From: Negaprion brevirostris
Taxonomy: Eukaryota
Reading direction: 5' to 3'
Length of the DNA stretch: 64,000 bases
Assembly (NCBI GenBank): GCA_030324005.1
Contig: JARDVH010000110.1
Span: 52,470,340-52,534,339 of the forward strand
In this document: one piece after another, positions 1 to 64,000 of the stretch
Position numbering within the stretch: the stretch's first letter is position 1
How the letters are laid out: each line of letters starts with the position of its first letter
Notes under the pieces: model-generated
The model's input: the letters and a program-made list of their open reading frames with translations, nothing else
Told to the model about the DNA's origin: nothing
Database searches by the model: none
Program-made: the position numbers and the translations under genes

Positions 1-340
1 AGATCAGCTAGATAGTCAATATCTTTTCCCAAAAGTAGGGGAGTCTAAAACTAGAGGGCATAGGTTTAAGGTGAGAGCGGGGAGGTACAAAAGTGTCCAG
101 AGGAGCAATTTTTTCACACAGCAAGCGGTGAGTATACAGAACAAGCTGCCAGAGTTGGTAGAGGCGGGTACAGTTTTGTCTTTTAAAAAGCACTTGGACA
201 GTTACATGGGTAAGATGGGTATAGAGAGATATGGCCAAATGTGGGCAATTGGGATTAGGTTACGGGTTTAAAAAAAGGGCAGCATAGACAAGTTGGGCCA
301 AAGGGACTGTTTCCATGCTGTAAACCTTTATGACTCTATA
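1..340 (+). mobile_element. CR1-type LINE 3' end (ORF2 C-terminus and tail)
   Basis: Translates to LFPKVGESKTRGHRFKVR...NFFTQ...NKLPE...FKKHLD, the CR1 TRGH motif, followed by the ggccaaaggg..tgtttccatgctgta tail. Confidence 0.9.
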
Positions 341-624
341 GTCAAGACAAAGAATTAATTGTTCAGATAATCATTTATATCACCTCAAATCTGACATTAA
401 CATTTCCAGTAAAGTAGCTTCTGATGGAGCCTGCACTGCTAGAACTCCTCCCTAATGCAAGCATTCATTTATACACCCTTGATAGAAAGCTGGGGCAGAT
501 TACCATATGCACTTATGGAAGAATGAGAGTTTCTAGTAAACGTAAAAATTTTAAGTTAAGCATATCATAAATTAATATGGTTTATTTCATTACTAGTGCA
601 TTGCTTAAATATTTGTCCATTTGA

Positions 625-835
625 GGGTTAGTTAGCTCAGTTGGCTGGGCAGCTGCTTCATGGTGTAGAGTGATGCCAACAGCATGGGTTCAATTCCTGT
701 ATTGGCTGAGGTTACTCATGAAGGCTCCAGCTTCTCAATCTTGCCCCTCACCTGAGGTGTGGTGATCCTCAGGTTAAATTGCTGCTAGTCAGTTCTCCCC
801 CTCAAAGGGAAGAACATCCTATTATTGTCTAGGAA
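625..835 (+). mobile_element. tRNA-derived SINE (decayed)
   Basis: Box A-like tagctcagttgg and box B-like gggttcaattcc at tRNA-like spacing, followed by a non-tRNA body. Confidence 0.7.
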
Positions 836-974
836 CGTTTATCAAAAGATGTTTTCATTACAAAATTATAATAGTTTGAAAATGAAACAAGATATCCTAA
901 TCTTATTCTTAAGAAACCTTAACTTTTATATTTGATTCCAGCATTAGAGTAAGTATAAGGTGTTTTATTCCAGG

Positions 975-1672
975 TATGATTCTCGGGACCACCAGGAAGC
1001 TTTTATCAAAACAAACTTTATTTAAGAACACTGTTTGAATATAACAAAAAGAATTAGCATAATATTTACCAATTAAAATTAACTATTGCTCTAATTTAGC
1101 AGAATCCCCCATAGGCATAAATCCCTTCCTTAGAAGCAGTTAGCACAGAAACCAAAATGCTTTCATGGGTACTGGATTTTTGGCCTTTTAACAACCCTGG
1201 AGAGTGATCCAGACAGATACTTTTGTCCTAATTTACATGCAGCAAACTCCAGAGAAACTTTCAACCCCAAACCGTAGAATCTCAGAGGAAGAGATTTATT
1301 TCCTAGCAGATTCCAGTCTCCAGACCTCAGACAGAGCAAGAGATACAGAGAAAGTGACTTCTCCTTTAAGACCCCAAGAAGCAGACCTCCTTGAGTTCTC
1401 TTTGAAAGCCCAGCTGTACTCAGTTGTATGATCTTCCCTGTCAATCAACCTAATCAAGCCCTACTCTGTAATATCCCAGGGGAAATACAGAACAACAGAA
1501 TTCTGCATTAGCTCAGTTCAAAGCAAACATTGTAACAATCAAGATCAATTATGCTGCTGCAGTAACAATGCAGTGACATTGATTCCATATAACATGGCTC
1601 CGAGTGCATAGATCAGATCCTGTACAGGAAACTTGACTAAAATATATTTCTTAAAGACACAGTATTATCACA
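975..1672 (-). mobile_element. Probable solo LTR
   Basis: On the minus strand it begins TGTGATAATACTGTGTCTTTAAG and ends ...TCATA (imperfect TGTGA/TCACA termini), with AATAAA near the 3' end. No TSD seen. Confidence 0.4.
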
Positions 1673-2454
1673 TTGGAAACAATGAAATAGAAAGAATGAT
1701 TATTGGTGAGAAGTATTTGGTTTCAGTGTGATTCCACACTCAGAATCAACTGAAATCAGAATAAACATAGATTTTATTAACAGTAGGCTCAATAACACAA
1801 CCATTACACATGAAGTCAACTCCCCAACCAATAAATCTATCATTAAAGCTTAAACTGGCAAAAGTGTCACATAGGAACTGTGATCCAAAACATCCAATTT
1901 TCATCTCATCCTTTATTAAGTCTATCTTATCTCCATTGTCTTGCTCAATATACTGACTTCAAAATTTATGTTCCCTCCTTCATAAATGTTGTGCCTTGAC
2001 CCCCACTCTTCCTCTGTAACCCTTTTCAAGCTATGTACCCCATCTTACATCCTCTGCTATAGTGAAATGCTCCTCATTGTGCATTCTGCAGCCCTCCTCA
2101 CCAGTGAAGCCAGAGCCTTAAATGATTATGCCCTTCAGCATAATCCTCTCTCCTAAAATCCTCTCTCACATCATTTGCCTCACCTAAACAAAACCTCCAC
2201 AAAACCTGTCTTTGCAACCATGTCTAAGGCCACCATTCCTGGTTTCTGTTCAGTGTTTGCTCAGCATTTTGTGGAGTACCTTGAGATGTTTTACAATTTG
2301 TATATCATTCTTTTCTTCAGTCCTGCAACAGAAATTATTGTGCCCTTAGAGTGCTCCTAGACAACTTAAGATGCAGCCTATTCCTAGAAGGGCTTCAGAG
2401 AAACTTGAACAAAAGTGCCTTGATAAATAAATCATAGACCAAATACAATGTCTG

Positions 2455-2750
2455 TTGAATAACTCACCTCCCGATGCCCCAAAGCCTATCCATCATCTAC
2501 AAAAGGCAAGTCAGGAGTGTCATGGAATTCTCTCCACTTGAGTGCAGCTCCAATAAAAATCAAGAAACTCAACACCATGTAGCACAAAGTAGCCGTTTGA
2601 TTGGCAGTCCATGTACCACCTTGAACATTCTCTCAATCTGTTACCAAGGCATCATGGTAGCAGTGTGTATACAATATGCACTGCAGCAACTCACCAAGGC
2701 TCCTGGGACAGCACCTTCAAAACTTACGTTTCTTACCACCTTTAAGGATT
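2455..2750 (+). mobile_element. Non-LTR retrotransposon RT C-terminal fragment (CR1/L2-group family)
   Basis: PQSLSIIYKRQVRSVMEFSPL motif. The same family occurs at 40590-41260 (+) and at 25340-25620, 30704-30910, 39325-39450 and 61975-62170 (-). Confidence 0.75.
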
Positions 2751-2914
2751 TGGTTACCTGATCAGCCTGTGATGTTATGGGCTACTTCACGGGCTTGGTT
2801 CAGTGTAAATCCAACTACTGCGGAGTACACTGCAACCAGATAAACCTGTTTTATTGTTACACCCGAAACCCAAGTGCTACTACTTTCTATTCCTTTATCC
2901 TGCAATAGAATATA

Positions 2915-3040
2915 GTGGGCGGGCTTTTACAGCCTCGCTCAACCCAAGACCAGAAAATCCTGCCCAAGGTCGATGAACATTTCCACTGTTTGTCCCTCAC
3001 CTGCTCTGATTCTGTGGCGATTGGGGCAATAGAATTCTGG
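2915..3040. mobile_element. MITE (Harbinger-like TIR family) inserted in the 5' LTR
   Basis: gggcgggcttttacagcc...aaaatcctgcccaaggtc...agaattctggc. Related copies at 5268-5401, 9982-10107, 13280-13405, 13583-13680, 29428-29551, 29935-30070 and 38772-38900. Confidence 0.7.
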
Positions 3041-3080
3041 CAGGTATATTTATACAAATATAACAGGATCAAAAGAAAAC

Positions 3081-3092
3081 TGGTGACGAGGA
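3081..3092 (+). other. Primer-binding site, tRNA-Ser(GCU)-like
   Basis: TGGTGACGAGGA is TGGCGACGAGGA (complement of the tRNA-Ser(GCU) 3' end plus CCA) with one CpG transition, just after the 5' LTR. Confidence 0.7.
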
Positions 3093-6000
3093 GCAAATAT
3101 TAATTCTTAAACTAAAAAACAGGAAGAATCAAAATAGCACTTACCATTGGAAAACAGCGGGAAGTCCGACATGGACAAAATCAACAATAGGCTAAGCAAG
3201 AGCACCAAATATTTGACCAGTCAGGTTTTGTGCAGAAAAGAAGGTCCCCAGTTATACAGACACTCTGAGGGAGAGTTGCAGAGTTTGTCATTTGTACCAT
3301 TAGAATAGGCACAGACGTAGAATTGGAGAGAAAAGATTTTTGCACTACAGTAAGTCTTTGAATAAAAATAAATGCTACAGTTGGCTCACACTGCCATTGA
3401 ATTGAAACCATTTTCCACCAAAGGTGCTGTTACGCAGCTTACAATGCTAGTGAAAAATTATTGAAAATGTTGGTGCCATTGTGCCATTCAAGGAAGAATC
3501 TAAGAATTGAAAGTCTTAGATAGAAAGATTTCACTGTTATATCCAAGCCAGTAAAATAACCAGTGATATTTTAGTCCCTGTTTTCCTAAGCACTGTTGGC
3601 AGTAAAACTTTTCATTTACTCAGGAGCTTGGTTGAACCTGACAAACCTGGTCGAAAACACATCAAGAATTAACCAGAATTTTAGAAGATCATTATGTCGC
3701 AAGACCATTGACCATAGTGAAGTGTTTTTCATTTATTGAAAAGAATCAGCTTGATGGAGAAATTATCACGCAGTTTCTCATCCTGAAATGCCTCACAGAG
3801 CATTGTGAATTTGGTGACTCTTTGGATGAAACTATTTGAGACAGACTCAGCTCTGGCCTTAGAAATAAAGCTGTACTCAAAGACTATTAGTGGAACAGAA
3901 TTTAGGGTTAAAAACAGCCTTGGGGATAGCCATTTCAATGGAGCTTGCCGTAAAAGAGTTTTCACAGCTAGGAATGGCAAGAGGATCTTTAACATGGGTG
4001 CCACCCAGAGTAAGTCTACACAGCAACAAGTGTGCCATCGCTGGACAAACATGGACTGAGTGATGGAGCAAAAACAGACAATGCCAAATTTGTGCCAAGG
4101 TTGGTTACATAGCCAGGGCTTGCTGGAAGGAACCAACTTCTGCAGTAAAGAGTGTCTCTAAAAACAATCATATGCCAAAGAAAAATAAAACAAATTTCAC
4201 CAAAGTAATTTATAAGACTGAAGAAAAACACAACAAGATAAATGAAGACCCTACACACAAGTTTAATGAAGAATTAAAGCTGTACGTATTAGCTATTCAG
4301 ATGAATCGCACCGATTTTGGCTAATTCCAAAATTGAATGGGAAATCAATCAAAATGGAAGTACACAAGGGTGCTGCTGTTTCCCTAATTCTTGAGACACC
4401 TACAAACAACACCTGATGGATCTAACCTTAAAACCAACAAATGTTATCCTGAGGATCTACTCAAAAACTAGTGCCTCTCAGAGGATACATCACTGTCATA
4501 GAGCTAAGTGGGCAAACCATGAAGCTGCCACTCCATGTCGCTCAAGGAAACTTTCCAGTTGTCATTGGCCATTCTTGGCTAGAGAAGTAGAAGTTGAATT
4601 GGAATGCAGTGAACGGATTAGTGGATTCTAGAAGAAACTTAGAAAGCATCTTGGAAAAATACAGTAGTGTATTCAAAGATACACTGGGATCAATGAAAGG
4701 AATTCATTCAGTGTCATTCAAGATTAAACTANNNNNNNNNNNNNNNNNNNNNNNNNNNNNNNNNNNNNNNNNNNNNNNNNNNNNNNNNNNNNNNNNNNNN
4801 NNNNNNNNNNNNNNNNNNNNNNNNNNNNNNNNNNNNNNNNNNNNNNNNNNNNNNNNNNNNNNNNNNNNNNNNNNNNNNNNNNNNNNNNNNNNNNNNNNNN
4901 NNNNNNNNNNNNNNNNNNNNNNNNNNNNNNNNNNNNNNNNNNNNNNNNNNNNNNNNNNNNNNNNNNNNNNNNNNNNNNNNNNNNNNNNNNNNNNNNNNNN
5001 NNNNNNNNNNNATTGACTAGTCATAGACTTACCTGCAAATGAATGTTGCAACTAAATCTTGACACCTGCTTACCGTCATCACCCATAACGGCCTTTTCCA
5101 CCACAAACGATTACCTTCTGGAATTACGTCAGCTTTCTTTCAGCAGTTAATGAACTAGATTTTGAGCGGTCAACAATGTTATCTTGGTGACATCTTAATT
5201 ACGGGCTGAAATAAACAAGAGCATTTCAGTAATCTAGAAACAATGTTCCAAAGTTTTTTGACATATGCACTGGAATTTTCCCATACCACCCACCACGGGA
5301 ATTGTAGTGGGGGGAAGGGGGTGCGGACTGTGCAAAGGTCCATTGACCTCGGGCAAGATGTTCCAGTCTTGGGGCGAGCGCAACCAGGAAATCCTACCCA
5401 TGGTGTGTCAGGAAAGATGAATGCAATTTCTTCCAGGCATCTATCCAATATCTAGACCAAATCAAACCTTTGGAAGCAAAGGTTTATACAAAGCACCTCA
5501 GAAGATGGAAACTATCATGGAAGTCCCATGGTCAACAAACGTAACACAACTGAGATCCCCCCTGGGGTTAATAAACTCTTATGGAAAGTTTTCTCAAATT
5601 TAGCAACGCTACTTAAACCACGTCATAACTTGTTATGCACTGAAGAAGCATGGCATTGGGCACCAAATTGTGAAAAGGCTTACAACACAGCCAAAGGAGT
5701 GCTGAAGAAGTCGGAAGTGTTGGTACATTTCAACCCGAGATTACTATGACAACTTGCCTGTGATGCATCACCACATAGAGTAGGTGTGTGGTGTCACACA
5801 TACTACTTCTGGAGAAGAAAGGCCAAGAAGAGAAAGATTTTTGCATTGCGTACCTTGACAAGACTGAATCAAACAATGCACAGTCGGAAAAAGAAGCACT
5901 GAGCTGTATTTCTGGATTAAGAAAGATCCATCAGTACCTTTTATGGTTATCATTTTACATTGTTGATGGACCACCGACCTTTAACAACCACCTTCGGGTC

Positions 6001-6312
6001 ATATAAAGGTATTCCATTGCTGAAAGCAGAATTCAGCAATAGGCATTGATACTGTCAGCTCATTCGTACTAAATCAAATATTGTCAGTCTGAAAGCTATG
6101 TCATTGCAGATGCACTGTCACATTTACCTTTGCCTGCAGAACACGCACCACCAAATAATGTTTCCGATATCTTCTACATTTTGCAAATAAGCAATGTCCC
6201 AATGACTGCTGCTAAAGTCTAGTGACATACCAGAAATAGTCCTGTAATGGGGAAGGCACTGGGAATGATATGAAAGGGAAAGAAAACGGGAACACATCCT
6301 GATTGAAAGCTA

Positions 6313-6521
6313 GAGGCGAGATTCTCCAGTCTCCCAGCCACGTGTTTCCCATTGCAGAGGTGGCACATTGTTTGCGTGTATTGGAACTCTCTGGTCCCGC
6401 CACTGTCAATGGGAATTCCCACTGATATCACCCCATGCCAGCGGGAAACCCACAGGTGAGGGTGTGCTTCCAGCAGGACCAGAGAATCCCACCAGTGTGA
6501 ATGGCCGGAGAATTCTGGCCC
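6313..6521. mobile_element. MITE, second related family, inserted in Gypsy pol
   Basis: TIR-like ends gaggcgagattctcc...ggagaattctggccc. Related copies at 16779-16985, 20520-20620, 30345-30445 and 38582-38770. Confidence 0.7.
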
Positions 6522-7832
6522 ATATATTTCCAGGAAATCTGAGTTGATAGTACAGGGCAGATGCCTGTTATAGGGGATCAGAAGAATAATTCCTCCAAAC
6601 TTGCAACACAGAGTATTGGAATAATATATGAAGGATAACCAGGTATAATTTGAATGAATGAATTTGCAAGAAGACACTTCTGTGACCTGGACTTGATACC
6701 CAAATCAAGGGAAAAAATCAATTGTGCCAATCAAGGTACACACTGTTGTTGTCCCCATTGCATTCATAGGTGTGGCCTAAAATGCCTTGGCACTATTTAC
6801 AAATGGACTTTGTGGGTTCATACGAAGGGCACATGTTTATTCTCATTCGTTTCATTGATGCCCACTCAAAGTGGCCAGAAGTGGTCATAATGAAGTCAAC
6901 AATGGCAGAACAAACTATTGAAAAGCTCTATGAGATTTTCAGCAGATTTAGGAATCCAGAACAAATCATAAATGGTAACGGACCACAATTCCCAGCTTAA
7001 TAGTTTAAAACTATCTAAGGAAGAGTGGTATCCAACACTGGGAATCAGTACCATACCATCCTTCCACGAATAGTTTAGCCAAAAGATTCATCCGTCCTTT
7101 AAGTGTGCACTGAAAGCCTCCAAGAACTAAGGTTCATTAAATTGTCATCTACACAGTTGGTGACGTATTGCAACACCACACAAGCGACAACACAAACTTC
7201 ACCAACTATACTACTCATGAAGAGGAAGTTGAGAAATGCTTTTGATTTACTCATACTGCAGAAGACGTCTGAAATCACAGAATGTAATCAACAGTCACAA
7301 ATGGGAAGTTAATTCAAAACAATGCCTCTTTCAGCAAGGAGAGCAAGTTTTGGTGCGCAGTTATATCACCAATGAGAAGTGAGTTCCGGCAAGTTTCTTG
7401 GCTCAACCTGTTCCAATCTGATATACTGTACAAATGGAAGATGAGCTAGTTTGGTGACAACACACAGTTATTGGCTACACGCACCAATGTGTTTTCACCA
7501 TCAATACCAGAATTACCCCAGGCTGTATTACCTTTCTCTCCACCAGAAACTGTAACTGTGACTTTGGATCAAAAGCTGACCCTGAGATTACTGATGAATC
7601 AATTGCTATTAGTCTACCTTCTGCTGAAGAGACTGTTGCACCTTCCAGGGTGGAAACACCTACTACAAACCCTGAGAGTGCCTCAGATTTTTGAAGCGCC
7701 TAAGTATCCAGTGTGGAACAGATGCTCCCAGATCATTTTGTTTATTAACTATGTTAAAGTTACTGTGTAATGATAACTTGCTTACTAATGTAAGGATATC
7801 ATAGTTATTCATCGTCGTGGAACCTTAGAAGT

Positions 7833-7845
7833 AAAGGGGGAAGGA
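7833..7845 (+). other. Polypurine tract preceding the 3' LTR
   Basis: AAAGGGGGAAGGA immediately followed by TGTTG. Confidence 0.8.
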
Positions 7846-8365
7846 TGTTGCACATTAAAATTAATATGTGTTGCATGGTCCATTTAAGTATTGAACCATG
7901 TTGTTAGCCTGTGACATCATCGTCGATTTTGTGGGCTTTATTCAGTCTAGATCCAGTTGCTGTGGAGTACACAGGTACCGAAAAACCTGTTGTTAGACCC
8001 AAAACCCATGTGCTATCACTTTCCATCCTCTTATCCTCAACAGTTGTTACAATCATATCCCTACATACCTAGTATTAACTCGTGCAAGATGTGTCTGTAT
8101 GTACTTCAGGACCACACAAGAGCTGTAAATCTGGTGACAGATGGCTAAAGAGGTATAAAGAGGACTCTGGCTACCTACATTAAAGAAGACCATGCTGGGT
8201 GCTCTTTTCTACATTCTGACTCTGTATCTGGTAGAGACATGCAGAGCCTGATACAGATCTTGTATTTTCAGTTGGAAAATGCAACTTGTTCAATTGGAAA
8301 TTATCTGAATCACCCTCAAATCGGTATGGTTGCAAAGGAAATGTGAGGCTGCTGAAATAGATATA

Positions 8366-9082
8366 GGGTGGGATTTTACTATATTTTGTTCAAGTGCTGG
8401 GCGGACTTGAAACTGGGAGAGTTTCAGAGCCGTCTTTGGGGCATGTTTTTAGACCTCCCCCACGTGCACACTGCTGGCAAAATTCTAAGCAAACCTGTTG
8501 CTCGCTGCAGAAGCCTGTGGGTGGGGCTTAACGTGCCTAAAAGGCTGCAGAAGGAGGTACTGCACCTGTGCAGGCCTCTCTTGCTGCACATGCGCACTAA
8601 CAGTAGCAAGGGTCTGACAGACAAAGAGCTATCAGGCCCCTGATAGTGCAGGCAGCCTGCAGCAACTCACACCCCCACCCCCCACCCCAGGTGCCAGGGT
8701 GGCACTACTACTCTGTCACTGCCCAAGGAGCACCTCCCTTGCTCTCGGCCTCCCCGGGGTGGCCTCAGTGGCTTCCAGTTGCACTGGTGAGGCCAAGTCC
8801 ACTAGAGAGCCTGTCTGTTTCTTGCTAGTGAGATCATAAAGGTGGGTGGGCCCGGACGATTGTGCGCCGGGCGCGTTAATGACATGTAAATGCTTATTTA
8901 AATAAATGTCAGTAAATTAACCTGCTTCCCATCCATTTCCACTGAGAAGCTGACTGCACTGGGAATCTGGAGCTCATAAAATGGTGCCGGTCATGAAAAC
9001 CCGGTGCCAATTGCGCTAAGAGCTTTACACCCCACTTTACAACCGCATAAATGGTTGCAACGCAGTGGTAAACTTCCAGCCA
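8366..9082 (+). mobile_element. Non-autonomous DNA transposon (Harbinger-like termini)
   Basis: Ends gggtgggattttac...gtaaacttccagcc. The terminal aagtgctgggcggacttgaaactggg is shared, inverted, with 55130-55199. Confidence 0.65.
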
Positions 9083-9229
9083 CTGTGTCAGTAGTGTTGT
9101 AAGACATCATTGTACAATGCATTTTAAAAGAAGACCAAACTCATTTTGAAACCAAATCTCAGCCAGCTTTTACCAATCAGTCAGTTCATTCCTGTACATA
9201 AAACAATCATTGCATGATGCTCAAATCAC

Positions 9230-9890
9230 ATGGAGATGGTAGTGTGGTGGTAATGTATTTGGAATGGTAATCTGGAGGATAATTAATTCTCTGGAGACAC
9301 AGGTTCAAATGACTGACGGAATTTAAATTAAATTAATAATCTTGGAATTGAAAGCTTGCCTCAGTAATGGTGACCATGCCAACTATCATCGATTGTTGCA
9401 AAAACCCATCTGTTTCACTAATGCCCTTTAGGGAAGGAAATTTCCTTGTCTCTCCTATATGTTTTAAGGTTTATTTATTAGTGTCACAAATAGACTTACA
9501 TTGATACTGCAATGAAGTTACTGCAAAAATCCCTTAGTCGCTACACTCCGGCACTTGTTAGGTACACCGAGGGAGACTATAGCATGACCAATGCACCAGT
9601 ATGTCTTTTGAACCGTGGGACGAAACCAGAACACCTGGAGGAAATCCATGAGACAAAGGGAGAACCTGCAGATCCCACACAGACGGTGACCCAAGCTGGG
9701 AATTGAACCCAGGTCTCTGGCACCGTGAGGCAGTAATGCAAACTGCTGTGCCGCTGACTCCAGTAATGTGATTGAGTCTCAACTGCCCTCTTCAATGGCC
9801 TAGCAAGCCACTCAGTTCAAGAGACAGTTAGGGATGGGCAACAAATGTGGGCTTTGTCAGCAACACCCACATCCCACAATAGAGTAAAAA
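9230..9890 (+). mobile_element. tRNA-derived SINE split by a nested V-SINE
   Basis: Head ggagatggtagtgtggtgg, body ...cactaatgccctttagggaaggaaa, resumes at ~9756, tail gggatgggcaacaaatg. Other copies at 39066-39320 and 40155-40335. Confidence 0.7.
9468..9755 (-). mobile_element. HE1-like V-SINE
   Basis: Minus strand shows a tRNA head (ctgcctcacgg..ccagagacctgggttcaattcc) and a V-domain (ggatttcctccaggtgttctggtttc). Confidence 0.8.
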
Positions 9891-11496
9891 TAAAATAATT
9901 TTCTCACTCATTCATTCAGTAAAGCACAGCTCTCTGAACTGTATTCCCTGATATAATCTATCAGTTGTTCATTGTAACTGTGGACGGGATTCTATGGCCT
10001 TGCAAATCCCAAAACCGTAAAATCCCATCCAAGGTCAACGGAGCTTTACATGCTCCACCCTCCCCCTTTCCGATTCCTGTGGCAGGTGGGCTGGTAAAAT
10101 TCTGGCCTATCTCTTTTCATTGATAGGCATATGTTTAGGTGTTACTATTTGATCCTGATGGTCTGTCTTAATGATGATTCATGATGCATTGCAATTTTAC
10201 TAATGGCTGTTTACATGCCAAGCTCAAAATGTATGAATTTTGATCTCACTGAAGGCTACCAATCTTTTATATTAATGATTTATGTTGGTAGTTATATATT
10301 TTATAGAATCATAGAATCCCTACAGTGCAGAAGGAGGCCATTCGGCCCATTGAGTCTTCACCCAGCCATATATACTAGATGATTCCATGAAAGTGATACA
10401 TGAAAGATATATTACTTTTATTGTTTTGGACTATGTAACATATTATAAATTATCTTCTAACTCATAATAAAAATGTTTTTATTTCATTTCTAGTGCATAC
10501 AACAATTTATATTCGTGTAAACCACACTATATAATTTAGATTGAAACGTATCTAAAAATAATGGACCTTAATTTGATGTCAAAATAATAGTGTGGGTTAT
10601 GGCACTACCATTATTTATGTGTAATGAATTTAAGCAAGCGCCAGATACATTATATCCAAAATTTGCTATCTGAGTACATCGCAAAAACAATACCTTACTA
10701 CCTGTTTCAATGTTTAACTGCAGTGAATCATGTGAAGTTTCTGTATTTGGGCAACAGATACGAACTAAACTAGCTCTCGAAAGTTATATCTCATCCATTT
10801 CAGACTAAATACTGTGGTAATGACATGTGAAGTACTAAATACTGCCAATTAACCCCTCTGGTACTGCAACAAGTATACGATGCAATACACCATAACAAGT
10901 ATCAATTCTCATTCCTTGAACTTTTAATTGTTGTTAGAGATTATAAAAATGTAAAATTTTTCATTTCATTTTCTTAATCTTTATTTTTGGTCTCTTTTTC
11001 TCTCTCTCTCTTTCCTAATCTAATATTTCCTTCCCCACCCTATTCTCTTCTTTTTACCTGATTAGCAACAGATTTGACCAATTCGAGTTCATACTTCTCA
11101 ATCTTCGCATTATTATAGTCATTAAATGTAATTTTTTTGACGGGATATCCCATGAGTTGCCCTGTTCACTTAAACCCCTTGCTGCATCATTAGCAACTTG
11201 AACTTTCAGGAACTTTCTACGCAAAAAACAAAGCCTAAACATACAAGAGCAATTCAAACCAATGACAGACATCGTTAGATACCCTGCATAGCAAATTAGC
11301 ATCCAATTATGTTTCTATTAATATCATATCACAGTGGTAAAACAATGAGACTAAACTGCTTGAGCTGATGTTTAGGAGCAATAGAATCACAAAAATATTC
11401 AACTAAATAAATGCAAATGTTTGAATTTATTAAGTATTAGAACTGATATTTATAATGGCATTCTACATTATTTTGGCTCTATTTATAATATATAAA

Positions 11497-11640
11497 GGAG
11501 AGAAATTTGCTCCATGTAGAGTCACTTTGAACAATGCTGCACAGATTTGCATTGAATTTCCAGGGGCAGGCAATGCCACAGGCTGAGCTGGGAGTTATCA
11601 GTGGCATTTGAAGTGACACTGTACAAACAAAAATCTCCCA
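11497..11640. repeat. Small imperfect palindromic MITE-like element
   Basis: Terminal ggagagaaatttg / caaaaatctccc and inner gtcactttgaa / ttgaagtgac inverted pairs. Confidence 0.45.
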
Positions 11641-11788
11641 ACAATGTCTTATCCTTGATCTATTTTTCCCCCCTGCAGTATTATTGTTATTATGCTATAT
11701 TTCTCTTTTCATAATGTATTTTGTCATTTTGCTGTTCTTACACTTGTTTATTGCACGTTAAAATCTTCTGTATAATTTCAATATCTGA

Positions 11789-32025
<20,237 letters not shown>

Positions 32026-35000
32026 GAAACATAAAAGGAAGAGTTCCTTAGATTTCAAACTAATTTTATTTATTGGGAAATTTCATGAAATTTCTAACAG
32101 ATTATATAGCTTCCCATTCAATTTGTTGCACACGTTATTTTTCTTTTGCTCTTTCTGAAACAAACTCCTTATTTTTCTGATACCATCAGAAAGAAAACTA
32201 TCTTGTATAAAGCATTATTACCTTGTCGGTAACACCAGTCTAGTTCTGTGTCCCAGCTGATATTACAGAGTTATTACTGATTCGCTATTCTCATTGCATT
32301 AGGGACTTTCTTCTAACAGCATGTCCATCAACAGAAGACATTTGATTTTAAACTAGTCTCACGGCAGGGTTCATGTGAAAGGCAAAGTAGTCGTAAAGAT
32401 TTCTGGCTGTTGACCAGAGGTAATGAGAAGCTTTTGTTCCCAGAGTTGGGTAAGGTCCATGGTTGGCATTGGCTGCAGACATGGTGGATTATCTTGTTTA
32501 CTTTCAGTCTCTTTCAAAGGTATATTTAGAAGAAAGAAGAAAGAGATTTCAAATGTTGAACTTTTATAACGGAAAGGTTATATATGTTTCAGCTATAGTT
32601 TCTTTAAAATTATGTGGACAATCTATCCATAACAATAAATGAGCAACACAGTTAGTTATTATGCACCAAACATTAACATGTTTGCTCTAGGATGGCAATA
32701 GCTATTAAAATAGCCAGTGGGGTTTGTGACTCAAACAGTAGTTACTGAATTATAAGACTTTAATGTAAGAAGTATAGTGTCGACTAATATGTAATTATAT
32801 CTTGCCTGGATAAGGGAATTGCACTTTTAAGATTAATTTATTGAACACTCCTCATTCTCCCACCCAAAAACTAGAAAATCAGCTAAGTATTTTCTACCTT
32901 TAAATAACAAAGAACATTTACGTTTGCATTATTTAAAAGCAAATTTGAAAATCCTAAATACCTAATTATCTTTATGTTGTTAAGTGATGTCTGGACATGA
33001 TATATTAAACAGTTCTGCAAAAACCTGTCACTTCAGAGTGACCAATGAAGTTAGATCTTTCCAATTTTTGGAGCTCAGTGAAGTTGCTAATGAAAGCCGC
33101 TGAATTCTGATTTGATCAAAAGGCCTGTACTGGAAAAGGTTGGAGAGCCATGCAAGCATTCTTTTGAAAAACTCAAGAGTTCACATTATAAACTTATTTT
33201 GTTGACTATACAGCTTATTAAATGTGATAACGTTATTTTGATGTCTTGATTTTTTTTTGCCCTTGTTTGCAACTACCAGACAGGTTTAACAGTAACAGCA
33301 CAGTGGTCTTCCTGCCCAAGCTATACAATGCTTGCTTGNNNNNNNNNNNNNNNNNNNATGGTGTTTGAATGGACTGATTTTCATGATTTTGAATTGTCAA
33401 TGCACTTGTAATTATTGAATAAAAACAGAAAGTGCCGGAAATACCCAGCACATCTGGCAGCATCTGTGGAGTAAGAAACAGAGTTAAAATTTCATGTCAG
33501 ACGTGACTCTTCCTCAGAACTGGGCCATTTCTAAAGAAGAGCCATGTTTGACTTGAAATGTTAGTTCTGTTTCTCACTCCGGAGGTGCAGCCAGACCTGC
33601 TGCGTAATTCCAGAGCCTTCTATTTTTATTTCAGACTTCTAGCCTCTGCTGTATTTTGCTTTTATGCTTGTGGTTGTTGTTCCTTTCTTGGATGGGAATC
33701 ACTCAGTTTTGCCAATTGGGATCATTCCTGTTGCCAAACAAACCGAATAACACGCAGAAATATGTGCAATTCTCCAATGACTGTTCGACGATGCTTAGCA
33801 ACAGAGATCCTCATCAGAGCACCCAGGAAAGCGACTAAATGTCAAAACAGAAATTTCCAAAAACAGGCAACAAAAGGAACTTTTCTAACAGTGAAGATTT
33901 TTCAAATCCCTTTCATTGCCATTGGCAACATTGTATCCCTCACCCTCAGTTTTAAGTGTAAATCCTTCCCATCCTCAATATACCAATGATTTAAACCATT
34001 TGGTGAAGCTTTTTGTAGAAACAGTTGGAGATTAAGTAAAAGACCAATTCACGTACAAAGGGAAATGCAGGGATATAGGTTGAGCCAGGAGGGAGATGAA
34101 AACATTCTGAGCAGGCTACAAGGATATTCGAGATGAGCTATGTTCTCCTTTTTCATTCATACCTCTTTACATTTTTGGTTCTTATCATGTTCATATTCCC
34201 TGAACACCTCCCCAGCCCCCCCCGCCCCACCCCCCCCAACNNNNNNNNNNNNNNNNNNNNNNNNNNNNNNNNNNNNNNNNNNNNNNNNNNNNNNNNNNNN
34301 NNNNNNNNNNNNNNNNNNNNNNNNNNNNNNNNNNNNNNNNAGGTTTACAGCATGGAAACAGGCCCTTCCACTCAACTTGTCCATGCCACCCCGCCCCACC
34401 CCCTCCCTCCTCATCTGCACTGCTTGTCAATATCAATAACAAGATACCACAACATATGTCCATTCTCTGACAGTGACAATGATGAGACACTTTGAGAATG
34501 ATATATGTTGCTGTGAGTCTTCTAACGCTCACATCAGAAGATATCACTTGGAAGCATGTGGCTAGACGTATTGTGCAGTGATGTGCAGAGGGCTCCCACT
34601 CGAGTTCTGCGTATCCTGCTGGGGAATGGGTCACATGGTGGTGTTACATTGCAACTTTCATTCAATTTGTGAATGAACGCAAACCAGAGTGTGGTCATTA
34701 TTCCAGAGACCATCAGACCCAAGAAACGGCAGATTCAAATATCTTCTAATTTGCCAAGTCCATCCACATTGGATCAATAGGAAGAACTCAAGTTAAAACT
34801 TGAGATACTCATAACATAAGCTAAAATATAAATAGTTTGAAAATTGCTGCTTAAAATAACAAAATATACCTGGCCTGAAAACCTTACGAGGTGATGTTAT
34901 TCTTTATCAAATAAAAGTGTGACTGAGACTTCTGTTTTCTACACATTATAACCTTCCTCTCTTGTGCATGTGCCAAGAGGAAACTGCAATGCACGTGAAA

Positions 35001-37800
35001 TACCACAAATGTATTTAAGGTAGTATTTGATCAGTGGAGAGGGAAGCTCATTTCTCAATGAAATCACTGTAGAACACTGTCATAGATCGGATAATAAATT
35101 AACGTTATATGTTAATAAGCTGCACATCATCACAATTTTCTCCTTTGAACTGCTGTTGAAATTGTAGAAACTTTTTTTAAAAACTTCAGAAAGATTTCTT
35201 ATTTTCCTTGAAACATCTTTCGGCTCGCCAATCCACTTACCTTTGCGTAAACAAAAAGGTGTCATAAACAAAATCCTTTTCAAACTTTGAATGTGCTTAT
35301 TAGATATGGCTTTAAAAACGTCGACACTATGTCCCTATGCACCGAACTGAGCAGAAAGGACCTTTGGGTCCAGCACAGGGGGGGAAGAAATGTTTGAATT
35401 TGTCTCCATGACTTAACCCTCTGTTTTCAGATCCAAACCGCAGAATGTAAATAATTCCCAATGAATGTTTGATTTTCGACAGCACATTCAACCAAAAATG
35501 AATGTGGTGTTGTGCAGTTCCAGATTCTCTTCTTCAAAAACACCAAACAATGAAAATTATTGAAAAATAAATGGCACAAATAATAATTAACATGTACTGT
35601 ACACACGGACATACATTGCAATGACTTTTTTTTAATCAAACTGTGAAATAACTGATTTCTTCCATTTAACTTAAGGAAGATAAGAAAATAACATTGAAAT
35701 ACCCTGTGTTTCTAAATGAGCCAAAGAAACTTTTTACACTTATTGGTATTCCTGAGCTTTGGCATTAAGCATCGGGACACCCTGGGAAATGGAATTTTGT
35801 GCAGAGGTCACTTTGATGTCACTCCAGTGCCACCGTTAATGGGGCAAAATTTGAAGCAACATCATGAAACAATCTGCTTAAAATGACAGTTTACAGGCAG
35901 TATCTGAACATCTAATACTAAAGCTTAGAACAGCAGCATTATCTGACGTAAAGGCACCAATAGGTGTAAAGGCATTTCTTTTTATGATAATTAATAATTT
36001 TGGTGCAATTTGGTAATATATATGTCCCTTTTAATTAAATCCAGTTTGTAAATATATTAACCAAATATTTATTTACAAACCATATACCTACGTAGTTGAA
36101 AAAAAAAGCAGTGTTGAAGGAGGACTTAGAAGTATAACAGTGTTATCTTAACAAAGTCAAGCTGACAAAATCCCACATCTTCATAACTGCCTTGTATTTT
36201 AGCAATATTGCTGTGAGAAAAATATACTTCAAATGTAAGGGCTTCTAGTATCTGTGGAAATATAACTTTAAATAACCTGTGTAGATAAAACCTGTATAGA
36301 ATTTTACTTTATTTTCGGGGAGGGGCTCCTTCATCTTCCTTGTAAACGCTTCGGATGTGTTTTGCCGTCTATTTCACTATTTGTTTTTCTTTTGTAGAAA
36401 GTCTCATCGGAAAAGAATGCTGTTATTTTCATCCAATGCTTATCTAAATGTTAATCCCTTACGTCCTCATGTGTCCTTTGCACATTGTTGTGAATAAACT
36501 AATGAAATTTAGTCTGCTTTTTTTGCTATGCAATAACTGCTTTGTATCACTTTTTTTTGGTTCTCAACTTGTAGATGTAAATGTGAATTGATAAATAATG
36601 TATAGAGTAAAATACACTTTACCAAATTGAAGTATCCTAATTGAGCTTTTATAAAGAGCTTTGCTGAGTCAGTTACCAGGGGGTTTTGTCAAATTACAAA
36701 AAAAAGTCCCAAACTTTTAAAGTTAATTTGAAACAGTTTGGTGGGAGAAGGGCTGGGGAGTTAAAAGATTTTAGAATGGACCATCGTAATTCTATCTAAT
36801 GTAGTAAACACTGGATGGGTTGAGAGCTTTAAATTGCAACTTGTGTAACTCATTGCTGAGCACTTTCCAGATATTTCACGACTTAAGTTTGGATGATAGG
36901 TGAGAGGCAGAGAAAACCTGGTGAATTCAAATTTATTTTGGAAACTTGGACTTTTTAAAACAAAAACAATTGGACAGAACCCCCCATTTGCTGAAATCAT
37001 TTTGTCTTCCTTGTTGATTACAATTATTATTATTGGAAGGCTGCTAATTACTGTTGGATTTTTGGCAATTACTAGGCTAAAGCGTCAAATGACGTTTGCA
37101 CCTTTTGTCTGATGATGAGAGATATAATGTACCCAGATGCAATAAATCCCATTAAAGCTGTGGTATTCCTCTTTGACCTGCTCAGGCTACACTTTAAAAT
37201 TACTATGACCTGTTTTTGTTTCTAAATAAATCTTGTTCTCTTACTATATAAATTCACTTTGAAATTTGCTGCCTCTGAACGTATTGCTCTTGCTACTACT
37301 GTAATTATTTGTCTATGATTTGTACCAACTGTAATGTTTTGCCAGGGTTTCTAGGTTTTGAAAGGAGGCAGGACATCTAAACACAATAGGAAAGGACAGG
37401 AAAAGACCAATAAGTCCACCACCACCTGTCCCATGCACACTTCAAGGATATACCACTGATTGCATGATGATTTATTACATTTTTTATAACTGCCTTGTTT
37501 GGTCAGAAGGAGAATACTGCAACTTTTAATTTCTGAAAAGATTGTATTAGGGTCTGATGAGAAAGATGAGATATTTTATTGGATTATAGAATTTATCACA
37601 AGTTCTTGAATATATTTCAGTCTCTTATAGTTGCTACTGAACTAGTTGATGATAATAAACTTAAATTATTGGTCAACTTATGTGTCGTTGCATTTACTGC
37701 ATCTCTCTTGACTTACTCTAAGTGAACTTTGCTATAATATATATATTGGCTATTGAATTTAATAAGACATTTTGTCTAAAATAAATGCATTGTAACAATA
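32026..37800 (+). promoter_or_regulatory. Putative 3'UTR with several candidate polyadenylation signals
   Basis: AT-rich and mostly repeat-poor after the stop. AATAAA at 32634, 36493, 37141 (plus ATTAAA at 37151) and 37225, several followed by T/GT-rich tracts. The true 3' end cannot be determined from DNA. Confidence 0.45.
33418..33665. mobile_element. Palindromic Penelope-derived element with two degenerate hammerhead motifs
   Basis: Imperfect inverted arms of ~100 bp centred near 33525. Each arm has CT(G/A)ANGA-A-GAG(T/C)C..GAC..GAAA. Confidence 0.7.
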
Positions 37801-38169
37801 TAAAAATTGTTTTTCCTGCAATACCAGTACCATTGCCCATAAACTATATGGAGCGCACTGGCTGTCATTGTTTGCAGATATCCATTGCTAACATAAAAAC
37901 AGACCAAATCTTCTGAACCTCACCCAACTAATATCGGACTTCAATGTGTGCTGAACGACATTTGAATTTATAGTCATGAGTCTAATGAATAATATTAGAA
38001 CTAGTCACATGTTCAAGTGTTTGACTGGTAAAACACATTACAATTAGACACCACTAAAAATAGAGATAACCCAATTGTATATTGTGTTAATATGAAAATA
38101 GAAGTCAATGCAATATTACACTTCCACATATTATTCCATAAAAAGTGTAAGCTGTCAGCTTTTTAAAGT

Positions 38170-38465
38170 AAAGTTTATTTATTATTCACAAGTAGGCTTA
38201 CATTAACACTGCAATAAAGTTACTGTTAAAATCTCCTAATAGCCACACTTTGGCACCTGTTTGGGTACACTAAGGGAGAATTTAGCATGGGCAATGTGCC
38301 TAACCTGCATGTCTTTTGGACTGTGGGAGGAAACCGGAGTACCCGGAGGAAACCAATGTAGACACAAGGAGAAAGTGCAGACTTTGCTGACCTGAGCCAG
38401 GAAGTGAACCCAGGCCCCTGGCGCTGTGAGGCAGCAGTGCTAACCACTATGCCAGTATACTACCC
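38170..38465 (-). mobile_element. HE1-like V-SINE
   Basis: ggactgtgggaggaaaccggagtacccggaggaaacc (V-domain) and gaacccagg..cctggcgctgtgaggcagcagtgctaaccact (tRNA head complement). Confidence 0.9.
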
Positions 38466-39519
38466 AGACTTTAACTTCCTATAGATCAATGATGAGGGCA
38501 TATTTGGAATTAGGAATCTAAATTTAGATATAACTTTATCCTAAAAAGGGTACAGAGCACCAAGGATAATTCCAAGACAAAGGGCAGGGCTTTTTGGCCA
38601 CCTGGGGTACATTTTGTGGCAGCAGAGGTGGCCCATTAATCACTGGCAGCAGAATCTTCCAGTCCCACTGTTGAGAATAGCATTTCTCATTGTCCAGACC
38701 CTTCACTGCCAGGGAACCCGCAGCTAGGCGGTCTGCATTGGCAAGACTGGAAAACCAAAAAATCCCACCATCTGGGTGGGGTTTTCCAGCCTTGCTTGCC
38801 TAAAGCCAGAAAATGCCGCTTGAAGTCAACAGACCTTTGCATAGCCCATGTCCTGCCTGCTACAATTGCTGTGGTGGGCGGGATGGGAACATTCCACCCT
38901 CTATGATCTTAATTTGAAAGAAAAATCTGAAACACTGATCTTAGCTTCACCGGATAATATGAGATTATAGAGAGCCATGACACAGGCATGACTGAGGTTA
39001 AGATGATATAATCTGTTAGCAATGGTAAAATAATTAATATACAAGGATTAATGTATTTTTCTCAGGGAGATGACATAGTGGAAATCTCACCATGACTAGT
39101 AATCCAGAGATCCAGGCTTTTGATCTGGGGACACAGATTTAAATCTCATTACAGCAGCTGGTGGAATTTAAATTCACTTGATAAATCTGGAATTAAAAAA
39201 AGACTACTCTCGGTAATAGTGACCATAAAACCATTGTGATTCACTGATGTCCTTTAGGGAAGTAAATCTGCCATCCTTCTTTGGTCTGGCCAATATGTGA
39301 CTCCAGACCCACTGCAATGTGTTCTTTTTTTATTCATTCATGGGACATGGGCGTCGTTGGCTGGTCAGCATTTATTGCCATCCCTAGTTGCTCTTGAAAA
39401 GGTGGTGTGGTGAGCTTCCTTCTTGAATCGCTGCAGTCCATGTTCTGTGGGTTGAACCATCAAGAAGGAAAAACATACCTGATCTCATCCTCACCAAACT
39501 GCTGCAGATGCATCATGAT

Positions 39520-39661
39520 ATAGAGATGCCGGCTTTTGACTAGGGTAAACACAGTAAAAAGTCTCACAACACCAGGTTAAAGTCTAACAGGTTTATTTAG
39601 TAGTAAACGCCACTAACTTTTGGGGTTTGCCCCTTCGTCAGGTGACAGCCACTCACCTGAC
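39520..39661 (-). mobile_element. Penelope-like terminus with mutated hammerhead, probably fold-back into the gap
   Basis: Minus strand reads tcac-CTGACGA-A-GGGG-caaa-CCCC-AAAA-GT-TA-gtgg. Centre tcaggtga..tcacctga is followed by Ns. Confidence 0.75.
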
Positions 39662-40366
39662 NNNNNNNNNNNNNNNNNNNNNNNNNNNNNNNNNNNNNNN
39701 NNNNNNNNNNNNNNNNNNNNNNNNNNNNNNNNNNNNNNNNNNNNNNNNNNNNNNNNNNNNNGTGAAGACAAAGTCCTATCTTCATACTAAGGATCCCTTC
39801 CCTCTTTCAGTGTGACAGTTCCACCATGTTAAATGTGATAGATACAAGTGGGCATTCATGTTTGTGTGGTAACCTGAGACCACAATAAAGGTAGTTAATT
39901 GTGTTGTTTGAAAGAAAGATCTTCTTTACAGAAAAACAAAGTTTAACAATAGCAGTAACTCAGCAGAAGAGTAACAGTAATAACCATGAAAAGAGGAGCA
40001 CTAGTAAAACAGGTTTTCTTTGCAGGGCGCTCTCTTACAGAACGAAAAGCATACCCAAAGCCCACACATGCTGAGGACCCTCAATAAATGCCAGGAGAAA
40101 GGCTTATAAGAACACTCAGTAACAATTGTAAAAGCCCATCACGTTCATGAATGTTCTTCAGCGAAAAGAAACTGCCAACATCATCTGGTCTGGCCTACAT
40201 ATGACTGCAAACCAATAGCAATGTGGTTTACTCTTAACTGACCTCTGAAATGAGGTAGCAAGCCACTCAAGGACAATTAGGGAATGGTAATAAATGCTGG
40301 CCCAGCCAGTGATGCCCTCATTCCATGAATGAATATTTAATGGCAAATAAGAATCATGCAACAAAA

Positions 40367-42270
40367 ATCCCTTCTGTAACATTGTTGTTTGACTATGTGC
40401 AGCTTTTCTCTTTTTGTTTTATCATAGGTTGTCCATGAAGAGGGGAAGGAGTGTGGTACCGTGATTCCTTTAATGGGCGTGGGCCACATGACTGGAGTAT
40501 GAGCTTGAGAATCAGGGCCAATGGGGAACAAGGGTGCACATTGCTGGGGCTGGAAGATTGCAGTTGGAATCTCCAGTAAGAGAGAATACAACCGTCTCCC
40601 TTTGACATTCAACAGCATTACAATTGTTAAATCTCCCACTATCAACATTCTGGGGGTCACTAGTGACCAGATACTAAACTATTAATATTGTGGTTGCAAG
40701 ACCAGGCCAGAGGCTGGGAACCCTGCAGCGGATAATTCCCAAAGCCCGCCCACAAGACATGAGTTAGAAGTGTGATAGAATTCTCTCTACCTGCCTGGAT
40801 GAGTGTGGCTCCAATGATACTCAAGAAACTCAATGTTATCCAAGAAAAAGTAGCCTATCTGATTGGGACCCCATCCTCCTTCAACCCCTACTCCCTCCAC
40901 CACAGTGACTGCAGTGTACCATTTATAAGATGCACTGCAGCAACATTCCTTTGACAATACATTCCGAATCTGCAACCAAGGCCGCTTAGAAGTACAAGGG
41001 CACCAAATGCTTGGGAATAACACAAATTGCGTGCTCCCTCCAAGCCACACAACATCCTGACTTGGAACTACATTGCTTTTCTTTTTTTTCACTGTTGCTG
41101 GAACTCTTCCCTAACGGCACTACAGCACTGTGAGTGTACCTACAATACGTGGATTACAGTGATTCAAAATGGTGGCTCACGACCACCTTCTCAAGGGCGA
41201 TAAGGAATGAACAAAAAATGCTGGCCTAGCCAGCGACACCAGTGTCCTGTGAAAGATTTTTTTAATTCAGGAGATATCATTGGAGTATAGTCTATAATAG
41301 AGTAGACTGTATATGATTTGTGAAAGGGGTGTCCAGGAAGGATGTCAAGCTTTCCTTCCAGACCTATATCCTGTAGGAACCAGTCAGCTCAGCTACCCAT
41401 CATGGTGATTGAAGGACAAAGACCCAATTTCATGGGACAGAACTGGTTAAAACTGATAAAGCTGGAAACATTTAATGTCCAGGATGAGGGATTCAAAGAG
41501 CTTCTATTAAATATCAGTAGATATTCCAGTTAGAATTAGTTTTCCCAACTTTGTCGGGGAGGATGGAGGCCAGGTAAGCCTCTCAGAAAGAGTGTTGTGA
41601 TACTCAGAAAGAAGACAGATCATTTCATGTGGATGACCTTGTTTTGGCAAGGAATTTTGCTGACAGACCTACCTGGGTACCAGGGAGAGTTGTGGAGAAG
41701 ATAGGACCAGTCTCATAGGTGGTGGAGCCACAGCGTTGTTGAGCAAAGAAGCATGTTGACAACTGATGCAAGAGAGTTGAGCTAACTCCAGGAGTCATGC
41801 AAGTAGAACCTGCATCCAGTTTATAAGTACCAACCTATAAATTAGAGATCTGGATGCCCAGAGAGGGGCCTCTGGCTCTAGTGGCTGAGGTAGAGGAAGG
41901 GGTCTGCAGGGGCATATCTCCAGAGATGTCTAGCATGTCAATTCCATTAGTGGGTCCTGTGTCATCGGCTGGTGAAGAACTCAAGATAGGCTTATGGTGT
42001 TCCACAAGGGTCCAAATCTCTGGACAGGCTGATGTTATGATTTGTCTTTCCCTGGCATCCCTTCTGTAACATTGTTGTTTGACTATGTGCAGCTTTTCTC
42101 TTTTTGTTTTATCATAGGTAGTCCAAGAAGTTAGGGGGGGAAGGAGTATGATACCGTGATCCCTTTAATAGGCATGGGCCACGTGACTGGAATATGAGCT
42201 TGCGAATCAAGGCCAATGGGGAGCAAAGGGGCACATTCCTGGGGCTGGAAGATTGCAGTTGGAGTCAGGG
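40367..42270 (+). mobile_element. Internally deleted Gypsy relic with duplicated PPT/LTR segment and an inserted LINE
   Basis: Post-protease LPIMVIEGQRPNFMGQNWL (~41390), integrase tail FHVDDLVLARNF..WVPGRVVEKIGPVS (~41620-41715), and direct repeats 40367-40568 / 42057-42263. Confidence 0.75.
40590..41260 (+). mobile_element. LINE 3' fragment (RT C-terminus and tail)
   Basis: SPTINILGV..., EFSLPAWMSVAPMILKKLNVIQEKVAYLIG; tail ctcaagggcg..aaatgctggcctagccagcgac. Confidence 0.8.
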
Positions 42271-42497
42271 CATTATTGGGAGTAGATCTGTATAGTTGTG
42301 CTATTGTAACGGCATGGTAGTACACAATTAGCACTGCTGCCTCACAGTGCTAGGCACCCGGAATCAATTCCCAGCTTGNNNNNNNNNNNNNNNNNNNNNN
42401 NNNNNNNNNNNNNNNNNNNNNNNNNNNNNNNNNNNNNNNNNNNNNNNNNNNNNNNNNNNNNNNNNNNNNNNNNNNNNNTCATCTTCTTGTAATCATT

Positions 42498-42785
42498 GGT
42501 GGCACGGTGGTTAGCATTGCTTCCTCAGAGCGCCAGGGGCCCAGGTTCGATCCCCACCTTGGGTCACTGTCTGTGCGGAGTCTGCACATTCTCCCCGTGT
42601 CTGCATGGGTTTCCTCCAGTTTCCTCCCACAGTCCGAACAACGTGCTGATTAGGCGCATCGGCCGTGCTAAATTCTCCCTCAGTGTACCCGAACAGGTGC
42701 CGGAGTGTGGCAACAAGGGAATTTTCACAGTAACTTCATTGCAGTGTCAATGTAAGCTAACTTCTGACACTAATAAAGAAACTTA
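42498..42785 (+). mobile_element. HE1-like V-SINE (a second head at 42310-42378 precedes the gap)
   Basis: ggtggcacggtggttagca..ccaggttcgatccc..gggtcactgtctgtgcggagtctgcacattctccccgtgtctgcatgggtttcct. Confidence 0.9.
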
Positions 42786-43439
42786 AACTTTGAACTGTTA
42801 AATCCTTAGTTGTACGTCATCTTTTCAGTCAAAAAATCTTTCATTTTGTCACTTGTTGCATCAAGTCACCTCGAGTTACGACAATGACACATTAATCTTT
42901 CCCTTTGTTTCTATTGGGTTATAAATTCTATCAATGAAAATAAATTTGAGTTCAAGAATACAGAACAAAAATGGAAATATTTTCATTACTTTTACCCATG
43001 GAGATTGACATGAATGCAAGAGAACAACACCAGCCATGTCAGCTGGTGGTTGTAGTTCGATAATGTTTTTCACCCTGTGAAAAGGATCTTAATAGGACTA
43101 GCTTTCTTTTGTTATTTTAACAGTGACTGCTTAATCATAACAATTAAACTTGCTAATGACTGTTAACATAAGTTAACATAAGTTCTTCACTGGTGTCGAA
43201 ATCTCGACTTCTGAGTTTGACTTTAACACAAGATACTTAACTGACAGATTGTCCTTATTTACTTGATAGCAAGGGGCTACAATAGGCCATAGACACCACT
43301 CCACTGGACAAAGAAAATCATCCTGGTTTAATAAATTCTNNNNNNNNNNNNNNNNNNNNNNNNNNNNNNNNNNNNNNNNNNNNNNNNNNNNNNNNNNNNN
43401 NNNNNNNNNNNNNNNNNNNNNNNNNNNNNNNNNNNNNNN

Positions 43440-43800
43440 AGATCAGATTGAGGTATACAAGATGATAAAGTGGACATGGAGCGGATGCTTCCTCTTGCGG
43501 GGCACTCCAGGACGAGCAGTCGTGGTCTGAGGATAAAGGGCAGCAAATTTAAAACAGAGTTGAGGAGAAACTGATTCTCCCAAAGGGTTGTGTATGTGTG
43601 GAATTCACTCCCCCAAAGTGCGGTGGATTCTGGGACAGTGAGTAAATTTAAGGAGGAGTTAGTTAGATTTTTAATTGGTAGTGGGTTGAAGGGTTATGGG
43701 GACAAGGCAGGAAAATGGGGATGAGGAGCATGTCAGCCGTGATCGAATGGCGGCGCAGACTCGATGGGCCAAATGGTCTGTTCCTGCTCCAATATCTTAT
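43440..43800 (+). mobile_element. CR1 LINE 3' end
   Basis: EVYKM..KVDMERMLPL..RRN.FSQRVV..WNSLP..FKEEL; tail gatgggccaaatggtctgttcctgctcc. Confidence 0.85.
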
Positions 43801-43894
43801 GAGTTTGTGAATGATAGCACCCAGGTGAGATAAAGATCAGAGGCTGTAAAGAAAGGTTTGAGTGAGAATGGAGGTGAGAGGGCTAAACAGGCAC

Positions 43895-44905
43895 TGTGTG
43901 GCCAAATTCCCCCCAACTCAATTTTCAAGTTTGCTGACGATACCACCGCAGTGGGTCTGGTCTCAAACAATGACGGGACAGAGTACAGGAGTGAGATAGA
44001 GAATCTGGTGAGCTGGTGCAACAATAATAATCTCTCCCTCAATGTCAACAAAACAAATTAGATTGTCATCAACTTCAGGAAGCGTAAAGGAGAACACACA
44101 CCTGTCTACATCAGTGGGGACAAAGTGGAAAGGGACGAGAGTTTCAAGTTTTTAGGTGTCCAGAAAGGCCACCAAAGCCTCTACTTTCTCAGAAGGCTGA
44201 GGAAATTTGGTATGTCAGCTGCACTCTCACTGTTTACAGATGCACCACAGAAAGTATTCTTTCTGGTTGTATCACAGCTTGGTATGGCTCCGGCTCTGCC
44301 CAAGACTGCAAGAAACTACAAAAGGTTGTGTATGTAGGTCAGTCCATCACACAAATCAGCCTCCCATCCATTGACTCTGTCCACACTTCCCACTGCCTCA
44401 GAAAAGCAGCCGGCATAATTAGGGACCCCACACACCCCGGACATTCTCTCTTCCACCCTCTTCCATCAGGAAAANNNNNNNNNNCCGTGTATTGGGATAC
44501 AGTGAAAAGTATTGTTTCTTGCGCGCTATACAGACAAAGCATACTGTTCATAGAGAAGGGAAGGGAGAGAGTGCAGAATGTAGTGTTACAGTCATAGCTA
44601 GGGTGTAGAGAAAGATCAACTTAGACTTTTGAATGGACCTACCTCGCATTAAGTTGATCTTTCTCTACACCTGAGCTGTGACTGTAACACTACACTCTGC
44701 ACTCTCTCCTTTCCTTCTCTATGAACGAATTACTTGAAGAGCAGTGCTCCGAAAGCTCGTGCTACCAGATAAACTTGTTGGACTTTAACCTGGTATTTTG
44801 AGACTGCTTACTGTTCTCCATGAATGGTGTGCTTTGTCTGTCTAGCATGCAAGAAACAATACTTTTCACTGTATGCTAAATACATATGACAATAATAAAT
44901 CATAT
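43895..44905 (+). mobile_element. Rex1/Babar LINE 3' fragment
   Basis: KFADDTTAVGLVSNNDGTEYRSEIENLVSWCNNNNLSLNVNKT, LYFLRRLRKFG and DPTHPGHSLFHPLPSG; tail gacaataataaatcatatcagatc. Confidence 0.88.
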
Positions 44906-45689
44906 CAGATCATTTCAGAGAGACCCCGCAATGTTGAACCGAGTGATTTGACACAGAGTCCACCGCGACCAGTTACAACACTCAGCAATCTCGGTGCGAC
45001 CTGGGTGATGCCACCAAGAAGGAAAGCGAGAAATGAATCTGTTTGTGACAGAGGGGCTACGGGAGCGTGGCAAAGCAAGAGCGGACTTGGGGATAAAAAA
45101 ACTCTGACATCTTGTTGGGAAATTAAAACTTCGTCAGGCACCTGGAGACAAGCTGGTCGGCCATCACTTGGAGAGTGGGAGGAGGAGAGAGAGAAGGGGA
45201 AAAAATGATGCAGACTTGGAGTGAATGAAAATACAAGGGCCCCTGTCAAAATTGTTCAAGCAAATATTCTTGCAGGAGAATGCAGTCCAATACTTGCTTG
45301 ATTAATAATGAATGAAGCGTGCTAAGAAATATTTAGTGTCAACACTGATACAAATGGGAATGGAACGAGTAGATTACTCAACAGATGGTGCTCATTTCTG
45401 CCATTATGTGGCTTTGGGTGCGTGTCCCACTGCAGTCTCTTACACGTCATACTGAGGTCTGGTTACACAGCGGCGAAAACCAAAAGCAATGCCTGCACTG
45501 GAACCAAAACCTCCAAGCCCTGACTCTTCCCAACCTGTTAGTGTGGAGGGAACACTCTCAGCAGGACACAGGCACACTGAAACCACTCTTCAGCCCACTC
45601 ACGGCCAAATCCCACTGCGCTCTGCGACACAGGGCCAGAGAGAGAGAGTCAGAGCACAGCTCAGAAACACACCCCCAAGTGTTTGACAT

Positions 45690-46153
45690 AGAGTCATTGA
45701 GGTTTACAGCATGGAAACAGACCCTTCGGCCCAATTTGTCCATGCCACCCTTTTTTTTAAACCCTGAAGCTCGTCCCAATTGTCCGCATTTGGCCCATAT
45801 CCCTCTATACCCATCGTACCCATGCAAATGCTTTTTAAAAAACAAAATTGTACCCGCCTCTGCTACTACCTCTGGCAGCTTGTTCCAGACACTCACTGCT
45901 GAGTTTTTCTGTGTGAAAAAATTGCCCCTCTGAATCCTTTTGTATCTCTCCCCTCTCACCTTAAACCTCTGCCCTCTGGTTTTAGACTCCCCTACCTTTG
46001 GGAAAAGATATTGACTACCTAGCTGATCTGTGTCCCTCATTATTTTATAGACCTCTATAAGATCACCCCAAGCCTATGCTCCAGAAAAAAAAGTCCCAGT
46101 CTATCCAGCCTCTCCTTATAACTCAAACCAACAAGTCCGGGTAGCATCCTAGC
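45690..46153 (-). mobile_element. CR1 LINE 3' end, same subfamily as 1-340
   Basis: ORF 45558..46040: QYLFPKVGESKTRGQRFKVRGERYK...WNKLPE; same tail. Confidence 0.9.
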
Positions 46154-47559
46154 CCTGATAAGTTTGTTTATTGCCAACATAATGAAACACATGGATACAT
46201 TACTTATCAATCCAATGACTGACCTTTTTATCACTACCTACAAGGGGTATCATTATGTTACCATTAATTCTTGCCAGTTCCCACTAAGTCCCCTACCATA
46301 ACTCTTTCATTAGCGAAGACATTAATATCTTTCTGACTCTGTTTTGATCAGAAGCTGTGAAGACAGCTTCATTAAAACTCCCTCTTGTATCAGTTGTTTC
46401 TGATAAGGTGTCTGATGAAGCAATTAAGTCTCCTTTGTGGCCTTGTGATTTCAACAGTTGGGTGCTTTAAAGGAATGTATCTAACATGTTTGGTATCAAA
46501 GGGGCACTCTGTAACTGTGCATCAAAGTTTCTTTGTTTAACTTCTGAAAATATATGAAGATATATTTATATGTATGGACTACTGAAAGGTATTACATGTA
46601 CCTTTAAAACTATAAAATATTTAAAACACCTAATTACAATTACTAACAAACTTGCTCCCCATTAACAAGTAAATTCTACATCAAAGTTGATTAAACAAAA
46701 GCCCGAGCAGAGTCTGGAAATTTTATAGTAGCCCTTTTCTTTTCAATCTTTCAACACTGGCCTTAATTGGCCTTTCATGGGAGAAAGAGGGCAGAGCAGA
46801 TGCAATAATTTTAAAAGAGTATTCATTTCCAACCATGACAGCATCCACTAAGACCAAAGAATGCCTATTGAAATCTAAAGGGCCAACAGTGCATGCAAAA
46901 TCTGTGGTTGTCCATAGAAATGGTTACCGACGTGTGCCACCTTCTCATCAATGAGCTGCAGGAACAATCTTAAATTAGCACTGCCCTTTTCCTAAAAGTC
47001 AAGGGAATGATAGCTTTCAATTTCCATATCACTGGTACTTCATAGGCCCCATTAGAGGATAGCACAAGTGAGCTGCTTTCTGCTCCACTGAGCCATTAAC
47101 CAGGTGACTGATGTACTATTCAACTGTTCCTAACAACACTTCAACTTTGGCACAGAGCAACTTCATCACTTTCAAAGGCAGCAGGATTTCCCCACGAGCA
47201 TGTTTCTCTAGGATTCATAGAATAATCATCAATGCTATCAGAATATTGTTCAGCAATTTCAAAGCAAAAGGCTTTCAATCCTATAATGTGCTGGTGGGAT
47301 GCGTTCCTAAATTTGAGATATTTATATTAGTATCTGCTTTCATTGTTCTCATGATTCATACGATCTGTATCAACTCAAGTTTATTAAGTTTTTTTCTAAA
47401 AGAGCAGAGATGGCACGGTAGCACAGTTGTTAGCACTGCTGCTTCATGGTGCTACGGACCTGGGTTTGATTCACAGCTTGGATCAATGTTTGTATGGACT
47501 TTACACGTTCTCTGCATGTCTGCAGCAGGAGCAAAAGACATCTGCATGCTGGCTTTATT

Positions 47560-48085
47560 TAAATGTTATGAACAATTACAGAAAATAATCATAAAGGCTA
47601 TTGAAATGCTAGTTTGTATATATAGAGATCAAGAATACAAAAGAAAAGTCAGACACTGAACTTATACAAAGTCCTGCATAGATCACACCTGGAGTACTGT
47701 CGGTAGTTTTGGACACCGCACCTTAGAAAGGACATGTTGGCCTTGGAGACAGTGCAATGTTGATTACCAAGATGATATCTGGACCCCATGTGTTAAATTA
47801 GGAAGTGAGTTTACACAAGACTAAAGGGCATAATTGAAAACATAGAATCAAATTTTGGAATGAAATTACGAAACATTTTATGCAAAGGATGGTAGACATC
47901 TGGAACTCTCTTCTTCAAATGATAATAGTTCATTTTTAAATTCAAAATTGCTAGATTTATGTTAGCCAAAGAAATTAAGATATATGGGGCAAAGGTATGT
48001 GGAGTCATAGTATGTTGCAACTCATCATCTCATTGAATGGTGTAATAAGCTTGAGGAAACTAGATAGTCTACTCTTGTTCTAACA
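47560..48085 (+). mobile_element. CR1 LINE 3' fragment (decayed), preceded by a V-SINE head at 47410-47525
   Basis: LYKVLHRSHLEYC..FWTPHLRKDMLALETVQ. Confidence 0.75.
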
Positions 48086-48934
48086 TTCCGTTTTTCAAGG
48101 ATTGATAGGCCAGCCGGTCTTTTCTTGCCTGTCATCTTTGTACATGGATTGTACCACTGTCAGATCACAAAAGGACTTGGCAATGGGGATGAAGTCAAAG
48201 AAATGTTCATGTTTCTGATGTTCCAGCTAAGCTTAGCATGGAGTTGTGAATATCAATTCAATCCAGGAGACACGTTGAACACAATCCAGTTATTCCCGTG
48301 ATATATATGTCATTAAGCCCATCTCAGTTCAGCCATCCAAACTGATCATAAATTCCAATTGCCTCACCATTACAGTGTCCATTTCCTTTTGAAAGATTTC
48401 AGGATGTTGCCTTCCAACACTCTTCTTGATCACTCTACTTGCAAAGAAGAAATACTCACTTTCAATCCTAAATTAACTTTTAATCTATCTATGCCAATTT
48501 GTGATTCCTGCAATTTAAAATAAGGTATATTCTGGGTTTATCATTTTCATTCCCTTAGCCAGATTTTGTGCCTATATAAGATTATCGGGTCAATGGCTCT
48601 TTTCTAGGAAGCATAGCCCAAGTTTTGAGTTGAAGTCATTGAAAAACGAATGTTGACTGGGGGAGCGCGTTGGAAGGTAGGTCTGCTGAGGAGCAGTGGA
48701 GGATCTTTAAGGAGATCTTTCTTNNNNNNNNNNNNNNNNNNNNNNNNNNNNNNNNNNNNNNNNNNNNNNNNNNNNNNNNNNNNNNNNNNNNNNNNNNNNN
48801 NNNNNNNNNNNNNNNNNNNNNNNCTTATTGAATGGTGGGGCAGGCTCGAAGGGCTAGATGGCCTACTCCTGCTCCTATTTCTTATGTTCTTATGTTCTAA
48901 AAACGAGAAACACTTATCATTCCTTCAGTTACTA

Positions 48935-49092
48935 ATGATGTGGAGATGCTAGCATTGATCTCCACATCATGTTACCACCAACACTGCAAACTGCTGGCAC
49001 AAAGTGGAGAGGATCTCCAAGAAGATTGCGCATATCGACACAGACACCAAGTTTCCACGAAAATGCAAGAAAGCAGACAAGATACCGACTTC
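48935..49092 (+). mobile_element. Penelope-like element 5' fragment
   Basis: Family terminus atctccacatcatg followed by VERISKKIAHIDTDTKFPRKCKKADKIP, resembling the PLE ORF N-terminal F..RC....IP motif. Confidence 0.6.
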
Positions 49093-50723
49093 TTCAGTCA
49101 CTAAGATATTGGCCTATGTCAATCTGAAGGACAATTTGATTACAAATCTGAAACAGGGAAAACAAAACCTAAGAATGAACCCATTGGGTTCTGTAAGGGA
49201 TGGACACACGCAAGGGCTCTCACCCACTGATGACTGCGCTGACAAAGTGCCAATTGTCAAAAATCAGAAATATTGCCAAATTTTTGAAAATAGTCTAATA
49301 TGGCCGAACAGGAAAGAAAGCCGGGACCTGCACAAAGCTCTTTATTTGTCTTGTTCTTTTCTTTATAGATTTGGAAAAAGATGGTGCAGCGCGAGGGAGC
49401 GAACCAACATCATAACTTTCAATGTCTGTTAGTGATTGCAGAGAAAGTGGCCCATTCTGTCAAGAGCCCAATCATCTTTCATCGCAATCCCAGAAAGATA
49501 AACTTGAGATTGTATGGATAACCATATGAGCAATTGACACAGGATGATTGGCCAGAAAATGAAGATTGGGAGGTTAAACATGATGTAACTGAATAGAGGA
49601 TTAAGAGATATCAGACTTCACTGTGAGGATTCAGACAATTATCTCAACGGCTTTTCCATGTTAAAGGAGGTAAAATATTCAGACTTGAAAGCTGGGCCTA
49701 TAAATACATTTTGGATTCATCTTACTGCTTACCTGATAGTTATTGGGAACTACAATTGAGCCCATGTTAATGATAATTCTCTTACATAAAGGGATGAAGT
49801 TTTTTAATGTTCACTCATCATTTCTCAACCCCCATGACCACCCCTCTCATTTTGATGCCCGAAGCAAATCAAGACACTATGAAGTCCTCATTTTACGACA
49901 ATATTCTGTGCTAGTAAGAAATCTTAACAGCGAGATAACTGGATCATATGACGATCACATAACCATTTGTTACTTAGCAAATTGTTCAGGCTAGTTTTCT
50001 CACTTTTTCATCATTATGCTAGAGGAATATACTGACATTTATCCAAAGTTCGAACATCTAGCTAATAAAATGTATTCATAATGTTGGCATCTTGTGTTTA
50101 GATGGTGTTGAAAAATCATGGAAATTTGTTGCTAAGCTAATTTGCAGATTTGCTTTTAACAGACATCATTACTTGGATTTTGCGGTTTCATGTATGCGTC
50201 GGATATTCAGGAATTCGAGAATTAGCCCATACTTTGAGATTTGTTGATAAACAAAAACTGTGATATGAAAGCAGAAAACTAGAACACAATTTCACACAGT
50301 GATAGGACACAAAGTCCTGATGTTAACTCTCAAGAGTGAAATCTAGTGGCGGGATGTGTGTATGGTGTCAGCATGATGTCCCCACGCTGTCTCAAGCAAG
50401 AGGCTTGCGCAACCTTAACTCCTGGGCCTCATTTTAGTATGATGACTGGACTATCCACCCTATCACATCAACAAACAAGTGGTGCAACCATTTTTTCTGC
50501 ACAATATCTAGCAGGGATTCTGAAGCCTATGTGAAGCAGAAATGAGCCTCTTAAAGAAATGTTGCTTTAGCTACTTTCAAATTTCAATGTCATACTGCTG
50601 CAGGGAAGAGAATCTCTGAAATGAGTTGCATAGCCAGCCCCAGATATCTCCCTGGAGAAGGATATCAGAGTAGTCTTTCTCATCACCTTCAAGTGCAGCC
50701 CCAGGCTGACTATCTGTCATGTC

Positions 50724-50954
50724 TGAACAGGGTATACACAGTAAAAAGTCTGACAACACCAGGTTTAAGTCCGACCGATTTATTTGATAGTAACCTCACT
50801 AGCTTTCGAGGTTTCCCTCTTCTTCAGGTGAAACCTCGAAAGCTAGTGAGTTTACTATCAAATAAATTGGTTGGATTTAAACCTGGTGTTGTCAGACTTT
50901 TTACTGTGTATACCCCAGTCCAACACCGGCATATCCACACCATGAACAGGGTAT
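50724..50954. mobile_element. Penelope-derived fold-back element with 12-bp target-site duplication
   Basis: Inverted arms 50730-50815 / 50830-50915. TGAACAGGGTAT occurs at 50724-50735 and 50943-50954. Confidence 0.85.
50796..50831 (-). ncRNA. Minimal type-I hammerhead ribozyme
   Basis: Minus strand: UCAC-CUGAAGA-A-GAGG-GAAA-CCUC-GAAA-GC-UA-GUGA. The core is complete, with stem I UCAC/GUGA, stem II GAGG/CCUC and a palindromic AGCU in place of stem III. Confidence 0.75.
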
Positions 50955-51330
50955 TACAGAGCATTGTCAGTAGTGTCAACATGTGGTGCTAACTTCTTTA
51001 TTGGAAGAGCTTCAGTGGTCATACAAGGGTGAATATTGCTCTTCATCCCATATTCTAGAGTCAAAGAACAAAGAACAGCACAGCACAGGAAACAGGCCCT
51101 TTGGCCCTACAAGCTCAGTGAGTGCCTTATTCCAGTCTTTCGTCGATCATCAACGTTTTTGTCTACCTCTAGTGGAACTCCACAATAAAGGGGTGCAAAT
51201 TTTGTGAATTATATGTATGCCAGATTAAGGNNNNNNNNNNNNNNNNNNNNNNNNNNNNNNNNNNNNNNNNNNNNNNNNNNNNNNNNNNNNNNNNNNNNNN
51301 NNNNNNNNNNNNNNNNNNNNNNNNNNNNNN

Positions 51331-52300
51331 AGGGAGAGATTACAAAAATGTACCACCCTTCTTCAAAAAGAGATGCAAGGATAAACCCAATAATTCACAC
51401 TCATCAGTTTATCAGATTAACCTTGATGGGAAAGCTTTTAGAAATGATCATCTCGGGACAAAGTAACAGTCGCTGAGACATTTATGAATTAATTAAGGAA
51501 AACCGATTTGTTGAAATCATGTTAAATAAGTGGATTACATTTTTTTGATGAAATTAATGCATTTGATGCATGGACTTCTCAAAGGCAGTTGATAAACGCA
51601 GGCAGCAAATTTGCCAACAAAATTGTAGCTCGTGGAATAAAAGGAAACGTTTCAGCATGGATATGAGGTTAGCTGAGTGGCTGCGAACACAACTGGTGAA
51701 TAGTTGTTTCTCAGACTACAGACAGGTATGGGAAAGGCTCAACAGCAGGATTTTCCAGCACCCTTGATTTTCTTAGTCTGTATTAACGTCTCAGACATGA
51801 GAACGCACAGGACATAATTTCAAAGTTTGTGGATGAGACAAAGTTCGGAAGTATTGTGAAATGTGAGGAGGATATGAAGATGTGAAGGACAAGCAAGTTG
51901 GTGGAATGTGTGGACAAGCAGCATATGAAATTTACTGCAGACAAATGATAAATTTTGGTAGGGAAAACCAAGGACAGATAATGTAAAGAAAAAAGGATAC
52001 AGTTCTAAAGCTATGCAGGAATACAGGCTTGTGGCTGTACATGTACAAATTATTGAATGCAGTGAGACATATTGAGAAAATGGTTAAAGCATTTGTGATC
52101 CGAGTTTTAAAAATGAAAGCATAATTTATAGGAAGTGTTGGTGAACCTTTTATGGAACACTAGTTTGTCCTCAGTTGTCCTAATTGTGTAAATTCTAGGT
52201 ACCATAGCATGTGAAGACTTTAGAGAATGGCTGCATGGATGAGGAACTTCAGTTCTGTAAATAGATGAGAAAGGCTGGAGTTCTCAGTGGAGAAGATTTG
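51331..52300 (+). mobile_element. Decayed CR1 RT fragment
   Basis: MDFSKAVDK, ISKFVDETK and downstream CR1-like motifs with many stops. Confidence 0.75.
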
Positions 52301-52311
52301 TAGAATGATTA

Positions 52312-52700
52312 AAGAACAGCACAGCACAGGAAACAGGCCCTTTCGGCCCCCCAAGCCGTCACCGCCCATTTTAACACTGTGAGTTCCTTATTCAAGTCTT
52401 TTGCTGATAGTTGACGTTTTTGTCTACCTCTAGTGGAACTCCACAATAAAGGGGGTGCAAATTTAGGGAATTATATGTACGCCAGGTTAAGGGAGATCCA
52501 ATTCAGGGACAATTTATGACACCAATCAGCCTAAAAAGTGCGTTTTTGGGATGTGGGAGGAAACCGGAGCACCCGGAGAAAACCCACGCGAGCACGGGGA
52601 GAATGTACAAACTCCCACAGACATTGATCCAAGCTGGAGATCCGACCCAGGTCCTTGTAACTGGACAGTGATAGTCACTGAGCTGATGTGTTGCCCGTCA
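52312..52700 (-). mobile_element. V-SINE subfamily with a distinct body (second copy at 51065-51230, running into the gap)
   Basis: V-domain gtgggaggaaaccggagcacccggagaaaacccacgc. The ~170 bp 3' part is duplicated at 51065-51230. Confidence 0.75.
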
Positions 52701-53219
52701 ATTGGTCCAGATTAAGTGTACACTAACGGACGTGAAGCACTAGGCAACTCTCGAAGCAACATCCAAGAGCAACCCTCGCATGACCCTCCGCGTGTATGCC
52801 CCTTGTTGGCCAACAAGGTGGACCGAATCACCTGTGGATGTAAAAGGAGACATCAATAAACATAAATAGACATACATAGTCATGACTACCAGACTGAATA
52901 CCACCATATGCTCACCTCTGATGAATCTATTCCGCCAGTAGGATAGGATGTGTCTAGAGATATCCATTTTCAAGAACTTGGAACTGTAACAATTACAATC
53001 ATGATGTTGAGATTTAGAATCTTTATGCTTATGCGTGTCACTCCTACTCTTCCAGCTCCATATTAAAAAAAACATACTTCCTTCCTGCTCTCTCAGACAC
53101 AGAGGTATACAGAAAATCTGAGTAGAACAAGCCAAAGCTATTCCTACAATTTTAACTTGTGTTTTATACCATACTTGGCATAACAAAACACTTTAGGCAC
53201 TTAACAAGAACAAATTAAA

Positions 53220-53620
53220 ATGCTGACAGAAAAGCCACAGAATGTAATATAGGACAGGTGGTCAAAAGCTTTGTCAAAGAGGTGGGTTGTAAAGACTATC
53301 TTAAAGAAGGAGGCAGAGGCAGAGAGGTTTCTAGTGGGAACTCCAGAAATTAGGACCATCTCAAGCTGTAGGCAACCAGTCATGGGAAAGCTTAAGATGG
53401 GGGACAAATATGATGCCAGGAATGGAAGAGCAGAGTGATCTCAAAAGCTAATAGGGCTGCAGGAGGTCACAGAGTTAGGAAGGTGGAGCCAGGAAGGAAT
53501 TGAATATGAGGATGACGATTCTAAAATTGACCTGCTATCAGATTGGAAACTGGTGTACGTCTGCAAGCACTGTGATGTGGGTTGAACAGGATTTGGTGTG
53601 AGTTCAGATATGGGTAACAA
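53220..53620 (-). mobile_element. L2-like LINE 3' fragment
   Basis: Minus strand reads ...SASFFKIVFTTHLFDKAF, resembling the L2 terminus FK..LKTHLF..AF. Similar decayed plus-strand pieces at ~1960-2300 and ~61480-61850. Confidence 0.55.
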
Positions 53621-54109
53621 GAGTTGCTCATAAGCAAGGAACTAGTGCTTACTTAAACCAGCTGCCTGTAAAGACTAAAGAATTTCCCTGAAAGATTTAG
53701 CAGGTTATTCTATTGCTAAATGTACACCAGTTTCTAAGCCAAAAGGACTCAATACTCTGGCAATTGTACCAAATTAAGTTTGGCTGTGACTTCTATGAAT
53801 AAGTTGATTCTTAATTAAAGAATCCAGCATCATGCTACTCTTAGACAAACACACTTTTTTTGTACTTGTTCTGTACAATGATCTGCAACAGACATTTACT
53901 AGCAGGAATAAGTTTAGGACAAAGGACAAAAATGAGCAACTCTTCTATTAACACTATGGTACAGCATTATTGCAAATTAACATATATAATTAGTGCATAT
54001 GCTCGTTTTTGTCCATAAAGCACTTAACCCCTTGCTGCTTCTTCATAGTGACAAATGCAAAGCTACGACTTTGGAACTCAAACTTGCATTTTGTCACTTC
54101 ATTAATGGC

Positions 54110-55199
54110 TCTCTGGTGGGGTGGGGGCAGGGGCGATGGAGGTGGGTCAGGTAGCTGTCTGGTGGGGAGGGGGGGATAGGGTGGGGAGAGGGCAGGGACA
54201 GGGGGGTCCGCTACCACTCTGTGTGATCGGTGGGGGGAAGGACAGTCCACTGCCGCTNNNNNNNNNNNNNNNNNNNNNNNNNNNNNNNNNNNNNNNNNNN
54301 NNNNNNNNNNNNNNNNNNNNNNNNNNNNNNNNNNNNNNNNNNNNNNNNNNNNNNNNNNNNNNNNNNNNNNNNNNNNNNNNNNNNNNNNNNNNNNNNNNNN
54401 NNNNNNNNNNNNNNNNNNNNNNNNNNNNNNNNNNNNNNNNNNNNNNNNNNNNNNNNNNNNNNNNNNNNNNNNNNNNNNNNNNNNNNNNNNNNNNNNNNNN
54501 NNNNNNNNNNNNNNNNNNNNNNNNNNNNNNNNNNNNNNNNNNNNNNNNNNNNNNNNNNNNNNNNNNNNNNNNNNNNNNNNNNNNNNNNNNNNNNNNNNNN
54601 NNNNNNNNNNNNNNNNNNNNNNNNNNNNNNNNNNNNNNNNNNNNNNNNNNNNNNNNNNNNNNNNNNNNNNNNNNNNNNNNNNNNNNNNNNNNNNNNNNNN
54701 NNNNNNNNNNNNNNNNNNNNNNNNNNNNNNNNNNNNNNNNNNNNNNNNNNNNNNNNNNNNNNNNNNNAGTAGGAGGGGGAAAGGTGGGGTCCACTGCCAG
54801 TCTGCATGTGATCAGTGGGGGGAAGGGGGCAGGGGACCATGATTGGTCTGGGTAGCAGGTGAGTTGGGGAATAGGGGAGTCAGTTATGTTGTGCAGATGG
54901 GACAATGTCTGTGGGGCCAGGGAAAGGCATTATCTAGCCCAGGAGTGATGTGGCAGCGGGGCATTTTTTCTATTTTTTTTACTGCGCATGCGCAGTTGAA
55001 GGCTCCAATCAGAGCTGCAGTGTTTTGGGCACGATAAGCCCCACTCATAGGCTTCTGCAGCACGATTCAGAATCACTGCTATTTTTTTCAGGCAGAACGC
55101 ATATGGGGGCGCCTGAGAACGGGTCTAAAAGGCAGATCTGAAACACTCCCAGTTTCAAGTCCGCCCAGCACTTAGAATCAAAATGGTAAAATAGGGGCC
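54110..55199 (-). mobile_element. Non-autonomous DNA transposon with internal G-rich repeats (same family as 8366-9082)
   Basis: Right end cccagtttcaagtccgcccagcactt...gtaaaataggggcc. The ccactct/gtgatcggtggggggaagg unit recurs on both sides of the gap. Confidence 0.6.
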
Positions 55200-55499
55200 A
55201 TTGTGTAAGGAAATCCCTCCAAATCCCCAGTGAACATTTTTAATAATGCTGAAATTTATAAAGTGCACTGTCACACATACTCAGAGTGGGAATATAGTCT
55301 TCACAACAGAAAGAGGTTCTTAATCAGTTTAGACTAGAAAGGATCATTTTAAGTATCATTGCCTGCAAGTAGATTGTTGATATCCATTGCAGCAAATGAT
55401 CTGCGGTCTGGCAGCCTTTGCCACTGTGGGACTATTGCATGAACAAATGAGAAAACACAAATCTGTTTAAATGTTTTGACAGCTGTAGAGTAAGATTTA

Positions 55500-56868
55500 A
55501 CAAAAGTTTTTTTTGATATGTTTATGAAAATGTTCTTATATTTTACATAGCAAGCAAACACAGATACAGATCCACGTAGTGCTTGCGTGTACATTCCAAC
55601 ATGACTGGGCACGGGGTTCCCCGTGGCCAGAGGACAAGCCCCTGATACCCTGGCACCCGTCCTGCCTAAGTCCCGTCTAACTGCACCGGTAATGACAGTA
55701 ATAATATAAAAACGAAAAGGCAGAGGAACACCACTGGAGAACCAACTGAGCACCCAAACAGCCCAGGCTACAAACTAGCGAGCGGAGAAAAGAAAGAGAG
55801 AAAGCAAAGGAGAGAGGAGAAAAAGAGTGAAAGGGAAAAGAGAAAAGTTCTTGTGTTGGTCCCCACACCTCCACAGAGCTGGTGAGTGTACTCAAGTAAA
55901 AGCCCAGGGCATGTCCAGCAATTGGTGGGGGTTGGTTCTGTGGGAGCACCCAGGGTCCTAGGGCCATCGGGTATCTACTCACCCGGCTCCATCTGCAGCG
56001 TCCCAACATGCACTATAAATGGTTGCCAGGTCTTATAGAACCTAGCAGTGCACCCATGTAGCATGCACCTCATCTTTTCCAGCTTAATGGTATGTACCAC
56101 CTCCTTCACCCACTGTGAATGCACCGGGGGATGAACCTGATTTCTACCTAAACAGGGATTTGTCGTCTTGCCAGGAGTGCAGTGAAAGCTACAAAATCCA
56201 CTTGGAATTTCAGCAGCGGCCAATTTAAAGGCATGGCACTACAGAGCAGCCTGTCCTGATCCAGAGTCTCAAGTATAGTTATACAGTGATGGGCAAGACC
56301 AGAACATATGTAAGAGGGTATTGGGAACTTGCCGATACTGTTCATAAATGGGGCTTATGTCTGGGTACGTCCTTGGAGTCTGACCCTAGTTAGATATGCT
56401 CTGTGGAGAAGTTTACATTATATCACACCCAGCTTGGCACATATTGAGGAGGAATGTACTTGATGCAGTACCATGTCCCAAACCTCCTCCGAGAACTCCT
56501 CCCACAGATCTCGTTCCCATAAAGATTTAACCACTGATGGAGAGTTTTGTTGGGACAGAATCTGAGAATAAAAAACATAAATTATACCACGCATAGTAAT
56601 AGGAGGCACTAAGAAGACGCCAATGGAGGCAAGAGGTGGGAGCGTTGGAAATTGGGGATTGGCCTACACACAAAGTCTTGAATTTGCAAATATCTGAAAA
56701 AGTGCATTGCAGGTAAAGCAAACTTATCCACCACCTACTGGAATGACGCAAACACGTTGCCCACGTACAAGTCCCGGAATGTTCTGATCACATTTTTGAC
56801 CCATATGTTGAGGGCACCATCCAACACAGACTGAAGAAGAAAATGGTTAGCCGATACAGGGGAGGCCA
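55500..56868 (-). mobile_element. L1-clade LINE 3' fragment (ORF2 C-terminus and 3'UTR)
   Basis: ASPVSANHF...W..NVIRTFRDLYVGNVFASFQ, KSLWERDL..EEVWDMVLHQVHSSSICAK and the zinc-knuckle HMFWSCP (56291-56310). Confidence 0.8.
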
Positions 56869-57308
56869 NNNNNNNNNNNNNNNNNNNNNNNNNNNNNNNN
56901 NNNNNNNNNNNNNNNNNNNNNNNNNNNNNNNNNNNNNNNNNNNNNNNNNNNNNNNNNNNNNNNNNNNNGGGGGGGGTTGGGTTGGGGGGTGGTGGTGGTT
57001 CTTGTGATGCAGTGCCCCTATCTCTGACTTCAAGTCCCATCACAGAACTTTATGACCACAGGAGGTACATTTGTGGTATGGTTAAGCAGGATAATTGCCA
57101 TCCTGTAAATATTTCTGCTGTGACCATGGAGAGTTGGAGAGTTTCCTGCTCATCTACAACCATGTGATTGCTGCAGCATAACAGCCTCCTCATGTTAATG
57201 GTGAAGTGTGAACTGTCCTCCTCTCTCTGAGGGACTGCTACAGAGAGAGAGAGAGCAAGAGAGAGTGAAAGAAGGTGGGAAGAGGCTTGTTTGGAACATA
57301 AAGGATGG

Positions 57309-59203
57309 AATGGATGAGATGGGCTGAAATGCCGGTTTCTGTTCAGTAAATTCTATCTGATACTTTATAACTTTAGTAGAATCTCCGTGACAAAGCAAAT
57401 ACTGTCCGGAATTCTCCAGTTTCACACCAGCCAAATCTTCACTCACAGCAGTGGGCCAGGTTGAAGAATTCCAGCCACAGAATTGAAATCTATGACAAGT
57501 TATTTCTGTGCTTACTCTTGAGAAGTTCTAGTAATCAGTTCTTCCCCAAGCACAAGTTCTTTTTAAATCATTTTGAATTCTACTAGACTTGCAAATTTGG
57601 TGATAGTCTGCAAACTTCAAACTAATTCAAGTGTACATGGTACTGGCTATTGGCAATTGGCTGATGGCACTTCACTACATTATCCATGAACCAAGACTGT
57701 GAATGATTAAAGGGAAAAATATCTTTGGTTTTGACTCAACTGCAACTTCAATTTCCAGGGTAAAACCTCAGCTGAAAAGCTTATTCCCAAAGACTGAAGG
57801 AAGAACACAAAATCTCTTACAGATTTGATGCAAGTGTTGAGTCTGCAAGGAGAGCAACAAGTCTAACCTTGAGCTCTCACAAACATTTCAAGGGGCAAAT
57901 TTCACCATCAGGACCATTTGATGCCAATGTCAAGACCCCCTTTGAGTGTTTTAATTTTGTTTCTGATTAATTGTGCGTGCTGGCAAAAGCATTGAGGGAT
58001 AGCAGTGAAGAAATATGCACTGCTCCAATGGCTTTCTCAAGGCGTGCAAATTGACGTCAGGCTGTTCATTTCCCACAACTGACATTAGACTAAGTGCTCT
58101 ATAATCACAGAAGTATTACATGGTCTACCCTTCATCCTCCAGTTAGTGTATCGAAAGAACGTTGAAAAATTGCAGTCAACAAGTCTCTGCTATCTCTTCC
58201 CTAACTTCCTTTACATGCTATTGATGTAGCAATTTATGCACCATGTTTGGAGGAGTTACTAGACTAAAAATGTGAAGGAATTGAATTAGCACAAAAAACT
58301 ATTCTAAATTAACAATGGTGTTGCAATGATTTGGAAAAATCAAAAATGGTTTCCCAGATTTGAGAAACTAATGTATTTCTAAAATGGTGTCACACTTAAA
58401 TAGAAGCACAGAATTTTCCAACATGTCAGAAGGATTTTGCTCATTCTTTCTCTTCCCATATGCTTGCATTTTTGTAACAAGACACATAAACATTTAGAAA
58501 AGTCTTCTAAATATTTATGTGCATGATACCAGCTGCATTCCTGTTATCTATTTAATTAGCCATTTCTCCAAAGAACTCAACTACATTTTTCAAAGGAAAG
58601 CAGTGAAGAAATATGCACTGCTCCAATGGCTTTCTCAAGGCTTGCTAATTGATGTTGGACTCTTCATTCTAAGAGATTTCCCACAACTGACATTAGACTA
58701 AGTGCTCTATAATCACAGAAGTATAACATGGTCTACCCTTCATTCTCCAGTTAGTGTGTCAAAAGAAGGTTGAAAAATTGCAATCAACAGTCTCTGCTAT
58801 CTCTTCCCTAACTTTCTTTAATGCTATTGATGTAGCAATTTATGCACCATGTATTTTTTTCAAATCCAATTCAACCAAATCTCACCATACACAGCGACCC
58901 TTAATTTTCAAAATTAAGACAAAGACCCCAGTTTTATGCAGGAAGGGATTCTTCTGCATGAGTAATCTTGAGAGCCTGGGTGAGCAACAATGCCACACAG
59001 TGAAGTACAAAGAGTAAACATGGAAATAATTTGTCATAGATTTCAACTCCGTAGCTTGAATTCTCTAACCTGGCCCACTGGCTGGTGTGGAATTAGAGAA
59101 TTCTGGCCAGTATTTGCTATGTTGCAGAGACTCTATTTAAGTTATAAAGTACCAGATAGAATTTACTGAACAGAAATCGGCAATTCAGCTCATCTCGTCC
59201 ATT
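57309..59203. repeat. Inverted repeat pair (57309-57519 / 59010-59203) enclosing a direct repeat pair (58001-58246 / 58599-58852)
   Basis: Direct comparison by eye, e.g. ttctgttcagtaaattctatctg vs cagatagaatttactgaacagaa, and agcagtgaagaaatatgcactgctccaatggctttctcaagg occurring twice. Confidence 0.9.
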
Positions 59204-60362
59204 GCATGATTTTAACTCCTGGAGATTGTTCCCATCATGAGGTCCCAATTTTCACCCAAAACCCAGCTAAAAGTGCTGATTGGCCTGCATGCAGGTAGAT
59301 AAGTTAGGGTGGCAGAGATACGATGCTGGGATAATCCCTGGCAGTTAGGTAAGTGGGTGCCAGGGGCTGGGAGGCTGAGGATTGGTGGGGCAATGTTGTG
59401 GGGGAAGATTAGCCCGAGACAATGGAAACCTAAAATGCTTTTTATGGATCTCAGAAGTCAACACAGAAAGATATTATGAACCATGAATCAGGGAAAAAAA
59501 TCTGACAAATTAAAAAATACAATTACAAAAGGCAAGCCATATGCTGAAACGCGATTGTACCACCTGGTACAGAAGAATCAGGTGTTTTATGTGTGAGAAA
59601 ACAATACCTAATACGGCATTTTAAAGTCGGGAATATATTTTATAGGGCACACATGGACAGTATTTAATTAAGGCAATGGGGCCTCACCTGCCAGCTGGAG
59701 AACCAGCAAGAGCCCTGTGTCGCCTCCCTTGCAAGGTCCATCATACTAAATACCACACTGAGAATGTAGGCAAAGAACAAGCAAGCAAGGCTCTATCCAA
59801 ATGCAAGCATTATCTGTTTGGCAGTCTTTGAACAGATCCTGGTGTTGAGGCAGGTCCCTGAGAAGAGAGCAGATGTGGTGTGTCATGCCATTGGAAAGAA
59901 CGGAGAACAGAAGATAGAAAAGGTGAAGGATTGTGGATTTGATTAGATGGATTGCTGCTGTTTCAATGTTGCCAGGGCCTACCAGAGTGTTTAAAGGGAT
60001 TGGAGAAAGGAGTCTCAAGGGATTCTGTTCCACTTCCATGACCTGAATGAGAGAGCATTCATAGCTCTGTGCTTTGTTAATGGTTACAATGTCCAGGAAT
60101 GTGTTTGATGATGAACATGACTCAATGCCCAAAACAATTGGTTGCAAAGTAAGAGATCCTACACAGTGGAAACAGAGTCAAAAAGACTGTGAGTTGTCCC
60201 ATGGTGCAGCAAGTATTGTGAGTACTCATAACTACAAGGTGCATCTTTTTTGCATCGATAGGTGAAAGTGAAATGTATTGATTTGTTTGAAATATCCTTC
60301 ACCTGTTAATAAGTAATTGAATTATGCTGATTTCAGTTGGCTTGTTTACAATAATTCTTTTT

Positions 60363-60672
60363 CATAGAAACCCTACAATGTAGAAGGAGGCCATTCAGTT
60401 CACCGAGTCTGCACCGACGACAATCCCACTCAGGTCCTATCCCCATAACCCAACATATTTACTCTGCTAATCCCCCTGACACTAAGGGTCAATTTAACAT
60501 GGTCAGTCAACCTAACCTGCACATCTTTGGATTGTGGGAGGAAACTGGTGCATCTGGAGAAACCCATGCAGGCGCAGGAAGAACATGCAAATTCTACACA
60601 GACAGTCACCTGAGGCCGGAATTAAACCCGGGTCCCTGAAGCAGTGCTAACAACTGTGCCACCATGCCATCC
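60363..60672 (-). mobile_element. HE1-like V-SINE with CR1-like tail
   Basis: cctaacctgcacatctttggattgtgggaggaaactgg...aaacccatgcag; tail catagaaaccctacaatgtagaaggaggccattc. Confidence 0.88.
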
Positions 60673-62559
60673 AAAAATATAAATTCTTGGTCAGTGATTT
60701 TCTTTCCATTGACATCACAGAGATTCCATTATTTTTAAGGGTTGTTGGAATTGACGGGGATCGTAACATGTTACAGTGAAATAGCACACCAGTCCATGAG
60801 GCCAATAATATTTTATGGAATTACTAGATAGGCATAATCATCGTCATGAGGATTATTTCAAAAATCTGTCTTTTAATTGGTGAGAGCGAGGAGCTGCAGT
60901 TATTTCTTGTGATGATGAGATGACGCCCGAGTAATGAAACAATGCACCACAGTCTGATTTACTCATTTGTGTGTCTGTCTTTGTTATCAGATGAAAAGTG
61001 TCTCTCACTTATTCATAAAGACTCTGCCCTTTCAAGAAGCAATATCCCAAATGTAGCATTTAAACAAGAAACTGATTGGATGTTTTATTTGTGCACTAAC
61101 TTGAAGACGTGTGCCGAGGAACAGGTTTGTGGAGGTTACAGACTCTGATAATTGAATAGCTGTGAACAGCCTCAACAGTTACTATAGTAACAGAGTGCCC
61201 ACGATGCTACTCTGAATACTAAACATGGAGACCTTACTGGAGTCAAAGGTGGTGCAGAAAAATATGCACTATATTTATTTATATGATGATTATGCAGATT
61301 TTCACAGGTCTGCACCAAGGCTTTTATATAAAATTCATTATTGTAAAACTTCCCTATCCTTGCAAGACAAAAATATTCATTGCATATTTTCTGTTGATTT
61401 TTCTGCTAACAGAAAACTGACTGCACTCAGCATCAGTAATGGTTATTTACATTACCAACTGTTTCAGTTATTAGAGCCTACTTGTCCCCCACTCCAACTG
61501 TTGCACTTAACTGTTGCAAGATTCTCATCCTCATCTTTAAATTCCTCCCTAGCCTCACCCCAGCTCAGTGATCTCTTCCAGCCATACAGACTTGCATACA
61601 CTCAGTCATGGCAGCTTATTCCTTGATGTTTCTCTACAGCATCAACCTCCATTTCACTTACAATGCCCATGCTCCCTGCAGTTCCCTTTACTTGCATCTA
61701 CACCTCAATCTTCCCATTTTTGAATACATCCTGAAGATCTTTATTCTGACCATTTATCACTCTCTCTCCTGGTTCAGTATTCAGTTTTATGTACTGCGCT
61801 GCAATTCAGTTTGAAATGTCTGGAATGTGAGCAGCATTATAAAAAGCTAAATGTTCTAGTTGCCATTACTTTCTGCAACCTCCTTTTTCCTTTTGCAATA
61901 ATGTAATATCCCCTGTGAAATTTCCTTGTATATATTATATACGAATGTTATATTACATAACAAGTTTTTTAAAAATGTGATGTGAGCTTTACTGGCTATG
62001 CCAGAATTCATTGCCCATCCCTAATTTCCCTTGAGAAGGTAGTGGTGAGCTGCCTTCTTGAACTGCTGCAGTCCATATGATGTAGCTACACTCACAGTGC
62101 TGCTAGGGAAGGAGTTTCATGATTTTGATCCAGTGACAGTGAAGGAATATTGATATACTTCCATGGTGATANNNNNNNNNNNNNNNNNNNNNNNNNNNNN
62201 NNNNNNNNNNNNNNNNNNNNNNNNNNNNNNNNNNNNNNNNNNNNNNNNNNNNNNNNNNNNNNNNNNNNNNNNNNNNNNNNNNNNNNNNNNNNNNNNNNNN
62301 NNNNNNNNNNNNNNNNNNNNNNNNNNNNNNNNNNNNNNNNNNNNNNNNNNNNNNNNNNNNNNNNNNNNNNNNNNNNNNNNNNNNNNNNNNNNNNNNNNNN
62401 NNNNNNNNNNNNNNNNNNNNNNNNNNNNNNNNNNNNNNNNNNNNNNNNNNNNNNNNNNNNNNAAACTTAAAACAATTCAGCACATTGTGTTTACGATTGC
62501 TATTTGAAAGAGCAGCAGTGTTTAGTCCCATACTGCATCTTTTATTTGTAAACCTACAA

Positions 62560-62945
62560 GTTCCTCAGCTTGAAATAACTGTTCGAATCCCTTTCAAAGT
62601 TAATAATAGAAAGAGTTTCCATTAACACTTCAGGTAAAATATTTCACATGTTTATAACTCTCTGAATGAGAAAAAAATTCTGAATCTCCCCTCTAGGTGC
62701 TTTGCCAATGATTGTAAATCTATGAGCTCTAGTTATTGTCTCATTCAAATAGAGGGAATAGTTTTTCTCTATCTACTCTATCAAACTCCCTCATCATTTT
62801 GAAACCTCGATTAGGTTACCTCTTAATCGTTTTGCTCCAAGGAGAACAGACCTAACCTTTCCACTCTTCTCAAAACTGAAGTCTCTCATGCCTGGTAACA
62901 TCTTGGTAAACAACATAAATGTCCACAATACCCTTTCCATTACTG
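62560..62945 (-). mobile_element. Decayed CR1 3' fragment
   Basis: Minus strand has ttcagttttgagaagag...tccttggagcaaaacgattaagaggtaacctaatcgaggtttc (SLEQxRLRGNLIEV). Confidence 0.7.
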
Positions 62946-64000
62946 CCTTGTTAACATTTCAATTTATCGGTTATCCTAAATATGTCAGTGTTGTACTTCA
63001 GATTATGTTACCTTATACATGTGTCATACTCTCTAGTCCTGTAGCATTCTTCACATACTTTTTTAAAGCTATACGTTGTTCTGTTGCTAAAATAATCCAG
63101 TCTATGTGTTATACTATGTATATCATATGTATTATACTATATGTGTTATAGTATGTATATCACTGACCTCTGATTTACACTCCAATATTGCAGAGTGATA
63201 TCTGGAGACTCTAAGCAATAATACAAGCAATTTTTTAAGGGTAGTACTTCTGAGCAACGAATATCACATATAAATACTTTACACCTTTGCATTACATACT
63301 GGGTGCTTTGTTAAGGCAGTTATTAATCACTGCTTCAAAGTAGCTCATGATGGAATTCACTATCAATATGCTAATCATTCACGCATCACTTTCTGCTGGG
63401 GCATTTTACCTCCGTTTTATGTGTGAACAATTTAATAAGCAAACAGAATGCTACAATAAATAACCAGAACAGTAAAAGACAAGACAACATAGTCATGCTC
63501 AGGGCAATTGATCAAACTTCAGTTGGTTAATTATTTTACATGAATAATGCATATTCATCCTCAGAACAAAGGGTGGGAAGTGATGGAAAGCAACACTTTC
63601 ATTTCTGCTACTGTACAAATTAGGTGTGAGGCAAGGTTTTGTTACCTTAAGCATCAGTCTCTTTACATAAACAATGATTGAGATGTGAAGAATGTGCTGA
63701 TCTGGAAAGAAGATGCAAGGTGTGATTAGATTCAACAGAAAGCAGTGGCATTGGAACAAACTCAGCAATGTTATCAAAGTTGACGAGTTCCTGGACAATG
63801 CGTGACTGCAGGAAAGGATGAGTTGATCTTATGTTCTTCATTGATGCAGGAGACGAAATCTGCTGCACCAGAAAAGGAAACTTGAAACATCTGCAAATCA
63901 ACCCAATTCTACAGTCAAAATTCTGATATCAATCCACACCAAGAATAATAACGTACTAAGAGACTTTTCTTCCAAACTAGTTATAACAGCAGTGAACTGT

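Follow-up and report, generated by a model that had tools for sequence, protein, structure and literature searches.

A hammerhead-bearing hairpin in the Negaprion brevirostris genome as a head-to-head pair of short Penelope-like element copies

A 64,000-nucleotide stretch of Negaprion brevirostris DNA (hereafter, the window) contains a 231-base insert, 50724..50954, that forms a hairpin and carries a hammerhead motif on one strand. This raises the question of whether the hairpin is a unit that spreads by itself, with its ribozyme and antisense arm working together, or the product of a single insertion by a larger element. The arrangement is that of a head-to-head pair of 5'-truncated pLTR copies of a Penelope-like element (PLE). 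We are confident in reading the insert as short pLTR copies of an endonuclease-type PLE, likely made in one landing in which both nicked strands primed reverse transcription on the same RNA, with a hammerhead that is predicted to be locked and is likely inert. The parts of the insert and its target site are given below. Positions within the pLTR are numbered along the minus strand from C3 of CUGA (+1, at 50827), which puts the cut at +28/+29.

50718..50723, minus strand: left target half-site with TG at 50720-50721, a partial match to the family flank motif
50724..50735, plus strand: left copy of the 12-bp target-site duplication (TSD), with its final 6 nt matching the element as well (a possible site of primer pairing)
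50730..50832, minus strand: tail-less pLTR arm, -4 to +98, with the whole hammerhead inside (arm alignment and direct reading)
50796..50831, minus strand: minimal type-I hammerhead (direct reading, fold, and stem II covariation between subfamilies)
50830..50832, no strand: central junction with 3-nt microhomology, GAA/TTC, where the arms overlap by 3 nt
50830..50945, plus strand: tailed pLTR arm, +13 to +128, without CUGANGA (arm alignment)
50916..50942, plus strand: one-sided PLE tail of about 27-30 nt, at whose end the ORF start codon stands in long copies
50943..50954, plus strand: right copy of the 12-bp TSD, whose first 3 nt also match the element's end
50955..50960, plus strand: right target half-site with CAG at 50957-50959 (family flank motif)

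The architecture described in an earlier note on this DNA holds up well. Its near-perfect inverted arms of about 86 bp pair at 82 of 86 positions (50730-50815 against 50830-50915), and the 12-bp TSD said to overlap the element's own end is present as perfect copies of TGAACAGGGTAT at 50724-50735 and 50943-50954, with an overlap of 6 nt at the left arm and 3 nt at the right. The 3' ends of the arms differ (+98 and +128), both arms are shorter than 130 nt, and the insert has no ORF. By the tested features, 50724..50954 is an inverted tail-bearing insertion of a probable EN+ PLE with a minimal hammerhead.

All of the hammerhead core nucleotides are indeed found on the minus strand, 50831-50796, reading UCAC CUGAAGA A GAGG GAAA CCUC GAAA GC UA GUGA, and direct reading places the predicted cut between 50800 and 50799, as the earlier note had it. 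The motif resolves into a 4-bp stem I, CUGAAGA, an extra A, a 4-bp stem II with G10.1-C11.1, the GAAA loop, the AGCU palindrome and UA. The features given for minimal hammerheads (min-HHR) in the passages of PMC4209133 used here are all present (core nucleotides, an extra base at 9/10.1, G10.1-C11.1 and a palindromic 15.2-16.2), and this comparison, together with the core read, supports the identification of a Penelope-type minimal hammerhead with a palindromic AGCU loop. The plus arm was thought to keep only the GAAA-GC-UA half; that half is there, but loop II and the 3' strand of stem II are kept as well. The tailed plus-strand arm lacks CUGANGA and therefore has no complete ribozyme. An Rfam scan returned no hammerhead family at E<=1, these minimal motifs being below detection, and its matches at the insert were only miRNA-type hairpins, all under their gathering scores.

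Taken in isolation, the motif forms stems I and II (z -2.3, with 2 of 200 shuffles equally good) at predicted equilibrium pair probabilities of 0.65-1.0, and two motifs folded together are predicted to pair through their AGCU palindromes. The entire element is predicted to fold as a single hairpin (-152 kcal/mol, z -19.8). In the full RNA the predicted equilibrium pair probability of stems I and II is 0.0, and forcing the ribozyme fold carries a penalty of 34.7 kcal/mol; even with the antisense arm removed, the downstream RNA would favour an alternative fold by 3.3 kcal/mol. Sequestration of the ribozyme by the antisense arm, as had been suggested, is in line with this predicted masking of about 35 kcal/mol. 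A role for that arm as a regulated switch finds no support, since the antisense arm would be transcribed first and masking is predicted to be complete. The hammerhead of this insert is thus likely a fossil copy, locked in its hairpin and inert, and we infer that the ribozyme matters to the source elements rather than to this copy. Among 41 copies, 23 have AU and 17 have GC at the second pair of stem II, a covariation score that 0 of 500 shuffles reach, and 15 leave the fourth pair unpaired; the core and part of stem I were required in selecting this sample and hence carry no weight as evidence. Because stem II covaries between subfamilies, the ribozyme was likely under selection in the source elements.

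The PLE origin proposed for the hairpin is borne out by its pLTR family, which is linked to an RT-bearing ORF with an EN-like C-terminus. Exact genome matches number 5,310 for a 28-mer, 1,867 for a downstream 33-mer and 63 for a 29-nt hammerhead variant, as against 0 for control patterns, and the hairpin is a stub of a PLE with thousands of copies in the genome. The ORF of long copies begins where the tail ends. One near-complete but broken relative (L175) has an RT ORF (PF00078, E 7e-8) with a DKG motif; its linker reads C-x4-C-x2-C, and the pLTR comes after an EN-like C-terminus. In L177 the first Cys of the linker is changed. The L175 C-terminus resembles a PLE EN of the GIY-YIG type in motifs identified by eye. 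Pfam and NCBIfam gave no GIY-YIG match on the degraded EN copies, a PDB sequence search with the RT gave no match, and none of the fetched copies had an intact parent ORF. L175 belongs to a sister subfamily, 83% identical to the window arm, and L126, of the same subfamily as the window copy, is 73% identical over 360 nt to the L175 C-terminus and pLTR. According to the passages used from PMC8557442, a CX2-5CxxC linker between RT and EN marks the Neptune and Nematis clades; L175 has such a linker and by this mark would belong to one of these clades. Several copies (L082, L153, L161, L165, L151, L154 and L158) jump from about 110-125 nt inside the ORF directly to the pLTR, often at one spot, after a GACAAGAT motif. 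These jumps may be recurrent template switches or mini-elements made of an ORF start and a pLTR.

We then compared the layout of the insert with that of other copies, sampled as the first matches listed on contig C1 and the loci returned with searches; the 33-mer and 28-mer samples were both drawn from one contig. The 3' ends of arms are bimodal: among 214 readable arms, 121 reach no further than +100 (114 of them stop at +84..+95), 86 end at +120 or beyond, and 7 in between. Both end sites also occur in single-arm copies with a TSD. There were 58 head-to-head pairs, 4 of them with an end in a gap, and 50 of the other 54 joined one short, tail-less arm to one long, tailed arm. A TSD of 9-17 bp, mostly 12-13, flanks 46 of the 58 pairs, compared to 2 of 300 mismatched-flank controls. 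The window copy (-4..+98 / +13..+128) is typical for the family. In the main sample, 46 of 100 arms are cut by an N gap on the hairpin side, so the assembly likely under-represents and breaks such hairpins. At one junction, L005:1408-1488, we observed three tandem units of about 35 nt that include the hammerhead 5' half, suggesting repeated RT slippage at one point.

Relatives at 29011, 39520 and 44729 in the window had been listed as hairpins of the same kind and size, about 230 bp. They turn out to be 73-83% identical, to belong to other subfamilies and to be built differently. The first, 29011-29373, is an inverted insertion of a sister-subfamily PLE with an antisense arm of at least 300 nt that is cut by a gap, followed by a short tailed arm, and its hammerhead has AAAA where GAAA is expected. 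The second, at 39513, runs into a gap, and that at 44729 is a single arm. This last one (44729-44814) is tail-less, has an 11-bp near-TSD and sits inside an unrelated MITE-like element, 44492-44879, with TIRs at 44492-44557 and 44814-44879 and an inner 65-bp hairpin at 44559-44714. Elsewhere in the window, long inverted repeats (57300-57519/59010-59212) enclose a direct duplication of about 600 bp (57997-58181/58595-58789).

How could one insertion yield two unequal, opposed arms? The insert combines two different arm 3' ends, a 12-bp TSD and a 3-nt junction microhomology, and most sampled copies have the same build. Positions -4..+12 occur on the short arm only and +99..+128 on the long arm only; because each arm holds sequence absent from the other, the insert calls for two cDNAs, each with its own priming event. 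Variants that mark subfamilies match between the arms of an insertion in 70 of 76 cases at +83 and 30 of 32 at +28, so both arms likely came from one RNA, although later gene conversion between arms could also account for the concordance. Both arms cross the cut site, and the template was therefore uncleaved or religated. Exact microhomology between TSD and element averages 1.5 and 1.8 nt at the two ends, against 0.4 with swapped TSDs (22 and 17 of 45 ends were scorable), and a match at both ends fits 3' overhangs acting as primers.

These observations are suggestive of a mechanism wherein the element's protein, probably a dimer, would make one nick in each strand, 12 nt apart and immediately 5' of an NCCAG-like motif, so that the ends are 3' overhangs. 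The overhang of the top strand would prime at the inner RT start and run to about the 5' edge of the hammerhead, while the bottom-strand end would prime at the outer start, in the tail. Both would copy an uncleaved RNA, and the two cDNAs would then anneal on GAA/TTC and be filled in. Much of this has a precedent in the anole Poseidon element (PAc), for which the passages used from PMC11167929 describe cutting and extension of both strands in vitro, RT starts at two internal RNA sites bounding the tail, use of uncleaved RNA with ribozyme cleavage unnecessary, and a predicted dimer. PAc also prefers ATT and primes without homology in the same passages, and this target and priming, unlike the motif and short pairing of the family studied here, run counter to the model, as does a second locus, L002, that carries an identical junction. 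No empty site appeared among the joints shown in three DNA runs, in which the right flank was without cover.

A simpler route to a second arm would be for a single cDNA to snap back and prime itself at the junction, as proposed for palindromes of Adineta PLEs; junction palindromes are interpreted as self-priming in the part of PMC3846280 used. The variants common to both arms would follow, and the 3' end of the short-arm cDNA is able to pair with its own TTC. Even so, the private -4..+12 and +99..+128 need a second RNA-templated start, leaving snap-back to contribute to the join at most, and as the source of the second arm we consider it improbable. L002 bears more directly on the earlier proposal of a retrozyme-like, non-autonomous hairpin that is transcribed and re-inserted as a unit, its antisense arm switching the ribozyme. 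It shares the window junction and has its own 13-bp TSD, L266 and L270 have another junction in common, and PLE-pLTR retrozymes are described in vertebrates, including one cartilaginous fish, in the portion of bioRxiv 10.64898/2026.07.22.740005 used. Against this, 38 different junctions occur among 39 gap-free pairs, which speaks against a propagating family of ribozyme hairpins; the single repeat is the window with L002, and L002 was itself found by searching for that junction. The genome-wide search for a shared central junction that the earlier note had called for found it, with two patterns, in 2 places only, the window and L002, as compared to 501 matches for the 5' half of the hammerhead variant concerned. 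The arms of L002 stop at +86/+129 and do not have the +93 A, which both window arms carry and which, among 151 tailed arms, is seen in 1, the window's; the two loci have one variant in common, a CpG-type change at +51 that 11% of copies show. Of 30 loci returned by a DNA search for the closest hairpins, 22 remain after setting aside the window, L002, 1 duplicate and 5 with no pair that could be scored, and 0 of these 22 had the identical junction sequence. The same GAA(T) join recurs in L269 and L284 on different stem-II variants, so the recurrent junctions are best read as convergent microhomology joins. What we did not find in these samples is the same junction and ends with different TSDs in many copies, the pattern of a self-propagating family. 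Retrozymes, moreover, are head-to-tail tandems, unlike the head-to-head window copy with its one complete ribozyme, and we consider a hairpin that moves as a unit highly improbable.

The insert might instead have been retained by the host, as an exapted ribozyme or structured RNA downstream of the GABA-A receptor alpha-1-like gene, whose last exon ends near 32025 on the plus strand, about 18.7 kb upstream. Every core nucleotide is intact, and in DNA contigs from two organisms the unique left flank continues past the TSD for 24-25 bases into the element, one contig being identical to the window and the other about 3% diverged in the flank. As 24-25 bases fall short of the 31 letters set for bridging, these contigs only suggest a shared, older insertion. 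The window arms have 5 and 3 departures from the family majority, as expected of any old copy, the element lies about 18.7 kb beyond the stop codon of the receptor gene, the gene strand has no CUGANGA, and the motif on the opposite strand is predicted to be masked. Set against these points, exaptation seems to us scarcely credible. Within the gene, Rfam reports a match to the GABA3 editing element (68 bits, 21973-22026), and the last exon, 31831-32025, best matches GABA-A receptor alpha-1. At the position in the match that we take to be the known I/M site, the codon is already ATG in the DNA. Given the alpha-1 last exon and this ATG, the match likely reflects homology between paralogues and not an editing site.

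Returning to the reading of two cDNAs primed from both nicked strands, we next considered where the copies end at their 5' side. When arms censored by gaps (46 of 100 in the main sample) are kept in the at-risk count, 5' ends concentrate immediately upstream of the hammerhead, at 0.034 stops per base for -9..0 and 0.022 for -22..-10, compared to 0.004-0.011 in flanking bins (ratio 4.3, p 4e-7, with bins chosen after the data were seen). The simplest reading is run-off at the RNA 5' end; a stall of the RT at stem I is the alternative. A candidate peak at the ribozyme cut site was rejected (bin +26..+32, rate ratio 1.46, p 0.18, anchored further downstream), and the lack of a clear truncation peak there agrees with uncleaved RNA as the template. 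An Inr-like CCATT, the A of which is 6 nt before C3, has a TATATG 30 nt upstream of it, and by the core-promoter consensus the two make up a TATA/Inr-like site. For comparison, a TATA and Inr pair is described in the Adineta pLTR (PMC3846280) and a TATA-less internal promoter in the D. virilis Penelope (PMC2377424), in the passages used from each.

The insertion sites share a symmetric NCCAG-like motif outside both nicks, with the same bias on both strands. Reading half-sites outward from each TSD edge, we found that position 3 is C in 52 of 89 and that position 4 is A in 56 of 89. CCA or CAG occurs within 6 nt in 58 of 90 half-sites (29 of 45 on either side, in a set that includes the window and L002), compared to 14.6% of random positions at the same loci. 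The motif was present in 17 of 22 half-sites of a second set (11 TSD loci, with the window, L002 and one repeat excluded) and in 30 of 44 half-sites of a third, made up of the 22 of 132 single-anchor loci that have an exact TSD, as against 5-13 of 44 in windows further out. The spacing from TG to CA peaks at 16-17 in the family. At the window site the right side shows CAG and the left side matches in part, and the empty-site TG-to-CA spacing is 16, the modal family value. L002 (1410-1630) and L019 (1480-1500) have an identical left junction within copies of a LINE-like repeat, and the TSD and flanks of L128 resemble theirs. The junction common to L002 and L019 suggests a reused site, possibly a hot spot inside another retroelement. 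No published report of a symmetric flank motif appeared in the literature searched, and the portion of PMC12910113 used does not touch on PLE target sites; sources beyond that search, among them Repbase, Dfam, journals behind subscription and supplements such as Fig. S1-S2 of PMC11167929, may bear on the point. The locus itself is ordinary; what the family adds, in its target motif and its end statistics, is modest and testable.

The target motif, the stagger and the strict pairing of arms fit a dimer acting on both strands. We put forward, as a proposal that could equally prove right or wrong, that these stubs record the full insertion reaction of a Neptune-type PLE. A dimer would recognise a palindromic site (CTGG-like ... 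CCAG-like, about 16-17 nt from TG to CA) and make two symmetric nicks with a 3' overhang of 12-13 nt, and two cDNAs would start from the two internal sites of one RNA. Action of the protein on the promoter-proximal pLTR, with run-off at the RNA 5' end just upstream of the hammerhead, would account for how short the stubs are. If true, this would explain the flood of solo minimal hammerheads in vertebrate genomes and would supply a defined in vitro substrate. In the literature found, PLE integration has been reconstituted for one element alone, and the symmetric GC-containing motif, the fixed 12-13 nt stagger and the pairing of tail-less with tailed arms specify precisely, for a Neptune-type enzyme, a substrate to offer and the products to expect.

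The layout of the insert, an inverted 5'-truncated pLTR with a one-sided tail, is already published in the passages used from PMC8557442 and PMC3846280; the PLE tail is described in those of PMC8557442 and PMC11167929. The window copy has the inverted truncated pLTR, the one-sided tail, the short TSD and the pLTR hammerhead of that published layout. The closest counterpart is Pen2a_Av of Adineta vaga (PMC3846280; PMC8557442, in the same passages), which likewise has head-to-head 5'-truncated pLTRs, a tail on one side (30-40 bp there) that ends near the ORF start, and a TATA and Inr-like pair in the pLTR. Its type of TSD is about 9-10 bp and that of the family here is centred on 12-13 bp; unlike Pen2a_Av, the window arms are shorter than 130 nt and hold no ORF, and the symmetric flank motif seen here is unreported in those passages. 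The hammerhead itself is like the min-HHR of PMC4209133, to judge from the part of that paper used, in its type-I topology with no stable helix III, its extra nucleotide at 9/10.1, its G10.1-C11.1 pair and its palindromic 15.2-16.2. The min-HHR described there are mostly solo copies, with opposite-strand pairs 100-700 bp apart and no shark example in that part; the window motif differs in its 4-bp stem II and in being buried by an adjacent antisense arm. Non-LTR retrozymes (the portion used of bioRxiv 10.64898/2026.07.22.740005) are similarly non-coding, hammerhead-bearing and derived from PLE pLTRs, but they are defined as head-to-tail tandems with at least 2 complete ribozymes, and the insert, an inverted one-off with one, falls outside that definition. 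For the reaction, the nearest system is PAc (Frangieh et al. 2024, PMC11167929, in the passages used), which shares two internal RT starts bounding the tail, cutting of both strands and a predicted dimer. PAc inserts at ATT in AT-rich DNA without homology, whereas the family described here combines a linker of the Neptune/Nematis type with NCCAG-like flanks on both strands and a mean primer pairing of 1-2 nt.
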